Shown here: positions 1 through 64,000 of the stretch, one piece after another
How positions within the stretch are numbered: the stretch's first letter is position 1
How the letters are laid out: each line of letters starts with the position of its first letter
Assembly: GCA_965250105.1 (NCBI GenBank)
Contig: OZ252290.1
Location: forward strand, 3,449,308-3,513,307
Origin: Tepidamorphaceae bacterium
GTDB lineage: Bacteria; Pseudomonadota; Alphaproteobacteria; Rhizobiales; Tepidamorphaceae
DNA: 64,000 bases
Reading direction: 5' to 3'
Made by a program: the position numbers and the translations under genes
Notes under the pieces: model-generated
Told to the model about the DNA's origin: nothing
The model's database searches: none
Seen by the model: the letters and a program-made list of their open reading frames with translations, nothing else

Positions 1-1
1 A

Positions 2-160
2 GGCTTGCGCGGGATCGACGATGTGGGCTTTGTCCGCTTCGCCTCGGTTTACAAGAACTTCAGGGAAGTCAAGGACTTCGAGGAGTTCATTGATAATCTG
101 TCAGACGATCTCGACGACTTGGATCCAGCACTTGTCGGGGCGGGAAAATCCGACGCATGA
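2..160 (+). CDS. nrdR: NrdR transcriptional repressor, C-terminal fragment (5' end lies outside the window)
   Basis: The frame is open from the window edge and translates to [30 protein letters not shown]..., which resembles the ATP-cone tail of NrdR. The TGA at 158-160 overlaps the ribD ATG (ATGA). Confidence 0.7.
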
Positions 161-1452
161 CAACGCCGTCCGACGCGGTGCCGGCGGCGCGACAGGTGAC
201 CGGCGCCACCGATCCGCAAGACAAGGGATCTGACGCCGCGGCGATGGGCGACACCGATCGCCGTTTCATGGCGGCCGCCTTCCGTCTGGCGCGGCGCAAT
301 CACGGCCTGACCTGGCCCAACCCCTGCGTCGCCGCGCTTGTTGTCGCCATCGGCGAGACGGGCCGGCCGCGCATTGTCGGGCGCGGGGTGACGGCGCTCG
401 GTGGGCGGCCGCATGCCGAACGCCTGGCGCTCGCGGCGGCCGGCGAGCTGGCGCGCGGTGCCACCTGTTACGTGACGCTTGAGCCTTGCGCCCATTATGG
501 CCGCACACCGCCGTGCTCCGACGCGCTGGTCGATGCGGGCGTCGCCCGTGTCGTCACCGCGATCGAGGATCCGGACGGCCGCGTCAGCGGGCGCGGCCAT
601 GCGCGCCTCGCCGAAGCCGGCATAGAGGTCGTGGCCGGCCTGATGCCGGAAGACGGCTTTCGCGCCCATGCCGGTCACATCACGCGCATGCGCGACCGCC
701 GGCCGCGCGTGACGCTGAAGCTCGCGGTCAGCGCTGACGGTTTCATCGGCCGGCGGGGTGCGGATGGCCTAGCGGCACCCGTCGCGGTGACCGGCGAGGA
801 GACGCGGGCACGGGTTCACATGCAGCGCGCCTTGCAGGATGCCGTGCTGATCGGCGTCGGCACCGCGCTGGCCGACGATCCGCTGCTGACGGTCAGGCTG
901 CCTGGGCTCGGCGCGCGTTCGCCGGCCCGCATCGTCGTCGACAGCCAGCTGCGGCTGCCGCCCGCCTCGCGCCTTGTATCGAGCATCGAGGAAGCCCCGC
1001 TCTGGATCTACACGCTGGCCGCCTCGCCGTTGCCCGGCGATCCGCGTGCCGCGCGCATGCGGGCGCTTCGAACCGCCGGCGCAGATGTGATCGAGGTGCC
1101 GGGCGAGGCGTCGGGCCGCGTATCGCTGCCGGCCGTCCTCACCGATCTCGGCACGCGCGGACTGACCAGGCTCTATGTCGAGGGCGGCGCCGAGATCGCG
1201 GCCAGCCTGTTGGCGCGCGGACTGGTCGACCGGGTGGTCCGTTTCGACGGCACGGGCGATATCGGCGCGGCGCGGGGCATTCCGCCGGCCGCCGGGCTCG
1301 ATCTCGATGCCGTGCTGGCGCGCGATTTCGAGCCCGTCGAGACCGACCGCTTTGGCGCGGATGTCATGACGGTCTATCGTCGCGCGCCGATCGCGCTGGC
1401 CGACCGCCGCGAGGCCGCGCTGACCGCGCGCTCGGGCGGGCAGGGCGCGTGA
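157..1452 (+). CDS. ribD: Bifunctional riboflavin biosynthesis protein RibD (pyrimidine deaminase / uracil reductase)
   Basis: Contains the zinc deaminase motifs HAERLAL and [21 protein letters not shown], plus a C-terminal reductase region ([14 protein letters not shown]). An alternative start exists at the ATG at 244. Confidence 0.9.
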
Positions 1453-1495
1453 TGGCCGGCGCCCGCGACGGGGCCAATCTGGACGGGAGAGACGG

Positions 1496-2128
1496 GTGTT
1501 CACCGGACTGATCACCGATATCGGACGCGTCGTCGATATCGCCGACCGCGACGATCTGCGCCGCGTGTCGATCGCGAGCGGCTATGACGCGGAGACGATC
1601 GCCATCGGCGCCTCGATCGCCTGTTCCGGCCCCTGCCTGACGGTCGTCGCCTGCCGTGCCGAGACGGGCGGCGGGAGCGGATCGGTCTTCGAGGTCGATA
1701 TCTCGCGCGAAACGCTCGACCGGACCACGACCGGGGCCTGGCGGGTCGGTACCGCGCTCAATCTCGAACGCTCGCTGGCGCTCGGCGCCGAGCTTGGCGG
1801 CCACCTCGTCACCGGCCACATCGACGGTCTGGCCGAGATCGTCGCGCGGGACCCGGTGGGCGCGGCGGAGCGCTTTTCTTTCGAGGTGCCGGCGGCACTC
1901 GCGGGCTTTATCGCCGAAAAGGGCTCCGTGGCGCTCGACGGCACGTCCCTGACCGTCAATGATGTGTCGGGAACGCGCTTCGGCGTGATGCTGATCCCGC
2001 ACACGCTGGCCGTCACCACATGGGGTGCGGCGCGACCGGGCGACCGGGTCAATCTCGAAGTCGACCTTCTGGCACGCTATGTCGCGCGCATGGCCGATTG
2101 GCGGGCCGAAACGGAGCAGGGCGGATGA
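1496..2128 (+). CDS. ribE: Riboflavin synthase alpha chain
   Basis: The N-terminus MFTGLITDIGRV and two lumazine-binding repeats (GASIACSGPCLTV / GSVALDGTSLTV) are present. The gene uses a GTG start preceded by GGGAGAG. Confidence 0.9.
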   Translation: MFTGLITDIGRVVDIADRDDLRRVSIASGYDAETIAIGASIACSGPCLTVVACRAETGGGSGSVFEVDISRETLDRTTTGAWRVGTALNLERSLALGAELGGHLVTGHIDGLAEIVARDPVGAAERFSFEVPAALAGFIAEKGSVALDGTSLTVNDVSGTRFGVMLIPHTLAVTTWGAARPGDRVNLEVDLLARYVARMADWRAETEQGG

Positions 2129-2571
2129 CCGACAGGCCGCGCATTCTGATCATCGAATCAGACTATTACGACCACATCACCGATCATCTGCGCAGCGGTG
2201 CCATGGCCGTTCTGGACGCCGCCGGCGCCCGCACCGACCGGGTCACCGTGCCGGGGGTTCTGGAGATCCCGCCGGCGCTCGCCATGGCGCTGTCGGGCAC
2301 GGTCCACTATGACGGCTATGTGCTGCTCGGCTGCGTGATCCGTGGCGAGACCAGCCATTATGACATCGTCGCCAATGAATCGGCGCGCGCCGTCTTCGAT
2401 CTCGCGACGCGCCACGAACTGGCGCTCGGCAATGCCATCCTGACGGTCGAGAACGAGGTCCAGGCGCTCGACCGGGCCCATCCCGAGCGCAAGAACAAGG
2501 GGGCCGACGCGGCCGGCGCGGCGCTGGCGCTGGTCGATCTGCGCCGCCATTTCGGGGGCCGGGGACGATGA
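2125..2571 (+). CDS. ribH: 6,7-dimethyl-8-ribityllumazine synthase
   Basis: The product starts MTDRPRILIIESDYYDHITDHL and contains VPGVLEIP and GETSHYDIVANES. The ATG at 2125 overlaps the ribE stop (ATGA). The longer track ORF starting at 2020 is an upstream extension. Confidence 0.85.
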   Translation: MTDRPRILIIESDYYDHITDHLRSGAMAVLDAAGARTDRVTVPGVLEIPPALAMALSGTVHYDGYVLLGCVIRGETSHYDIVANESARAVFDLATRHELALGNAILTVENEVQALDRAHPERKNKGADAAGAALALVDLRRHFGGRGR

Positions 2572-3098
2572 CGGCGGAACCAGCCGCGCCCAAGCCGGAT
2601 GCCGCCCTCGCGCCCGCCCGCAAGGCGAACCGGCGCAGCGCGGCCCGGCTGGCCGCGGTTCAGGCGCTCTATCAGATGGACATCGGCAAGACGCCGCTGC
2701 CGGCCATTCTCGACGAGTTCGTCGCCGAGCGTCTCGGCAAGGAGATCGACGGCGACCAGTATCTGCCCGCCGATAGCGGTTTTTTCCGCGATCTCGTTTC
2801 GGGCGTCGTGCGCGAGCAGCGCGATATCGACCGGCGGATCGATGCCGCCCTGGCCGATGGCTGGCCGCTCCGGCGGATCGACGCCACCTTGCGCGCCGTG
2901 TTGCGCGCCGGCGTCTATGAGGCGGCCTTCCGCACCGACATTCCGGTGCGCGTCGCCATCGCTGAATATGTCGAGATCGCACGCGCCTTCTTCGACGATG
3001 GCGACGAGCCGCGCATGACCAATGCGGTGCTCGACCGGCTGGCGCGCGCCGCCCGCCCCGAGGACCTGCCGGACAGGCCGGCGCGACCGACCGGCTGA
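2568..3098 (+). CDS. nusB: Transcription antitermination factor NusB
   Basis: AARLAAVQALYQMDIG and the length are typical of NusB. The start overlaps the ribH stop (ATGA). Confidence 0.9.
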   Translation: MTAEPAAPKPDAALAPARKANRRSAARLAAVQALYQMDIGKTPLPAILDEFVAERLGKEIDGDQYLPADSGFFRDLVSGVVREQRDIDRRIDAALADGWPLRRIDATLRAVLRAGVYEAAFRTDIPVRVAIAEYVEIARAFFDDGDEPRMTNAVLDRLARAARPEDLPDRPARPTG

Positions 3099-3108
3099 CC
3101 ACCGCGCC

Positions 3109-4098
3109 ATGACCGACGCGCCGCTTGGTGAGTTCGATCTGATCGCCCGCTGTTTCAGGCCGCTGGCGACCGATGCCGGCGCGTTCGGTCTCACCGACGA
3201 CGCGGCGCTTTTCGTGCCGCCCGAGGGCCGCGATCTCGTGCTGACCAAGGATGCCGTCGTCGCGGGCGTCCATTTCCTGCCCGACGAGGCGCCGGCGCGG
3301 ATCGCCCGCAAGGCGCTGCGGGTCAATCTCTCCGATCTCTTCGCCAAGGGCGCCGAGCCGGTCGGCTATCTTCTGTCCCTGGCGCTGCCCGATGGCTGGA
3401 CGGTGCCCTGGCTCGACGCCTTCGCCACGGGCCTCGGCGCCGATCAGAAGGCCTATGGCCTGTCGCTGTTCGGCGGCGATACCGTGCGCACGCCCGGCCC
3501 GCTGGTCGTGTCGATCACCTGTTTCGGCACCGTGCCGCATGGCGCCATGCTACGCCGGGGCGGGGCGCGGCCGGGGGACGCGCTCTATGTCACCGGCACG
3601 ATCGGTGACGCGGCGCTTGGGCTGTTGGCCGCGCGCGGCCAGTTGCCCACCGAGATCGACAGCGGCGCGGGCGGCTTTCTGGAAGCGCGCTACCGGCTGC
3701 CCGACCCGCCTCGGGCCGCCATCGAGAGCCTGCGCGCGCATGCCAGCGCCGCGATGGACATTTCCGACGGGCTGATCGGCGATCTAGAAAAGCTCTGCGC
3801 GGCCTCGGGCGCCGGCGCGTGCCTCACCCAGGCCGGGATTCCCCTGTCGGCGGGTGCGCGTGCCTGTGTCGACCATGATCCGGCTTATCTGGAAACCTGC
3901 CTAACCGGCGGCGATGATTATGAAATCCTCGCCGCCATACCCCAGGAGGCGCGCGCGGCTTTCGAGGCCGATGCCGCCCGTGGCGGGCTCGTGGTGACGC
4001 GGATCGGCGATGTCCTGCCGGACGCGGCTGGCGTCACCTTGCGCGACGATGCGGGGCGGCCCGTGACGCTTCGCCAGAAGGGCTATGTGCACCGCTGA
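3109..4098 (+). CDS. thiL: Thiamine-monophosphate kinase
   Basis: The product shows GEFDLIARCF, LTDDAALF, KDAVVAGVHF and FGGDT, the AIR-synthase-like fold signature of ThiL. The in-frame ATG is at 3109. Confidence 0.85.
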   Translation: MTDAPLGEFDLIARCFRPLATDAGAFGLTDDAALFVPPEGRDLVLTKDAVVAGVHFLPDEAPARIARKALRVNLSDLFAKGAEPVGYLLSLALPDGWTVPWLDAFATGLGADQKAYGLSLFGGDTVRTPGPLVVSITCFGTVPHGAMLRRGGARPGDALYVTGTIGDAALGLLAARGQLPTEIDSGAGGFLEARYRLPDPPRAAIESLRAHASAAMDISDGLIGDLEKLCAASGAGACLTQAGIPLSAGARACVDHDPAYLETCLTGGDDYEILAAIPQEARAAFEADAARGGLVVTRIGDVLPDAAGVTLRDDAGRPVTLRQKGYVHR

Positions 4099-4249
4099 AA
4101 GGCTCCGCCGCGCCTGGTATTTTGGAACGCGCAGGGCAGGTGTGTGGAAATGCGATTGCGTTCGGGCCGGGAGCGTCCGACAACACGGTCGTCGCCACCG
4201 GCGATATGATGACCGCGCAGTTTGAACCGCCCGAGTTTCCCGGCCCCTC

Positions 4250-5446
4250 ATGTCCCAGTTGATCGACGACAGACTGGCCCGCCGCAATGCCGTCATCCTG
4301 GCTGGCGCGCAGGGACTTGGCGGAGCCAATGCGACGATCCTGATCACGATCGGCGGCATTGTCGGGATCACCCTGGCGCCCGATCCGGCCTGGGCGACGC
4401 TGCCGGTCACCATGTTCGTGCTCGGCCAGGCCATCGCCACCCTGCCGGCCGGGCTCGCCATGCGGCGGATCGGCCGGCGCGCCGGTTTCATGATCGGGGC
4501 ATTGTTCGGCGCGGCGGGCATGGGGGTCGCGGCGCTGGCCACGGCCAGCGCGAGCTTCAACCTGTTCCTCGCTGGCGCGCTCCTGGCCGGCGTCTATCAG
4601 GCGCATATCCAGTTCTACCGCTTCGCCGCCGCCGACACCGCCTCGGACGCGTTTCGCCCCAAGGCGATCTCCTGGGTCCTGGTCGGCGGGATCGGGGCGG
4701 CGATCTTCGGCGCGCAACTCGTCATCTGGACGCGCGATCTCCTGGCGCCCTACACATTCGCCGGCACTTTCGTCACCGCCCTGGTGGTCTCGATGATCGC
4801 GTTCGGACTTCTGAGCCGGCTGCGCATCCCCAATCCCAAGACGGCGGCCGAGGGGCCGCAGCGCCCGCTCGGCGAGATCATGCGCACGCCGCAATTCATC
4901 GTCGCGGTCGGTTGCGCCATCACCTCCTATGCGCTGATGAGCTTCGTCATGACGGCGGCGCCGCTGGCCATGCTGGCCTGCAATTACGGCGTCACCGATG
5001 CGGCCCTCGCCATTCAGTGGCATGCGCTGGCGATGTTCGTGCCGAGTTTCTTCACCGGCAGCCTGATCGCGCGCTATGGCGAACAGCGCATCATCGTCAC
5101 GGGCCTGTTGCTGCTGGCCGGTTGCGGCATCGTCGCGCTGATGGGCATCCAGATCGCCCATTTCTGGGTCGCGCTGATCCTGCTCGGCATCGGCTGGAAT
5201 TTCGGGTTCGTCGGCGCCACCTCGCTTCTGACCCGCTGCTACCGGCCGAGCGAGCGCAACAAGGTGCAGGCGGTCAACGATCTCCTGGTCTTCGGCTCGG
5301 TGGCCGTCGCCTCGGCGCTCAGCGGCAAGGTGCTGAACCTCTATGGCTGGGAGACGGTCAATGGTGCGCTGTTCCCCGCCGTTCTCGTCGCGCTCGGCCT
5401 CGTCGCCTGGCTGTCGTTGACCAATCGCCGGGCCGCGACATTGTAG
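4250..5446 (+). CDS. MFS transporter
   Basis: This 398-aa protein has about 12 hydrophobic segments. The loop motif GLAMRRIGRR between TM2 and TM3 is typical of the major facilitator superfamily. Confidence 0.75.
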   Translation: MSQLIDDRLARRNAVILAGAQGLGGANATILITIGGIVGITLAPDPAWATLPVTMFVLGQAIATLPAGLAMRRIGRRAGFMIGALFGAAGMGVAALATASASFNLFLAGALLAGVYQAHIQFYRFAAADTASDAFRPKAISWVLVGGIGAAIFGAQLVIWTRDLLAPYTFAGTFVTALVVSMIAFGLLSRLRIPNPKTAAEGPQRPLGEIMRTPQFIVAVGCAITSYALMSFVMTAAPLAMLACNYGVTDAALAIQWHALAMFVPSFFTGSLIARYGEQRIIVTGLLLLAGCGIVALMGIQIAHFWVALILLGIGWNFGFVGATSLLTRCYRPSERNKVQAVNDLLVFGSVAVASALSGKVLNLYGWETVNGALFPAVLVALGLVAWLSLTNRRAATL

Positions 5447-5598
5447 GCCAGGCGCCTTATCCACCTGCCGAAGTTGACTCCGCTTCGGATTTCGGCAATG
5501 ACCCGGCCGGTTTGGCTGGTAGGCGGCGGGGGCTTGCGGCCGCGTCGAAAAGGGGCGGGCGCGATGAGCGTCACCCTCCAAAACACGGATAGGAAGAC

Positions 5599-7722
5599 AT
5601 GGCAGGTATCATCTGGTTGATCATTGCCGGGGGTGCGCTCTCGGTCGTCTACGGCGCGTGGGCCATCCGCTCGCTGATGGCCGCGGATGCGGGCAATGCG
5701 CGCATGCAGGAAATCGCCGGCGCCATTCAGGAAGGCGCGCAGGCCTATCTGACCCGCCAGTATACGACCATCGCCATCGTCGGCGCCGTCGTCTTCGTCG
5801 TTGTCTGGTTCCTGCTCGGCCTGCCGGTCGCCATCGGCTTCCTGATCGGCGCGGTGCTGTCGGGAGCGGCTGGCTTCATCGGCATGCTCGTCTCGGTGCG
5901 CGCCAATGTCCGCACCGCCCAGGCCGCCAGTCAGAGCCTGGCGGCGGGCCTCGAGATCGCCTTCAAGTCGGGTGCGGTCACCGGCCTCCTGGTCGCCGGC
6001 CTCGCGCTTCTCGGCGTCATCATCTACTACTATGTCCTGACCGCCACGCTCGGCTTCGAGCCGCGCTCGCGGACCGTGATCGACGCCCTGGTGGCGCTTG
6101 GCTTCGGCGCGTCGCTGATCTCGATCTTCGCCCGTCTCGGCGGCGGCATCTTCACCAAGGGCGCCGATGTCGGCGGCGACCTCGTCGGCAAGGTCGAAGC
6201 GGGCATCCCCGAGGACGATCCGCGCAACCCGGCCACCATCGCCGACAATGTCGGCGACAATGTCGGCGACTGCGCTGGCATGGCGGCCGACCTGTTCGAG
6301 ACCTATGTCGTGACCGTCGTCGCGACCATGGTGCTCGGCTCGATCTATTTCGCCGGCGACGCGATCCTCGAATCGATCATGCTCTACCCGCTGGCGATCT
6401 GCGCCATCTGCGTGGTGACCTCGATCGCGGGCACCTTCTTCGTCAAGCTCGGCGCCAACAATTCGATCATGGGCGCCCTCTACAAGGGCTTCGTGGCCAC
6501 CGCCCTGATGTCGATCGTCGGCGTCGGCCTCGTCACCTATCTGATGCTCGGCTTCAATGTCGACATGACGACGAGCCGCGGCGTCACCTTCACCGGCTTC
6601 GACCTTTTCCTGTGCGGCGTGGTCGGCCTCGCGGTGACGGGTTTGATCATCTGGGTCACCGAATACTATACCGGCGTCAACTATCGCCCGGTGAAGTCGG
6701 TCGCCCAGGCCTCGGTCACCGGTCACGGCACCAATGTGATCCAGGGCCTCGCGGTGTCGCTCGAAGCGACCGCGATCCCCGCCATCATCATCATCGCGGG
6801 CATCATCACGACCTACCTCCTGGCGGGCCTGTTCGGCATCGCCATCGCGGTGACGACGATGCTGGCGCTGGCCGGCATGGTCGTGGCGCTCGACGCCTTT
6901 GGCCCGGTCACCGACAATGCCGGCGGCATCGCCGAAATGAGTGACCTGCCGCCCGAGGTGCGCGATACGACCGACGCGCTCGACGCGGTCGGCAACACCA
7001 CCAAGGCCGTCACCAAGGGCTATGCCATCGGGTCGGCCGGTCTCGGCGCGCTGGTTCTGTTCACGGCCTATACCGAGGATCTGAACTACTTCATCTCGAA
7101 CCCGGACACCTATCCGTTCTTCTCGGGCATCCAGCTCGATTTCTCGCTGTCCAACCCCTATGTCGTGGTCGGCCTCTTCTTCGGCGGCCTGCTGCCCTAT
7201 CTGTTCGGCGGTATCACCATGACGGCGGTCGGCCGGGCGGCGAGTTCGGTGGTCGAGGAAGTGCGCCGCCAGTTCCGCGAAAAGCCGGGCATCATGGAAG
7301 GCAAGGACAAGCCCGATTACGGCCGGGCCGTCGACATGCTGACGCGCGCCGCGATCAAGGAAATGATCGTGCCGTCCATGCTGCCGGTCCTGTCGCCGAT
7401 CGTCTGCTATGGCGTCGTCTATCTGATCGCCGGCAAGTCGGCGGCCTTCTCGGCGGTCGGCGCCATGCTGCTCGGCGTCATCGTCACCGGCCTGTTCGTC
7501 GCCATCTCGATGACGGCCGGCGGCGGCGCCTGGGACAATGCCAAGAAATACATCGAGGACGGCAATCACGGCGGCAAGGGCTCGGAAGCCCACAAGGCAG
7601 CCGTGACCGGCGACACGGTCGGCGATCCCTACAAGGACACCGCTGGTCCCGCCGTGAACCCGATGATCAAGATCACCAATATCGTGGCGCTGCTGCTGCT
7701 CGCGGTTCTCGCCGCGCACTGA
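5599..7722 (+). CDS. hppA: Membrane-bound proton-translocating pyrophosphatase
   Basis: This 707-aa polytopic protein carries the conserved V-PPase motifs [34 protein letters not shown] and [16 protein letters not shown]. Confidence 0.95.
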
Positions 7723-7745
7723 CCCACGACCTGGCGTCGACAAGA

Positions 7746-7784
7746 ACGGGGCCCGCGCGATCCGCGCGGGCCCCGTTGCGTTTC
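7746..7784. terminator. GC-rich hairpin between the convergent hppA and bamE-like genes
   Basis: ACGGGGCCCGCGCG-ATC-CGCGCGGGCCCCGT forms a perfect 14-bp stem, followed by TGCGTTTC. Confidence 0.7.
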
Positions 7785-7812
7785 AGAGGCCGCTATGGAG
7801 ATCTTCGGCGGA

Positions 7813-8379
7813 TCAGTTGCCCTGGCCGGGAATCGCCGGATTGGCCAGCCGGCTGCCGGTCATGATCTGGCCGATAAAGGTCAGTTCCTCGCCCGAGGTC
7901 GCCGTCTCGCGGTCGAGGAAGTCGATGATGCGGCCGTCCTCAATGCCGTATTGGGCGACGCGGTTGACCCGCTGATCCTGATCGAAATAAACCGCCAGCA
8001 CCGTCTGGTCGACGACTTCGGGCGCCAGGAAGGCGATCGTCTCGGTGGTTTGCGAGATATAGTAGTAGACGTCGCCCGTCAGGCCTTCGAAGGCGCCGGT
8101 GGTCGACGGGCTGCCCAGAACGAACTGAACCTGTTCGCGGCTCGCGCCGACCGGTACCTGGTCAAGCTGGGTCTGGGTGAATACATAACCATGCGTCGTG
8201 GTCTTGGTCAGACAACCGCCGACCATGAGGGCGCCGCCAAGCGCAAGGATGGTAGGCGTCAGCCGGAAGGCTCGCCGTGCCGCACCGTGGCGTGGCGCCG
8301 AGGCGCGGGGCGTCTCCGGAGTGCCGGACGTGCGGCCGGTCGCGGTCGGCGCGGAAAGGGTCTGTCGCTCGAAAGGCAT
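7813..8379 (-). CDS. SmpA/OmlA (BamE) family outer-membrane lipoprotein
   Basis: A lipoprotein signal (ILALGGALMVGGC) is followed by the BamE-like core GASREQVQFVLGSPS...YYYISQ...VLAVYFD. The exact start is uncertain. Confidence 0.75.
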   Translation of the reverse strand: MPFERQTLSAPTATGRTSGTPETPRASAPRHGAARRAFRLTPTILALGGALMVGGCLTKTTTHGYVFTQTQLDQVPVGASREQVQFVLGSPSTTGAFEGLTGDVYYYISQTTETIAFLAPEVVDQTVLAVYFDQDQRVNRVAQYGIEDGRIIDFLDRETATSGEELTFIGQIMTGSRLANPAIPGQGN

Positions 8380-8491
8380 GGATAGTGTGTCTCGAAACCG
8401 GGAAACGGGACTGTCAACGATCGGTCCGCAGTCGCCTAGTCGCCCTTGTCGGCGATTGCAAGGCGTCTCGGCCGTCAGGATCTACTAGACG

Positions 8492-9082
8492 ATGATGTTT
8501 GCCAAATTCTTTGCACGCCATCCCGTGGATGATCGACCGGACAGGCTTTATGCGCAAATCGTGGCGCAATCGCGGTCAATCGTCTTCTATCTCGACATGG
8601 GCGTGCCTGATACGGCGGAAGGGCGGCTCGAAGTCCTGCTCGCACATCAGATCCTGCTGTTTCATCGTCTCGACGGGCTCGGCGGCGACGGCAAGACGCT
8701 GGCGCAGGCCACGTTCGACCTCTTTCTCGCCGATATGGACGAATCGATGCGCGAAATGGGGATCGGTGATCTGACGGTGCCGAAGAAGATGAAAGCGATC
8801 ACCGGCGCTTTCTATGGCCGTGGACAGGCCTATATGGAAGCGCTCGAAGCCGGCGACATGGCCGGCCTCAAGCGGGCCGTGGCGCGCAACATGATCGGCC
8901 AACCGCTCGATGAGACGCGGCCGGATGAGGAAACCGATCGCCAGGCGGGCTGTCTCGCCGCCTATGTCGCATCCGCCGCGCGGGCGCTCGAGGCCGAGGA
9001 CGCGGCGCGGCTTCTCGGCGGAACGGTCACCTGGCCGGACCCGAATGACGGGGCCGCGGCGGCCGCTGCCCCCGACGCCTGA
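8492..9082 (+). CDS. Ubiquinol-cytochrome c chaperone family protein
   Basis: LYAQIVAQSRSIVFYLDMGVPDT...FDLFLADMDESMREMGIGDLTVPKKMK matches my recollection of this family. The position upstream of yceD-plsX is what I recall from Rhizobiales. Confidence 0.75.
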   Translation: MMFAKFFARHPVDDRPDRLYAQIVAQSRSIVFYLDMGVPDTAEGRLEVLLAHQILLFHRLDGLGGDGKTLAQATFDLFLADMDESMREMGIGDLTVPKKMKAITGAFYGRGQAYMEALEAGDMAGLKRAVARNMIGQPLDETRPDEETDRQAGCLAAYVASAARALEAEDAARLLGGTVTWPDPNDGAAAAAAPDA

Positions 9083-9108
9083 AGGCCGGATCACGCTGGG
9101 AGGACGGG

Positions 9109-9648
9109 ATGAGCGATATCCCCGGAGACTATCCGTTCGACATACCGCTCGACCGGATCGACGCGGACGGGCCGACCGTCGACATCGCTTACGCGGCCGA
9201 GGCCCGGCAAGGCCTGGCCGACAGGCTCGACGTGACGGCGATCAATGCGGTGACGGCCGATCTGACCCTGCGCTTGGTCGGTGCTGGCGTCGAGGTGTCC
9301 GGCCGGGTCATCGCCGACATCGTCCAGCCTTGCGTGGTGACCGGCGCCGATGTGCGCCAGGCGGTGGCCGAGAGGGTGCGGCTCCTGCTGCTGCCCGCCG
9401 ACGATCTGGCGCGTGCCGGTGTCGATCTGGACCCCGACGACGACTGGGACAGCGAGCCGCTGACCGGGTCGGGCGTGCGGCTGGCCGACTATATCGAGGA
9501 AGCGGTCGTGCTCGGCCTCGACCCCTATCCGCGCGCGCCGGATGCCGTCTGGGAACCGCCCGGCGAATCACCGGCCGACGGCGATGCGACCGATGGGCCC
9601 TTCGCCAAGCTGGCCGCGTTGAAGGCCAAGACCGACGGGCTCGCGTAA
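9109..9648 (+). CDS. YceD/DUF177 family protein
   Basis: This acidic 179-aa protein lies directly upstream of plsX. The region VVLGLDPYPRAP is DUF177-like. Confidence 0.7.
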   Translation: MSDIPGDYPFDIPLDRIDADGPTVDIAYAAEARQGLADRLDVTAINAVTADLTLRLVGAGVEVSGRVIADIVQPCVVTGADVRQAVAERVRLLLLPADDLARAGVDLDPDDDWDSEPLTGSGVRLADYIEEAVVLGLDPYPRAPDAVWEPPGESPADGDATDGPFAKLAALKAKTDGLA

Positions 9649-9775
9649 TTGTCGGGACCGGTGAAACCGATCGTGATAAACGCCTTGTCAGAATGATCGA
9701 GATCGTTATGTTCCGCGAGGTTTTCGGGGCGCGCTTCCGCCCAATTCTGTTTTGGCGGCAAGCCGTTCCCTATCC

Positions 9776-10837
9776 ATGACCCAGCCAGTTCGCATCGCAG
9801 TTGACGCCATGGGCGGTGATTTCGGACCGGGCACCGTTCTGCCCGGCTGCCGCATCGCGCTCGAGCGCAACCCGCAAGCGCGGTTCCTGTTCTATGGCGA
9901 CGAGGCCGCGATTAACGCGGCGCTGAGCCCGCTCGCCGACCTCGCCGCGGTGTCGGAGGTGATCCACACCGATGTCGCCGTCGCCATGGACGACAAGCCG
10001 AGCCAGGCGCTGCGCACCGGCCGCTGGAAGTCGAGCATGTGGCTGGCGCTCCAGGCGGTGCGCGACGGCCAGGCCGACATGACCTTCTCGGCCGGCAATA
10101 CCGGCGCGCTGATGGTGATGGCGAAGTTCTGCCTCAAGACGATGGACGGTATCGAACGGCCGGCCATCGCGGCGCTGTGGCCGACGGCGCATGGCGAAAG
10201 CGTGGTGCTCGATGTCGGCGCGTCGATCGGCGCCAAGGCCGACCAGCTCGTCGAATTCGCCATCATGGGGGGCGCGATGGCACGCGCGCTGTTCGACGTC
10301 GACCGCCCGACGCTCGGCCTGCTCAATATCGGCGTCGAGGAGGTCAAGGGTCTGGAACCGATCCGCGAGGCCGGCCAGATGCTCCGCGACAGCGATCTGC
10401 CGATGCGCTATCACGGCTTCGTCGAGGGCGACGATATCGGTCGCGGCATCGTCGATGTCGTGGTCACCGAAGGATTTGCTGGCAATATCGCGCTCAAGAC
10501 CGCGGAGGGCACGGCGCATCAGATCGGCGGCTATCTGCGCAACGCCATGCGGCGCGGCTGGTTGAGCCGGCTCGGCTATATCCTGGCCAAGAGCGCCTTC
10601 GACACCTTGCGCGAGAAGATGGATCCGCGCGAAGTCAATGGCGGCGTCTTTCTCGGCCTCAACGGGGTCGTCATCAAGAGCCATGGCGGCAGCGATGCGG
10701 AAGGCACCGCGAGCGCGCTGTGCCTCGGGATCGACATGGTCCGCAACAAGCTGATCGACAAGATCGCCGGAGACGTCACGCGCCATCTGACCGCCGAGGC
10801 GGCGCCGAACGCGGCGAAGGTGGCCGCCACGACATGA
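9776..10837 (+). CDS. plsX: Phosphate acyltransferase PlsX
   Basis: Contains [19 protein letters not shown] and [14 protein letters not shown]. The in-frame ATG is at 9776. Confidence 0.9.
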
Positions 10838-11805
10838 CCTTACATTCCGTTCCGATCGCGACGGGAAGCTATCTTCCCGAGCGCGTGCTGACCAATGCCG
10901 ATCTCGCCGAGATGGTGCGCACCGACGATTCCTGGATCCGCCAGCGGACCGGCATCGCCGAACGGCGCATCGCCGCCGACGGCGAATGGACCTCCGATCT
11001 CGGTGCCGAGGCGGCGCGTCGGGCGCTCGCCGCGGCGGGCCTCGGTGCAGAGGACATCGATCTCCTGATCGTGGCGACGGCGACGCCGGACCGCACCTTT
11101 CCCGCCACCGCCGTGGCCGTTCAGGAAAAGATCGGCATGCGCGGCGGCATGGCCTTCGATCTCCAGGCGGTCTGTTCGGGTTTCGTCTTCGCGCTGTCGA
11201 CGGCGGATGCGATGCTGAAGACCGGCGCCGCCCGCCGCGCCATGGTCATCGGGGCGGAAATCTTCTCGCGCATTCTCGACTGGGAGGACCGCACGACCTG
11301 TGTCCTGTTCGGCGACGGCGCGGGCGCGCTGATCCTGGAAGCGCGCGAAGCATCGGCCGCAAACGGTCGCGGCGTTCTGTCCTGCGCGCTGCGCTCGGAC
11401 GGCAGCCACCAGGACAAGCTCTATGTCGACGGCGGCCCGTCCTCGACTGGCACCGTGGGCAAGCTCCGCATGGAAGGGCGCGAGGTCTTCAAATTCGCCG
11501 TCGCGCTCGTCTCCGACGTCATCGAGGATGCGCTGGCCCAGGCCGGCGTGACGGCCGACGATGTCGACTGGTTCGTGCCGCACCAGGCCAATCTGCGGAT
11601 CATCGACGCGACGGCGCGCCGGTTCGGCTGGCCCGACGAGAAGATCGTCAAGACGGTCGATCTGCACGGCAATACGTCCGCCGCCTCGATCCCGCTGGCG
11701 CTCGATGTCGCGGCGCGCGACGGGCGTATCAAGCCGGGTGATCTCGTCATGGTTGAAGCGATGGGGGGCGGCTTCACCTGGGGCGCGGCGCTCGTGCGTT
11801 GGTAA
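10834..11805 (+). CDS. fabH: 3-oxoacyl-ACP synthase III
   Basis: Contains [12 protein letters not shown], the active-site region [17 protein letters not shown] and GGGFTWGA. The ATG overlaps the plsX stop (ATGA). Confidence 0.9.
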
Positions 11806-11913
11806 TTTGCCGGCTCTGCGTTGACGGGTAGCGGCTAAACAAATTAACCTGCGAATTCAATCGGATCGTTGCTTTTCTTGAGGCCCGTATCCGGTGCCGA
11901 CCAGGGGGAAGAC

Positions 11914-12231
11914 GTGACGGGAAAGACTGTAACGCGGGCCGATCTGTGCGAAGCGGTGTATCAGCGCGTCGGGCTGTCGCGCACCGAATCGGCGCATCTC
12001 GTGGAAATGGTGCTGTCGCAGATCGCCGACACGGTGGCCTCGGGCGAGACGGTGAAGCTGTCCTCCTTCGGCTCCTTCGTCGTGCGCGAAAAGGGCGAAC
12101 GGATCGGCCGCAATCCCAAGACCGGCGTCGAGGTCCCGATCTCGCCGCGGCGCGTGCTGGTCTTCAAGCCGAGCCCGATCATGAAGGACAAGATCAATGC
12201 GGGGCTGACCGGCACGGCCAAGAAGGGGTAG
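11914..12231 (+). CDS. ihfA: Integration host factor subunit alpha
   Basis: [30 protein letters not shown]...[23 protein letters not shown] is present. A GTG start at 11914 follows GGGGGAAG. The track ORF begins upstream at 11869. Confidence 0.9.
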
Positions 12232-12234
12232 GTC

Positions 12235-12987
12235 GTGGGCGAAAAGTCGCCGGATGCGTTCCGCACCATCAGCGAGGTCGCCGATGACCTTGATCTGCCG
12301 CAGCATGTCCTGAGGTTCTGGGAAACCCGCTTCGCCCAGATCAAGCCGCTCAAGCGCGGCGGCGGCCGGCGCTATTATCGGCCGGACGATGTCCGGCTGC
12401 TGCGCGGCATTCGCCAACTCCTCTATGGCGACGGTTACACGATCAAGGGTGTGCAGCGCATCTTGCGCCAGGAAGGCATTCGTCATGTCATCCGCCTGGG
12501 GGATGGCGACGAGAATGGCGCTACGGTGGAAATCGCGGCGGCGGATGCCAGCGCCTTGACGACCGGGGTGCCACAGAATGCGCCACCATCCCCACGGCCT
12601 GACGCGCCGACGCCGGACCGGTCAGACCTTGTGGATCCCGCGCGGCCGGCCGGTGAAGACGCTGGTCCGGAGGTCGGCGCGCCGCTTTTTGCGGCCACCA
12701 CACCCGTTGCGGAGGCCGAGGCCGGGCCGCCCCGCGTCTTGCAGCGCAAGCGCGCCGAGGCTTATTCGGCCGGGGCGGAGGTTAGCGCGCAAGAGACAGG
12801 TGAAGAGGCCGGCGGCGACTCCGGTTCGGCGACGGCCGGGGCGGAGGCTTCCGCCGTGCCGAACGGGCAGGGAGCGACACCGGCCGGGCATGCCGCCTTG
12901 TCCGAGGCGGACGTTCAGCGCCTCAAGGCGGCCGTCTTCGAACTGATGGAATGTCGACGGATACTGAATGACAGTTCTAATACGTGA
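12235..12987 (+). CDS. MerR family transcriptional regulator with a Pro/Ala-rich C-terminal tail
   Basis: The N-terminal HTH is [25 protein letters not shown]...[12 protein letters not shown]. It occupies the conserved position after ihfA. Confidence 0.8.
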
Positions 12988-13520
12988 CGCGAACCAATAG
13001 GCATCCCGGCCATTTCAATCGACTGCCTTTTATCGGCACAAAGGATGGTCAGAGCGTATTAGAATTAGAATAATTGAAAATTTCTTCGGTTTTAGCTTCT
13101 TGCTTTGTCACTCGGGAACGCTTCATTTATCTGGTTTTGTCAAATCGTCTAGATGATTTTGAATTTCATTTCATTGGATTGGCATGTGTTATGCTGATGT
13201 CTATGTATTTTGTTCAAAAGTAAAAGATATTTCGTTGTGATGTGTTTGGCTTTTTTTTTCAGTTTTGCGGCGAAGTAAAATATACCGGGATGATTTAAGC
13301 GCCAGTCCATCTCTTTCGATATTTTAGTGCCTCCCTGTAAACTTTGCAGGTCCGTATGGTGGATCATGTCGGGATATTGTGCTGGGCTTCCATGTTATTC
13401 CATTGGATAAGGCGGAATACGCGTTCGCCTGTATATAAAACAACAAACCAGACCTGTCCTATCTGCGTAAGACATCTAGGCTATGTCGCAGTCTTAGTGT
13501 CTCACGCATGAGGGAAGGCA

Positions 13521-13712
13521 ATGGAACAGCTGAAATCAACAAACCAATCGCATCCGCACGGTTCGGAAATCGCCCTTCTGGAGCATGTCTATTCGGGCTT
13601 GACGCAGCGCCGGGATCTGTTCGGTGCCTATCTGCTCGGCATGGTCATCGACCATCTGCGCATCGATTGGGAAGCGGTATCCGACAGGGCGGACAGGCGG
13701 TCGGGCGTCTAG
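13521..13712 (+). CDS. Hypothetical 63-aa protein
   Basis: AGGGAAGG lies 3 nt before the ATG. The composition is host-like, unlike the AT-rich block upstream. A perfect 18-bp hairpin follows the stop. I recognise no family. Confidence 0.3.
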   Translation: MEQLKSTNQSHPHGSEIALLEHVYSGLTQRRDLFGAYLLGMVIDHLRIDWEAVSDRADRRSGV

Positions 13713-13713
13713 T

Positions 13714-13769
13714 GCATCATCCGTTCAGGTTTCAGCGCTTCGTGCTGAAACCTGAACGGATAAAGATGC
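13714..13769. repeat. Perfect 18-bp stem hairpin, a member of a dispersed repeat family and a possible terminator
   Basis: ATCCGTTCAGGTTTCAGC (13719-13736), loop GCTTCGT, then GCTGAAACCTGAACGGAT (13744-13761). The 15-mer GCATCATCCGTTCAG recurs in reverse complement at 45561-45575. Confidence 0.7.
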
Positions 13770-13935
13770 GCCAACACCCGAGATATCGAGCAGACTGGTT
13801 CGGTCCGGTTGTATCGATAAGAGGCAATCGGACCGGATCTTGCTCTAGCGGCGCGCTGCGCCGCGCCTGTCGCGGCGCAATCCACTCTTGCGCCTAACCG
13901 ACAAAGACCCTAGACCAGCGGAGCCGTTCGGCAGT

Positions 13936-14013
13936 CGGAGCGTGGCGCAGCCCGGTTAGCGCACCGGTCTGGGGGACCGGGGGTCGCGAGTTCAAATCTC
14001 GCCGCTCCGACCA
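13936..14013 (+). tRNA. tRNA-Pro (anticodon GGG)
   Basis: Hand-folded cloverleaf. The acceptor is CGGAGCG/CGCTCCG, the anticodon arm is CCGGT-CTGGGGA-ACCGG, the T-arm is GTTCAAATC, and the CCA is encoded. Confidence 0.9.
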
Positions 14014-14041
14014 TTTTCCCCGCTATACCGCCTAATCGCCA

Positions 14042-15331
14042 TTAAGCGCCGCGCGGATCGCACGCCAAGCCGCCGTCGCGCACGGCCACGGGTGGGGTCG
14101 CGGCCTGAACGGGCCGTGCCGTCAGGCCCCAGATCAGGCCGATCAGAAGATAGAAGTGCCGCCAGCGGTCGGTGTCGATGATCAGCCCTTCGAGGGCGAG
14201 GCCGATCAGCGTGGCGACGGCACAGATCAGGACGGGCTGCAGCGGCGAGGGGCGCAGCATGGCGCGGCAGCCGCGCATGAGTGTCCAGATGACGAGCGAC
14301 AGATAGGCCATAGCGCCGACCCAGCCGCTGGTCATCAGCGTGTTGAGATAGACATTGTGCGGGTCCTCGATGAAATATCGGCGCCCGAATTCCAGCGCGC
14401 CGATGCCGAGCGGCCTGTCGAGCGCCAGGCTGAAGCCCGCGAGATGCCGGCCGAACCGTCCTTCCGGCCCCTGATCATAGGATTGGTCGAGCGAGAACCG
14501 GTCGGCCATCAACTCGGCCACCTGATCGATCGACAGCGCCACCATCAGAAGAACCACGAGGCCGGCCAGGCCGAGCCCACAGAGCAGAATGGTCCTGAGC
14601 CGGCTGAAGAAGCCGTCGGACAATACCAGCCTGAAAAACACCACGAGCGCGCCCGAGATGGCCAGGTGCAGCCAGGCGCCGCGCGAAAAGGTGAGCAGGA
14701 TCGCCAGCGCGAGAAGGCCGAGAACACCAGCCGAGAGCAATGCCTTGGCCGGGCGGTCGGACAATAGGCTCATCAGCGCCAGCATGGCCGGGAACATCAG
14801 GAAGGGGCCGAGGACGTTGGGGTCCTGGAAGGTGCCGCGCGCGCGTCCGTAAAGCGTCAGAAGATCGTAGCCGATGCCGAAATAACCCGCGATGCCGGCC
14901 AATGCCGCGATCGTGCCGGCCACCAGATAGGCCGAGGCGATCAGCTTCACCCGCGGCACGGGATCGGCGGCGACGAAGATCGCGAAGAACAGCGACGTGG
15001 CGGCCAGAAATCCGGTGACGACGGTGTAGAACAGCGCGTCGCCCGGCGGCTCGGCCTGCAGAGACCCGACGAAGCCGCAGGCGAGGAAGACGACCAGCAG
15101 CAAAAAGAGCGGCGCCAGGCTGGGGGCGATGCGGATGCCGAGGATCAGATAGAGCCCGAAACAGCCCAGGACAAGGAATTCGTAAGGTGCCGGTTCGAAG
15201 AACACGATGCCGCTGACCGCGACCGTGATCCAGACGAGCAGCGCGGCTGCCTCATGGGCGAGACGCCGACCGGCGGCGACATAATCGGTGACCAGCGGCG
15301 TCGCCGCATGCGATGTCGGCGACAGGCTCAA
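14042..15331 (-). CDS. O-antigen ligase / Wzy-like polysaccharide polymerase family membrane protein
   Basis: This 429-aa protein has at least 10 TM segments and a Wzy_C-like block (LLTFSRGAWLHL). It lies in a polysaccharide cluster and its start overlaps the stop of the upstream gene. Confidence 0.75.
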   Translation of the reverse strand: MSLSPTSHAATPLVTDYVAAGRRLAHEAAALLVWITVAVSGIVFFEPAPYEFLVLGCFGLYLILGIRIAPSLAPLFLLLVVFLACGFVGSLQAEPPGDALFYTVVTGFLAATSLFFAIFVAADPVPRVKLIASAYLVAGTIAALAGIAGYFGIGYDLLTLYGRARGTFQDPNVLGPFLMFPAMLALMSLLSDRPAKALLSAGVLGLLALAILLTFSRGAWLHLAISGALVVFFRLVLSDGFFSRLRTILLCGLGLAGLVVLLMVALSIDQVAELMADRFSLDQSYDQGPEGRFGRHLAGFSLALDRPLGIGALEFGRRYFIEDPHNVYLNTLMTSGWVGAMAYLSLVIWTLMRGCRAMLRPSPLQPVLICAVATLIGLALEGLIIDTDRWRHFYLLIGLIWGLTARPVQAATPPVAVRDGGLACDPRGA

Positions 15332-16887
15332 TAGGCGTTGTCCGGTTTCGACACGAGCGAGATCGGCGTCACGGCCAGGATGTAGAGGTCGAACCAGGGC
15401 GACCAGTTCTCGATATAGTAGAGGTCGTGCTCGACACGGCGTTCGATCTTTTCCCGTGTATCGGTCTCGCCGCGCCAGCCATTCACCTGGGCCCAGCCGG
15501 TGATCCCCGGTTTCACCCGGTGGCGGGCGAAATAGCCGTCGACCACCTGGTCGTAGAGCGTGTTCTCGGCCTTGGCCTCGAGCGCGTGCGGGCGCGGGCC
15601 GACGAGCGACAGATCACCGCGCAAGACATTGAACAATTGCGGCAATTCGTCGAGGCTCGTCTTCCGGATGAAGCGACCGACGCGGGTCACGCGCGGGTCG
15701 TCCCGGGTGACGAGCTTGCTGGCGGTGGCATCGCAGCGGTCGGCCCGCATGGAGCGGAACTTGTAGACCTCGATTAGTTCGTTGTTGAAGCCGTAGCGCT
15801 TCTGCTTGAACAGGATCGGCCCCTTGCTGTCGAGGCGCACCGCGAGTGCTGTCGCCAGCATGACCGGCGACAGCGCGACGATCAGCCCGAAGGAGACGAC
15901 CCGGTCGAAGACCTGCTTGGCGAACACGCCCCAATCGGTCAACGGCTTGTCGGCCATGTCGAGCATCGGCACGCCGCCGACATAGCTGTAGGCGCGCGGC
16001 CGGAAGCGCAGGCGGTTGGCATGCGCGCTGAGCCGGATATCGACCGGCAGCACCCAGAGCTTGGCCATCAGGTCGAGCACGCGCTTTTCCGCCGTCATCG
16101 GCAGCGTCACGATCAGCATGTCGATGCGCGTCTGGCGGCCGAAGGCGATCAGTTCGTCGATCGTGCCGAGCTTGCGGTAGCCGGCGACGATTTCCGGCGA
16201 GCGCTCGGCGCCGCGATCGTCGAAGACGCCGATGATGGTGATGTCGCTGTCGTCGGTCTGTTCCAGCGCGCCGATGAAATCAGCGGCGTTCTGCCCGCCG
16301 CCGATGATGACGGCCCGGCGGTCGAGGCGCCCCTGCCGGATCCAGCCGTGAACCTGGCGCGACAGGCTATAGCGCCAGCCGACCAGCAACAGGCCGCCGG
16401 TGACGAACCACAGTCCGAACCAGATCCGCGAGAATTCGTCGCCGACCTTGCCGAAGAAAGCGATGGTCGTCAAAAGCGCGAAGACGAGCGCCCAGCCGCC
16501 GAGGATCGGCGCGATCTGGTGGTGGAAATTCTGCATCGCCGCGATGTCGTAGAGATGGAAGATGCGGAACGCCGCGATGGCGAGGATGACGGCCGTCAGA
16601 AAGGCGATCGGATAGAAGGGCAGGAAGCCGACCTGCGGCAGGACATAGATGGCGTAGGTGGCGATCCCGGTCGCCATGATGATCGCGGCATCGGTCGCCA
16701 TCACGCCGCCGATCAGCATGGCGCGCGAGATGCGGTTCCGCTCCGATCGTCCGGCGATGCTGGCGGCCAGCGGATTGAGCGGGGCTAGGCCCGCGGCATT
16801 CCGCGTGTCGTCATGCGCCACCTCGGCATCGGCGGTCGCGGCGGCTTCCAGGACATCGGTGACCCCGATGCCTCCCTTGCTTTCCAT
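15328..16887 (-). CDS. Polyprenyl-phosphate hexose-1-phosphate transferase (WbaP/ExoY-type priming glycosyltransferase)
   Basis: The C-terminal bacterial sugar-transferase domain is present: [23 protein letters not shown]...[19 protein letters not shown]...[10 protein letters not shown]-terminal TM segments and a central Rossmann-like region are also present. Confidence 0.9.
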
Positions 16888-16960
16888 TTTTGGCGCTCCT
16901 GGCGGCGAGATGACAATTCTTGTCAGCCTTGAGAGCTAGCAGTCAGGAGTCAAAAAGGGT

Positions 16961-18163
16961 TTAAACAAGTCCCGCAATCGGGGCGGATTTGTCCATTCGT
17001 CGAGACGACACCGTCTCATAAGCGGACAGGATCCTGTCCGTCATGGCCGCGATGGTGAAGTTGGCGCGGACATTTTGGCGCACCCGATCCATCACGTCAT
17101 GAAATCGCGCGTCACCGTCTAGGGCCGTGCGCAGGCCCGCCGCCAGGAGATCCGGCGCGTCCGGCGGGATAAGAATGTCCCGATCGGCGCCGAAGATCTC
17201 CGGAATGCCGCCGACACGGGTCGCGACGATCGGTTTTCCCGCCGCGATGGCCTCGAGCACGATATAGGGCAGGGATTCGGCGCGCGACGGCACGCAGACG
17301 ACCCGTCCGCGCCCGAAGGCGGTGCGGGCGGGTTCCGGCGGATGGAAGCGGATCCGCGCGGGGGACGCCGCTTCGGCGCGCGCGCGCAGCGCATCGGCGT
17401 CCGGTCCGCTACCGACGATCGACATGGAAATCGGTCTGTCCCGGGCGAGGTGTCGACCGGCATCGATCAGCGTGTCGACGCCTTTCAGGTCGCGCAATTC
17501 GCCGATGAAGACGACGTCGTCGACCATGTCGTCAGTCATGCCGGCGGCATGCCCGGCTGGCGCGAAATCGTCCGGTCGGAGGCCGTTATGGATCACCATG
17601 GCCGGAGCGGCCGGGCGCCCGATCTTGCGAACCGTCGCGTCCCGGCTGAAGGCGCTTTCGAACAAGAAGAGATCCGTCAGCGGCATCAGCAGGCGTTCAA
17701 GACCGAGAAAGACGAAGCCTTTCGGACTCTTGCGGGAAAAATGCAGGCTGCCGCCATGCGGCGTATAGACCCGCACCGGCCGGGGCATATGGGAAGGGCG
17801 CATCGGCGGCGCGAGCCGGGCATAGGCCCCGCCCTTGGCGCCATGGCCGTGAACGACCGTGGCTTCCTTGTCGGCGAGTTCCCGGGCGATCCGCCGGGTG
17901 GCCCCGATATCGCCAAGGCCCGGCGCGCGGCTCATCTCAAGGCGCGTCAGGCCGAGCGTCAGCCAGCCGCGGGCATCGGCAAGCCGGCTTTCGGCCATGT
18001 CCGAGCCCGGTGTCGCGTCGCAAACAAGGCCGACATCATGGCCGCGTTTCGCCTGTTCCTCCGCGAGATCGAGGACATGGCGGAACAGCCCGCCGAGCGG
18101 GGCGCGGAAGACATGGATAATGCGGTGGCGATGCGGCGCGCGGGGCGCGCCCGCGCCGGTCAT
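16961..18163 (-). CDS. Glycosyltransferase family 4 (GT-B, GT1 clan)
   Basis: The region from MTGAGAP...IIHVFRAPLGGLFRHVLDL to ...VCVPSRAESLPYIVLEAIAAGKPIVATRVGGIPE carries an E-x7-E-like motif. The ATG at 18163 overlaps the stop of the export gene (ATGA). The 623-aa track ORF is an artefactual upstream extension. Confidence 0.85.
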   Translation of the reverse strand: MTGAGAPRAPHRHRIIHVFRAPLGGLFRHVLDLAEEQAKRGHDVGLVCDATPGSDMAESRLADARGWLTLGLTRLEMSRAPGLGDIGATRRIARELADKEATVVHGHGAKGGAYARLAPPMRPSHMPRPVRVYTPHGGSLHFSRKSPKGFVFLGLERLLMPLTDLFLFESAFSRDATVRKIGRPAAPAMVIHNGLRPDDFAPAGHAAGMTDDMVDDVVFIGELRDLKGVDTLIDAGRHLARDRPISMSIVGSGPDADALRARAEAASPARIRFHPPEPARTAFGRGRVVCVPSRAESLPYIVLEAIAAGKPIVATRVGGIPEIFGADRDILIPPDAPDLLAAGLRTALDGDARFHDVMDRVRQNVRANFTIAAMTDRILSAYETVSSRRMDKSAPIAGLV

Positions 18164-18738
18164 AGCCAACGCTCGTGCACGGTCACCGTGTCGCCCGGCC
18201 GGATCGGGTGGTCGAGCGGCACGTCCGTCTCGATGATGACCCCGTCGATCTGCCGCGAGATCGTCACCCCGCGCTTGACCGAACGCGGCGTGAAGCCGCC
18301 GGCGATGGCGACCGCCGTGCGCGCCGTCATGCCGGCGACATAAGGAAACCGGCCCGGCGCCTGGACTTCGCCGAGGACGAAGAAGGGGCGGAATTCGGCG
18401 ATCTCCAGCGTCACATTCGGATCGCGCAGGAAGCCCGCCTGCAGCCGGTGGGTGATGGCCGCGTCGAGCTGGTCGAGCGTATGCCCTCGGGCTGGCACCG
18501 CGCCGATCAGCGGCATGGCGAGCATGCCTTCCGGATCGACGGTATAGCTGTTGGTCAGATCGGTCTGGCCGAACACGATCACCCGCAGGCGGTCGCCGCT
18601 GTCGAGCCGGTAGGGCGCTTCGAGGCTGTCGGCGAAACGCGGATCGACGTCGCCTGCCCCGGCACAGGCAGCGGCGCCGAGAACAAGAACGCAGGCAATG
18701 ACGCGCGCGACCCACACGGTCCACACTCCGAAAAACAT
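18160..18738 (-). CDS. Polysaccharide export outer-membrane protein (short Wza/HfsD/UppC-like)
   Basis: A signal peptide is followed by the Poly_export motif YRLDSGDRLRVIVFGQTDL...VDPEGMLAMPLIG and an SLBB-like region VLGEVQAPGRFPY. Confidence 0.85.
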   Translation of the reverse strand: MFFGVWTVWVARVIACVLVLGAAACAGAGDVDPRFADSLEAPYRLDSGDRLRVIVFGQTDLTNSYTVDPEGMLAMPLIGAVPARGHTLDQLDAAITHRLQAGFLRDPNVTLEIAEFRPFFVLGEVQAPGRFPYVAGMTARTAVAIAGGFTPRSVKRGVTISRQIDGVIIETDVPLDHPIRPGDTVTVHERWL

Positions 18739-18841
18739 CTAGACAAGCTTCGGCGAAGTTAGGCGCGCCATGGTTAAGGAATGGTCTCCGCCGCCGCGAC
18801 GGCCAGGTTAACCGGGCGGTTACTCTGTTCATGGATAGCTG

Positions 18842-21289
18842 ATGGCTCGGATCCCGCGCCCCAGGTCAACACGCCTTGAAGCCAAACCCATGACGGACAC
18901 GTCCCTTTCAGCCGCCGGCCTGCCGCACGACGCGGCCCGACAGGTCGATCCGGCCGCCGATCCGTCGATCCTGGGGCTTCTTATCGGCCTTTGGCGGCGC
19001 AAGTTCTGGGTCGTCGTGCCGACCGTGCTCGTCACGCTGGCGACGCTGGTCTTCCTGTTCCTGGTGACGCCGCAATACCGCGCCGAGACCCAGATTCTCA
19101 TCGAGCCGCAGGAAACCGCCTTCACGCGGCCGGACGGCGATGCGACGGCCGGGCAGGGCGCCTTCGACAACGAGGCCGTGCGCAGCCAGGTCCAGGTGAT
19201 CCTGTCGGTCGATCTGGCCCGTCAGGTGATCCGCGATCTCGACCTGGCCGACGAGCCGGAATTCGGCGAGGCGGGGCAGCGCCGCTCGCTTCTGTCGCTG
19301 CTGCGCGGGCTAATCTCGGGGGACGGCGAGGAGGCGCGGAACGTCGACCGGCTGTTGCAGGACTACTATGACAGGCTGCGCGTCTATCCGATCAGCGATT
19401 CCCGCGTCATCGCGATTTCCTTCGACAGCGCCGATCCGGTTCTGGCGGCGGCCGTGGCGAATGCGGTGGCCGAAGGCTATATCGATCTTCAGCGCACCGC
19501 CCGGCGCGATACGACGCGCGAGGCGACCGACTGGCTGTCCGACCAGATCGACGTTCTGCGCGCCCGCGTCGCCGAGGCCGAACGCGCGGTGGAGACGTTC
19601 CGCGCCTCGACCGGGCTGTTCCAGGTGGTGCGCGGGCAGGACGTCTCCGGCACCCTGATCGATCAGCGATTGTCGGAGATTTCGAGCCAGATCACCCAGG
19701 CTCGCGCCAGTCGCGCCGATGCCGAAGCGCGCGCCAGGCTGATTCGCGACCTGCTTGCTTCGGGCCAGTCACTCGAATCGTCGGATGTGTTGAATTCGCC
19801 GCTGATCCAGAGCCTGTTCGAGGAACAGCTGCGCCTGCGCGCGCAGATCGCCGAACTCTCCTCGACCTTTCTCTCAAACCATCCGCGCATGCGCGAACTG
19901 ACCGCCCAACTCGTCGATCTCGACCGCCAGATGCGCGCCGAGACCGAGCGCATCGTGCGCGGCCTCGAAAACGAGGCGGCGGTGGCGGCCGCCCGCGAGC
20001 GCGAACTGACCGAAGCGCTCGACCAGATCAAGCTCGAAGCCGTCGAGGCCAATGGCCAGGAAGTGGAATTGCGGGCGCTTGAACGCGAAGCGCGCGCCGA
20101 ACGCGATCTTCTCGAGACCTATCTCGCTCGCTTCCGGGACGCCAGCGCCCGCAATTCGCTCGATGCGGCACCGGCGGATGCGCGCATCGTGTCGGCCGCG
20201 ACGGTGCCGACCAAGCCCTTCTTTCCCAAGAAGACGGCGACGCTGATGGCCGCCATCGTGGCGACGGTTCTGGTATCGGCGGCCATCGCCATCGCGCATG
20301 AGCTGGCGACGGTCTATGCCCGGCAGAACGCCGCCATGCGCCATGCCATGCAACCCGTTTCGGGTCGCGACGAGGCGGGGTCGATCATGGCGGCCGACCG
20401 CGCCGCGCCGGGCATCGACCTGGATGAGAGTGTGGATCCGACCGGCCGTATCGATCCCGATCCGCTGGAAATGCCGGCGGAAGCGCTGGCGGGGGCGTCG
20501 CCTGTCGAGGCTGATGGTGTCGACCGCGATATCGATGACCACCGCGCGCCGCATGAGGATGACGATGACGGCGCCGGGGACCATGCCGATGATGCCGTTG
20601 ACGAGCTGGAGAAAGAGTCGGCCAACGATACCGGCGCACCGCTGATGCACCGCTTCGGCCGGTTGCGCGATCTCGTGGCGGAGGCGCGGTCGCCCGGCGG
20701 CGTGGTGATCTGCGTCGCGCCGGTCAAGTCGGACATGGCGGCGGCGCATGTCGGCCTGGCGGCGGCGGCGGCGTTGTCCGCCGATGGCCATCGGGTCGTG
20801 CTCGTTGATACCGATACCGACCATAACGCGGTCAGCCGCCTGGCCGGTTCGGAGCCCGGCGCGCCCGGTCTCGATGCTTCTCCCGATCAGAAGGACCGCC
20901 CTGGTCTTGGGGATCTGATCGAGGGCAGGGCCCGTTTCGAGGATGTCCTGCACCGGCTGCCCGGATCGCGGGTTCATGCGCTGTCGGCGGGACGATGCTT
21001 CGGTAACCGGGAGCGGCTTCTGATGGGCGACGATTTCGCCGAGATCATCGCCGCGTTGACACAGACCTATGACGTCGTCGTCATGGTCGGCACGGCGCTG
21101 TCGCGCTCGGTGGCGAGCCAGCATCTCGCGACCCTGGCCCGGATCGGCCTTACCGCGCATGACGATCTCGACGGTGCGCGCGCCCGGGCGCGGGCGACCC
21201 AGCTTTTCGCCGAGGCTGGCACGCGGGAGTTGATCGAGGTCGACGCGACCGCCTTGCAGCAGGCCTTGGAGACGGTGCCGGCCGGCTGA
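18842..21289 (+). CDS. Polysaccharide co-polymerase (Wzc/ExoP/GumC-like) with a degenerate C-terminal P-loop domain
   Basis: The N-terminal Wzz domain has two TM segments (KFWVVVPTVLVTLATLVFLFL and a second near TATLMAAIVATVLV) and long coiled coils. The C-terminal BY-kinase-like domain has altered motifs. An alternative start (MTDTS) is at 18890. Confidence 0.85.
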   Translation: MARIPRPRSTRLEAKPMTDTSLSAAGLPHDAARQVDPAADPSILGLLIGLWRRKFWVVVPTVLVTLATLVFLFLVTPQYRAETQILIEPQETAFTRPDGDATAGQGAFDNEAVRSQVQVILSVDLARQVIRDLDLADEPEFGEAGQRRSLLSLLRGLISGDGEEARNVDRLLQDYYDRLRVYPISDSRVIAISFDSADPVLAAAVANAVAEGYIDLQRTARRDTTREATDWLSDQIDVLRARVAEAERAVETFRASTGLFQVVRGQDVSGTLIDQRLSEISSQITQARASRADAEARARLIRDLLASGQSLESSDVLNSPLIQSLFEEQLRLRAQIAELSSTFLSNHPRMRELTAQLVDLDRQMRAETERIVRGLENEAAVAAARERELTEALDQIKLEAVEANGQEVELRALEREARAERDLLETYLARFRDASARNSLDAAPADARIVSAATVPTKPFFPKKTATLMAAIVATVLVSAAIAIAHELATVYARQNAAMRHAMQPVSGRDEAGSIMAADRAAPGIDLDESVDPTGRIDPDPLEMPAEALAGASPVEADGVDRDIDDHRAPHEDDDDGAGDHADDAVDELEKESANDTGAPLMHRFGRLRDLVAEARSPGGVVICVAPVKSDMAAAHVGLAAAAALSADGHRVVLVDTDTDHNAVSRLAGSEPGAPGLDASPDQKDRPGLGDLIEGRARFEDVLHRLPGSRVHALSAGRCFGNRERLLMGDDFAEIIAALTQTYDVVVMVGTALSRSVASQHLATLARIGLTAHDDLDGARARARATQLFAEAGTRELIEVDATALQQALETVPAG

Positions 21290-21302
21290 GCTAGACGGTT
21301 TG

Positions 21303-22604
21303 TCAGTTTGCGGGCCGGCTGCGCCATTTCCGCAGCGCCGCCAGCGCGCGCTGGCCGCGCGCATCCTGCTTGATCCAACGTTTCAGCGACTGCCATTGGC
21401 GGATCGCCGGTGTGGCGGCGACGCCGAGCGGCGTTAGCGGCATGATGGTCTCGAACAAGCGGTCTGTCCGCGGGCACCAATGCGTCTTGTAGCCGGCTTC
21501 GCCGATGCCGAGATCGAAACAGGGCGTGCCGCGATCGGCGAGATCGGCGATCATGTGGCGCAACAGAAGATCGCCGATCGGAAACCGGTCGTAGCGCGCG
21601 TCATGCGAATTGATCATGGCGCTGAACCGGCCACCCTGGGTGATGCCCCACCAAGTGGCGGCGACGGCGTCGCCGACCTTCAGCCAATAGATGTCGGCGA
21701 TCGGCGTGCCGTCCCTGCCTGTTGCCAGAGTGTCGAGAAAATCGCGCGCGCCGGGCTCGGAAAACACATCGGGCAGGCCGAGCCGCGCCATGCGGGCCTG
21801 TTTCTGTTCGACGAAGGCCGACAGGATCGGTTCGGGATCGTCGTCGGGGGCCAGCCGTTCGAGCGAGACCGGGCCGAAGGCGTCGGCCAGCCGGCGTTCC
21901 GAGCGCCGCAGCTTGCGCAGGGATTCCCCGCTTCTCAGCGCCCGCAGCGTCGTGTCGCCATCCTCTGCGAAGGGCGCCGAATAGGCGAAGCTGGCCGATG
22001 GCTGATGCGGCAGATCGAGCAGCGGGTTTGGTATCCCGGTCCATTTTTCGGGCTGGTTGTGCAGGAGAAGGATGTCCGCCAGGCCGACATGGCGCGCCGC
22101 GGCGACGAGCGCGTCACCGATATCATCGTCCTCGGCGAGATCGGCACGCAGCACCGGCAGATTGTAATTGGCATGCTTGCCACCGAGATAGACCGCGACC
22201 CGCAGCAGGCCATGGCGCTCGATACCGAGCGGCCAAAGCGCCGCGATACCCGATCTGTCTCGCAGAACGATGAGGGCAGGGACACAACCTTGCGCCGCGC
22301 CCAGCGTCGCCTGCCAGGCCGCGAGAAAGTCGAAGCCCTGATAGGGGCTCATCCAAGCCGATGTCTCGAGCCGGCGCCAAGCCGCTTCCGCGTCGGCGAA
22401 GCGGTGACAGAGCGACACGCGGAACCGCCCGTCACGCACAAGCGTGCCGGCTTCGCTCTCCTGATAGCCGAGATCGGTGCCCGGAGGTCCGTCGAGGTCG
22501 AGGCTGTCGAGCCGCATGCGTCGCGCATTCCCTGATCGTTGGGGGCCAGCTGCTTCTGCCGACAGCGGACCATCTTGCCGAGGACCATAGCGGACAAGCC
22601 TCAA
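21303..22604 (-). CDS. CelD/BioF2-like (FemAB-fold GNAT) acyltransferase
   Basis: The size, polysaccharide-cluster context, and the C-terminal region YWLKVGDAVAATWWGITQGGRFSAMINSHD...GIGEAGYKTHW resemble the CelD-like acetyltransferase family. An alternative start is at 22517. Confidence 0.6.
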   Translation of the reverse strand: MRLVRYGPRQDGPLSAEAAGPQRSGNARRMRLDSLDLDGPPGTDLGYQESEAGTLVRDGRFRVSLCHRFADAEAAWRRLETSAWMSPYQGFDFLAAWQATLGAAQGCVPALIVLRDRSGIAALWPLGIERHGLLRVAVYLGGKHANYNLPVLRADLAEDDDIGDALVAAARHVGLADILLLHNQPEKWTGIPNPLLDLPHQPSASFAYSAPFAEDGDTTLRALRSGESLRKLRRSERRLADAFGPVSLERLAPDDDPEPILSAFVEQKQARMARLGLPDVFSEPGARDFLDTLATGRDGTPIADIYWLKVGDAVAATWWGITQGGRFSAMINSHDARYDRFPIGDLLLRHMIADLADRGTPCFDLGIGEAGYKTHWCPRTDRLFETIMPLTPLGVAATPAIRQWQSLKRWIKQDARGQRALAALRKWRSRPAN

Positions 22605-22682
22605 GGAAAGGTTTCACAGCTTGCACAAGGGGTTTCGGTCGCGGTTTACGCCGCCTCAACCGACGTCTGCTAATCCGGAGGC

Positions 22683-23735
22683 ATGAACCGATGGCGCACG
22701 CTTTGTCTGAAAACCGGGCTCGAAACGCTCCATGCCATGGGCGTGTTCCGGCTTCTGGCCCCGTTCACGCGCGGCCGCGGCGTGATCTTCACGCTGCATC
22801 ATGTCCTGCCGGCGCGGCACGATCCGTTCCAGCCGAACCGCATCCTCGAAGTGACGCCGGATTTCCTCGACCAGGCCGTCGGCCTCGTCCGGACGCAAGG
22901 CTATGACATCATCCCGATCGGCGAGGTGCCGGCGCGGCTCGCGGACCCCGATGCGGCGCCCTTCGCCGTCTTCACCTTCGATGACGGCTATCGCGACAAT
23001 CTGGACCATGCCTATCCGGTGATGAAGCGCCATGGCGCGCCGTTCACGATCTATGTCGCCACCGGTCTACCCGATGGCACAGCGGTCCTGTGGTGGCGGG
23101 CGCTCGAAGAGATCCTGCGCGCTCATGACCGCGTGGCGCTGCCCGCCGATGCGGGCGACAACGATCTCCCGGCCCGGACGACGGAAGAAAAATACCGCGC
23201 CTATGAGGCGATCTACTGGCGGCTGCGCGCCATGGGCGAAGACGATCAGCGCACCGCCATCGATGCGCTCTGCCGGCGCTATGGCCATGACCCGGCCGCC
23301 TATTGCCGGTCGGTGTCGCTGACCTGGGACGAGATCCGCCGCCTGGCGGATGATCCGCTTGTCACGATCGGGGCGCATACGGTGAGCCATCCGGCGCTGG
23401 CCAAGCTAGAGCGGGCCGAGGCGGTGCGCGAGATCGACGAGGGCCGCGCCGAACTCGCGCGGTCGGGCGCCGGCAGCGCGCGCCATCTCGCCTATCCTTA
23501 CGGTTCGCCGCGCGAGGCGGGCGCGCGCGAATTCGCCTTATGCGGCGAACTGGGCTTCGCGACGGGCGTGACGACACGGCCCGGCGTGCTCCGCGACGCC
23601 CATCGCGACCATCTCGGCGCGCTGCCGCGTGTTTCGCTGAACGGTGATTATCAGAAAGCGCGTTTCGTGCGCATGTTCCTGTCCGGGGCGCCCTTCGCGC
23701 TGGCCGGCCGGTTCCGTCAGCTCGACGTGGCCTGA
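22683..23735 (+). CDS. Polysaccharide deacetylase (NodB-homology, CE4) family protein
   Basis: Contains FTFDDGYRDN (catalytic Asp and metal ligand), HTVSHP and YPYG. Confidence 0.85.
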   Translation: MNRWRTLCLKTGLETLHAMGVFRLLAPFTRGRGVIFTLHHVLPARHDPFQPNRILEVTPDFLDQAVGLVRTQGYDIIPIGEVPARLADPDAAPFAVFTFDDGYRDNLDHAYPVMKRHGAPFTIYVATGLPDGTAVLWWRALEEILRAHDRVALPADAGDNDLPARTTEEKYRAYEAIYWRLRAMGEDDQRTAIDALCRRYGHDPAAYCRSVSLTWDEIRRLADDPLVTIGAHTVSHPALAKLERAEAVREIDEGRAELARSGAGSARHLAYPYGSPREAGAREFALCGELGFATGVTTRPGVLRDAHRDHLGALPRVSLNGDYQKARFVRMFLSGAPFALAGRFRQLDVA

Positions 23736-24067
23736 CCATCCTCGCCGGGCAAGGTCTTCGGCACTTCCATCCAACGGATCACCACGACGACCGGCGGGAT
23801 CCAGGCGAGCCCGGCGACGAGATAGAAGGCCAGCTCGAGCAGGAAGCCGTTGCCGTTGATGAAAATCGCGCCGATATTCATCGCCACCAGCATATAGACC
23901 AGCAGGAAGAGCGGGATGACCAGCGTGCCGAACAGCTTGCGGCCGCGCCGCGAGCGCCGCGCGCCGGCGATATCGGCGTCGTAATAGGCGGTGTCCGCCG
24001 GTTGCGTGGCGGGGGCGGCTTCGGATGTTCGGGCGGTCTCGTCCGCCTCGGTCTTGCCATGTGTCAT
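23717..24067 (-). CDS. DUF2842-type small membrane protein
   Basis: This 116-aa product has two TM helices (LFGTLVIPLFLLVYMLVAM / LAFYLVAGLAWIPPVVVVI). It is divergent from ctaA, as I recall from Rhizobiales. The 282-aa track ORF is an over-extension. Confidence 0.65.
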   Translation of the reverse strand: MTHGKTEADETARTSEAAPATQPADTAYYDADIAGARRSRRGRKLFGTLVIPLFLLVYMLVAMNIGAIFINGNGFLLELAFYLVAGLAWIPPVVVVIRWMEVPKTLPGEDGQATSS

Positions 24068-24272
24068 CGGCGCTCTCTTGGTCGGCGGGGAGCTTGCGGC
24101 GTTCGGTCCCGTTTGCTTTTCCCGCGCTTCGGCGTAAGTAGCGCGCGATACGCTTTGATCCAATGGCCGGATTGCCGCAGGACGCCCCATCAAGCGACAG
24201 TCGTCGCGATCCCCGCCATCATCGGCCCCGAACCTCTTTCCCGATATCCCGATACAAGACCCCCCGCCGCCC

Positions 24273-25376
24273 ATGTCCGATACCGTCCTCACCGATATTC
24301 CAGCGTCCGCGACGCGCCTGACCGCCCGGCGCGCCGCGATCATGCGGGCCTGGCTGTGGTGTGTCGCGCTTCTGGTGGTCGCCATCATCGCGGTCGGCGG
24401 GGCGACGCGGCTCACCGATTCCGGCCTTTCCATCGTCGAATGGCGTCCGGTGACCGGCGTCATCCCGCCATTGACGGCGGAGGCCTGGGAGATCGAACTC
24501 GAAAAATACCGCCAGATCCCGGAATACCAGATCATCAACAAGGGGATGAGCCTAGACGCGTTCAAGGTGATCTATTGGTGGGAGTGGGGGCATCGTTTTC
24601 TCGGCCGGGTCATCGGACTCGCCTTCTTCGTGCCCTTCGTCGCCTTCGCCGCCATGGGGTGGCTGTCGCGCGGGCTGATGCTGCGCTTCGGTGCCTTGTT
24701 CCTGCTCGGCGGCCTTCAGGGGGCGATCGGCTGGTGGATGGTGACGAGCGGCCTCGTCGACCGGGTCGATGTCAGCCAATACAGGCTCGCCGTCCATCTC
24801 GGCATGGCATTCATCATCCTCGGCGCGCTGTTCTGGACGATCCGCGATCTCACGCCGGGGGAGCGATCCGTGCCGCATGCGGCGCGATCCGGCGTCACGC
24901 TCGTGGCCGGGCTGCTGACCGGCCTCGTCTTCATTCAGATCCTGATCGGCGCGCTCGTCGCGGGCCTCGATGCCGGGCTCGGCTTCGCGACCTGGCCGCT
25001 GATGAACGGGCAGTGGATCCCCGACCGGCTCTATCTCGCCGATCCCTGGTATCTGGCGGCGTTCGAGGATCCGCTAACGGTCCAGTTCAACCATCGCGGC
25101 CTGGCCTATCTTCTGGTTGTCGGCGCGGGACTGCACTGGTTCTGGACCCGTCGCCGGCTCGGCGCGTCACCGGAAGCCCGGGGCGCGATGTGGCTCTTCC
25201 TGGCGCTTGGCGCCCAGGCAGCCCTCGGCATCGCGACGCTGCTCAACCATGTCCCGGTGTCGCTGGCGCTTCTGCACCAGTTCGGCGCGGTGGTGATCCT
25301 GGCGATCGCCATCGCCCATCTGCACCGGCTGACCGGCGGCACGCCGGTGCCCGTGGAGGCCGCGCGGCCGGCCTGA
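24273..25376 (+). CDS. ctaA: Heme A synthase (COX15/CtaA family)
   Basis: Contains RLTDSGLSIVEWRPVTGVIPP, the conserved EYQIINKGMSLDAFKVIYWWEWGHRFLGR block, and 8 TM segments with paired His residues. Confidence 0.9.
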   Translation: MSDTVLTDIPASATRLTARRAAIMRAWLWCVALLVVAIIAVGGATRLTDSGLSIVEWRPVTGVIPPLTAEAWEIELEKYRQIPEYQIINKGMSLDAFKVIYWWEWGHRFLGRVIGLAFFVPFVAFAAMGWLSRGLMLRFGALFLLGGLQGAIGWWMVTSGLVDRVDVSQYRLAVHLGMAFIILGALFWTIRDLTPGERSVPHAARSGVTLVAGLLTGLVFIQILIGALVAGLDAGLGFATWPLMNGQWIPDRLYLADPWYLAAFEDPLTVQFNHRGLAYLLVVGAGLHWFWTRRRLGASPEARGAMWLFLALGAQAALGIATLLNHVPVSLALLHQFGAVVILAIAIAHLHRLTGGTPVPVEAARPA

Positions 25377-25411
25377 CTCGAATCGGGTCTCAACGACGGG
25401 CAAGAACGACA

Positions 25412-25439
25412 ACGGGCGGCCGTCGCGAGGGCCGCCCGT
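25412..25439. terminator. Hairpin between the convergent ctaA and metY genes
   Basis: ACGGGCGGCC-GTCGCGAG-GGCCGCCCGT forms a 10-bp perfect stem. There is no strong T-run on either strand. Confidence 0.5.
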
Positions 25440-25468
25440 CGAGATGTTCGCGCCGCAAAGGGCGTCGG

Positions 25469-26758
25469 TCAGGCGGCGTCCAGCGCCTGCGCCAGATCGG
25501 CGATGATGTCGTCCTTGTCCTCGATGCCGACCGACAGGCGCACCACGTCGGGGCCGGCACCGGCGAGCACCTTCTGTTCGTCCGACAATTGCCGATGGGT
25601 GGTCGAGGCCGGATGGATGATCAGGCTGCGCGTGTCGCCGATATTGGCGAGATGCGAGAACAGCTGGACGTTCGACACCACCTTGACGCCGGCGTCATAG
25701 CCGCCCTTGACGCCGAAGGTGAACACCGCGCCGGCGCCGTTCGGGCAATAACGCTGGGCGAGATTGTGGTGCCGGTCCGTCGGCAGGCCGGCATAGCTGA
25801 CCCAGGACACCTTGTCGTGGCCATCGAGGAACTGGGCCACGGCCAGCGCGTTGTCGCAATGCTTCTGCATTCTGAGCGACAGTGTCTCGACGCCGGTCAG
25901 GATCAGGAAGGCGTTGAACGGCGAGATCGCCGCGCCGAGATCGCGCAAGCCCAGCACCCGGCAAGCGATGGCGAAGGCGAAATTGCCAAAGGTCTCGTGC
26001 AGCACCATGCCGTTATAGGAGGCCTGCGGCTCGGACAGCGAGGGATACTTGCCCGGCACGTCCGACCAGTTGAACGTGCCGCCGTCGACGACCATGCCGC
26101 CGATCGAATTTCCGTGCCCGCCGATGAACTTGGTCAGTGAATGGACCACGATGTCGGCGCCATGTTCGAAGGGGCGGCAGAGATAGGGCGAGGCCATGGT
26201 GTTGTCGACGATGAGCGGCACGCCGGCCTTCTTGGCGACCTGGGAGACGGCTTCGATATCGGTGACGATGCCGCCCGGATTGGCCAGGGACTCGACGAAG
26301 ATCGCCTTGGTCTTGTCCGAGACCGCCGCCTCGAAGCTCGACAGGTCGTCGGGATCGGCCCACACCACGTTCCAACCGAACTTCTTATAGGCGTGGTTGA
26401 ACTGGTTGATCGAACCGCCATAGAGCTTGCGCGAGGCGATGAACTCGTCGCCCGGTTCGAGAAGGGTGTGAAAGACGAGCTGCTGGGCGGCATGGCCCGA
26501 GGCGACCGCCAGCGCCGCCGTGCCGCCTTCGAGGGCCGCCACCCGCTCTTCGAGCACCGCCGTCGTCGGATTGGTGATGCGGGTATAGATGTTGCCGAAG
26601 GCCTGGAGCCCGAACAGCGAGGCGGCGTGATCGGCATCGTCGAAGACGAAGGACGTCGTCTGGTAGATCGGCGTGGTGCGGGCGCCGGTGGCCGGATCTG
26701 GCTGGGCGCCGGCATGCACCGACAGGGTCGAGAAGCCGGGGACGGTGGTGTCGCTCAT
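25469..26758 (-). CDS. metY: O-acetylhomoserine aminocarboxypropyltransferase (sulfhydrylase)
   Basis: Contains GFSTLSVHAGAQPD...TTPIYQTTSFVFDD...GNIYTRITNPT and the PLP lysine region HSLTKFIGGHG. I prefer the ATG at 26758 (GGAGAATAAG upstream). The track start is 26773. Confidence 0.9.
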   Translation of the reverse strand: MSDTTVPGFSTLSVHAGAQPDPATGARTTPIYQTTSFVFDDADHAASLFGLQAFGNIYTRITNPTTAVLEERVAALEGGTAALAVASGHAAQQLVFHTLLEPGDEFIASRKLYGGSINQFNHAYKKFGWNVVWADPDDLSSFEAAVSDKTKAIFVESLANPGGIVTDIEAVSQVAKKAGVPLIVDNTMASPYLCRPFEHGADIVVHSLTKFIGGHGNSIGGMVVDGGTFNWSDVPGKYPSLSEPQASYNGMVLHETFGNFAFAIACRVLGLRDLGAAISPFNAFLILTGVETLSLRMQKHCDNALAVAQFLDGHDKVSWVSYAGLPTDRHHNLAQRYCPNGAGAVFTFGVKGGYDAGVKVVSNVQLFSHLANIGDTRSLIIHPASTTHRQLSDEQKVLAGAGPDVVRLSVGIEDKDDIIADLAQALDAA

Positions 26759-26838
26759 CTTATTCTCCATCATTTCTGGGTGAATTATTGTCGAGATGAT
26801 CTCTCATGGTGGTATTTATAGACCGCTCCGCCGACGCG

Positions 26839-27420
26839 TCATCTCTTGTTCGGGTCGGCCGGGGGCCTGCCATGCGTTGGACGCAGGCCGAAATGCTGAA
26901 AGCCGGTGCCTTGCATCACGGGCTTGCGGCTTGAGATCGTCCGGCTGTTGACGCCGACCCAGCCGATCTCGCCCGACAGCCGGCCGAACTCGATCTTCGG
27001 GCAGCGGTTCATGATCACGGTCAGGCCATGGGCTTCCGCCTTGCGGGCGGCGTCGTCGTTGCGCACGCCGAGCTGCATCCAGATGATGCTGGGCAGGGGG
27101 GAAAGCGCCAGGGCCTCGTCGACCACGCCTGAGGCCGCCGCGCTGTTGCGGAAGATGTCGACCATGTCGATGGGCTCGGGCACGTCGGCCAGCGAGGCAT
27201 GGACGGGGCGGCCGGCGATCTCCTGGCCGGCCAGGCCCGGATTGATCGGGAAGACGGTGAAGCCCTTGTCGATCAGATAGCGCAGGACGAAATAGCTCGG
27301 CCGCACGGTATTGGCGCTGGCGCCGACGATGGCGACCGTCTTCGCCGCATCGAGGACCGCCCGGATCTCCTCGTCGGCATAGCGCTCGTGGCGGTCTTCC
27401 CGGGGCGCGCGCGCGTCCAT
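26839..27420 (-). CDS. CoA-binding domain protein (YccU/YneT-like)
   Basis: KTVAIVGASANTVRPSYFVLRYLIDKGFTVFPINP is a CoA_binding_2-type Rossmann motif. The start shares 1 nt with the upstream stop (TGATG). Confidence 0.75.
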   Translation of the reverse strand: MDARAPREDRHERYADEEIRAVLDAAKTVAIVGASANTVRPSYFVLRYLIDKGFTVFPINPGLAGQEIAGRPVHASLADVPEPIDMVDIFRNSAAASGVVDEALALSPLPSIIWMQLGVRNDDAARKAEAHGLTVIMNRCPKIEFGRLSGEIGWVGVNSRTISSRKPVMQGTGFQHFGLRPTHGRPPADPNKR

Positions 27421-28313
27421 CAGGCGTCATCCCAGCGCGGCGCGCGCTTGTCGATGAAGGCGGCGAAGCCTTCCTCGGCATCGCGCAGCATCAGATTGTC
27501 GACCATCACCTCGGTCATCAGCCGATAGGCGGTGTCGGTATCGGCCTCGGCCTGGCGATAGAAGGCTTTCTTGCCGAGGGATATCACGGCGGTCGATTTC
27601 GCCGCGATCTGCCGGGCGAGGTCGGTCGTCGCGTCCGTCAGCCTGTCCGCCGGCACGACCTCGTTGACGAGGCCCGCCTCGCAGGCTTCCTCGGCCGTCA
27701 TCAGCCGACCCGTGGTGAGGAGTTCGAAGGCCTTCTTGCGCTGGACATTGCGGGTCAGCGCGACCATCGGTGTCGAACAGAAGAAGCCGACATCGACACC
27801 GTTGACGCCGAAGCGCGCGCTGTCCGACGCGACGGCGAGATCGCATGTCGCCACGAGCTGACAGCCCGCAGCGACCGCGATCCCCTGCACCTCGGCGATC
27901 ACGGGCTGGGGCAGGTCGCGGATCCGCTGCATCAGGGCGTGGCAGGTCTTGAACAGCGTTTCGTAGAAGGCGCGGCCACGGTCGGGATCGTTGCGATGGC
28001 CCTGCATCTCCTTGAGATCGTGGCCGGCGCAGAAGCCGCGCCCGAGCGCCCGCAGCACGACGACGCGGCTCGTGCCGTCGTCGCGGATATGGTCGAGCGT
28101 GTCGATCAGTTCCGCCATGCAGTCGGCCGACAGCGTGTTGAAGGCCGCCGGCCGGTTCAGGGTGACGGTCGCGATCCCGTCATCGCCGCGCTCCAGCGCG
28201 AGCGCCGGCGGGTCGGCCATATGATCGTCCCGATGATCCTCGGCGCGGGCGTCCATGGTGTTTCCTTTCGACAGCATCCGCCAGGGCGGATATCTCGGAG
28301 GCAGGGCAGCCAT
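27420..28313 (-). CDS. Enoyl-CoA hydratase/isomerase (crotonase) family protein
   Basis: Contains IATVTLNRPAAFNTLS, VVVLRALGRGFCAGHDLKEM and IAEVQGIAVAAGCQLVATCDL. The true start is probably an internal Met (MDARAEDH or MADPPAL). Confidence 0.85.
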   Translation of the reverse strand: MAALPPRYPPWRMLSKGNTMDARAEDHRDDHMADPPALALERGDDGIATVTLNRPAAFNTLSADCMAELIDTLDHIRDDGTSRVVVLRALGRGFCAGHDLKEMQGHRNDPDRGRAFYETLFKTCHALMQRIRDLPQPVIAEVQGIAVAAGCQLVATCDLAVASDSARFGVNGVDVGFFCSTPMVALTRNVQRKKAFELLTTGRLMTAEEACEAGLVNEVVPADRLTDATTDLARQIAAKSTAVISLGKKAFYRQAEADTDTAYRLMTEVMVDNLMLRDAEEGFAAFIDKRAPRWDDA

Positions 28314-28479
28314 CGCGGGATAGGCGATGGCGCGTCTTGCCGCTCGGCGGACGGCGCGGCATTTTGTCGGACGCTACGCAAAAAGTCGACCTTGGTCCGG
28401 CCGATCCCGGCAAGCGGCATCGACCGGATGAACTAGGGCCAAACGGACGGCGGTTAGCCGGCAGGGGAGCGGCGCGCGC

Positions 28480-28935
28480 ATGGATCAGACATTGGACAGG
28501 ACGGCGGGGACGGGATCGAAAATGACGGCCGACGAGTTGAACGCCTATCTCGACGAGGTGTTCCCGCAGATGCATGAGGGCGGGCGCACCCATGTTGTCG
28601 AGAAAGCGGGCGGCATGTTCGCCCGTATCCGGATGCGCTATCACGACCGGCACTTGCGCCCCGGCGGCACGATTTCCGGGCCGTCGATGATGGCGCTCGC
28701 CGATTTCGCGCTCTATGTCGCGATCCTGGCCGAGATCGGCAAGGTGCCGCTGGCGGTGACGACCAATCTGTCGATCAACTTCCTGCGCAAGCCCGCGCAA
28801 AGCGATCTTCTCGGCGATTGCACGCTTCTCAAGGTCGGCCAGCGACTGGCCATCGGCGAGGTGGCGATCCGCTCGGACGGCGTCGACGATCTCGTCGCCC
28901 ATGTCGTCGGCACTTATTCGATCCCGCCGCGCTGA
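28480..28935 (+). CDS. PaaI/hotdog-fold thioesterase family protein
   Basis: This protein of about 140-150 aa carries HLRPGGTISGPSMMALADFALYVAI and a C-terminal beta-sheet region typical of the 4HBT/PaaI fold. An alternative start is at 28522. Confidence 0.65.
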   Translation: MDQTLDRTAGTGSKMTADELNAYLDEVFPQMHEGGRTHVVEKAGGMFARIRMRYHDRHLRPGGTISGPSMMALADFALYVAILAEIGKVPLAVTTNLSINFLRKPAQSDLLGDCTLLKVGQRLAIGEVAIRSDGVDDLVAHVVGTYSIPPR

Positions 28936-29200
28936 GCCGGATACGGGCGCTGGGATGGGGTATTTTAATACCTCATTTCTAATTCTCTGACGGATTTGAT
29001 CTTTTTCGCCCGCTATTGGTTCGAAAGAGCTTGACCCGTGCCGGAGAAGCCGTTATCTCCCGGCTACCTGCGGGTCGGGCGCGTGTGCTCGATGGCAATC
29101 GACCGGTCGACGCGGCCCGCATCATCCATCTCATCGCCGATGCCGGATCATGGACGTTTCCCCTGATCGCGCCGGCATCGTGGTCAGCAGGAGCGGTTAC

Positions 29201-29683
29201 GTGACGCTTCCAGATAACAGAACGTTTTCGGCCAAGCCCGCCGAGGTCGAGAAGGACTGGGTCGTGATCGACGCCGAGGGTCTCGTCGTCGGCCGGCTCG
29301 CGGCGCTCATCGCGCTGCGCTTGCGTGGCAAGCACAAGCCGATCTTCACCCCGCATGTCGATTGCGGCGACAATGTCGTGGTGATCAACGCGGAGAAGGT
29401 GGTGTTCACCGGCCGCAAGCGGTCCGACAAGGTCTATTACTGGCATACCGGCTATCCCGGCGGCATCAAGCAGCGCACCGCGCGCGAGCTGATCGAGGGC
29501 CGGTTCCCCGACCGGGTCCTGAAGAAGGCCGTTCAGCGCATGCTGCCGCGCGGACCTCTCGGCCGGCGCCAGCTCAAGAACCTCAAGATCTATGCCGGCC
29601 CCGAGCATCCGCACGAGGCGCAGCAGCCCACCCCGCTCGACGTCAAGTCGATGAACCGCAAGAATGTCGGAGTTGCCGCATGA
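29201..29683 (+). CDS. rplM: 50S ribosomal protein L13
   Basis: Contains [27 protein letters not shown]...[31 protein letters not shown] at 29201 lies 5 nt after AGGAGCGG. The track start at 29150 is probably upstream of the true start. Confidence 0.9.
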
Positions 29684-30162
29684 GCGAGACCGAAATCCGT
29701 TCGCTGGAAGATCTCGGCGGCGCGCTCGACACGCCGGTCGACGGCGCGCCCGTCCACGTCCAGAAGCTCGACGCCCAGGGTCGCGCCTATGCCACCGGCA
29801 AGCGCAAGGACGCCATCGCGCGCGTCTGGATCAAGCCGGGACCGGGCCGCATCCAGATCAATGGCCGCGACTTCGAGACCTATTTCGCCCGGCCCGTCCT
29901 GCGCATGCTGTTGCAGCAGCCGCTGGTCCTCGCCGACCGCGTCGGCCAGTATGACATCTTCTGCTCGGTCGCCGGCGGCGGCCTTTCCGGCCAGGCGGGC
30001 GCGGTGCGCCACGGGCTAGCCAAGGCGCTGACCCATTACGAGCCGGAACTGCGCCCCGTCCTCAAGAAGCAGGGCTTCCTGACCCGCGATGCGCGCGTCG
30101 TCGAGCGAAAGAAGTATGGCCGCCGCAAGGCTCGCCGCAGCTTCCAGTTCTCGAAGCGCTGA
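29680..30162 (+). CDS. rpsI: 30S ribosomal protein S9
   Basis: Contains [17 protein letters not shown]...[19 protein letters not shown]...[26 protein letters not shown]. The ATG overlaps the rplM stop (ATGA). Confidence 0.95.
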
Positions 30163-30184
30163 TCCCAGCCGCATCGAAACGGAC

Positions 30185-30213
30185 AAGGCGGGCCCAGGCG
30201 GCCCGCCTTTTTC
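30185..30213 (+). terminator. Intrinsic terminator after rpsI
   Basis: AAGGCGGGCC-CAGGC-GGCCCGCCTT is followed by TTTC. Confidence 0.8.
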
Positions 30214-30312
30214 ATATGGCCTAGGGCCCACGTGCTCTTGAGGCAGGCATTTATCCGAGCGCAAGGCGCCAATCCGAACCGGCGGCGTCTCGTTTCACAA
30301 GGGAGAACCGGC

Positions 30313-31380
30313 ATGGCGCGGCAAACCGATGCCACCAAACTGCGGATCGGCGTGCTCGGCGCGTCGGGCTATACCGGCGCCGATCTCGTGCGCCTGGCGC
30401 TGACGCATCCGGCGCTCGAGATTACCGTGCTGACGGCCAATTCCCATGCCGGCAAGGCGATGGAGGCCGTGTTCCCGCATTTCGCGGGCTATGGCCTGCC
30501 CGATCTCGTCACCACGGACGCGGCCGACTGGAGCGTCGTCGACGCGGTGTTCTGCGGCCTGCCGCACGGCACGACGCAGGATGTCCTGCGCGACGTCTTC
30601 ACGCGCTATCCGGCGCTCAAGCTCATCGACCTGTCGGCCGATTTCCGGCTGCGCGATGCGGGCGTCTATGCCGACTGGTATGGCCGGGCGCACAGCGCGA
30701 CCGATATCCAGCCCGAGGCGGTCTACGGCCTGACAGAGCACTATCGCGCGGCGATCGCGTCGGCCCGCCTCGTCGCCTGTCCCGGCTGCTATCCGACGGC
30801 GGCGCTGTTGGGTCTGTTGCCGCTCGCCCAGGCCGGGCTGGTCGCGGCGGACGATATCGTCATCGACGCCAAGTCGGGCGTGTCCGGTGCCGGTCGGGGC
30901 CTCAAGGAAGGTTCGCTGTTCTGCGAGGCGGGCGAGGGGCTGTCGCCCTATGGCGTGACGGGTCACCGTCACATGCCGGAGATCGAGCAGGAACTCGCCG
31001 TCGCCTTCGGCCATGATCTGACGGTCAGCTTCACGCCGCATCTCGTGCCGATGAGCCGGGGCGAGCTGATGACCATGTATGTCCGGCTGACGGGTGATGC
31101 CACGGTGGCCGATCTGCGGGCCCGGCTGTCGGACGCCTATGCGAACGATGCCTTCGTCCATGTGTTGGCGGATGGCGTGGTACCGAAAACCCAGATGGCG
31201 CGCGGCTCGAACCGCTGCCTGATCAATGTCTTCGAGAGCCGCCTGCCGGGTCGCGCCATCGTCATCGCGACGCTCGACAATCTCGTCAAGGGATCGAGCG
31301 GGCAGGCGCTTCAGAACATGAATCTGATGTTCGGCCTCGACGAGACGCTGGGTCTCGACCAGGTCGCGCTGTTTCCCTGA
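30313..31380 (+). CDS. argC: N-acetyl-gamma-glutamyl-phosphate reductase
   Basis: Contains LRIGVLGASGYTGADLVRL and the active-site region VACPGCYPTAALL. The ATG at 30313 follows GGGAGA. Confidence 0.9.
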   Translation: MARQTDATKLRIGVLGASGYTGADLVRLALTHPALEITVLTANSHAGKAMEAVFPHFAGYGLPDLVTTDAADWSVVDAVFCGLPHGTTQDVLRDVFTRYPALKLIDLSADFRLRDAGVYADWYGRAHSATDIQPEAVYGLTEHYRAAIASARLVACPGCYPTAALLGLLPLAQAGLVAADDIVIDAKSGVSGAGRGLKEGSLFCEAGEGLSPYGVTGHRHMPEIEQELAVAFGHDLTVSFTPHLVPMSRGELMTMYVRLTGDATVADLRARLSDAYANDAFVHVLADGVVPKTQMARGSNRCLINVFESRLPGRAIVIATLDNLVKGSSGQALQNMNLMFGLDETLGLDQVALFP

Positions 31381-31416
31381 GGTCCGCTTGATCCGCCGCG
31401 CACAGGCGCGATCGGC

Positions 31417-33276
31417 TCAGGAGTGCACCTTCACATAGGTGCCTGGCGCGTCCTCGATCGCGGCATATTTCTTCGTCGCGCCTGGTGTCCGAGCCTTCAC
31501 GCGGGCTGCGTCCTTGTCCTCAATCCAGGCCTGCCAGTGCGGCCACCAGGAGCCGGGGGTTTCCTCGGCCTTGGCAATCCAGTCCTCGAGCGCGCCTTCG
31601 GCCGGGCCGTTCGTCCAATACTGATACTTGGTCTTGCTCGGCGGGTTGACGACGCCGGCGATATGGCCCGAGCCGGACAGGACATAATCGACCGGGCCGC
31701 CGAAGGATTGCGAGCCGATGAAGACCGATTTCGCCGGCGCGATGTGATCTTCCCGCGTCGCGAGATTGTAGATCGGTATCGTGACCTTGGAGAGGTCGAT
31801 AGGCGTGCCGCTGATCTCCATCTTCCCCTTGGACAGATTATTCAGGTGGTAGCACTGGCGGAGGTAGAAGCTGTGGTTCTCGGCCGGCATGCGCGTGGTG
31901 TCCGAGTTCCAGTAGAGAAGGTCGAAGGGGATCGGCTTGCGGCCCTTGAGATAGTTGTTGATGACATAGGGCCAGATCAGGTCATTGGCGCGCAGCATGT
32001 TGAAGGCCGTCGCCATGCGGCTGCCCTCGAGATAGCCCTTCTCGCTCATCGCGTCTTCCAGCGCTTCGAGCTGTTCTTCATCGACGAAGACCTTGAGATC
32101 GCCGGCGAATTCGAAGTCGACCTGGGTCGCCAGGAAGGTGGCGGAGGCGATGCGGTCGTCGCCCAGCGCGGCCATGTAGCCGAGCGTGACGCCGAGCAGC
32201 GTGCCGCCGACGCAATAGCCCATCGCATTGACCGATTTCTGCCGCGTGATGCCGCGGATGACGTCGAGGGCGGCCATGGGCCCCTCGGTCACATAATCGG
32301 CGAAGGTCTTCTCCGACAGCCGCTCGTCGGGATTGACCCAGGAGACGACGAAGACGGTGTGGCCCTGGTCGACCGCCCAGCGGACGAAGCTCTTCTCCGG
32401 CGTCAGATCGAGGATGTAGAACTTGTTGATCCAGGGCGGCACGATGAGAAGCGGCCGCTTGAGCACCGTTTCGGTCGCCGGCGCGTACTGGATCAGCTGC
32501 ATCAGGTCGTTCTGGAAGACCACCTTGCCCGGCGTCACCGCGAGATTGACGCCGACGCCGAAGCCTTCCGGATCCGACTGGCGCAGGCGTAGTTCGCCAT
32601 TGCCGCGCTCGATGTCCTCGGCCAGCATGCGCATGCCGCGCACCAGATTGTCGCCATTGGTTTCAAGCGTCTCGCGCAACAGTTCCGGATTGGTCATCAC
32701 GAAGTTCGACGGCGCCATGGCGGCCGCGATCTGGCGCACATAGAACTGCGCCTTGTGCTTGGTGTGCGCGTCGATCTCGTCGGTGCGGTCGACCAGATCC
32801 TCGGCCCAGCGCGAGGTTACGAGATAGATCTGCTTGTAGAAATCGAACAGCGGGTGGTCGGACCAGTCGGGATCGCGGAACCGGCGGTCGCCCGGATCGG
32901 GTTCGGTGACCGGTCGCATCGTCTCGCCGGCGAGCCGGTGCACCGTGCGCCGCCAGATTTCGAGATAGCTGCTCATCAGCGAGGTCTGCGCCTCGATGGC
33001 CTTCTTGGGATCGGCCATCCAGCGCTCGGCGACCGAGGCCAGCGTCTTGATCGCCTGATTGGTCTCGGCCTGGGTCAGCGGCGTATAGCCGCCATCGGTC
33101 GTATTGCCGATCAGGGCTGCGATCGCGCGATTGCTCTCCTCGGCCAGCTGCGCGAGATTGCGCGACATCGCTTCGGAATCCGACAAGGATGCCGGTCCGA
33201 AAGGCAAGTCCGGCGAGGGAGGGGGCGTGTTTCCATGCATGGCAACTCTCCGGAAGCTTGCCCCCGGTTTTGACAC
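31417..33276 (-). CDS. phaC: Class I poly(R)-hydroxyalkanoate synthase
   Basis: Contains RFRDPDWSDHPLFDFYKQIYL, PLLIVPPWINKFYILDL, and the lipase-box-like MGYCVGGTLL with the catalytic Cys. An alternative start (MHGNTPPP) is at 33240. Confidence 0.9.
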   Translation of the reverse strand: MSKPGASFRRVAMHGNTPPPSPDLPFGPASLSDSEAMSRNLAQLAEESNRAIAALIGNTTDGGYTPLTQAETNQAIKTLASVAERWMADPKKAIEAQTSLMSSYLEIWRRTVHRLAGETMRPVTEPDPGDRRFRDPDWSDHPLFDFYKQIYLVTSRWAEDLVDRTDEIDAHTKHKAQFYVRQIAAAMAPSNFVMTNPELLRETLETNGDNLVRGMRMLAEDIERGNGELRLRQSDPEGFGVGVNLAVTPGKVVFQNDLMQLIQYAPATETVLKRPLLIVPPWINKFYILDLTPEKSFVRWAVDQGHTVFVVSWVNPDERLSEKTFADYVTEGPMAALDVIRGITRQKSVNAMGYCVGGTLLGVTLGYMAALGDDRIASATFLATQVDFEFAGDLKVFVDEEQLEALEDAMSEKGYLEGSRMATAFNMLRANDLIWPYVINNYLKGRKPIPFDLLYWNSDTTRMPAENHSFYLRQCYHLNNLSKGKMEISGTPIDLSKVTIPIYNLATREDHIAPAKSVFIGSQSFGGPVDYVLSGSGHIAGVVNPPSKTKYQYWTNGPAEGALEDWIAKAEETPGSWWPHWQAWIEDKDAARVKARTPGATKKYAAIEDAPGTYVKVHS

Positions 33277-33348
33277 ATTGGGGCATTAGCGCCAAGTCCG
33301 TCACATTGGCTATCACATCGGTCCGTCAATGCTTGATAGGCATGAAAT

Positions 33349-33723
33349 ATGACAATCCGATCATCGCTCTTCGTTAGAACGCGGGGCAACGCCGAGTCCG
33401 ACGTCCGAAAAGCGTGGCGCGCGGCGGTCGCGGCGGCTTTGGTTTGCTGGCTAAGTGCCTGTGCCGACGCGACCGAGGAAATGATCATTCCGACCTTTCA
33501 GGAAACGCCGGACAATCTGCGCGAAGCGAGCCGGCCGGCACCGGGCATCTTCGCCACGCCGGACCGCGAGAGCGAACCGCTGACGCCGGCGGAGATCCAG
33601 GAAGCGATCAGCGAACTCGAAAACGCCCGCGAAGCGCTGCCACCCGCACCCGGCCGGCCGGCACCCGAGGCCGAAGCCAGCCAGGCCCCATCGTCGTCGG
33701 GACCGGTCGACCTGTCGCCATGA
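33349..33723 (+). CDS. Hypothetical secreted protein or lipoprotein, Pro/Ala-rich
   Basis: A signal-like segment carries the lipobox-like LSAC. The remainder is low complexity. I recognise no family. Confidence 0.4.
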   Translation: MTIRSSLFVRTRGNAESDVRKAWRAAVAAALVCWLSACADATEEMIIPTFQETPDNLREASRPAPGIFATPDRESEPLTPAEIQEAISELENAREALPPAPGRPAPEAEASQAPSSSGPVDLSP

Positions 33724-33904
33724 CCCAAGCCTCTGCCATGTCCGCGCCGACTGTTGTGGAGAAGCGGCGTGGCGCGGATCGCTAACGGGGGGAAGCGTGG
33801 CGCCGTCTCTTGCGCCTTACGGTCAAAACCGGCACAACCCCGTCGCGACAACCGGCCCCGACACCGCTCGCCTTTCCCGGCCGGTCCTTTGGAGACTGCA
33901 TCAC

Positions 33905-35251
33905 ATGACCGCGCCGCTGCGGATCGGAATTGCTGGACTGGGCACGGTCGGTGCCGCGACCGTGCGGCTTCTGCGCGACAATGCCGATCTCATCGCGGCG
34001 CGCGCCGGCCGGCCGATCGAGATCGTCGCGGTCTCGGCCCGCGACCGGTCGCGCGACCGGGGGATCGCGCTCGACGGAATCGACTGGGTGGATGATCCCG
34101 TCGCGCTGGCCCGCCGGGACGATATCGACGCTTTCGTTGAACTGATCGGCGGCGAGGCCGGGCCGGCCTTCGAAAGCGTGACGGCCGCGCTCGCGGCGGG
34201 CCGGCATGTGGTGACCGCCAACAAGGCGCTGCTCGCCCATCACGGCAATGATCTGGCGCGCACCGCCCAGGCCGCCGGTGCGGCGCTCCATTACGAGGCC
34301 TCGGTGGCGGGCGGCATCCCGATCGTCAAGGCGCTGCGCGAGGGCGCGGCCGCCAACCGCATCACCCGCGTCTTCGGCATTCTGAACGGCACCTGCAACT
34401 ACATCCTGACGCGGATGGAGCGCGAGGGCCTCGATTTCGAGACCTGCCTCGCCGAAGCCCAGCGGCTCGGCTATGCCGAAGCGGATCCAACCTTCGATAT
34501 CGGCGGCTTCGACGCCGCCCACAAGCTGGCCATCCTGGCGGCCCTTGCCTTCGGCACAGAGGTCGACATCGCCGGCGTTCATATCGAAGGCATTTCGTCG
34601 ATCACGCCGGCCGATCTCAAGGCCGCCGAGGAGCTCGGCTATCGCATCAAACTTCTCGGCGTCGCCCGCGTAACCCGAGCCGGCATCGAACAGCGCGTCA
34701 CGCCCACCATGGTGCCGCTGAGCGCCGCCATGGCCGAGATCCACGGTGTTCTGAACGCGGTCGCCTTCGACGGGGACGCGGTGCGCGAGGTGATGCTGGT
34801 CGGCCCCGGCGCCGGCGGCGATGCCACCGCCTCGGCGGTGGTCGCCGATCTGGTCGATCTCGCGCGCGGCCATGTGCCGCCGATGTTCGGCCGGTCGGCG
34901 GATGGCCTCGTCCGCGCCGGCTCGACCAAGATGCGCGAACATACCGGCTCCTATTACATGCGCCTTGCGGTGCACGACCGGCCAGGCGCCTTCGCGGCCA
35001 TCGCCACCCGCATGGCCGAGGCCGGCATCTCGCTCGAAAGCATCGTGCAGAAATCCGCCCATGACCTTGCCGATGACCCCGGCCAGCAGGGTGGCGACGG
35101 CATGGCCGGACAGGTCAGGCCGGTGGTGCTGATCACCCATGACACGACCGAGGCGCATATGCGCGCCGCCATGGCCGCCATCGAGAGCGACGGCCATGTC
35201 GCCGGAAAGCCTTACATGATCCGCATCGAACCGGCGGTCGACGTCGCCTGA
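33905..35251 (+). CDS. hom: Homoserine dehydrogenase
   Basis: Contains LRIGIAGLGTVG (NAD binding), GILNGTCNYILT, GYAEADPTFDIGGFDAAHKLAILA and a C-terminal ACT domain. The in-frame ATG is at 33905. Confidence 0.9.
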   Translation: MTAPLRIGIAGLGTVGAATVRLLRDNADLIAARAGRPIEIVAVSARDRSRDRGIALDGIDWVDDPVALARRDDIDAFVELIGGEAGPAFESVTAALAAGRHVVTANKALLAHHGNDLARTAQAAGAALHYEASVAGGIPIVKALREGAAANRITRVFGILNGTCNYILTRMEREGLDFETCLAEAQRLGYAEADPTFDIGGFDAAHKLAILAALAFGTEVDIAGVHIEGISSITPADLKAAEELGYRIKLLGVARVTRAGIEQRVTPTMVPLSAAMAEIHGVLNAVAFDGDAVREVMLVGPGAGGDATASAVVADLVDLARGHVPPMFGRSADGLVRAGSTKMREHTGSYYMRLAVHDRPGAFAAIATRMAEAGISLESIVQKSAHDLADDPGQQGGDGMAGQVRPVVLITHDTTEAHMRAAMAAIESDGHVAGKPYMIRIEPAVDVA

Positions 35252-35346
35252 GGCCCGTGCCGCCGGGTATCATGCGGCGAACATCCGATCGGGACGCGAC
35301 CGGACGCCAAGAGAGAATGACATCCACAGGAAGGAATGAGGGACCC

Positions 35347-36330
35347 ATGCCGGAAAGCGCCCCCCTGTCTCAGGTCATCGACCGTATCCTGACCCTTGAA
35401 CTGGTGCGCGTGACCGAGCGCGCCGCCGTCGCGGCGGCCCGGTTGCGCGGGCGCGGCGACGAGAAGGCCGCCGATCAGGCCGCCGTCGACGCGATGCGGC
35501 GCGAACTGAACCGGCTGCCCATTCGCGGCACGGTGGTGATCGGCGAGGGCGAACGCGATTCGGCGCCGATGCTCTATATCGGCGAAGAAGTCGGGACCGG
35601 GCAGGGCCCCGAGGTCGATATCGCGCTCGATCCCCTGGAAGGCACCACGATCTGTGCCAAGGACCTGCCCAATTCGCTGGCCGTGATCGCGCTCGCCGAG
35701 GCCGGCAGCCTGCTCAACGCGCCCGATGTCTATATGGACAAGATCGCGATCGGTCCCGGCTATCCCAAGGACGTGGTCGATCTCGACGCCTCGCCGGAAG
35801 ACAATATCGCGGCCCTCGCCAAGGCGAAGGGCGTCGATGCCGAGCATGTCACCGCCTGCATCCTCGACCGGCCCCGCCATGCGGCCCTGATCGAGGCGGT
35901 GCGGCGCACCGGCGCCGGCATCCGGCTGATCGGCGATGGCGATATCGCCGGCGTGATCCATACGACCGACACCGAGGAAACCGGCATCGACATCTATCTC
36001 GGCACCGGCGGGGCGCCCGAAGGCGTTCTCGCGGCCGCCGCCTTGCGCTGCATCGGCGGGCAGATGCAGGGCCGGCTCGTGCTCGACAGCAAGGAAAAGC
36101 GCGATCGCGCCAAGGCGATGGGCATCGACGATCCCGACCGCAAATATGCCATGGAGGAAATGGCGCGCGGCGATGTCCTGTTCGCCGCGACCGGCGTCAC
36201 CGACGGCAACATGCTCGACGGTGTGCGCTTCGGCCCCAAGATCAAGACGCATACGGTCGTCATGCGGTCGTCGACCAAGACCGTCCGCCACATCTCGGCC
36301 GAACACCAGGACGGCAGCAAGTTCGGCTGA
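35347..36330 (+). CDS. glpX: Class II fructose-1,6-bisphosphatase (GlpX)
   Basis: Contains LELVRVTERAAVAAARLRGRGDEKAADQAAVDAM, GEGERDSAPMLYIGE and DIALDPLEGT. I prefer the ATG at 35347. The track start is 35257. Confidence 0.85.
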   Translation: MPESAPLSQVIDRILTLELVRVTERAAVAAARLRGRGDEKAADQAAVDAMRRELNRLPIRGTVVIGEGERDSAPMLYIGEEVGTGQGPEVDIALDPLEGTTICAKDLPNSLAVIALAEAGSLLNAPDVYMDKIAIGPGYPKDVVDLDASPEDNIAALAKAKGVDAEHVTACILDRPRHAALIEAVRRTGAGIRLIGDGDIAGVIHTTDTEETGIDIYLGTGGAPEGVLAAAALRCIGGQMQGRLVLDSKEKRDRAKAMGIDDPDRKYAMEEMARGDVLFAATGVTDGNMLDGVRFGPKIKTHTVVMRSSTKTVRHISAEHQDGSKFG

Positions 36331-36361
36331 CCCGGCGGTGCCGGGCGTGTAGCATCTGCTA

Positions 36362-38140
36362 ATGGCGACCGAACCGAGGCCCTTTCTGGACGTCGCGACG
36401 TCCGTCACCGGCAAGACATGGGTCGACGCCCTGTCGGCGCCCGAGCGCGCCCAGGCCGAAGCACTGGTGCAGCGGACCGGCCTGCCGGACACGCTGGCGC
36501 GGGTTCTGATCGCGCGCGGTGTCGCGCCCGAGGCGGCCGAGGCCTATCTCGACCCGAAACTCAAGACATTGATGCCGGATCCGCTCGTCCTCGCCGACAT
36601 GGACAAGGCGGCCGAGCGGTTGATCCAGGCGGTCGATGCTGGCGAGGCCATCGTCATCTTCGGCGATTACGATGTCGACGGCGCCACATCCTCGGCGCTT
36701 CTGTGGCGGTTTTTGAAGGCGCTTGGGGTGACCGCCGAGATCCGTATTCCCGACCGGCTGCTCGACGGCTATGGGCCGAACGACGCGGCCATCGAGGAGA
36801 TCGCGGCGCGCGGCGGGCAGCTTCTGGTGACCGTCGATTGCGGCACCACCTCCTTCTCGGCGCTCGACCGCGCCCGCGTGCTGGGGCTCGATACGATCGT
36901 CCTCGACCACCATCAGGCTGAGACGGCGTTGCCCGAGGCCGTGGCGCTGGTCAATCCCAACCGGCAGGACGACCTGTCCGATCTCGGCCATCTCGCCGCC
37001 GTGGGCATCGTTTTCATGGTGCTGGTCGAGATGTCACGGCGGCTGAGGGCGCGTGGGCAGGCCGATCTGCCGGATCTGATGGGCCTTCTGGATCTCGTCG
37101 CGCTCGGCACGGTGGCCGATGTGGCGCGCCTGCGCGGCCTCAACCGCGCTTTCGTGCGCCAGGGGCTCCGATTGTTGCAGGCGCCGGACAAGTCCGGCCT
37201 CAATGCGCTGATGCGGGTCGCGCGCGTGCAGGGGCCGGTCACCGCCTATCATCTCGGCTTTCTGCTCGGCCCGCGCATCAATGCCGGCGGGCGCATCGGT
37301 GATGCGAGCCTCGGCGCGCGCCTATTGACGCTCGACGATCCGGTCGAGGCCGAAGCTATCGCCCAGCGGCTCGACGAGCTGAACAGCGAGCGCCAGGCGC
37401 TCGAAGCGGGTTTGCTGGAGGATGCGGTGGCGCAGGTCGAGGCGCGCGGCCTGTCCGATCAGCCCGTCATCGTCGTATCCGGCGCGGCCGACTGGCATCC
37501 GGGGCTTCTCGGCCTCGTCGCCGCGCGCCTGAAGGAACGCTACAACCGGCCGGCGGTCGCGATCGGCTTCGATGGAGCGCGGGGGACTGGATCAGCGCGC
37601 TCGATCTCGGGCGTTGACCTTGGCGCCGCGGTGCGGGCGCTTGTCCGCGATAGTGTTCTGGTCAAAGGCGGTGGCCATGCCATGGCGGCTGGGCTGACGG
37701 TCATGGAGGCCGAACTGCCACGTCTCAAGGCGGGCTTGGCAGCGCATCTCGCCGAGGATGTGTCCGACGCGGTGGCCCGGTCGTCGACCAGGGTCGACGG
37801 CGCGCTGACGGCGGCGGGCGCGACGCGCGATCTCTGTGATCTCCTCGACCGCGCCGGCCCGTATGGCGCCGGCAATCCCGAACCCGTCTTCGCCTTTCCC
37901 GCCCATCGGCTGTCGGCCTCCCCGGTCAAGGGCGGGCATATTCGCCTGCGCCTGCGGGCCGGCGATGGCGCGTCGGTCTCCGGCATCGCCTTTCGCGCCG
38001 AACAGACCGCTTTGGGCGATGCCTTGCTTGCGGGGCGAGACCGTCCGGTCCATCTTCTTGGCGTTTTGCGCCGCGATCGGTATGGCGGGCGCGACGATGT
38101 CGTCGTCACCGTCCGCGACGCGGCGTTTCCGACGGCCTGA
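36362..38140 (+). CDS. recJ: Single-stranded-DNA-specific exonuclease RecJ
   Basis: DHH motifs IVIFGDYDVDGATS, VTVDCG and VLDHH are present, with a DHHA1 region GGGHAMAAGL. Confidence 0.9.
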   Translation: MATEPRPFLDVATSVTGKTWVDALSAPERAQAEALVQRTGLPDTLARVLIARGVAPEAAEAYLDPKLKTLMPDPLVLADMDKAAERLIQAVDAGEAIVIFGDYDVDGATSSALLWRFLKALGVTAEIRIPDRLLDGYGPNDAAIEEIAARGGQLLVTVDCGTTSFSALDRARVLGLDTIVLDHHQAETALPEAVALVNPNRQDDLSDLGHLAAVGIVFMVLVEMSRRLRARGQADLPDLMGLLDLVALGTVADVARLRGLNRAFVRQGLRLLQAPDKSGLNALMRVARVQGPVTAYHLGFLLGPRINAGGRIGDASLGARLLTLDDPVEAEAIAQRLDELNSERQALEAGLLEDAVAQVEARGLSDQPVIVVSGAADWHPGLLGLVAARLKERYNRPAVAIGFDGARGTGSARSISGVDLGAAVRALVRDSVLVKGGGHAMAAGLTVMEAELPRLKAGLAAHLAEDVSDAVARSSTRVDGALTAAGATRDLCDLLDRAGPYGAGNPEPVFAFPAHRLSASPVKGGHIRLRLRAGDGASVSGIAFRAEQTALGDALLAGRDRPVHLLGVLRRDRYGGRDDVVVTVRDAAFPTA

Positions 38141-38162
38141 CGCGCGAGGGGAGGGCACCGGC

Positions 38163-38846
38163 ATGGACGACAGCTTGGATGACGGGATCAGCGGCCTCGT
38201 CACCGCCCGCCGCGACGCGGCTGGACCGGAAACACAGGTCGGCGATGCCGGCGATCGGCGCGAGCCGGACCATTACCACTGTCTCGATGCGGTGCGCTCG
38301 ACCGCCTTCGAGATGTTCGCGCGCGGGGTGCGCGACCGGCGGTCGGCATGCCACACGGTGACCCTCGGGACGATCGCCGCCGATGGCGCGCCATCCGTGC
38401 GCGTCGTGGTGCTGCGCGGCTTCGACGCGGAAGCGCGCAGCCTGCGCTTTCACACCGACATCCGCTCGCGCAAGATCTACGAAATCGCCGCCAATCCGGT
38501 GATCGCCGTTCACGCCTATGACCCGGTCGCGAAGATCCAGATCCGGCTCACCGGTCGCGCCCAGGTGCATGTCGATGACGCGGTTCAGGCGAGCGCCTGG
38601 CAGGCGACGCGGTCCTTCAGCCGCGCCTGCTACCGGACCGAGCCGTCGCCGGGTGCCGAGATCCCGGACGGCGGGGCCTTCGCCATGCCCGGGGCCGATG
38701 ATCCCGATGCCGGGCTCGAGCATTTCCGCGCCGTCGTCATGCGTTTCGATCGGCTCGAATGGCTCTATCTCGCCGCTGGCGGTCATCGGCGGGCATTGTT
38801 TCTGTGGTCGGACGAGAGCGAGGACGTGGCCTGGCTGGTGCCTTAG
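38163..38846 (+). CDS. Pyridoxamine 5'-phosphate oxidase (PNPOx-like, FMN-binding split-barrel) family protein
   Basis: The split-barrel pattern is TLGTIAADGAPSVRVVVLRGFDAEARSLRFHTDIRSRKIYEI. The in-frame ATG is at 38163. Confidence 0.65.
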   Translation: MDDSLDDGISGLVTARRDAAGPETQVGDAGDRREPDHYHCLDAVRSTAFEMFARGVRDRRSACHTVTLGTIAADGAPSVRVVVLRGFDAEARSLRFHTDIRSRKIYEIAANPVIAVHAYDPVAKIQIRLTGRAQVHVDDAVQASAWQATRSFSRACYRTEPSPGAEIPDGGAFAMPGADDPDAGLEHFRAVVMRFDRLEWLYLAAGGHRRALFLWSDESEDVAWLVP

Positions 38847-39333
38847 GGGCATGCGCGCTGGAACGGCACAGACAAGCAGATAAGATGTCGTGGACGCCCC
38901 GATACCCCGGGGGCGAACCCTTGCGTCCTGGACAAGGGGGCGGAGAAGTTGCCCTGTTTTGCGGCTCGTGCATCCGAGCACAGTCGTTATCAAGGCCGCC
39001 TGCTCCTCGGGGCCCAACCTCCAAGACGCTCGACAAGAACGCTTCCGGCCCGGCTTCGCGCAAGGGATGGCACCCCGGTGTAGACAGGGCCGATACCTCG
39101 CCACAAAGCGCGGGAACTGAACGCGCGACGCGTGGGCCTTGCGTAGACATGCGAGAGAACGGCAGGCGCGCGAATAATGCAACTATTAAGTGCATTTGCC
39201 GTCTAAGGAGGCTGAAGCGTCGATTCTCGCGGCGCCCGACTTATCCTTAAGGAGCATATGGTTCCCCCTATTGCCCTCAGCGTTTTACACGTTAACCTAG
39301 AATCACAGCAACCAGGCCGGCTGGGCGATTGTG

Positions 39334-40179
39334 ATGCTACGGGAGATCTTCGGTCGCAATCTGAGGCGTTTGTGCGAAGCGCGGGGGTCGATCGCATCCG
39401 TATGCCGAGAGACGGGTATCAACCGTCAGCAGTTCAACAAATACCTCAACGGCTCGTCCCTCCCCGATCAAAACAACCAGGATCGGATCGCGCGCTATTT
39501 CGGCGTCAAGCCAGCCGATTTGTTTCGCGACGAGGTGGTCGACTCGGAGGGGATTTCGCTAACGGTTGAGCGGTCCGAACTATCCGCGAGGCTATCAAGG
39601 ATCGCCGAGGCCGAACGACCGTCCGCTCTCGAATGCGGCCGGTATTTCGTGACGTTCGGCGAGCCCACCGACCCGAACATGATCGTCCGGGCCATCATGA
39701 TCGTGTGGCATGAGGGGCGCTCGACGGTCTTTCGCCGGCTCACCGGCTTTGCGGAGCCGCGCGGCAGCTGGTGGGCGGATTATGGCGGTGATCACACCGG
39801 CGTCGTGATGGACCGCAGACAGCATCTTCATTTCGTCGGGCTCAATCAGGTCGGCAATCAAGAGCCGACGCTGATTACGGTCGCATGGACGACCAGCGAG
39901 CGGCCGCTCCTGGTTGGACACGCCGCTGTCCTTGGGACGGCGCCGGTGATTTGCCCCGTTGTGATTTCGAAGGTGTCGGAACGGTTGTCCCTGAGAAGGG
40001 CCCTGGCCAGCGCTCGCGCCTATTCGGTCGATGATCCGGCGATAGAAGCAGCCGTCGTCGATGCCCTTGCCGATCGCGGTGCTCAATTGGCTCGGATGCT
40101 ACAACCGCTGGATCTGTCCGTATCGCCGCTCAATCAAGGTCGCCAGACCGCCAGGCCGGAACGCCTCAACGGTCATTGA
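39334..40179 (+). CDS. XRE-family HTH transcriptional regulator with an uncharacterised C-terminal domain of about 210 aa
   Basis: The N-terminus LREIFGRNLRRLCEARGSIASVCRETGINRQQFNKYLNGSSLPDQNNQDRIARYFGVKPADLF is a canonical Cro/C1 HTH. I recognise nothing in the C-terminal part. Confidence 0.75.
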   Translation: MLREIFGRNLRRLCEARGSIASVCRETGINRQQFNKYLNGSSLPDQNNQDRIARYFGVKPADLFRDEVVDSEGISLTVERSELSARLSRIAEAERPSALECGRYFVTFGEPTDPNMIVRAIMIVWHEGRSTVFRRLTGFAEPRGSWWADYGGDHTGVVMDRRQHLHFVGLNQVGNQEPTLITVAWTTSERPLLVGHAAVLGTAPVICPVVISKVSERLSLRRALASARAYSVDDPAIEAAVVDALADRGAQLARMLQPLDLSVSPLNQGRQTARPERLNGH

Positions 40180-40305
40180 GCGCGAGCTTCGCTAAAGGCG
40201 CGAAGGTCGCGAGCCCCCTTCGCATTTCGCGAGAATTTCCAATCTCCCAATACTCCGGTCGAATGTATGCGTCCTTTTCGTGGGGCGCAAACAAAGGAGA
40301 TAGAC

Positions 40306-40395
40306 ATGAAGACCGGTGTTCTCAACATCAACGTGAAGCCCATTTCCAGCGCGTCGAGCCTGAATACAAAGGCCATGTGCTACAACAAGCAATAA
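40306..40395 (+). CDS. 29-aa small ORF (candidate precursor or leader peptide) MKTGVLNINVKPISSASSLNTKAMCYNKQ, not in the supplied ORF track
   Basis: AAAGGAGA ends 5 nt before the ATG at 40306, and the TAA is at 40393-40395. The stop lies 54 nt upstream of the SagB-like gene on the same strand and is followed by a terminator-like hairpin. The codon usage is A/T-ending (AAT, ACA, ATT, GGT, GTT, CAA). Confidence 0.55.
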   Translation: MKTGVLNINVKPISSASSLNTKAMCYNKQ

Positions 40396-40402
40396 CCAGC
40401 GA

Positions 40403-40437
40403 GCCCTGCCGCCGACAATGGCGGCAGGGCTTTTCTT
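40403..40437 (+). terminator. Intrinsic-terminator-like hairpin between the small ORF and the SagB-like gene
   Basis: GCCCTGCCGCC-GACAAT-GGCGGCAGGGC forms an 11-bp perfect stem, followed by TTTTCTTT. Confidence 0.75.
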
Positions 40438-40449
40438 TGGGAGATCGCA

Positions 40450-41583
40450 ATGCGTATTCGGGCGGCACGCACCCTCGTGTTCTTGCGTGAGAACGGCCAG
40501 TTGCTTGGTTTCAACTATCTGAGCAAGAAGTCCTTCGCTTGCTCGCAGGACCTGCTGGCCTTCCTGCCGATGGTCGATGAATGGACCGAGGTCGCGGACA
40601 TCTGCGCGAAACTCGGGGCGCAGGAACGCGTGTTTGACGCGCAGGTTGAGGCCTTGATCGACGTTTCGGCGATCGTTGCCGAGGGAAGCCTTGTCGCTCA
40701 TGACGAAGCGCGCTTCGTCGCGGACTGGAATTGGGGCCTTCCCGCAGCGCTTTTCCATCAGTCGGTCCGTGATCGGCCATGCATGACGGTCGAAGAAGGT
40801 GAAGCTGTTCAGCGTGAGCGGCTCGTATCCGGGCAACCGGCACCGGCGCTCTTCTCGCGAATGCTGCCTCCCGCCGAGCAAATCATGTTGCCAAGAGCGC
40901 CATCGCCTGTCCTTGAGGTCATGGCACAGCGGCGCACGATACGGTCAGCGTCGGCTCCGACGGTGGCCCTAGAGGATGTCGCGGACTGCCTGTTCGCCGG
41001 GCTTGGCATCGTCGGTCACACCCGTAACGGTGTCGGCGTCTCGCTACCGCTGTCGATGACGCCGTCGGGCGGCGCGCGGAACCCTTATGAGGCGTTCGTG
41101 TGCGCGCGGCGCGTGGATGGGCTCGCGGCTGGCGTCTACCACTATTCGGCTGTTGATCACGCTCTTGAGCCGATCGACGGGGCCGACCTGCCGCTCCTGT
41201 CCGAGCTGATTGGCGGTCAGGAGTGGGCCGATGACATGCCGGTCATGATCATTCTGGTCGCCTATTTCGACCGATCCGCCTGGAAGTATCACGACGCGAA
41301 CGCCTACAGGGTTGTTCTGATCGAGGCGGGGCACATCGGCCAGAACATCATGCTTGCGGCGACGGAACGCGGACTGTCAGCCTGTCCGTCGGCGGCGCTC
41401 GATCACTCAAAAATCTCAGACCTGTTGGGGCTCGACGGTTTGATGCACGGAGCCCCGATATACGCACTGACGGTGGCGCATCCTGGTCATGCGGAAGCGA
41501 TGATTCCGGTGGCCGCACCATCGGACCGAACACAAAGGGGCATCGCAGATGCGAGCACTGAAGGTCTTGAAATCAGAGCATAG
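40450..41583 (+). CDS. SagB/ThcOx-family FMN-dependent dehydrogenase (nitroreductase superfamily) with a PqqD/RRE-like N-terminal domain
   Basis: GGGAGA ends 5 nt before the ATG. Nitroreductase motifs are AQRRTIRSAS, PSGGARNPYEAFV, YHYSAVDHALEPI and YRVVLIEAGHIGQNIMLAATERGLSACPSAALD. The N-terminus LVFLRENGQLLGFNYLSKKSFACSQDLLAFLPMVDEWTEVADICAKLG follows the PqqD pattern. Confidence 0.85.
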   Translation: MRIRAARTLVFLRENGQLLGFNYLSKKSFACSQDLLAFLPMVDEWTEVADICAKLGAQERVFDAQVEALIDVSAIVAEGSLVAHDEARFVADWNWGLPAALFHQSVRDRPCMTVEEGEAVQRERLVSGQPAPALFSRMLPPAEQIMLPRAPSPVLEVMAQRRTIRSASAPTVALEDVADCLFAGLGIVGHTRNGVGVSLPLSMTPSGGARNPYEAFVCARRVDGLAAGVYHYSAVDHALEPIDGADLPLLSELIGGQEWADDMPVMIILVAYFDRSAWKYHDANAYRVVLIEAGHIGQNIMLAATERGLSACPSAALDHSKISDLLGLDGLMHGAPIYALTVAHPGHAEAMIPVAAPSDRTQRGIADASTEGLEIRA

Positions 41584-41701
41584 CAACATCGAGCCCATGC
41601 TCGCGATGCTGCGCTATATCAGAGAGGACTTCGTCGGTCGCGACGAGTTTATCGTCTACCTGCTCGACATGGTCATTTACGAGCTGTGTCAGCAGCGCTA
41701 G
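41549..41701 (+). pseudogene. 50-codon ORF resembling the N-terminal third of a hemerythrin-like (HHE) domain protein, possibly a truncated remnant
   Basis: MRALKVLKSEHSNIEPMLAMLRYIREDFVGRDEFIVYLLDMVIYELCQQR* shows the L-x-x-EH-x-x-I-x-x-L-x-x-L opening typical of hemerythrin-like proteins, but it stops before any downstream His/Glu motif. AAGGGG lies 8 nt upstream. The ORF overlaps the SagB-like stop by 35 nt. Confidence 0.25.
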
Positions 41702-41861
41702 CCATCTCGTGTTGCAATCGGGCAAGGACGGCGGCCGACTTGGCGGTCTCGATGAGGTGAGCCAGCCTCAAGAGATCCGCGTCTCTTGCGACGGCCGAAA
41801 GCGTCCCCAATTCGCGGACAATACCGTCAAGATCGTCTTCGTCACTCATGGCCAGCCCCAC
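41673..41861 (-). CDS. Hypothetical 62-aa acidic protein
   Basis: The ORF has a GTG start (an internal ATG gives MSDEDDLDG...). I recognise no family and the SD is weak. Confidence 0.2.
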   Translation of the reverse strand: MGLAMSDEDDLDGIVRELGTLSAVARDADLLRLAHLIETAKSAAVLARLQHEMASAADTARK

Positions 41862-41996
41862 AGCCCCAACGCTCGGACCGCAAGTCTATACTATCAGACT
41901 GTGTCGGGAGTGCGTTGAGGGTGCTCACGGATCAATGGTGCGCTCTCTTGCGCCATGGATCCCGGGAAAGGTGCGATGAGCAGCGGAAAAACCGCA

Positions 41997-42051
41997 ATAA
42001 AATCAACGAATCAAAAATGTTGGATAAGAGCTATCGATCTGTTGATTTTAT
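41997..42051. repeat. AT-rich inverted repeat abutting the 3' end of tRNA-Glu (possible tRNA terminator or old att remnant)
   Basis: ATAAAATCAAC (41997-42007) is matched by GTTGATTTTAT (42041-42051). On the minus strand it is followed by TGCGGTTTTT. Confidence 0.5.
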
Positions 42052-42057
42052 TGTATC

Positions 42058-42133
42058 TGGCACGCCCTACGGGACTCGAACCCGTGTTTCCGCCGTGAAA
42101 GGGCGGCGTCCTAGACCGCTAGACGAAGGGCGC
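42058..42133 (-). tRNA. tRNA-Glu (anticodon UUC)
   Basis: The reverse complement GCGCCCTTCGTCTAGCGGTCTAGGACGCCGCCCTTTCACGGCGGAAACACGGGTTCGAGTCCCGTAGGGCGTGCCA folds as a cloverleaf. The anticodon arm is CCGCC-CTTTCAC-GGCGG. Confidence 0.9.
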
Positions 42134-42327
42134 AGCGCGGAAGCGGCGTTATAGGGGCAAAGACTCCGGCCATCAAGCGGTCTTTGGGAGAATTTTCACC
42201 GCTTCGGGGCCGTGAAGCAGCCTGCGCCAGGGATGGTGCCGAAAAGCTGCGCCAACGTCTCAAAATCGAGTGTCTTGCCGTTTTTCGACTAAGTCGATCT
42301 AGAACACGGGATGACGCGACGGTAGGC

Positions 42328-42768
42328 TCACCAGACGCCGGTATTCTCCATCGATGCCCAGGGCTCCTGCTTGGGCAGCGCCGCACCCTTCTGCAGCAAT
42401 TCGATCGAGATGTTGTCCGGCGAGCGGATGAAGGCCATGTTTCCGTCGCGCGGCGGCCGGTTGATCGTCACGCCGTCGGCCTGGAGCTTGGCGCAGGTCG
42501 CGTAGATGTCGTCGACCTCGAAGGCGAGGTGACCGAAATTGCGCCCGCCCGTATAGGTTTCCGGATCCCAGTTATAGGTCAGCTCCAGGAGTGGCGCGCG
42601 CTCTTCTGTCGCCCGCGCCGAATCGGCCGGCGCCGCCAGGAAGATCAGCGTGAAACGGCCCTGTTCGCTGTCATAGCGACGGACTTCCTCGAGCCCGAGC
42701 TTGTTGCAGTAGAAATCGAGCGAGGCGTCGACATCGGCGACGCGGACCATGGTGTGAAGATAGCGCAT
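42328..42768 (-). CDS. gloA: Lactoylglutathione lyase (glyoxalase I, VOC family)
   Basis: The product reads [31 protein letters not shown]...LELTYNWD...[10 protein letters not shown]...[15 protein letters not shown]. The 305-aa track ORF is an over-extension. Confidence 0.85.
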
Positions 42769-42859
42769 TTCGGCGTCGATCCTTTCGCGGAACTGTCGGA
42801 CCTTTAGATACGGGCGGTAGGATGATGGTCGATCATAATGACGATCACATGTATCCGAT

Positions 42860-43684
42860 GTGCGAATCGGCAAGGACGACAAGATGATAGATCGCCAGCC
42901 AAATGTTGTGAAAACCGGCAGCGCCGGGTCGGCGGACGATGTCGCCCGGTTGCGCGCCATGATCGACGAGGCCGCGCGCATCGCCGTCTTCACCGGCGCG
43001 GGCATGAGCACCGAATGTGGCATTCCCGATTTCCGCGGGCCAGGCGGGCTGTGGAAAACCAATATGCCAATCGACTTCCAGAGCTTTGTCGCCTCGGCCG
43101 AGATGCGGCGCGAGGCCTGGCGGCGGAAATTCGCCATGGAGGACGTCTTCCGCGCCGCGAGACCCGGGCCCGGCCATCTGGCGCTGGCCGATCTCGTCGC
43201 CAGTGGCCGGGTCCTGAAGGTCATCACCCAGAACATCGATAACATGCATCAGAATGCCGGCATTGCGGCCGAGCGGGTGATCGAACTGCATGGCAATGGC
43301 AGCTACGCGACCTGCCTGGCCTGCGGTCTGCGTCATGAGCTCGATGAGATCCGCGACCATGTCGCGGTAACGGGCGAGCCGCCCGATTGCCGGGCCTGCG
43401 GTGGTCTGGTGAAGACCGCGACGATCTCCTTCGGCCAGGCCATGCCCGAACAGCCCATGGCCCAAGCGATCGCGGCGGCCGAGGCATGTGATCTGTTTCT
43501 GGTGCTGGGGTCGTCGCTGAGCGTCTGGCCGGCGGCCGGCTTGCCCGCATTGGCCGCCGAGCGCGGCGCGGCCCTCGTCATCGTGAATGGCGAGCCGACC
43601 GAGCTCGACGATCTGGCCGATCGCGTCATGCGATATGATCTCTCTGATTTTCTACCCAGGGTATTCACACCAGAACAGCGTTAA
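42860..43684 (+). CDS. cobB: SIR2-family NAD-dependent protein deacylase (CobB-like)
   Basis: Contains [27 protein letters not shown] and HG, the zinc ribbon CLACG...CRACGG, and [13 protein letters not shown]. Confidence 0.85.
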
Positions 43685-43763
43685 ATCGGTGGAGAATCTG
43701 CCTGATGCCCGGAAAACGCGCTTTCACTGCCGCGTGGCGGTGTTATTCTTGTAGACGAATCAT

Positions 43764-44387
43764 GTGCCGGCCAAGTCCGGGGCAGATATGGTGCGTAGGA
43801 GTGGCGTGATGGCAACCGACGAGTCGCCACGGGAGCGGGGCGACGCGACATCCGTGCCGGACACGACCGTCGATGTCGTCGAGATCGTCGGCCGCATCAA
43901 ATGGTTCGACGTGGCCAAGGGCTATGGCTTCATCGAGCCCGATGGTGGCCAGTCGGATGTTCTGCTGCATGTCACCTGCCTGCGCCGCGACGGGTTCCAG
44001 ACGGCTTATGAAGGTGCGCGCATCGTTTGCGAGGCGCTGAACCGGCCGCGCGGGCTGCAGGCCTTCCGGGTCATCAGCATGGACGAATCGACGGCCGTCC
44101 ATCCGTCCCAGCAGCCCGTCCGAACCCATGTCAGCGTGACGCCCGACGGCGAGTATGAGCGCGTCGTGGTGAAATGGTTCAACCGGGTGCGCGGCTATGG
44201 CTTCCTCAGCCGCGGCGACGGCACCGATGATATCTTCGTCCATATGGAAACCCTGCGCCGCTTCGGTTTCGCCGAATTGCGTCCCGGCCAGGAATTGCTG
44301 GCCCGTTTCGGCCCTGGCCCCAAGGGGCTGATGGCGGCCGAACTCAAGCCGCTGCCGGAACATGGCGGTAGCCCGCAATCCCATTGA
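43764..44387 (+). CDS. Cold-shock-domain protein with two CSD repeats
   Basis: The two repeats are [27 protein letters not shown] and [26 protein letters not shown]. The start is uncertain. Confidence 0.85.
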
Positions 44388-44920
44388 GCGGTCCGCCGCG
44401 ACGTGAGCCGGCTCTGGCGCCGGGCGGACCCGCTTCGGGGTGGCTGGGTGCGGTGTCTGCGGCTTGCAAGGCCGTGCTGCTGCTCTGGCTCATCGTGCTG
44501 GCGGGCGTGGCGGCGGCCGAGGAACCGCCCGCCGATATCGTCTTCGACCGCGACACCGTCATCGTCGAGACTGCGACCGGCCACTATCCGTTCGACGTCG
44601 AGCTGGCCCTGACGCCCGAGCAGCAGGCGCGCGGGCTGATGTTCCGGCGAACACTGTCGCCCGATGCCGGCATGCTGTTCGATTTCGGCCGCACCAGGCC
44701 GGTATCGATGTGGATGCGCAATACCTATGTGTCGCTCGACATGGTGTTCATCTTCGACAACGGGGTGGTGCATCGCATCGAGCGCGCGACCACGCCGTTG
44801 TCTGAACGTATCGTCGCCTCCGGTGAGCCGGTCCGCTATGTGCTGGAAGTCGTCGCCGGCACGACCGACCGCATCGGCCTGCGCCCCGGCGACCGGCTCG
44901 TCCTGCCGGCGCCGCGCTGA
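44384..44920 (+). CDS. DUF192 domain protein
   Basis: A signal or TM segment is followed by [28 protein letters not shown]...[15 protein letters not shown]...YVLEV. The start overlaps the upstream stop (ATTGA/TGAGC region). Confidence 0.8.
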
Positions 44921-45014
44921 AGGCCCCGCCGGCCTTGGGTGGAGGGGCGAGTGACCTTGTGGCGATCACCGGTGGCGCTCGTCGCGTCTTTCGTGTTAAG
45001 CGCCACGGGATCGT

Positions 45015-45091
45015 CGGGGCATGGCGCAGTCCGGTAGCGCACCTGGTTTGGGACCAGGGGGTCGCAAGTTCGAATCTTGCTGCCCCGACCA
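45015..45091 (+). tRNA. tRNA-Pro (anticodon UGG)
   Basis: The acceptor is CGGGGCA/TGCCCCG, the anticodon arm is CCTGG-TTTGGGA-CCAGG, the T-loop is GTTCGAATC, and the CCA is encoded. Confidence 0.9.
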
Positions 45092-45157
45092 TTTTGAGAG
45101 CTTTCGGCCGCGGCCGAAACGAGCGAAACAGAGACGGCGAGCAGCGGGAGGCGAGGG

Positions 45158-45463
45158 ATGCGCGCGCGAATTCTGCGCCCGGCGCGGACGGCCATGCAGT
45201 CCGGCAAGGCAAAGACCAGGAAATGGGTCATGGATTTCGAACAGACCGCGCCGCGTTCGGTCGAACCGCTGATGGGCTGGACCAGTTCGTCGGACATGAT
45301 GCAGCAGCTCAGGCTGAGCTTCGATAGTCTCGACGAGGCGCTCGCTTATGCCGAGAAGAACGGTGTCGAGGTCAATGTCGAGCAGGAGCATCGGCCGAAG
45401 CGGCGCAAAATCGCCTATGCGGACAATTTCCGCGCCGACCGGCGCCAGCCCTGGAGCCATTAG
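45158..45463 (+). CDS. ETC complex I subunit-like protein (NDUFS4 family)
   Basis: ARILRPARTAMQSGKAKTRKWVMDFE...EPLMGWTSSSDMMQQLRLSF...EALAYAEKNG matches the conserved NDUFS4-like domain of alphaproteobacteria. Confidence 0.8.
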   Translation: MRARILRPARTAMQSGKAKTRKWVMDFEQTAPRSVEPLMGWTSSSDMMQQLRLSFDSLDEALAYAEKNGVEVNVEQEHRPKRRKIAYADNFRADRRQPWSH

Positions 45464-45494
45464 AGCAACCTGCGTCTGGGACGGCGCAGACAAG

Positions 45495-45582
45495 CTGCTC
45501 TATATTTTGAAGTGTCGGAGCATCCTTGTGCGTCCGGATTACGGCGCGAAACGCTTCGATCTGAACGGATGATGCTCTAAGC
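45495..45582. repeat. Dispersed intergenic hairpin repeat, copy 2
   Basis: The copy reads CTCTATATTTTGAAGTGTCGGAGCATCC...CGCTTCGATCTGAACGGATGATGCTCTAAG. It shares the 15-mer CTGAACGGATGATGC (reverse complement of 13714-13728) and the CGCTTCG spacer with the 13.7 kb copy, and has GAGCATCC/GGATG..GCTC termini like the 48.0 kb copy. Confidence 0.6.
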
Positions 45583-45651
45583 GACACGCGCCTTCGGGTT
45601 GGCGGATAACGGCTTGACGCCGTGGCGTGCCAAAAACGGAAACAAGGATCA

Positions 45652-45728
45652 GGCCCCGTAGCTCAGCTGGATAGAGCACCGGCCTTCTAAGCCGATGGTC
45701 GCAGGTTCGAATCCTGCCGGGGTCGCCA
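45652..45728 (+). tRNA. tRNA-Arg (anticodon UCU)
   Basis: GGCCCCGTAGCTCAGCTGGATAGAGCACCGGCCTTCTAAGCCGATGGTCGCAGGTTCGAATCCTGCCGGGGTCGCCA folds by hand as a cloverleaf. The anticodon loop is CTTCTAA. Confidence 0.9.
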
Positions 45729-45777
45729 CCGTCATCTGGCTCGATTCGTCGATTGCGACGACCTCGGGCCGCGACGC

Positions 45778-47409
45778 CTATCGCGCCCTGACGACAAGAT
45801 GTCCGGACGGGATGGTGTCGACGGCATCGAGAAGGCGGCGGCGCAGGGGCTCGGGCACTTTCCAGACCTCGAAGATATGCGGCAGCAGAGCGCCGGGATC
45901 GGCGCGGTTCAGGACGAAGGCCGTCAGTCTTTGCTCGGCCTCGTCGCGCCGTCCCAGCATGCTGAGGCAGATCGCCTCGTAGAGCTCCGGACCGCTCCAA
46001 AGCGCGTTGCCGATCTTGCGCGTCGCCGTAAGTGCTTGCTCATAGCGCCCGTCGATGAATTCCATCAGGAAGGTCGCGCCGTGAAACCAGCCGGGCGGGT
46101 TGGGGCAGAGCTCGATCGCACGCGTATTGGCGGCCCGCGCCGCACTGAGATCGCCCGTCAACGACCAGCAGACCGACAGATCGGCCAGCATGTCCGGATA
46201 GTTCGGATTGACCGACAAAGCCTGCCGGGCGGCCGCCTCGAAGGCGTCGACATTGCCGAGATGGAAATGCGCCAGAAACAGCGCGTGCAGCCCCGTCGCG
46301 TTCAGATGATCGAGATCGACGGATGTCTCGGCAGCCTGCAATGCCCGCTCGACCGACGGGCTGTCCGAGCGGGGGTTGAAATTGAACCGGTATTCGTCGC
46401 CATAGAGGATCGATAGCATGCCCCAGGCGCCGGCATAGCCGGGGTCGATGCTGACCGCCTTTTCGAGCAGGCCGCGGACGCGGCGATGGGCGGCCTGCGA
46501 CGGCACCCGCCAATATTCGGTAGCCAGAAGGCGGGCCTGATAGGCATCGAGCGCCTTGGTCTCGGCCCGGTGGCGCGCGCCGGCTCGATGGATATAGCCA
46601 TGCGGTTCGGCGATCTTGGCCGCGGTGCGGGCGGCGACATCGTCCTGGATGTCGAACATGCTTTCCGCGCTCAGGTCGCGATCGAAAATCTCGGACAATA
46701 CCTGATCGCCGGTCCGGGCGCAGACCAGCTGCGCGCTGACGCGGATCTTGTCGTCCAGCTGCCGGAACGTGCCGTCCACCAGATAGCGGACCCCGAGATC
46801 GGCCCCGAGCTTTCGCGGGTCGCGCGCCCTGTCGCAATATTGCGCGGTGACGTGACGCGACAGGACGCGCAACTCGCGGAAGCGGGCGATGGCGGTGATG
46901 ATCTCCTCGGTGAAGGCGATGGCCAGCGGATCCTGAGCCGGATCGCCGCTGAGATTTTCGAATGGCATCACCGCGAGCGACAGGCGCGGATCGCCCGGCT
47001 TGCCATCAAGCCCGTCGGCGCCGGAACCGGGATCGACGGCGATCTCGAAGACCGGCGTGTAGTGGCCCTTGGGCATGTGAATGCGGACCGGGTCGCCACG
47101 CCCTTCATTGGCATAGTAGAGGTCCAGCCGCGCGCGCAGCTTGTTGGCCTGGACGCGCACGATCGTGTCGGCGCTGGGGTCGAAATCGGCCGGCTTGTCG
47201 AAGACGTCGATGCCGAGCGTGTAGCCCTTGATCTGATCGGACCGGCCCTCCAGCGTTTCCGAGACGACATAGCCCAGAAAGCGCTTGATCCGTGTCGTCT
47301 CTGCGAAGTGCGCGCTTTCGAGCACCCGCTTGAGCTGTTCTTCGATCAGCGCGCGATCAAGCGACGGCACCGACGCCGTCTGTCTCCCTGCTGGTGTTGC
47401 CTGAACCAT
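45778..47409 (-). CDS. Winged-helix (OmpR/CadC-like) N-terminal domain protein with C-terminal TPR repeats
   Basis: The N-terminus FAETTRIKRFLGYVVSETLEGRSDQIKGYTLGIDVFDKPADFDPSADTIVRVQANKLRARLDLYYANEG...MPKGHYTPVF has the trans_reg_C-like pattern. The C-terminal half has repeated TPR-like helices. Confidence 0.65.
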   Translation of the reverse strand: MVQATPAGRQTASVPSLDRALIEEQLKRVLESAHFAETTRIKRFLGYVVSETLEGRSDQIKGYTLGIDVFDKPADFDPSADTIVRVQANKLRARLDLYYANEGRGDPVRIHMPKGHYTPVFEIAVDPGSGADGLDGKPGDPRLSLAVMPFENLSGDPAQDPLAIAFTEEIITAIARFRELRVLSRHVTAQYCDRARDPRKLGADLGVRYLVDGTFRQLDDKIRVSAQLVCARTGDQVLSEIFDRDLSAESMFDIQDDVAARTAAKIAEPHGYIHRAGARHRAETKALDAYQARLLATEYWRVPSQAAHRRVRGLLEKAVSIDPGYAGAWGMLSILYGDEYRFNFNPRSDSPSVERALQAAETSVDLDHLNATGLHALFLAHFHLGNVDAFEAAARQALSVNPNYPDMLADLSVCWSLTGDLSAARAANTRAIELCPNPPGWFHGATFLMEFIDGRYEQALTATRKIGNALWSGPELYEAICLSMLGRRDEAEQRLTAFVLNRADPGALLPHIFEVWKVPEPLRRRLLDAVDTIPSGHLVVRAR

Positions 47410-47510
47410 CCGATGTTGCCGTTAACAGTGACTCACTTCATCGCGCTGGCCCGCGCGAGAATAGCTGCGCCGGGCACCTGCGGTTGGGCCTGATACCATG
47501 ATAGGACGGG

Positions 47511-47840
47511 ATGATGAGCGTAATTTCCGATTTCCTTCAAAAGACCAAGGACGACTACGACAAATTTGAAGCCGATCTCGCGGTTTTGGAGAAAAAAGCG
47601 GAAGAAGAAGGTAAAAAAGCTGACGCATGGAACAAAGAGCAGCTTGCGCGATTGAGGACTGAGTTGGCCGAAGCGCGAGCAGAGGTTGACCAGTTTTTCG
47701 ATCGCGTCAAGCATGGAGGCGAAGAAGCTGCCACCGACATACAGGATCAGGTAGAACGGCACTGGGAAGCGATGCAGGTTGCTGTCGATGCCTATCGTAA
47801 GCACATCGAATCGGAAGATAAAGACAGCGGCGCGACTTGA
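47511..47840 (+). CDS. Hypothetical 109-aa charged coiled-coil protein in a lower-GC segment
   Basis: The ORF has a clean start and is rich in Lys, Glu and Ala (KFEADLAVLEKKAEEEGKKADAWNKEQLARLRTELAEARAEV). Hand-counted lines give about 42-43% G+C. I recognise no family. Confidence 0.4.
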   Translation: MMSVISDFLQKTKDDYDKFEADLAVLEKKAEEEGKKADAWNKEQLARLRTELAEARAEVDQFFDRVKHGGEEAATDIQDQVERHWEAMQVAVDAYRKHIESEDKDSGAT

Positions 47841-47974
47841 CGAAGATCAATAGATGCGTGGCCAATAGGACAAGATAAGCGGCAAAATATGGCGGTTATA
47901 TTGATCCGGCTGGCGCAGAAGCTTTGGTAGGACTACCGCTTCAATGTGCCTGCAAGACGCGCCAATGGATGGTG

Positions 47975-48085
47975 GCGCCAGGGCAATTCCAGTGAAAGTG
48001 GAAACCGGTTTCGCATTGGGAATTGTCTAAAATCAATGGGTTAGAACGCATCCAGGGAACCAGGGGTCACTGGATGCGTTCTAGA
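47975..48085. repeat. Dispersed intergenic repeat, copy 3, with a 14-bp perfect hairpin
   Basis: The copy reads CCAGTGAAAGTGGAAACCGGTTTCGC...CTAAAATCAATGGGTTAGAACGCATCCAG (48042-48055)-loop-CTGGATGCGTTCTA (48070-48083)G. It resembles an intergenic element that I recall as widespread in Rhizobiales genomes. Confidence 0.55.
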
Positions 48086-48120
48086 GAACGCTTTCTCGAT
48101 GCCGGCCGGCGCACGCGATC

Positions 48121-48882
48121 TCAGCCGGCCGATGCTTTCTCCACCCTGTAACGGGCGATCCAGGCATCGCTGATCGTATCCGCTAGCTTCGTGACATCGG
48201 GCTCCGCTTGGAGGGCATTGGCCGCGTCGCGGCCCAGGTGGTCGAGAAGTTGCGCCAGAACCACGCCGGGATCGGCGCTCAACCTTTCATAGGTGATGCG
48301 GACAGGGCTGATGTCATGGGCATCGAACCAGCGCCGCCATCCGGCGTCATGTCCTTCAAGCGCGGTGACATGGCCGTCGATCCGGTCGAAGTCGTAGGCC
48401 GGGTCCGCCGGCGGAGCGAGCCGCTCCAGTTCGCTGCCATCGGCGGCCCGATGCCACAGCCCCGTTTGTTCGGCCTTCACCAGCGATACCGCCTGCGCCA
48501 CCTTGTCCCCGCGCGACAGGTGGATATAGAGCACGGGGCCGAAGGCGGCCTCGAAGCGCGTCGGATCGCTTCCGAGCCCGGGATGGACCCTGTCGATCAT
48601 GGCCATGGCGTCGGCGAGATTTTCGTGCATGAGCCTCAGCCCGAAGATACCGGTCCCGTTTTCGCCTTCGGCGATCGCGGCCTTTAGATAGACCTCGGCG
48701 AAATCGGCTTCGGTCATCTCGTGGCGGGGCGGCAGGCCCCAATCGTCCGCCCAGTCGTCGATCGATGGGGCGCGGAAGAACGAGTTCGGCTTGCCAGCCA
48801 TGCCCGTCGCTGCCAGGAGCCGGCAGAGAAGCGTGCTGCCCGATCGCGGCGTGCCGCAGATAATGTAGGAGTTGGGCATCAT
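48121..48882 (-). CDS. Stf0-family sulfotransferase
   Basis: The N-terminal PAPS P-loop is YIICGTPRSGSTLLCRLL. The length of about 250 aa is typical of the Stf0 family. Confidence 0.75.
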   Translation of the reverse strand: MMPNSYIICGTPRSGSTLLCRLLAATGMAGKPNSFFRAPSIDDWADDWGLPPRHEMTEADFAEVYLKAAIAEGENGTGIFGLRLMHENLADAMAMIDRVHPGLGSDPTRFEAAFGPVLYIHLSRGDKVAQAVSLVKAEQTGLWHRAADGSELERLAPPADPAYDFDRIDGHVTALEGHDAGWRRWFDAHDISPVRITYERLSADPGVVLAQLLDHLGRDAANALQAEPDVTKLADTISDAWIARYRVEKASAG

Positions 48883-48941
48883 CTTGCCGGTCCGGGCCTG
48901 TCTAGGGGGTGGGGATGGCGGGCAGGGGGCCAGTAGCCGGT

Positions 48942-50180
48942 TCAGCCGGCCGAGCCGCCGGCGGCGCGCCAGCGGGCAAGCCCGGCCTCGAGGTCGGCGA
49001 TCAGGTCGTCGGTATGTTCGAGCCCGATATGGAGCCGGATCATCGGCCCGTCGGCCGCGAATGTCGTCGCGGTGCGGTAACCCGAACAGTCGAAGGGCAC
49101 GGCGAGGCTTTCATAGCCGCCCCAGGAATAGCCCATGCCGAAATGGTCGAGAGGATCGAGAAAGGCCGACAGCGCGGCCCGGTCGCCGGGTTGCATCTCG
49201 ATCGAGAACAGCCCGCTCGCGCCCGAGAACTGGGCCTGCCACGCGGCGTGGTCGGGATGCGACGGCAGCGCCGGATGCAGGACGCGCCGCACCTCGGGCC
49301 GCCCTTCGAGCCAGCGCGCGACCGTGAGCGCGTTTTCCTGGTGCCGCGGCAGCCGCACCCCCATGGTGCGCAGGCCCCGCAGCACCAGATAGACGTCGTC
49401 GGGCGCGAGGCACATGCCGATCTCGTCATGGGTGTCGCGCAGCCGACGCCACCAGCGGTCATTGGCTGTGATCGAGCCCATCAGGACGTCGGAATGGCCG
49501 CAGAAATACTTCGTGCCCGCATAGACGACGAGATCGACCCCGTGATCGAGCGGCTTGAAGAAGAGCGGCGTCGCCCAGGTATTGTCCATGATGACGGCGA
49601 TGTCGCCCATCGCATGGGTCACCTCGGCGATCGCCCGGACGTCCTGGATCTCGAAGGTCTGCGAGCCGGGACTTTCGGTGAAGACCGCCTTCGTATTGGG
49701 CTGGATGAGATCGGCGATGCCGGCTCCGGCATAGGGATCGTAATAGGTCGTCTCGACGCCCATGCGCTTCAGCGTCCCGTCGCAGAAGATCCGCGTTGGC
49801 TGGTAGACGCTGTCGACCATCAATAGGTGATCGCCGGCGCCGAGCGTCGCCAGTAACGACAATGTCACCGCCGCCAGGCCCGATGGCAGCAGCACCGTTC
49901 CCCGGCCGTCTTCGAGTTCGGTCAGGACCTCTTCCAGCGCGTCCATGGTCGGCGTGCCGCGCAGGCCATAGGTGTAGGGCTGGCCCTTGTCGCGGAAGCC
50001 CGTATAGCGCTGGCGTGACAAAATCGCCTCGACGGTCGGAAAAAGCACCGTCGAGCCGTGATAGACGGGCGGATTGATGAAGCCGTGCTGCTCGCTCGGC
50101 GTGCGCCCGCCGGTCACCAGAAAGGTCTCCGGCGCCTGCTGGCGCTTGCCGTCGGGCGATGTGCTGTCGTTCGATGTCAT
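48942..50180 (-). CDS. metC: Cystathionine beta-lyase
   Basis: The region from MTSNDS...LVTGGRTPSEQHGFINPPVYHGSTVLF includes the PLP-Lys region YAGTKYFCGHSDVLMG. The in-frame ATG is at 50180. The 745-aa track ORF is an over-extension. Confidence 0.85.
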   Translation of the reverse strand: MTSNDSTSPDGKRQQAPETFLVTGGRTPSEQHGFINPPVYHGSTVLFPTVEAILSRQRYTGFRDKGQPYTYGLRGTPTMDALEEVLTELEDGRGTVLLPSGLAAVTLSLLATLGAGDHLLMVDSVYQPTRIFCDGTLKRMGVETTYYDPYAGAGIADLIQPNTKAVFTESPGSQTFEIQDVRAIAEVTHAMGDIAVIMDNTWATPLFFKPLDHGVDLVVYAGTKYFCGHSDVLMGSITANDRWWRRLRDTHDEIGMCLAPDDVYLVLRGLRTMGVRLPRHQENALTVARWLEGRPEVRRVLHPALPSHPDHAAWQAQFSGASGLFSIEMQPGDRAALSAFLDPLDHFGMGYSWGGYESLAVPFDCSGYRTATTFAADGPMIRLHIGLEHTDDLIADLEAGLARWRAAGGSAG

Positions 50181-50441
50181 GAAAATGTTGTCTTTCCGAT
50201 GGGCCGGCGTGGTCGGGGGTGTGGTCACTGTGTGAAATTTTCTTGACCTTGCGCAAGGCTTCGCTTGTGATAGTGGCTCGGGTGGGTGCTTGGCGATGAT
50301 CGGCTCAACGGTCACGACCAGGCCACCCCGACCGAGGGGAGGGTCTGACTGCGCCGGTTTTGCGTTTCGCGCCAGCGTTTTGGACTCGCTCTTTATCGTA
50401 GTTTCGACGATCCACGATAGAGCAACCGAAAAGGCTTCATC

Positions 50442-51464
50442 ATGAACAAAACCTTCCTGACCGCCGCGCTTGGCACGGCTGTCGCGTTTTCGGCCGGAAC
50501 CATTGCCGCCCAGGCCACCACGCTCGAAGACGTGCAGGCGAAGGGCTTCGTGCAGTGCGGCGTGAACACCGGCCTCGCCGGCTTCGCCGCGCCCGACGAC
50601 CAGGGCAATTACAAGGGCTTCGACGTCGACTATTGCCACGCCATCGCGGCCGCCGTGTTCGGCGATCCGACCGCCGTGCGCTTCACGCCGCTGACTGCCA
50701 AGGAACGCTTCACCGCGCTGCAGTCGGGCGAGGTCGACGTTCTGGTCCGCAACACGACCTGGACCATGAGCCGCGACACCGAACTCGGCCTCAACTTTGC
50801 CGGCGTCAACTACTATGACGGCCAGGGCTTCATGGTGCGCAAGGATCTCGGCGTCAGCAGCGCGCTCGAACTGTCGGGCGCGACGATCTGCGTTCAGCCG
50901 GGCACCACGACCGAGCTCAACCTGGCGGACTATTTCACCGCCAACGACATGGAGCTGAACACGGTCGTCATCGAGCGTCTCGAAGACATCAACGGCGCCT
51001 ATGACGCCGGCCGCTGCGACGTCATCACGACCGACGCCTCTGGCCTTTATGCGACGCGCCTCGTCCTGTCGGATCCGGACGCGCACATGGTGCTGCCGGA
51101 AATCATCTCGAAGGAGCCGCTCGGCCCCGTCGTCCGTCAAGGTGACGACGAATGGTTCTCGATCGTCAAGTGGACGCATTTCGCGCTTCTGAACGCGGAA
51201 GAACTCGGCGTGACCCAGGCCAATGTCGAGGAAATGAAATCGTCCGACAATCCGAGCGTCCTGCGTCTTCTCGGTGTCGATGGCGAATTCGGCACCCCGA
51301 TCGGCATCAGCAATGACTGGGCGGCGGATGTCATTACCGCCGTGGGCAATTACGGCGAGATCTTCGAGCGCAATATCGGCGTCGATAGCCCGCTCGACAT
51401 CGCGCGCGGCCTGAACGCTTTGTGGATCGATGGCGGCATCCAGTATGCCCCGCCGATCCGCTGA
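50442..51464 (+). CDS. aapJ: General L-amino acid ABC transporter, periplasmic substrate-binding protein
   Basis: A signal peptide is followed by an SBP_bac_3 fold (TLEDVQAKGFVQCGVNTGLAGFAAPD...). The J-Q-M-P order and sizes match the Rhizobium aap operon. Confidence 0.8.
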   Translation: MNKTFLTAALGTAVAFSAGTIAAQATTLEDVQAKGFVQCGVNTGLAGFAAPDDQGNYKGFDVDYCHAIAAAVFGDPTAVRFTPLTAKERFTALQSGEVDVLVRNTTWTMSRDTELGLNFAGVNYYDGQGFMVRKDLGVSSALELSGATICVQPGTTTELNLADYFTANDMELNTVVIERLEDINGAYDAGRCDVITTDASGLYATRLVLSDPDAHMVLPEIISKEPLGPVVRQGDDEWFSIVKWTHFALLNAEELGVTQANVEEMKSSDNPSVLRLLGVDGEFGTPIGISNDWAADVITAVGNYGEIFERNIGVDSPLDIARGLNALWIDGGIQYAPPIR

Positions 51465-51584
51465 GACGCGCGCCCGCGCCTTTTAACACTTTTGGCGTCC
51501 GGACCGGCCAATTTGGCCGGCCCGGGTACCGAACACAGACCGACAGCCCGATAAACACGACAACACCTTCCAGAGGGGTCGGGA

Positions 51585-52781
51585 ATGGCACTACAAGAGA
51601 CCGCGCGTCCGGTGAACGTGCGCTCGAACGGCGATTCGTGGTTCTATGATCCGCGCGTGCGCGGGATCGTCTCCCAGCTCGTCACCGCCGTCCTGGTTTT
51701 CCTGTTCGTTTACTGGATCATTTCCAACACGGCGACCAATCTCGAACGCGCCGGCATCGCTTCCGGCTTCGGCTTCCTCGACGAGCGCGCCGGCTTCGAC
51801 ATTTCCCAGACCCTGATCCCCTATACGGTCAATTCCACTTACGCCACGGCGCTTCTGGTCGGGATCTACAACACCATTCTCGTCGCCGTTACCGGTTGTT
51901 TCGCGGCCATTGTCCTCGGCTTCATCGTCGGCATCGCCCGGCTATCGCATAACTGGCTGATCCAGAAGATCGCCACGATCTATGTCGAGGTGTTCCGCAA
52001 CCTGCCGCCGCTCCTGGTCATCTTCTTCTGGTATTTCGGCGTCCTGACGCTCTTGCCGAGCCCGCGCGAAAGCGTCGAGCTGCCGCTCGACACCTATCTC
52101 AACAATCGCGGCTTCATCACGCCGCGGCCGATCTTCGAGGACGGTTTCTCGCTCGTCATGTGGGCGTTCCTCCTGGCCGTTGTCGGTAGCATCGGGCTGA
52201 GAATCTGGGCCAAGCGGCGCCAGGAGGCGACCGGTCAGATCTTCCCGGTATTCCTGACGAGCCTCGGCCTGATCGTAGGACTGCCACTCATTGCCTTCTT
52301 GTTCGCCGGCGCGCCGCTGTCCTTCGAGGTCCCCGAGGCGTCCCGCTTCAATCTCGTCGGCGGCATTCAGGTGAAGCCCGAATTCATCGCGCTGTTCCTG
52401 GCCCTGTCGGTCTATACCGCCTCCTTCATCGCCGAGATCGTGCGCGCCGGCATTCTCGCGGTCAGCCACGGCCAGACCGAGGCGGCCCATTCGCTCGGCC
52501 TGCCGCACGGACCGACCCTAAGGCTCGTCGTCATCCCCCAGGCCATGCGGGTGATCATTCCGCCGCTGACGAGCCAGTGTCTCAACCTGACGAAGAATTC
52601 GTCACTCGCGGTCGCCATCGGCTATCCCGAACTGGTGTCGATCGGCGGCACGGTGCTCAACCAGACCGGCCAGGCGGTCGAGATCGTCGCGATCTGGATG
52701 ATCGTCTATCTCGGCCTGTCTCTGATCACGTCGGGCTTCATGAACTGGTTCAACGCCCGCGTCGCGTTGGTCGAGCGCTGA
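51585..52781 (+). CDS. aapQ: General L-amino acid ABC transporter permease
   Basis: This 398-aa polytopic protein has the EAA-loop region [11 protein letters not shown]...[13 protein letters not shown]. Confidence 0.8.
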
Positions 52782-52795
52782 ACGGGGAGGCTGCG

Positions 52796-53959
52796 ATGAG
52801 CGACACGCACATGGACGGCGGCCGGGTGAGCGGCCATCACGCTTATGCCTATGTCCGTCCCGTTCCGGCGGATGTCTTGCCGGCGCCGGCCAGCGAGAAG
52901 GGGATGGTCCACTGGATGCGGGCCAATCTCTTCGCCAGCCCGACCGATACGGTGCTGACATTGCTCGGCGCTTTGTTCGTACTCTGGGCCGTCCCGCCGA
53001 TGTTCAGCTGGCTGTTCGTCAATGCGGTGTGGACCGGTGAGGATCGGACGGCCTGTGTCGGCGAGAATGTCGGCGCCTGCTGGGCCTTCGTGAACGCGAA
53101 GTTCGAGCAGTTCGTCTATGGCCGCTATCCGATCGACGAGCGTTGGCGGGTCGATATCGTCTTCATGTTGTTCTTCGGCGGCCTCATTCCGATGGCGATT
53201 CCGGGCCTGCCCTATAAGCGGGCCAATGCGATCTTCATGCTGGTCGCCGTGCCGATCCTGTCCCTCATCCTGCTGAGCGGCGGGCTGTTCGGCCTGCGCC
53301 AGGTAGAAACCGCCCTGTGGGGCGGGTTCATGCTGACGCTCGTCGTCGCCGTCACCGGCATCGTCGTGTCATTACCGCTCGGGGTTCTGTTGGCGCTTGG
53401 ACGCCGCTCCAACCTGCCGGTGATCAAGCTGTTGTCGATCATCTTCATCGAGGTCTGGCGCGGCGTGCCGCTGGTCACGGTCTTGTTCATGGCGAGCGTC
53501 ATGCTGCCGCTCTTCCTGCCGCAGGGGGTGACCTTCGACAAATTGCTGCGCGCGCTGATCGGCGTCGCGCTGTTCGCCTCGGCCTATATGGCGGAGGTCA
53601 TTCGCGGCGGGCTGCAGGCCATGCCGAAGGGGCAGTATGAAGGCGCCGACGCGCTCGGCCTGTCCTATTGGCAGAAGACCAATCTGATCATCCTGCCACA
53701 AGCCTTGAAGATGGTGATCCCCGGGATCGTCAACACCTTCATCGGCCTCTTCAAGGATACGAGCCTGGTCTACATCATCGGTCTGTTCGACCTTCTGGGC
53801 ACGGTCAGGAACAATTTCGCGGACGCCGAATGGTCGGCGCCGACGGTACCGGCGACCGGCTTGATCTTCGCCGGGTTCATTTTCTGGATCTGCTGTTTCG
53901 GCATGTCGCGCTATTCGATGTTCATGGAGCGCCGGCTCGATACGACGCGACGAAGTTAG
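52796..53959 (+). CDS. aapM: General L-amino acid ABC transporter permease
   Basis: The region from MSDTHMDGG... includes the EAA loop [32 protein letters not shown]. The in-frame ATG at 52796 follows GGGGAGG. Confidence 0.8.
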
Positions 53960-54025
53960 CGCTGTCATGCGCCATCCGTTTTCGCCGCCAGCCGGCCATA
54001 GCCGTTTTCTTTGGAGAGTTGACCC

Positions 54026-54811
54026 ATGAGTGCCGTTCAAGATCTCGCCAAGACGCCCGCCGAAATGGCGATTTCGGATGAAATCGCCGTCGATATGGCC
54101 GATGTCCACAAGTGGTATGGCGATTTTCATGTTCTCAAGGAGATCAATCTCCGGGTGAACCGGGGTGAAAGGATCGTCATCTGCGGGCCGTCGGGCTCGG
54201 GCAAGTCGACGCTGATCCGCTGTATCAACCGGCTTGAGGAACATCAGCGCGGCCGCATCGTCGTCGACGGGATCGAACTGACCAACGACCTCAAGAAGAT
54301 CGACGAGATCCGCCGCGAGGTCGGCATGGTGTTCCAGCATTTCAACCTGTTCCCGCATCTGACGATCTTGGAGAACTGCACGCTGGCGCCGATCTGGGTG
54401 CGCAAGATGCCCAAGAAGGACGCCGAGGATGTCGCGATGGGCTTTCTGGAACGGGTGCGTATTCCGGAACAGGCGCACAAATATCCCGGCCAGCTGTCGG
54501 GCGGGCAGCAACAGCGCGTCGCCATCGCGCGCGCCTTGTGCATGAACCCCAAGATCATGCTGTTCGACGAACCGACCTCGGCGCTCGACCCCGAAATGAT
54601 CAAGGAAGTGCTCGACGTCATGGTCGACCTCGCCCAGAGCGGCATGACCATGCTCTGCGTGACCCATGAAATGGGTTTCGCCCGGCAGGTCGCCAATCGC
54701 GTGATCTTCATGGATCAGGGGCAGATCATCGAGCAGAACGAGCCCGAGCCGTTCTTCGAAAACCCGCAGCACGAACGCACGAAACTGTTCCTCAGCCAGA
54801 TCCTGCACTGA
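54026..54811 (+). CDS. aapP: General L-amino acid ABC transporter ATP-binding protein
   Basis: Walker A is GPSGSGKST, the signature is [15 protein letters not shown], and Walker B is [11 protein letters not shown]. Confidence 0.9.
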
Positions 54812-54924
54812 TCCGGCCAAGCGGTTCGTTTTTTGCGGAAAACCTTTTTGTCTAGGGTCTTAGGAGGCCATCCTGAGGTGCTTTGTCAGGCGATCACGGT
54901 GCGGCCGGTGACCTTGACGCCGGG

Positions 54925-56379
54925 TCAACCGTCGCGCCTGGCAAGTCGTTCGACGATGCCCGTCGTGCTGACGCCGTCGACGAGTGGCAATAGTTCAACC
55001 CGTCCGCCGCGCGCTTCCACGACCTCCTGGCCGACCACGGTCTTGCCGGCATAGTCCTGCCCCTTGAACAACAGGTCGGGCTGCAGCCTGGTGATCACAT
55101 CGATCGGGGTGGGCTCATCGAAGATGACTACCGCGTCGACCAGCCGCAGCGCCGACAGGAGCCGCGCCCGCGCGCCCTCGGCGACGACCGGGCGGTCCGG
55201 GCCCTTGAGAGCCTTGGTGGAGCTGTCTGAATTGATCGCCACGACCAACCGGTCGCAACGGCTGGCGGCGTCTTCCAGGGATTGCAGATGGCCTTCATGC
55301 AGGAGATCGAAGACGCCATTCGTGAAGCCGACGGTCTCGCCGTCCGCCTGCCATTGGCCGACAAGATCGCCCGCCATCTCCCAGTCCATCGCGCCATGGG
55401 CGCTGTCGAGCCGCATGGCATGGCGCAGTTCTTCGAGCGAGACCGTGGCAGTGCCGAACTTGCCGACCGCGATGCCGGCCGCGATATTGGCGAGCCTTGC
55501 CGCGTCCGTCAGATCGAGGCCGGCCGCGAGACCCGCCGCCGTGGTGGCGATCGCGGTATCGCCGGCGCCCGAAACGTCGAACAGCTTGCGCGGCGGATGG
55601 GCGGGGATGTGGTCGACCGACGCGCCGCGCCGGGCCACCGCCATGCCGTGTTCGCCGCGCGTCAGGATGACGCCGTCGATGTCGAACAGCGCCAACGCCT
55701 CGGCGCAGGCCTTTTCGGCGGAGGCCCGGTCGGTGACGGGAATGTCTGTCGCCTCGGCCATTTCCTTGGCATTGGGGCTGACGGCGGTGGCGCCGCGATA
55801 GAGGTTGAAGTCGCGCGATTTCGGATCAACCAGGACCGGCAGGCCCGCGCCGCGGCAAAGCGCGATGATGTGGGCGGCCATATCGTCCTGCAGGACGCCC
55901 TTGGCGTAGTCGGACAGGATCACGACATCGACATCCGCCAATGCGGCCTCGATCCGGCCGATCAGTTCGGCCTTCAGCGCGTCCGACGCCATCGCCGCCT
56001 CCTCGGCGTCGATGCGCACGACCTGCTGATTCTGCGCGATGACGCGGGTCTTGACGCTGGTCGGCCGGCCCGGATCGGTGACGAAGGAGGTCGTGACGCC
56101 CGACGCGCCCGACAGGCGGATCAGTTCGCGGCCCCAGGCATCTTCGCCGACAAAGCCAACGATGATCGCCGAGGCGCCGTAATGGGCGATCTGCCGGGCG
56201 ACATTGGCCGCGCCGCCAAGCACCGAGCGCTCGCCGGATTTCAGCACTACCGGGATCGGCGCTTCCGGCGAAATCCGGTCGACCTTTCCGATGAGATAGC
56301 GGTCGAGTATGACATCGCCCACGACAAGAGCGCGAATGGCGTGTAAGCGGTCGAGGACCGAATTGTCGGGGGCGATCAT
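54925..56379 (-). CDS. hldE: Bifunctional D-glycero-beta-D-manno-heptose-7-phosphate kinase / heptose-1-phosphate adenylyltransferase
   Basis: The N-terminal ribokinase-like domain has VVGDVILDRY and DVSGAGDT. The C-terminal cytidylyltransferase has GFTNGVFDLLHEGH. Confidence 0.9.
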   Translation of the reverse strand: MIAPDNSVLDRLHAIRALVVGDVILDRYLIGKVDRISPEAPIPVVLKSGERSVLGGAANVARQIAHYGASAIIVGFVGEDAWGRELIRLSGASGVTTSFVTDPGRPTSVKTRVIAQNQQVVRIDAEEAAMASDALKAELIGRIEAALADVDVVILSDYAKGVLQDDMAAHIIALCRGAGLPVLVDPKSRDFNLYRGATAVSPNAKEMAEATDIPVTDRASAEKACAEALALFDIDGVILTRGEHGMAVARRGASVDHIPAHPPRKLFDVSGAGDTAIATTAAGLAAGLDLTDAARLANIAAGIAVGKFGTATVSLEELRHAMRLDSAHGAMDWEMAGDLVGQWQADGETVGFTNGVFDLLHEGHLQSLEDAASRCDRLVVAINSDSSTKALKGPDRPVVAEGARARLLSALRLVDAVVIFDEPTPIDVITRLQPDLLFKGQDYAGKTVVGQEVVEARGGRVELLPLVDGVSTTGIVERLARRDG

Positions 56380-56479
56380 TTTTGTTCCAGGGTCGGGCTA
56401 GGCTGTGTATCGGGCTCCGCCGCGGCGGTGGCCAAGGCTCGGGACGAAGCGGGCGCGACCGTGTGGAGAAGTTCAACCG

Positions 56480-57043
56480 ATGTCAACCGATGACGTGATC
56501 GCGACCCAGTTCGACGATCATCTCGCCTGTGTCGAAGCCAGCCGTGCCTTGTCGGCCGACATCGGTGCGGCGATCGCTGTGTGCCGGGACGCGCTCGCCG
56601 CCGGCGGCAAGATCATGCTATGCGGCAATGGCGGCAGCGCGGCCGATAGCCAACATATCGCGACCGAACTGACGATCCGCTTCGAGCGCGACCGGCGCGC
56701 TCTGCCGGCCATCGCCTTGACGACGGATACATCCGCCCTGACGGCGGCCGCCAACGATCTCGGCGCCGAGCGGATGTTCAGCCGCCAGGTCGAGGCGCTG
56801 GCACGGCCCGGCGACGTTCTCATCGCTCTGTCCACGTCGGGCACCTCGCCGAACATCCTGGCGGCGATGCAGGCGGCCCGCGCCGCTGGTGCGAAGACGG
56901 TCCTGTTCGGCGGTCGCGATGGCGGCCCGGCCCGCGCCCTAGCCGATGTCGCGCTCATCGTGCCGGCGGACCGCACCGCGCGCATCCAGGAAGTGCATAT
57001 CCTGATCGGCCATATTCTTTGTGGCGCGCTGGAAACGGCCTGA
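56480..57043 (+). CDS. gmhA: Phosphoheptose isomerase
   Basis: The SIS domain has GKIMLCGNGGSAADSQHIATEL, ALTTDTSALTAAANDLG and ALSTSGTSPNIL. The in-frame ATG is at 56480. Confidence 0.9.
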   Translation: MSTDDVIATQFDDHLACVEASRALSADIGAAIAVCRDALAAGGKIMLCGNGGSAADSQHIATELTIRFERDRRALPAIALTTDTSALTAAANDLGAERMFSRQVEALARPGDVLIALSTSGTSPNILAAMQAARAAGAKTVLFGGRDGGPARALADVALIVPADRTARIQEVHILIGHILCGALETA

Positions 57044-57046
57044 CCC

Positions 57047-57688
57047 ATGCCGTTCACGGACGACGGCAATTGGTGGTGTATCCGGTCCGAGCCGTCGGCG
57101 GTTGAAACGGATCGGCGGCGCCCGGCCCTGTTTCTCGATCGCGACGGCACGCTGATCGAGGATCCCGGCTATCTCGGCGATCCCCATGGCGTGCGCCCGA
57201 TCCCTGGCGCGGCCGCGCTGGCGGGCCGGTTTCTGTCGGCGGGCTATGCGGTCGTCATCGTCACCAACCAGTCCGGCATCGGCCGTGGCTTTTATGACTG
57301 GGACGCGTTCAACGCGGTTCAGGAGCGGCTGGCCGATATCTGGCGAGCCGATGGTGCGTTCTGGCATATGGAACTCGCATGTCCGTTCCATCCGGAGGCG
57401 GGGCAGGGGCGCTACGCGCGCGACGATGAGTGGCGCAAGCCCAGGCCGGGCATGATCCTGTTCGCCGCCGACAGGCTGGCGCTCGATCTCGACCGCTCGA
57501 TCCTGATCGGCGATGGTGCCCGCGATATCGAGGCCGGTCGCGGGGCAGGAGTCGGGCGGAGCTATCTGTTTCGATCCGCCGCTACCGGCCGGATACCCGA
57601 TGACGCAGCGCTCGTGCTTGACAGTTTCGATGCGCTCGCGCCACAGCAGATGCCACAATCCGACAGCTCGGCGCGGAGCGCTTCATGA
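57047..57688 (+). CDS. gmhB: D-glycero-beta-D-manno-heptose-1,7-bisphosphate 7-phosphatase (HAD-IIIA)
   Basis: Contains FLDRDGTLIED, VVIVTNQSGIGRG, CPFHPE, RKPRPGM and IGDGARDIEAG. The protein has an N-terminal extension of about 25 aa. Confidence 0.85.
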   Translation: MPFTDDGNWWCIRSEPSAVETDRRRPALFLDRDGTLIEDPGYLGDPHGVRPIPGAAALAGRFLSAGYAVVIVTNQSGIGRGFYDWDAFNAVQERLADIWRADGAFWHMELACPFHPEAGQGRYARDDEWRKPRPGMILFAADRLALDLDRSILIGDGARDIEAGRGAGVGRSYLFRSAATGRIPDDAALVLDSFDALAPQQMPQSDSSARSAS

Positions 57689-58635
57689 TCATCGTCACCG
57701 GCGGGGCCGGCTTCATCGGCTCGAACATCGTCACGGCGCTCAACGAGGCCGGGCGCGACGATATCGTCGTCGTCGATGATCTGGCCGACGGCACCAAGTT
57801 CCGCAATCTCGTCGGCGCGCGCATCGCCGATTACCTCGACAAGGATGCATTTCTAGATCTGATCGAGACCCGTCGCGATCTCGACCAGATCGATGCGGTG
57901 TTCCATCAGGGGGCCTGCACGGACACCACCGAATGGGACGGCCGCTATATGATGGCGGTGAACTACGACTATTCGAAAAGCCTGCTCGCCTACTGCCAGG
58001 CGCGTGGCATTCCGCTGATCTATGCCAGTTCGGGCGCGGTCTATGGCGTATCTCAGGTCTTCGACGAATTGGCGCCCATGGAACGGCCGGCCAATGTCTA
58101 TGGCTGGTCGAAATGGCTGTTCGACCGCTATGTCGAGGCCCGCCGCGACGCGCTTGACAGCCAGGTCGTGGGCTTGCGCTATTTCAACGTCTATGGCGCC
58201 AATGAAGGCCACAAGGGCAAGATGGCGAGCCTTGTCTGGCAGTGGCGCCGACAATTGCAGGAGACGGGACGCCTGAAGCTCTTCGGCGCGTCGCACGGCT
58301 ATGATGCGGGCGAGCAGGAGCGCGACTTCGTGCTCGTCGATGATGTGGCCCAGGTCAATCTCTGGTTTCTCGACAGGCCCGACGTGTCCGGCATTTTCAA
58401 TCTCGGCACCGGGCGGCGGCGCAGCTTCAACGATCTAGCGCAGACCGTGATCGGCTGGCATGGCCGTGGCGAGATCGACTATGTGCCCTTTCCCGACCAT
58501 CTGCGCGGGAGTTACCAGGCCTATACCGAGGCCGATCTGACCCGGTTGCGAGCGGTCGGCTGCGCGCATGATTTTAGGCCCATCGAAGACGGCGTGCCGC
58601 TCTATCTCGGACGGCTGGCGCAAGCCGAGATATGA
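57685..58635 (+). CDS. hldD: ADP-L-glycero-D-manno-heptose 6-epimerase
   Basis: Contains MIIVTGGAGFIGSN, FHQGACTDTTEWDG and the YGWSK catalytic motif. The start overlaps the gmhB stop (ATGA). Confidence 0.9.
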   Translation: MIIVTGGAGFIGSNIVTALNEAGRDDIVVVDDLADGTKFRNLVGARIADYLDKDAFLDLIETRRDLDQIDAVFHQGACTDTTEWDGRYMMAVNYDYSKSLLAYCQARGIPLIYASSGAVYGVSQVFDELAPMERPANVYGWSKWLFDRYVEARRDALDSQVVGLRYFNVYGANEGHKGKMASLVWQWRRQLQETGRLKLFGASHGYDAGEQERDFVLVDDVAQVNLWFLDRPDVSGIFNLGTGRRRSFNDLAQTVIGWHGRGEIDYVPFPDHLRGSYQAYTEADLTRLRAVGCAHDFRPIEDGVPLYLGRLAQAEI

Positions 58636-59648
58636 CCGCGTCGCGGGTTCTCGTGGTCGGGCCGGCCTGGGTCGGCGATATGGTCATGGCTGGCGGCCTG
58701 GTCCAGGTGCTCAAGGCGCGCGCACCCGATATGGCGATCGACATATTGGCGCCGCCGGCCACGGCGCCGATCGCCGCGCTGATGCCGGGTGTCCGAGATG
58801 TCATAGAGAGCCGGACGGGCCATGGCCGGCTCGATATCGGTGCCCGCTGGTCGCTTGGTCGGTCCTTACGCCAAAGGCGTTATGAGCTCGCGATTGTTCT
58901 GCCGCGATCGTTCAAATCGGCGCTCGTGCCGTTTTTCGCGCGCGTTCCGCGACGGCGCGGTTATCGCGGCGAGATGCGCTACGGGCTGCTGACCGAGGCC
59001 TTGCCCGATATCGCCCACGGCGCGATGCGGACGGTCGACAAATTCGTCCGGCTGGCCGGGGCCGATGAACCATCGGCCGCGCCGATGCCGGTTCTCGACT
59101 GCGCGGCCGATAAAGCGGCCGAGATCGCGGCGCGGTTCGGGCTGGACGGGCCCGATGACGACGCATCACTCATCGCGCTTTGTCCCGGTGCGGAATATGG
59201 TCCGGCCAAGCAATGGCCGCATTTCAAGACAGCGGCGGCGCTGCTCGCCGACAAGGGGTATCGGATCATGGTTGTCGGGTCGCCCAAGGAGCGCGACATC
59301 AGTGCCGAGATCGCGGCGGCCGCATCGAACGCGGTTACCGATCTCACCGGCCGGACGACACTGTCCGAGGCGGTGCATCTTCTGTCCCGCGCGCATGGCG
59401 TGATCACCAATGATTCAGGGCTGATGCATGTCGCCTGCGCACTCGACCGTCCAGTCGTCGCGCTGTTCGGCTCGTCGAGCGCGGATATCACTCCTCCACT
59501 CGGCAAGACGGTGACGGTTCTCGAACGCACTCTCGATTGCCGCCCTTGTTTCGCCCGGCAATGCCCGCTCGGCCATCTCGATTGCCTGACGACCATTCCC
59601 GCCACCGAGGCGGTCGCGGCGTTGGAAGCCGTGTTGCGCGACGAGTGA
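58632..59648 (+). CDS. waaF: LPS heptosyltransferase II (GT9)
   Basis: Contains VLVVGPAWVGDMVMA and the C-terminal NDSGLMHVACAL...VALFGSS. The start overlaps the hldD stop (ATGA). Confidence 0.8.
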   Translation: MTASRVLVVGPAWVGDMVMAGGLVQVLKARAPDMAIDILAPPATAPIAALMPGVRDVIESRTGHGRLDIGARWSLGRSLRQRRYELAIVLPRSFKSALVPFFARVPRRRGYRGEMRYGLLTEALPDIAHGAMRTVDKFVRLAGADEPSAAPMPVLDCAADKAAEIAARFGLDGPDDDASLIALCPGAEYGPAKQWPHFKTAAALLADKGYRIMVVGSPKERDISAEIAAAASNAVTDLTGRTTLSEAVHLLSRAHGVITNDSGLMHVACALDRPVVALFGSSSADITPPLGKTVTVLERTLDCRPCFARQCPLGHLDCLTTIPATEAVAALEAVLRDE

Positions 59649-59787
59649 CGTCTCCTCGCCGATATCGTTAGGGCTAATTTGCCTTTGCCGGGATGGATTG
59701 CTAAGCCGATTGGCGCCATTCGTCAGGGGGCAGTGGAGGCGGCTTTCGCCGAAAGCCTGACTGTCGATTGAAGCTAGAGTATTCCGC

Positions 59788-60621
59788 ATGAACGGACTCA
59801 TCTCCGTCATCGTCACGACCTATAACCGGCCGGACGCGCTCGATCTCGTCCTGGACGGTCTGCGGCGCCAGTCAGATCATCGTTTCGAGGTGCTGGTCGC
59901 CGACGATGGCTCGGGTCTTGAGACGGCCGGTCTCGTCACGGACTGGAGAGGGCGCGCTGGCTATCCGTTGATCCATGTCTGGCACGAGGATGACGGGTTT
60001 CGCGCCGCTGAAATCCGCAATCGCGCCATTCTGGCTTCCCACGGTGATTATCTGATCTTCCTTGATGGTGATTGTGTTCCGCGCCCGTCCTTCGTCGCCC
60101 GCCATCGCTATCTGGCCGAACCGAAACGCTTCGTCGCTGGCAATCGTATCCTGTTGAGCGAGGCCTTCACCGACAGCGTGACGCGCGGTGACATCGCGTT
60201 GGACAAAATCGGGCCTCTCGGCTGGTTGACGCATGCTTGGGCAGGTGACGTCAATCAATTGAAGCCCCTGCTGCATCTGCCGATCGGCCCTTTCCGAAAT
60301 GTCCATCCGATGGCTTGGTGGCATTGCCGCACCTGCAATATGGCGGTCTGGCGCGCCGATCTCGACCGGATCGATGGCTTTGACAGCGCTTTTGTCGGTT
60401 GGGGCTATGAGGATAGTGAGCTTGTTCTGAGGTTGATGCGGCTCGGCGTTTTGCGCAAAGATGGCCGCTTCGCAACCGGCGTGTTCCACCTCTGGCATCC
60501 TTTGGAACAGCGCGGTGCGATCGATCATAACGAGACCATGTTCAAGCAATCGCAAGCGGCTGGCCGCATCAGGGCCAGCCGTGGCCTGTCGGCGCTGCGG
60601 CAAGAAGGCGCCACTTCGTGA
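59788..60621 (+). CDS. Glycosyltransferase family 2
   Basis: Contains ISVIVTTYNRPDAL, the DDGS motif (VLVADDGS) and FLDGDC (DxD). Confidence 0.85.
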   Translation: MNGLISVIVTTYNRPDALDLVLDGLRRQSDHRFEVLVADDGSGLETAGLVTDWRGRAGYPLIHVWHEDDGFRAAEIRNRAILASHGDYLIFLDGDCVPRPSFVARHRYLAEPKRFVAGNRILLSEAFTDSVTRGDIALDKIGPLGWLTHAWAGDVNQLKPLLHLPIGPFRNVHPMAWWHCRTCNMAVWRADLDRIDGFDSAFVGWGYEDSELVLRLMRLGVLRKDGRFATGVFHLWHPLEQRGAIDHNETMFKQSQAAGRIRASRGLSALRQEGATS

Positions 60622-61877
60622 CGGCCGGACACGATACCCAGGCGGTCACAACGGCGCCGCGGTTGTTATCTGCGGACGGACGCCGCCACATCGCCGCGAT
60701 CACGGTCGTCGGGCTGTTCGCCACGCTGCCCTTCTCGGCCAGCATCGCCAGCATCTTCGTGGCGCTGGTGGCCATCGCGACCATTGTCGCAAGCCAGCGG
60801 GCTGATCTACGGCACGCGCTCGCCCGGCCCGCCGCGCTGACCGGGCTCGCGCTCTTCGCCTGGATGGTCGTGGCCATCCTGTGGTCGTCCGCCGCGCCGC
60901 TCGTCTGGGTCGATGAACTCGAAGCTTATCTGAAGCTTCTGTTCATTCCGCTGCTATTTGCCGCCTTCGGCACCGGCGACTGGGCCCGGCGCGTTCTCAT
61001 CGCCTTCCTGATGGTGACCAGCCTGATCCTGACCCTGTCCTGGCTCGGCTATCTGACGGGCATCACCGTTCCGAAGATTATCGAGCCCGGCGGTATCGTG
61101 GTCGGGGACCATTCGATCCAGAGCATCTTGTTTCTCTGGTCGGCCTTCGCCCTGGCGCATCTGGCTTGGACGCGCTGGCGCGACAGCGCGGATCGGCATG
61201 ACCGCATCCTGGCCGTCCTTTTCGCGCTGTTGGCGCTTCTGTTCCTTAGCAACATCATCTTCGTGGCGACGGCGCGCGCCACGTTGATTGCCTTCGCCGT
61301 GCTGACGGTCCTGTTCACCTGGCAGCGTTTCGGCCTGCGCGGTCTCATTGGTGGTGTGGTCGTCGTCGCCGTATTGGCCGCTCTCGTCTGGCAGACATCG
61401 CCGAAGATCCGCGACCGGGTCCAGCATGCCCGACAGGACATTTCACGCTACATGGCCGAAGACACCATAACGAGTATCGGGGTCCGTTTGCAGCTCTGGC
61501 ACAAGGGGGCCGGGTTCGTCACCGAAGCGCCCGTGGTCGGCCATGGCACTGGATCGCTGATCGGGCTCTATCAGGAGCGGGTGACCGATACCGAACCCGT
61601 CGTCACCGACGATTCGCACAATCAGATCCTGCAGGTCGCGATCTCCTATGGCCTTGTTGGCGCGGTTCTGCTGATCGCGATGTGGCTTAGCCATGCCTAT
61701 CTCTTCCGCGGCGGCGGGATTTATGCCTGGGTTGGCCAGGCCGTCGTGGCGCAGAACGTGGTGACGGGCCAGTTCCACAGCCATATCTGGATGTTCACGC
61801 CGGGCTGGTATTACGTCCTCGCCATCGGCGTGCTTGGTGCGGCGGTCATTGCAAGACGGCGCGACGAGGCGCTATAG
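60618..61877 (+). CDS. O-antigen ligase (WaaL/Wzy_C) family membrane protein
   Basis: This polytopic 419-aa protein has a periplasmic loop with VGHGTGS and DDSHNQILQV (the conserved His of the Wzy_C family). The start overlaps the GT2 stop. Confidence 0.75.
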   Translation: MTAGHDTQAVTTAPRLLSADGRRHIAAITVVGLFATLPFSASIASIFVALVAIATIVASQRADLRHALARPAALTGLALFAWMVVAILWSSAAPLVWVDELEAYLKLLFIPLLFAAFGTGDWARRVLIAFLMVTSLILTLSWLGYLTGITVPKIIEPGGIVVGDHSIQSILFLWSAFALAHLAWTRWRDSADRHDRILAVLFALLALLFLSNIIFVATARATLIAFAVLTVLFTWQRFGLRGLIGGVVVVAVLAALVWQTSPKIRDRVQHARQDISRYMAEDTITSIGVRLQLWHKGAGFVTEAPVVGHGTGSLIGLYQERVTDTEPVVTDDSHNQILQVAISYGLVGAVLLIAMWLSHAYLFRGGGIYAWVGQAVVAQNVVTGQFHSHIWMFTPGWYYVLAIGVLGAAVIARRRDEAL

Positions 61878-61936
61878 GGAGCGCCCGGCCCGGTGCCTCG
61901 GGCAGCCAGATATCTGAGATCACAGGAGACAGGCGC

Positions 61937-63065
61937 ATGCGCGCGGAATTCGAGGGGATGGTCGACAGCATTCGCGAGTCGGTCACGCTCCTGAGGAGGC
62001 ATCTTTGACTGGGACAAGGCCACCAAGCGCCTTGATGAGCTGAACGCGGCCGTCGAGGATCCCGACCTCTGGAACGATGCGGCCCGTGCCCAGGGGCTGA
62101 TGCGCGAGCGCCAGAACCTTGCCGATCAGATCGACGCCATCACGACCGTCGAAACGGACCTCCAGGACGCCGTCGACCTGATCGAACTGGCCGAGGGGGA
62201 GGGCGACGAGGACGTTCTCGCCGAAGCCGGCGAGACGCTGAAGACGCTGTCGCGGCATGCGCAGAAGGCGCAGCTGCAGGCCCTACTCTCGGGCGAGGCC
62301 GATGGCAACGACACCTATCTCGAAGTCCATGCCGGCGCCGGCGGCACCGAGAGCCAGGACTGGGCCGACATGCTGTTTCGCATGTATAGGCGTTGGGCCG
62401 AGAGCCATGGCTGCAAGGCCGAGGTCATCGAGATGACCGACGGCGAAGAGGCCGGCATCAAGGCGGCGACGCTGCTGATCAAGGGGCCGAATGCCTATGG
62501 CTGGCTGAAGACCGAATCCGGCGTCCACCGGCTGGTGCGCATCTCGCCGTTTGATTCGAATGCGCGCCGCCATACGAGCTTCGCGTCGGTCTGGGTCTAT
62601 CCGGTCGTCGACGACACGATCGAGATCGATGTCAGCGAATCCGATGTCCGCGTCGACACGTTTCGCGCCTCCGGCGCCGGCGGCCAGCACGTCAATACGA
62701 CCGACAGCGCCGTGCGCATCACCCATATCCCGACGGGCATCGTCGTCGCGTGCCAGTCGGAGCGCTCGCAGCATAAGAATCGCGCCACGGCCTGGGCCAT
62801 GTTGCGCGCCCGGCTCTATGAAGCGGAATTGCAGAAGCGGGAAGAGGCGGCGGCGGCCGAAGCGGCGTCGAAAAGCGCCATCGGATGGGGTCACCAGATC
62901 CGGTCCTACGTTCTTCAGCCTTACCAGCTCGTCAAGGACCTGCGCACCGGCACCGAACACACCAATCCGACCGCGGTGCTCGACGGCGATCTCGATCGGT
63001 TCATGGAAGCGACACTGGCCCAGCGCGCCTATGGCGGCGGCGGCGAGGTCGAGGATCTCGACTGA
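61937..63065 (+). CDS. prfB: Peptide chain release factor 2, expressed via programmed +1 frameshift
   Basis: Frame 0 runs from the ATG at 61937 to CTT-TGA (62003-62008). The +1 frame continues from GAC at 62007 ([13 protein letters not shown]...). Contains the SPF motif (RISPFDS) and the GGQ motif (SGAGGQHVN). Confidence 0.95.
61994..62010 (+). promoter_or_regulatory. prfB recoding site: internal SD-like AGGAGG followed by the CTT TGA C shift site
   Basis: The sequence GAGGAGGCATCTTTGAC was read directly. The spacing and slippery CTT_TGA_C match the classical RF2 autoregulatory frameshift. Confidence 0.9.
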
Positions 63066-63086
63066 CGGCGGCGCCGGCGCACCGCG

Positions 63087-63932
63087 TTACAGGATAGTCA
63101 GGCCGTGCCCGGCGTCGAGATAGCGCGCCGGATTGCGGGCGACGCCCGAGGCGCGCACTTCATAGTGAAGGTGCGGGCCGGTGCTGCGTCCGGTCGAGCC
63201 GACCTGGCCGATCGTGTCGCCAGCAGCAACGCTGTCACCCTCAGCGACCTCGATCGCGCTTAAATGGGCGTAGCGCGTCGTGAAGCCATTGCCGTGGTCT
63301 ATCTCGACGAGCTTGCCATAGCCGCCGACGCGTCGCGCTTGCGTCACGATGCCGGCCGCCGTCGTCACGACAGCGGTTCCCGTCGCGGCGCGGAAATCGA
63401 TACCGGTATGGCGGGCGAGGCGGCCGGTGAACGGATCGCGGCGCGGACCGAAGGAACTCGAGACGCGATAACCTTCCGCGAGTGGCCGGCGCACGGGCAG
63501 CCGGTCGACAACGCCGCGCAGATGTTGCGCATAGGCGAGAAGCCGTTCCAGCCGCTCGATCCGCGAGGATATCGCCGCCGTCGGCGCCGCCGCGTCTAGC
63601 GGCACGAGTGGACCGCCGATATCGGGATCGAGCAGGAGCGCCATGTCGCCGGGCGCCGGCGGGGCCGCGAGCCCGAGCGCTTCGGGTACCGCGGCAAGCG
63701 ATTTGGCGCGGCGTTCGACATGCCGTTCGAGCGCCGTCAGCAGGGTTTCCTGGCGCAGCTCCATATGGTCGATGCGCTGGTCGATCGTCTCGATGGCAAG
63801 CCGCAGCCGATAGAGCGACACGGTTTCGGGCACATCGAGCTGGTCTGTCGTGAAGGCGTTGGGCGAAAAGCTCGCGGCCGCGAAGGCGAGCGGCATGGTC
63901 TGGCCGGGCGCCAGCGGACGGGGTTTCAACAC
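63087..63932 (-). CDS. M23 family metallopeptidase
   Basis: The C-terminal LytM domain has HTGIDFRAATGTAV...GGYGKLVEIDHGNGFTTRYAHLS...GQVGSTGRSTGPHLHYEV. The N-terminus may lie further upstream, toward the window edge. Confidence 0.85.
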   Translation of the reverse strand: MLKPRPLAPGQTMPLAFAAASFSPNAFTTDQLDVPETVSLYRLRLAIETIDQRIDHMELRQETLLTALERHVERRAKSLAAVPEALGLAAPPAPGDMALLLDPDIGGPLVPLDAAAPTAAISSRIERLERLLAYAQHLRGVVDRLPVRRPLAEGYRVSSSFGPRRDPFTGRLARHTGIDFRAATGTAVVTTAAGIVTQARRVGGYGKLVEIDHGNGFTTRYAHLSAIEVAEGDSVAAGDTIGQVGSTGRSTGPHLHYEVRASGVARNPARYLDAGHGLTIL

Positions 63933-64000
63933 CGTTTGCGACGGGCGCGCGAGATCGGCGAGAATGCCGGTCGTCTCGATGCCTTCACTGCGCGCGCGGT

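Follow-up and report, generated by a model that had tools for sequence, protein, structure and literature searches.

The 29-codon ORF at positions 40306-40395 of the forward strand of the window (the whole 64-kb stretch of DNA analyzed) is, to judge from its sequence and those of its relatives, a real and conserved gene, and it probably encodes the precursor peptide of a small module for peptide modification, RiPP-like and horizontally mobile. The original prediction had read this ORF and the adjoining dehydrogenase gene as a RiPP-like cassette, a reading now supported by a homologous ORF upstream of the dehydrogenase in 81 of 81 loci, a pN/pS ratio of 0.21, an RRE-like domain in the enzyme, and a hairpin after the ORF in 75 of the 81 loci. 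We found no description of the peptide-dehydrogenase system in the literature or among curated families, and a large, tightly conserved family that pairs a SagB-type enzyme with a heterocycle-free peptide, and has no cyclodehydratase gene nearby, points to undescribed flavoenzyme chemistry. With one enzyme, a 29-aa peptide and perhaps a partner of 50 aa, the system is small enough to be tested directly, and its carriers include an agriculturally important genus, the legume symbiont Mesorhizobium.

The short gene and its peptide family

The gene starts with an ATG at 40306 and ends with a TAA at 40393-40395, and its product, read from the sequence, is MKTGVLNINVKPISSASSLNTKAMCYNKQ. The strong ribosome-binding site described for it is present, with the Shine-Dalgarno sequence AAAGGAGA (40293-40300) separated from the ATG by a 5-nt spacer. 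The description of the ORF as unlisted does not hold universally, since the 29-aa gene is among those called for this sequence in public annotation. The homologues in Mesorhizobium and Rhizobium are deposited as 'hypothetical protein' and the database entries carry no other name for them, and neither Pfam nor NCBIfam has a family for nine peptides of this group; in annotation the peptides are either absent or called 'hypothetical protein', and the name given to the enzyme suggests an azole pathway.

A conserved short ORF upstream of homologous dehydrogenases, and purifying selection on it, were both to be expected from the original prediction, and both are found. A peptide homologue is encoded upstream of the dehydrogenase homologue in each of the 81 loci examined, with 64 distinct peptide sequences among them, and the pN/pS ratio given above was obtained from 32 distinct Mesorhizobium peptide coding sequences. 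The pairing is seen in at least 81 alphaproteobacterial genomes, and 134 stretches in a species-representative genome set encode relatives. The loci thus have the general make-up of a RiPP cassette, a short precursor gene beside a modifying-type enzyme with the pair conserved jointly, and in nearly all loci scored the chosen peptide start has a Shine-Dalgarno-like core, 4 nt or longer, ahead of it.

In alignment the 64 peptides have in common a basic N-terminal part, a leader motif of the type NL[ST]VKP, and at the C-terminus the block F-V-x-P-[GA]-M-x-[YF]-[ND]-K-x. The peptides align end to end, with the C-terminal block even better conserved than the leader-like motif, and the peptide motif is retained although the partner enzymes share only 43-59% identity. 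Invariant features are the aromatic residue four from the C-terminus (Y or F, rarely L) and the [GA]-M located three and two residues before it; the aromatic position is occupied by Leu in three peptides, and the residue preceding it is highly variable. The window peptide has the leader-type motif LNINVKP at residues 6-12 (40321-40341) and the C-terminal block SLNTKAMCYNKQ (40360-40392), and is a divergent member of the family, with SLNTKAM where the family has xFVTPGM. When an HMM built from 63 distinct peptides of other genomes (leave-one-out) was searched against 1,485 six-frame segments of the window, the 29-aa ORF was the sole significant match (E = 5.4e-5), the second-best segment having an E-value of 1.2.

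The adjacent Cys and Tyr of the window peptide had been singled out as a feature, and the aromatic half of the pair is indeed conserved. The Cys half is not: the position of Cys25 is His in all Mesorhizobium peptides (the family there includes the Cys-free MAKKVNTAPKLTIAAGTQTVFFSQGMHYNKR) and outside that genus one of M, F, A, N, Y, W, Q, L, P, S, E or I, with a Cys directly before the aromatic residue in the window peptide and about ten others. In the 64-peptide alignment no core column is conserved as Cys, Ser or Thr, nor is any column conserved as Gln.

The dehydrogenase and the genes around it

SagB-type dehydrogenases are the textbook azoline oxidases. The window gene (40450-41583, forward strand) encodes a 377-aa SagB/ThcOx-type FMN dehydrogenase, and both the second Shine-Dalgarno sequence that had been described (GGGAGA, 40439-40444, 5 nt before the ATG) and the ATG at 40450, 54 nt past the peptide stop, are present in the sequence. 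The family identity proposed for the protein is upheld by HMM searches, which give matches above cut-offs to PF00881 (E = 4.7e-20) and to the SagB domain TIGR03605 (101.9 bits, with a cut-off of 78.4 bits); a match to TIGR04511 (163.4 bits) falls below the 240-bit cut-off. The best Foldseek matches of an AF2 model of the protein (pLDDT 87.9) are BmdC, ThcOx and McbC, and the cyclodipeptide oxidases 9exv and 8uc3 are also among the structural matches of the nitroreductase-fold FMN domain (residues 159-342, 40924-41475). The W278-K279-Y280 triplet (41281-41289) aligns with the WKY of ThcOx and is invariant in the family, as are the RRRT.R and PSGGARNP columns (71 family members). The protein therefore has the SagB-type FMN domain with a Lys-Tyr pair (K279-Y280) that is characteristic of TOMM dehydrogenases; Lys201-Tyr202 is the catalytic pair of McbC (PMC6395948). 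Because the catalytic and FMN-binding residues are invariant, an active enzyme appears to be maintained beside the peptide.

The N-terminal domain of the dehydrogenase (residues 1-80, 40450-40689) is predicted to fold like a RiPP recognition element (RRE). Modelled alone with AF2 it has a pLDDT of 93.1 and a beta-beta-beta-alpha-alpha-alpha topology, and its Foldseek matches are nearly all RREs, including TbiB1, TigE, lasso B1, LynD, PbtF and ThcOx, and further McbB, MccB, TruD, MadB and PqqD. The TM-scores are 0.55-0.78 and the E-values of this 81-aa domain are individually weak (5e-3 to 0.5), so the assignment as RRE-like is based on the TM-scores and on which proteins are listed as matches; sequence searches of the domain against Pfam and PDB sequences gave nothing useful, and the resemblance was revealed by structure comparison alone. 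At the level of predicted fold, the enzyme thus has the winged-helix beta3-alpha3 domain of the RRE type expected in a RiPP pathway. ThcOx carries fused RREs (PMC6395948), and the RRE domains of characterized systems deliver substrates to the fused catalytic domain (PMC6395948; 10.64898/2025.12.02.691738). An RRE-like domain would therefore tie the enzyme to a peptide substrate, and speaks against the short ORF being a mere attenuator leader; we infer that the dehydrogenase modifies the peptide.

The cassette had been considered minimal and its dehydrogenase an orphan, but an XRE homologue is encoded directly upstream on the same strand in 78 of the 81 loci, and usually there is a small helical protein too (54 of the 81). 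The window regulator is an XRE/Cro-C1-type helix-turn-helix protein of 281 aa (39334-40179, forward strand, in the public gene call; the mechanical ORF begins at a GTG at 39331) that matches PF13443 and PF13560 over residues 7-66. Its C-terminal domain of about 190 aa has no Pfam family and no PDB sequence match, and a profile of the regulator matches PDB sequences via the HTH alone. None of its distant homologues (25-30% identity) adjoins a SagB gene, and the XRE protein is presumed to serve the cassette as its dedicated regulator. At 40180-40245 the TTCGC/GCGAA pentamer is clustered in four copies facing either way (GCTTCGC, GCGCGAAGG, CCCTTCGC and TTTCGCGAG), and these repeats are a candidate operator for the XRE protein. 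Four or more copies occur in just 68 of 63,934 sliding 66-nt segments of the 64-kb window, hexamers containing GCGAA are enriched 3.5-5.5-fold within the 200 nt that precede the peptide gene in 48 non-redundant loci, and related repeats are visible at loci L002, L008, L010, L023, L033 and L077.

The small helical proteins form a two-helix family with the core Y[IV]xxM..L..LA..[FM]LxYLLxMAxxEA, and the count given above is of loci with a significant match to an iterated HMM; a second iteration added no further members, and Pfam has no family for six of these proteins. The gene is either divergently oriented between the regulator and peptide genes, or located directly after the dehydrogenase gene. 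The window has a 50-aa ORF (41549-41701, forward strand) that overlaps the 3' end of the dehydrogenase gene by 35 nt and is called as a gene in public annotations. With an E-value of 0.28 it ranks 58th of 7,717 segments, directly after the confirmed members. Its location is that of the copies in Mesorhizobium, Jiella and Nitratireductor, and its DEFIVYLLDMVIYEL aligns to the YLLxMA motif; it is probably a divergent member of the family. The small helical protein may be a partner of the enzyme, an immunity factor, or a partner of the regulator.

Outside Mesorhizobium the flanking genes of the cassette differ between loci, and, apart from Mesorhizobium synteny, no gene other than those for the regulator, peptide, dehydrogenase and small helical protein is recurrent within 5 kb across the 81 loci. 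The absence of YcaO (PF02624), E1-like/ThiF, protease and exporter genes beside the module, which had been remarked upon for the islet, holds in three Pfam-annotated 20-kb contexts; these contexts also have no aaRS, GNAT or MATE gene nearby. There is one dehydrogenase per locus, with no second nitroreductase-family cluster among the neighbors. It is unusual for a secreted RiPP to have no protease, exporter or immunity gene, which counts against the RiPP-like reading. The window module lies in a low-GC islet by a tRNA gene, the Jiella copy is among relaxase and resolvase genes, and the carriers include other Hyphomicrobiales in addition to Mesorhizobium. PADLOC gives no match for the dehydrogenase or the peptide, and a marginal match of the HTH domain to RmrA (E = 0.014).

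The hairpin, a proposed mechanism and the alternatives

Between the precursor and enzyme genes there is a G+C-rich hairpin followed by TTTTCTTT (40401-40438, forward strand), which together resemble an intrinsic terminator. The hairpin (40401-40432 in a terminator scan) begins 5 nt past the peptide stop and comprises 14 pairs (10 G-C) around a 4-nt loop, with a U-tract after the stem; the original prediction was right in placing a hairpin after the stop, but its dimensions (11 bp, 7 nt after the stop) count the G+C-rich core alone. Its z-score is -4.3 to -4.4 relative to shuffled sequences, with none of 200 shuffles folding as well, and it stays whole in both the MFE and centroid folds, with no pairing that competes for its 5' arm. 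A generic terminator scan shows no enrichment in the region (4 found, 3.8 expected), and the argument for the hairpin is therefore based on the fold z-scores and on conservation across loci. In the 75 loci noted above a hairpin with z < -2 follows the precursor gene; the stems are mostly 12-17 bp long, start at a median of 9 nt past the stop, and differ in sequence, such that the hairpin is conserved in structure and not in sequence. The T-run is variable, with at least 4 T within the next 10 nt in 20 of the 81 loci, and because the hairpin at most loci has no clear U-tract, a role as a terminator is uncertain there. A search of Rfam with positions 39800-42300 gave no match other than tRNA, and no leader family.

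For binding, regulatory roles, the type of chemistry, and the biological function of the module we infer a scheme in which the XRE-type regulator would bind the TTCGC repeats and control a promoter before the peptide gene. The peptide mRNA would mostly end at the hairpin past the stop codon, or be stabilized by it, and read-through would yield less dehydrogenase mRNA, so that precursor would exceed enzyme. The RRE-like domain would dock the peptide leader (the basic N-terminus and the xNL[ST]VKP strand) and thereby present the core ([GA]-M-x-[YF]-[ND]-K-x) to the FMN site in a homodimer of nitroreductase fold, where the Lys279-Tyr280 pair would abstract a C-alpha proton, with the hydride passing to FMN. 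Leader removal and export, if any, would occur via housekeeping functions.

Cys, Ser and Thr are not conserved in the core and genes outside the module do not recur beside it, so that canonical oxidation of an azoline to an azole is unlikely. By analogy with cyclodipeptide oxidases, our most likely guess is that the reaction is a direct C-alpha/C-beta dehydrogenation within the core, with the near-invariant aromatic residue (Tyr or Phe, seldom Leu) as the best candidate for where it occurs, although the site is a guess in view of the three peptides with Leu and the variability of the preceding residue. Tentatively, and at slightly less than even odds, the module could represent a new class of RiPP: one SagB-type flavoenzyme with a fused RRE, working without a cyclodehydratase in a self-regulated mobile four-gene module, would install a previously unseen modification. 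Such a class would have four genes (XRE regulator, small helical protein, precursor and enzyme) and be widespread in Hyphomicrobiales, with precursors of 25-40 aa that share an invariant [GA]-M-x-[YF]-[ND]-K core and carry a modification such as an alpha,beta-dehydro-aromatic residue or a flavin-dependent cross-link. Its product might serve as a competition factor or as an intracellular signal; if it acted in competition within the rhizosphere, as trifolitoxin does, or in signalling, this would be of ecological interest.

The best surviving alternative, which we nonetheless consider unlikely, is that the peptide, instead of being a substrate, stays unmodified and acts as a small protein bound to the RRE-like domain or to the regulator. 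Candidates for such a protein include an inhibitor or activator of the enzyme, an anti-repressor, and a part of a toxin-antitoxin-like or defence module. The co-conservation of the peptide with the XRE regulator and the small helical protein, the mobile or islet contexts of the module, and the lack of a protease or exporter would all accord with this, and the strongly conserved 'core' would fit a protein-protein interface. However, PADLOC gives no matches, the adjoining enzyme has invariant catalytic and FMN-binding residues, and RRE domains elsewhere deliver substrates to the fused catalytic domain (PMC6395948).

There is a still slimmer chance that the short ORF is a translated attenuator leader alone, on which the position of the ribosome would determine formation of the terminator downstream, with a functionless peptide and a dehydrogenase that acts on something else. 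A strong hairpin that begins 5-9 nt past the stop, and is conserved in 75 of the 81 loci, is within reach of a terminating ribosome, that of the window has a U-tract, and the C-terminal conservation of a leader peptide could mean a ribosome-arrest motif; yet the peptide is conserved over its full length, including the N-terminal strand-like motif, and not just near the stop. Neither a run of regulatory codons in the ORF nor an Rfam leader family match is seen, the stem is without a U-tract at most loci, and neither the MFE nor the centroid fold offers an antiterminator pairing against the hairpin. The terminator-like hairpin is the sole structure predicted, and not a choice, set by ribosome position, between exclusive terminator and antiterminator structures. 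We reject a pure attenuator on the strength of this whole-length conservation together with the dehydrogenase's own RRE-like domain.

Least probable of all is a split TOMM pathway, in which a YcaO encoded elsewhere makes an azoline from Cys25 that the dehydrogenase oxidizes: despite the bona fide SagB-type domain with its Lys-Tyr pair, closest solved structures that are azoline oxidases (BmdC, ThcOx and McbC), and a Cys before the aromatic residue in the window peptide and about ten others, azole formation is rejected as unlikely because the Cys is not conserved, and in addition the core has no invariant Cys, Ser or Thr, outside the module no gene is found repeatedly within 5 kb across the 81 loci, the three Pfam-annotated 20-kb contexts contain no YcaO, and so mobile a module would not reliably meet a trans-encoded partner.

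Comparison with known systems

The RiPP-like module that we favor shares its SagB-type nitroreductase-fold FMN domain with SagB, McbC and ThcOx, the azoline oxidases of thiazole/oxazole-modified microcin (TOMM) and cyanobactin pathways, and with the NRPS oxidase BmdC. The azoline oxidases are the best structural matches of the dehydrogenase, and ThcOx has in common with it both the WKY triplet and, at the level of predicted fold, an N-terminal RRE fused to the oxidase, although ThcOx has two RRE copies and the window dehydrogenase has one. The module differs from the azoline-oxidase pathways in having no YcaO or E1-like partner in the three 20-kb contexts and no conserved Cys, Ser or Thr in the core; the two further features of a TOMM cluster, a YcaO gene and conserved cyclizable core residues, are thus not seen, the former neither among genes that recur within 5 kb of the 81 loci nor in the three 20-kb contexts. 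The best-scoring curated whole-protein family for the dehydrogenase is TIGR04511 (SagB_rel_DH_2, 'putative peptide maturation dehydrogenase'; E = 8e-48, residues 58-335 against model positions 70-360 of 380), itself uncharacterized, and at 163 bits against a cut-off of 240 the dehydrogenase is a relative and not a member of it.

Cyclodipeptide oxidases (AlbA/AlbB) are likewise nitroreductase-fold flavoenzymes, and acting on peptidic substrates they catalyze C-alpha/C-beta dehydrogenation of the side chains of Phe, Tyr or Leu. For this a small partner protein is required, encoded by a gene that overlaps the 3' end of the enzyme gene, and the window 50-aa ORF resembles this partner gene in position. 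The dehydrogenase matches cyclodipeptide oxidases much more weakly (E ~1e-6 to 1e-7) than it does azoline oxidases (1e-16), and cyclodipeptide oxidases differ further in having no RRE and in acting on diketopiperazines and not on ribosomal peptides.

The PqqA/PqqD and MftA/MftB systems, which lead to peptide-derived cofactors, resemble the module in their very short precursors, a near-C-terminal invariant aromatic residue, a highly conserved core, RRE-mediated recognition (predicted here, with PqqD among the matches of the N-terminal domain), and the lack of a dedicated exporter. Those pathways use radical-SAM enzymes, whereas the module does not, and the module is patchy and mobile and not part of core metabolism. 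A phenol-based redox product is unlikely here, because the aromatic position tolerates Phe and Leu.

Trifolitoxin had been cited as a precedent for such enzymes acting without a cyclodehydratase, but its cluster encodes the YcaO-like TfxE in addition to the TfxB/TfxC pair (10.64898/2025.12.02.691738). TfxB and TfxC, both FMN dehydrogenases with an RRE, are proposed to form a chromophore that is not an azole, and the tiarins, the trifolitoxin-like RiPPs, are defined by the TfxB and TfxC pair and a conserved core Gln, with YcaO as an accessory (10.64898/2025.12.02.691738). A tblastn search of plasmids with TfxA gave no match. With a single dehydrogenase and no conserved Gln the module is set apart from the tiarins by their published definition, and it differs also in having no aaRS, GNAT or MATE gene nearby. 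The two nonetheless share a short precursor gene with a strong Shine-Dalgarno sequence immediately upstream of the RRE-bearing FMN dehydrogenase gene or genes, both are present in Rhizobiales, among other groups, and non-azole dehydrogenase chemistry is proposed for both.

The short peptide gene

The 29-codon ORF (ATG 40306, TAA 40393-40395, +; MKTGVLNINVKPISSASSLNTKAMCYNKQ) is preceded by a Shine-Dalgarno sequence (AAAGGAGA, 40293-40300, +) with a 5-nt spacer, and followed by a hairpin and by the dehydrogenase gene (ATG 40450 to 41583, +; 377 aa), which has a Shine-Dalgarno sequence of its own (GGGAGA, 40439-40444, +). All of these are as described in the original prediction, and the 29-aa gene is present in public gene calls of the same sequence. 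For comparison we assembled, from species-representative genomes, 80 loci that each encode a relative of the dehydrogenase (43-56% identical); the genomes include Mesorhizobium, Nitratireductor, Rhizobium mongolense, Jiella, Shinella, Phyllobacterium, Hoeflea and many Hyphomicrobiales MAGs. A short ORF of 25-42 codons lies upstream of the enzyme gene in all 80 relatives and in the window, so that the conserved ORF anticipated by the prediction is found in 81 of 81 loci, and in nearly all loci scored the chosen start is preceded by a Shine-Dalgarno-like core, 4 nt or longer. The end of the short ORF is 10-137 nt from the enzyme gene, except in the Inquilinaceae locus L006, where the spacer is ~300 nt (region L006 4600-5000) and holds a degenerate partial second peptide copy, HLVKPVGRRGPTHVSAVLP, which looks like a duplication remnant.

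The 64 distinct peptides in the 81 loci form a single alignable family, with a basic/polar N-terminus, a [KP]xNL[ST]V[KV]P-like motif and a short variable linker in the N-terminal half, and a C-terminus of the form F-[VF]-x-[PQ]-[GA]-M-x-[YF]-[NDTR]-[KR]-x. The predicted purifying selection is seen in 32 distinct Mesorhizobium coding sequences (pN/pS = 0.21); GMHYNKR is invariant among these, while several other codons, including those of Gly25 and His27, show synonymous changes. When the six-frame translation of the 64-kb window (1,485 segments) was searched with a profile built without the window peptide, that peptide was the sole significant match (E = 5.4e-5; next best 1.2). Judged by this conservation, the short ORF is a real, conserved gene. 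Copies in Mesorhizobium and Rhizobium are named only 'hypothetical protein' in databases, and nine family peptides searched against Pfam and NCBIfam gave no match to any model.

The hairpin (40401-40432) has 14 pairs, ten of them G-C, and a 4-nt loop, and is followed by TTTTCTTT. A generic terminator scan shows no enrichment in the region (4 found versus 3.8 expected); the window stem is much more stable than shuffled sequences (z = -4.4; none of 200 shuffles as good), and in 75 of the 81 loci the first 60 nt past the peptide stop have a fold with z < -2. The stems are mostly 12-17 bp long and start a median of 9 nt past the stop, with sequences that differ between loci; only about a quarter of them, the window stem included, are followed by a clear T-run. 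Fold prediction gives no alternative pairing that competes with the window stem, and no Rfam family matches the hairpin region. A stem-loop between the precursor gene and the enzyme gene is typical of RiPP operons, and the stem here may act in transcription termination or in stabilisation of the precursor mRNA.

The dehydrogenase and its N-terminal domain

HMM matches to PF00881 (E = 4.7e-20) and to the TIGR03605 SagB domain model (101.9 bits, above the 78.4 cut-off) confirm the SagB-type assignment of the 377-aa protein; against TIGR04511 ('putative peptide maturation dehydrogenase'), the closest family modelled over the whole protein, it scores 163 bits, below the 240-bit cut-off. An AF2 model with 71 family sequences as input is confident (pLDDT 87.9), and the best Foldseek matches to the whole model are the azoline oxidases BmdC, ThcOx and McbC (E = 1e-16 to 1e-10); nitroreductases of generic type and cyclodipeptide oxidases come next. 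The segment 1-80 folds as three strands followed by three helices (pLDDT 93.1 when modelled alone), and nearly all of its Foldseek neighbours are RREs that bind leader peptides (TbiB1, TigE, lasso-peptide B1, LynD, PbtF, ThcOx, McbB, MccB, BmdC, TruD, MadB and PqqD). We call this domain RRE-like because of the composition of that list, since the single E-values (5e-3 to 0.5, with TM 0.55-0.78) are modest, which is usual for a stretch of only 81 residues.

Three motifs of the FMN domain, RRRT.R, PSGGARNP and W278-K279-Y280, are invariant across the family alignment, and the WKY aligns with that of ThcOx. The equivalent pair in McbC, Lys201-Tyr202, abstracts the C-alpha proton, after which hydride passes to FMN, and ThcOx is described as a McbC equivalent with fused RREs (PMC6395948). 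Because the catalytic motifs are invariant and accompany an RRE-like domain, the family appears to maintain an active dehydrogenase together with a predicted peptide-docking domain.

Module composition and genomic setting

When all ORFs within 5 kb were clustered across the 81 loci, the only families recurring outside Mesorhizobium synteny, antisense shadow ORFs aside, were the dehydrogenase and an XRE/Cro-type HTH protein (~250-290 aa; 39331-40179, +, in the window), encoded just upstream on the same strand in 78 loci. The regulator-peptide spacers contain repeated TTCGC/GCGAA elements, with four pentamers in 66 nt in the window (40180-40245), a density reached by 0.1% of windows, and similar repeats at the same place in other loci; GCGAA-containing hexamers are 3.5-5.5x enriched upstream of the peptide genes in 48 non-redundant loci. 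These repeats are a candidate operator of the XRE protein. A second small XRE-family HTH protein (~120-150 aa, motif TFQQ[IV]QKYE) is encoded no more than 1-2 kb from the cassette, with a position and orientation that differ between loci, in thirteen non-Mesorhizobium loci (L001 2922-3338, L003 5825-6469, L004 3068-3496, L033 6101-6508, L048 6148-6504 and eight others); the window has none.

A fourth element came to light in the regulator-peptide spacers, a small two-helix protein of a previously unnamed family (core Y[IV]xxM..L..LA..[FM]LxYLLxMAxxEA) without a Pfam match. An HMM iterated on the loci detects it in at least 54 of the 81; its gene either runs divergently in the interval between the regulator and peptide genes, or comes directly after the dehydrogenase stop codon or overlaps it (L002 4417-4638, -; L033 4333-4581, -; L036 6121-6369, +; and others). 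The window has a 50-aa ORF (41549-41701, +) that overlaps the dehydrogenase 3' end by 35 nt, a position seen in the family, and that aligns through the YLLxM motif; it ranks 58th of 7,717 segments (E = 0.28), just under the confirmed members, and is a probable divergent member. The small protein may be an enzyme partner, an immunity factor or a partner of the regulator. The RiPP-like reading of the original prediction stands in substance, its cassette being extended by the regulator and the small helical protein. In three Pfam-annotated 20-kb contexts (the window genome, a Tepidamorphaceae MAG and Jiella), no YcaO, ThiF/E1, protease or exporter gene adjoins the module.

The strong conservation of the core suggests that the product has a conserved target and is less in keeping with an antibiotic shaped by an arms race. 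Set against this is the genomic setting: the cassette stretch (39000-42133) has a G+C of 0.55-0.64 versus 0.67-0.71 in its flanks, ends at a tRNA-Glu(ttc) gene (42058-42133, -) and resembles an acquired islet, and the Jiella module (L088) is surrounded by genes for relaxase, resolvase, ArdC, OLD-nuclease and TacA. Such surroundings speak for an accessory function that is horizontally mobile. A gene located between recJ and that of the regulator encodes a 227-aa PNPOx-like (Pyridox_oxase_2) FMN-binding protein (38163-38846, +); it is not kept beside the cassette in other loci and is probably unrelated to it. The window recJ (36362-38140, +) is one intact 592-aa ORF; in a public ENA contig of the same sequence (L086, 5912-7691) it is called as two genes (418 aa DHH and 152 aa RecJ_OB), a discrepancy that probably stems from the assembly of that record or from a frameshift in it.

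Proposed function and relation to known systems

On the simplest and most likely reading, the RRE-like domain would bind the peptide leader and the conserved C-terminal core would enter the FMN site to be dehydrogenated there, with the XRE protein presumably regulating the promoter through the TTCGC repeats. Where the window peptide has Cys25, every Mesorhizobium peptide has His, and the remaining peptides have M, F, A, N, Y, W, Q or others. Because the core of the 64-peptide alignment lacks any conserved Cys, Ser or Thr, and genes from outside the module do not recur in its neighbourhood, the predicted reaction is different from canonical azoline oxidation. Near-invariant in the core are an aromatic residue four from the C-terminus (Y/F; L in three peptides) and [GA]-M two and three positions ahead of it. 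As a tentative proposal, rated less likely than not, this core would undergo direct alpha,beta-dehydrogenation; the analogies are the Lys-Tyr mechanism and the cyclodipeptide oxidases of nitroreductase fold, which desaturate Phe, Tyr and Leu side chains and are among the structural matches.

The peptide may instead be an unmodified regulatory or inhibitory one, but this leaves unexplained why the catalytic residues stay invariant beside a peptide-docking domain. A short ORF serving purely as an attenuator leader is disfavoured by the enzyme's RRE-like domain, by peptide conservation over its whole length, by the lack of a predicted antiterminator and by the frequent absence of a U-tract. A split TOMM pathway with a distant YcaO gene is likewise disfavoured, as the Cys is not conserved and the module is mobile.

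The class that suits the module best is a RiPP-like system in which a SagB-type dehydrogenase is predicted to carry out non-azole chemistry; no description of this peptide-dehydrogenase family was found in the literature searched or in curated protein-family libraries. It departs from the TOMMs in two of their defining features, a cyclodehydratase beside the module and a heterocyclisable core. Trifolitoxin, cited in the original prediction as a precedent lacking a cyclodehydratase, is not one, since its cluster encodes the YcaO-like TfxE (preprint 10.64898/2025.12.02.691738). The tiarins, a recently proposed class in which TfxB and TfxC are thought to build a non-azole chromophore, are defined by that pair and a conserved Gln (preprint 10.64898/2025.12.02.691738), neither of which is present in the module. 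They are the closest in logic, with RRE-bearing FMN dehydrogenases and a short precursor just upstream; the closest in mechanism are the azoline oxidases, which share with this dehydrogenase the same domain, the Lys-Tyr pair and a fused RRE.
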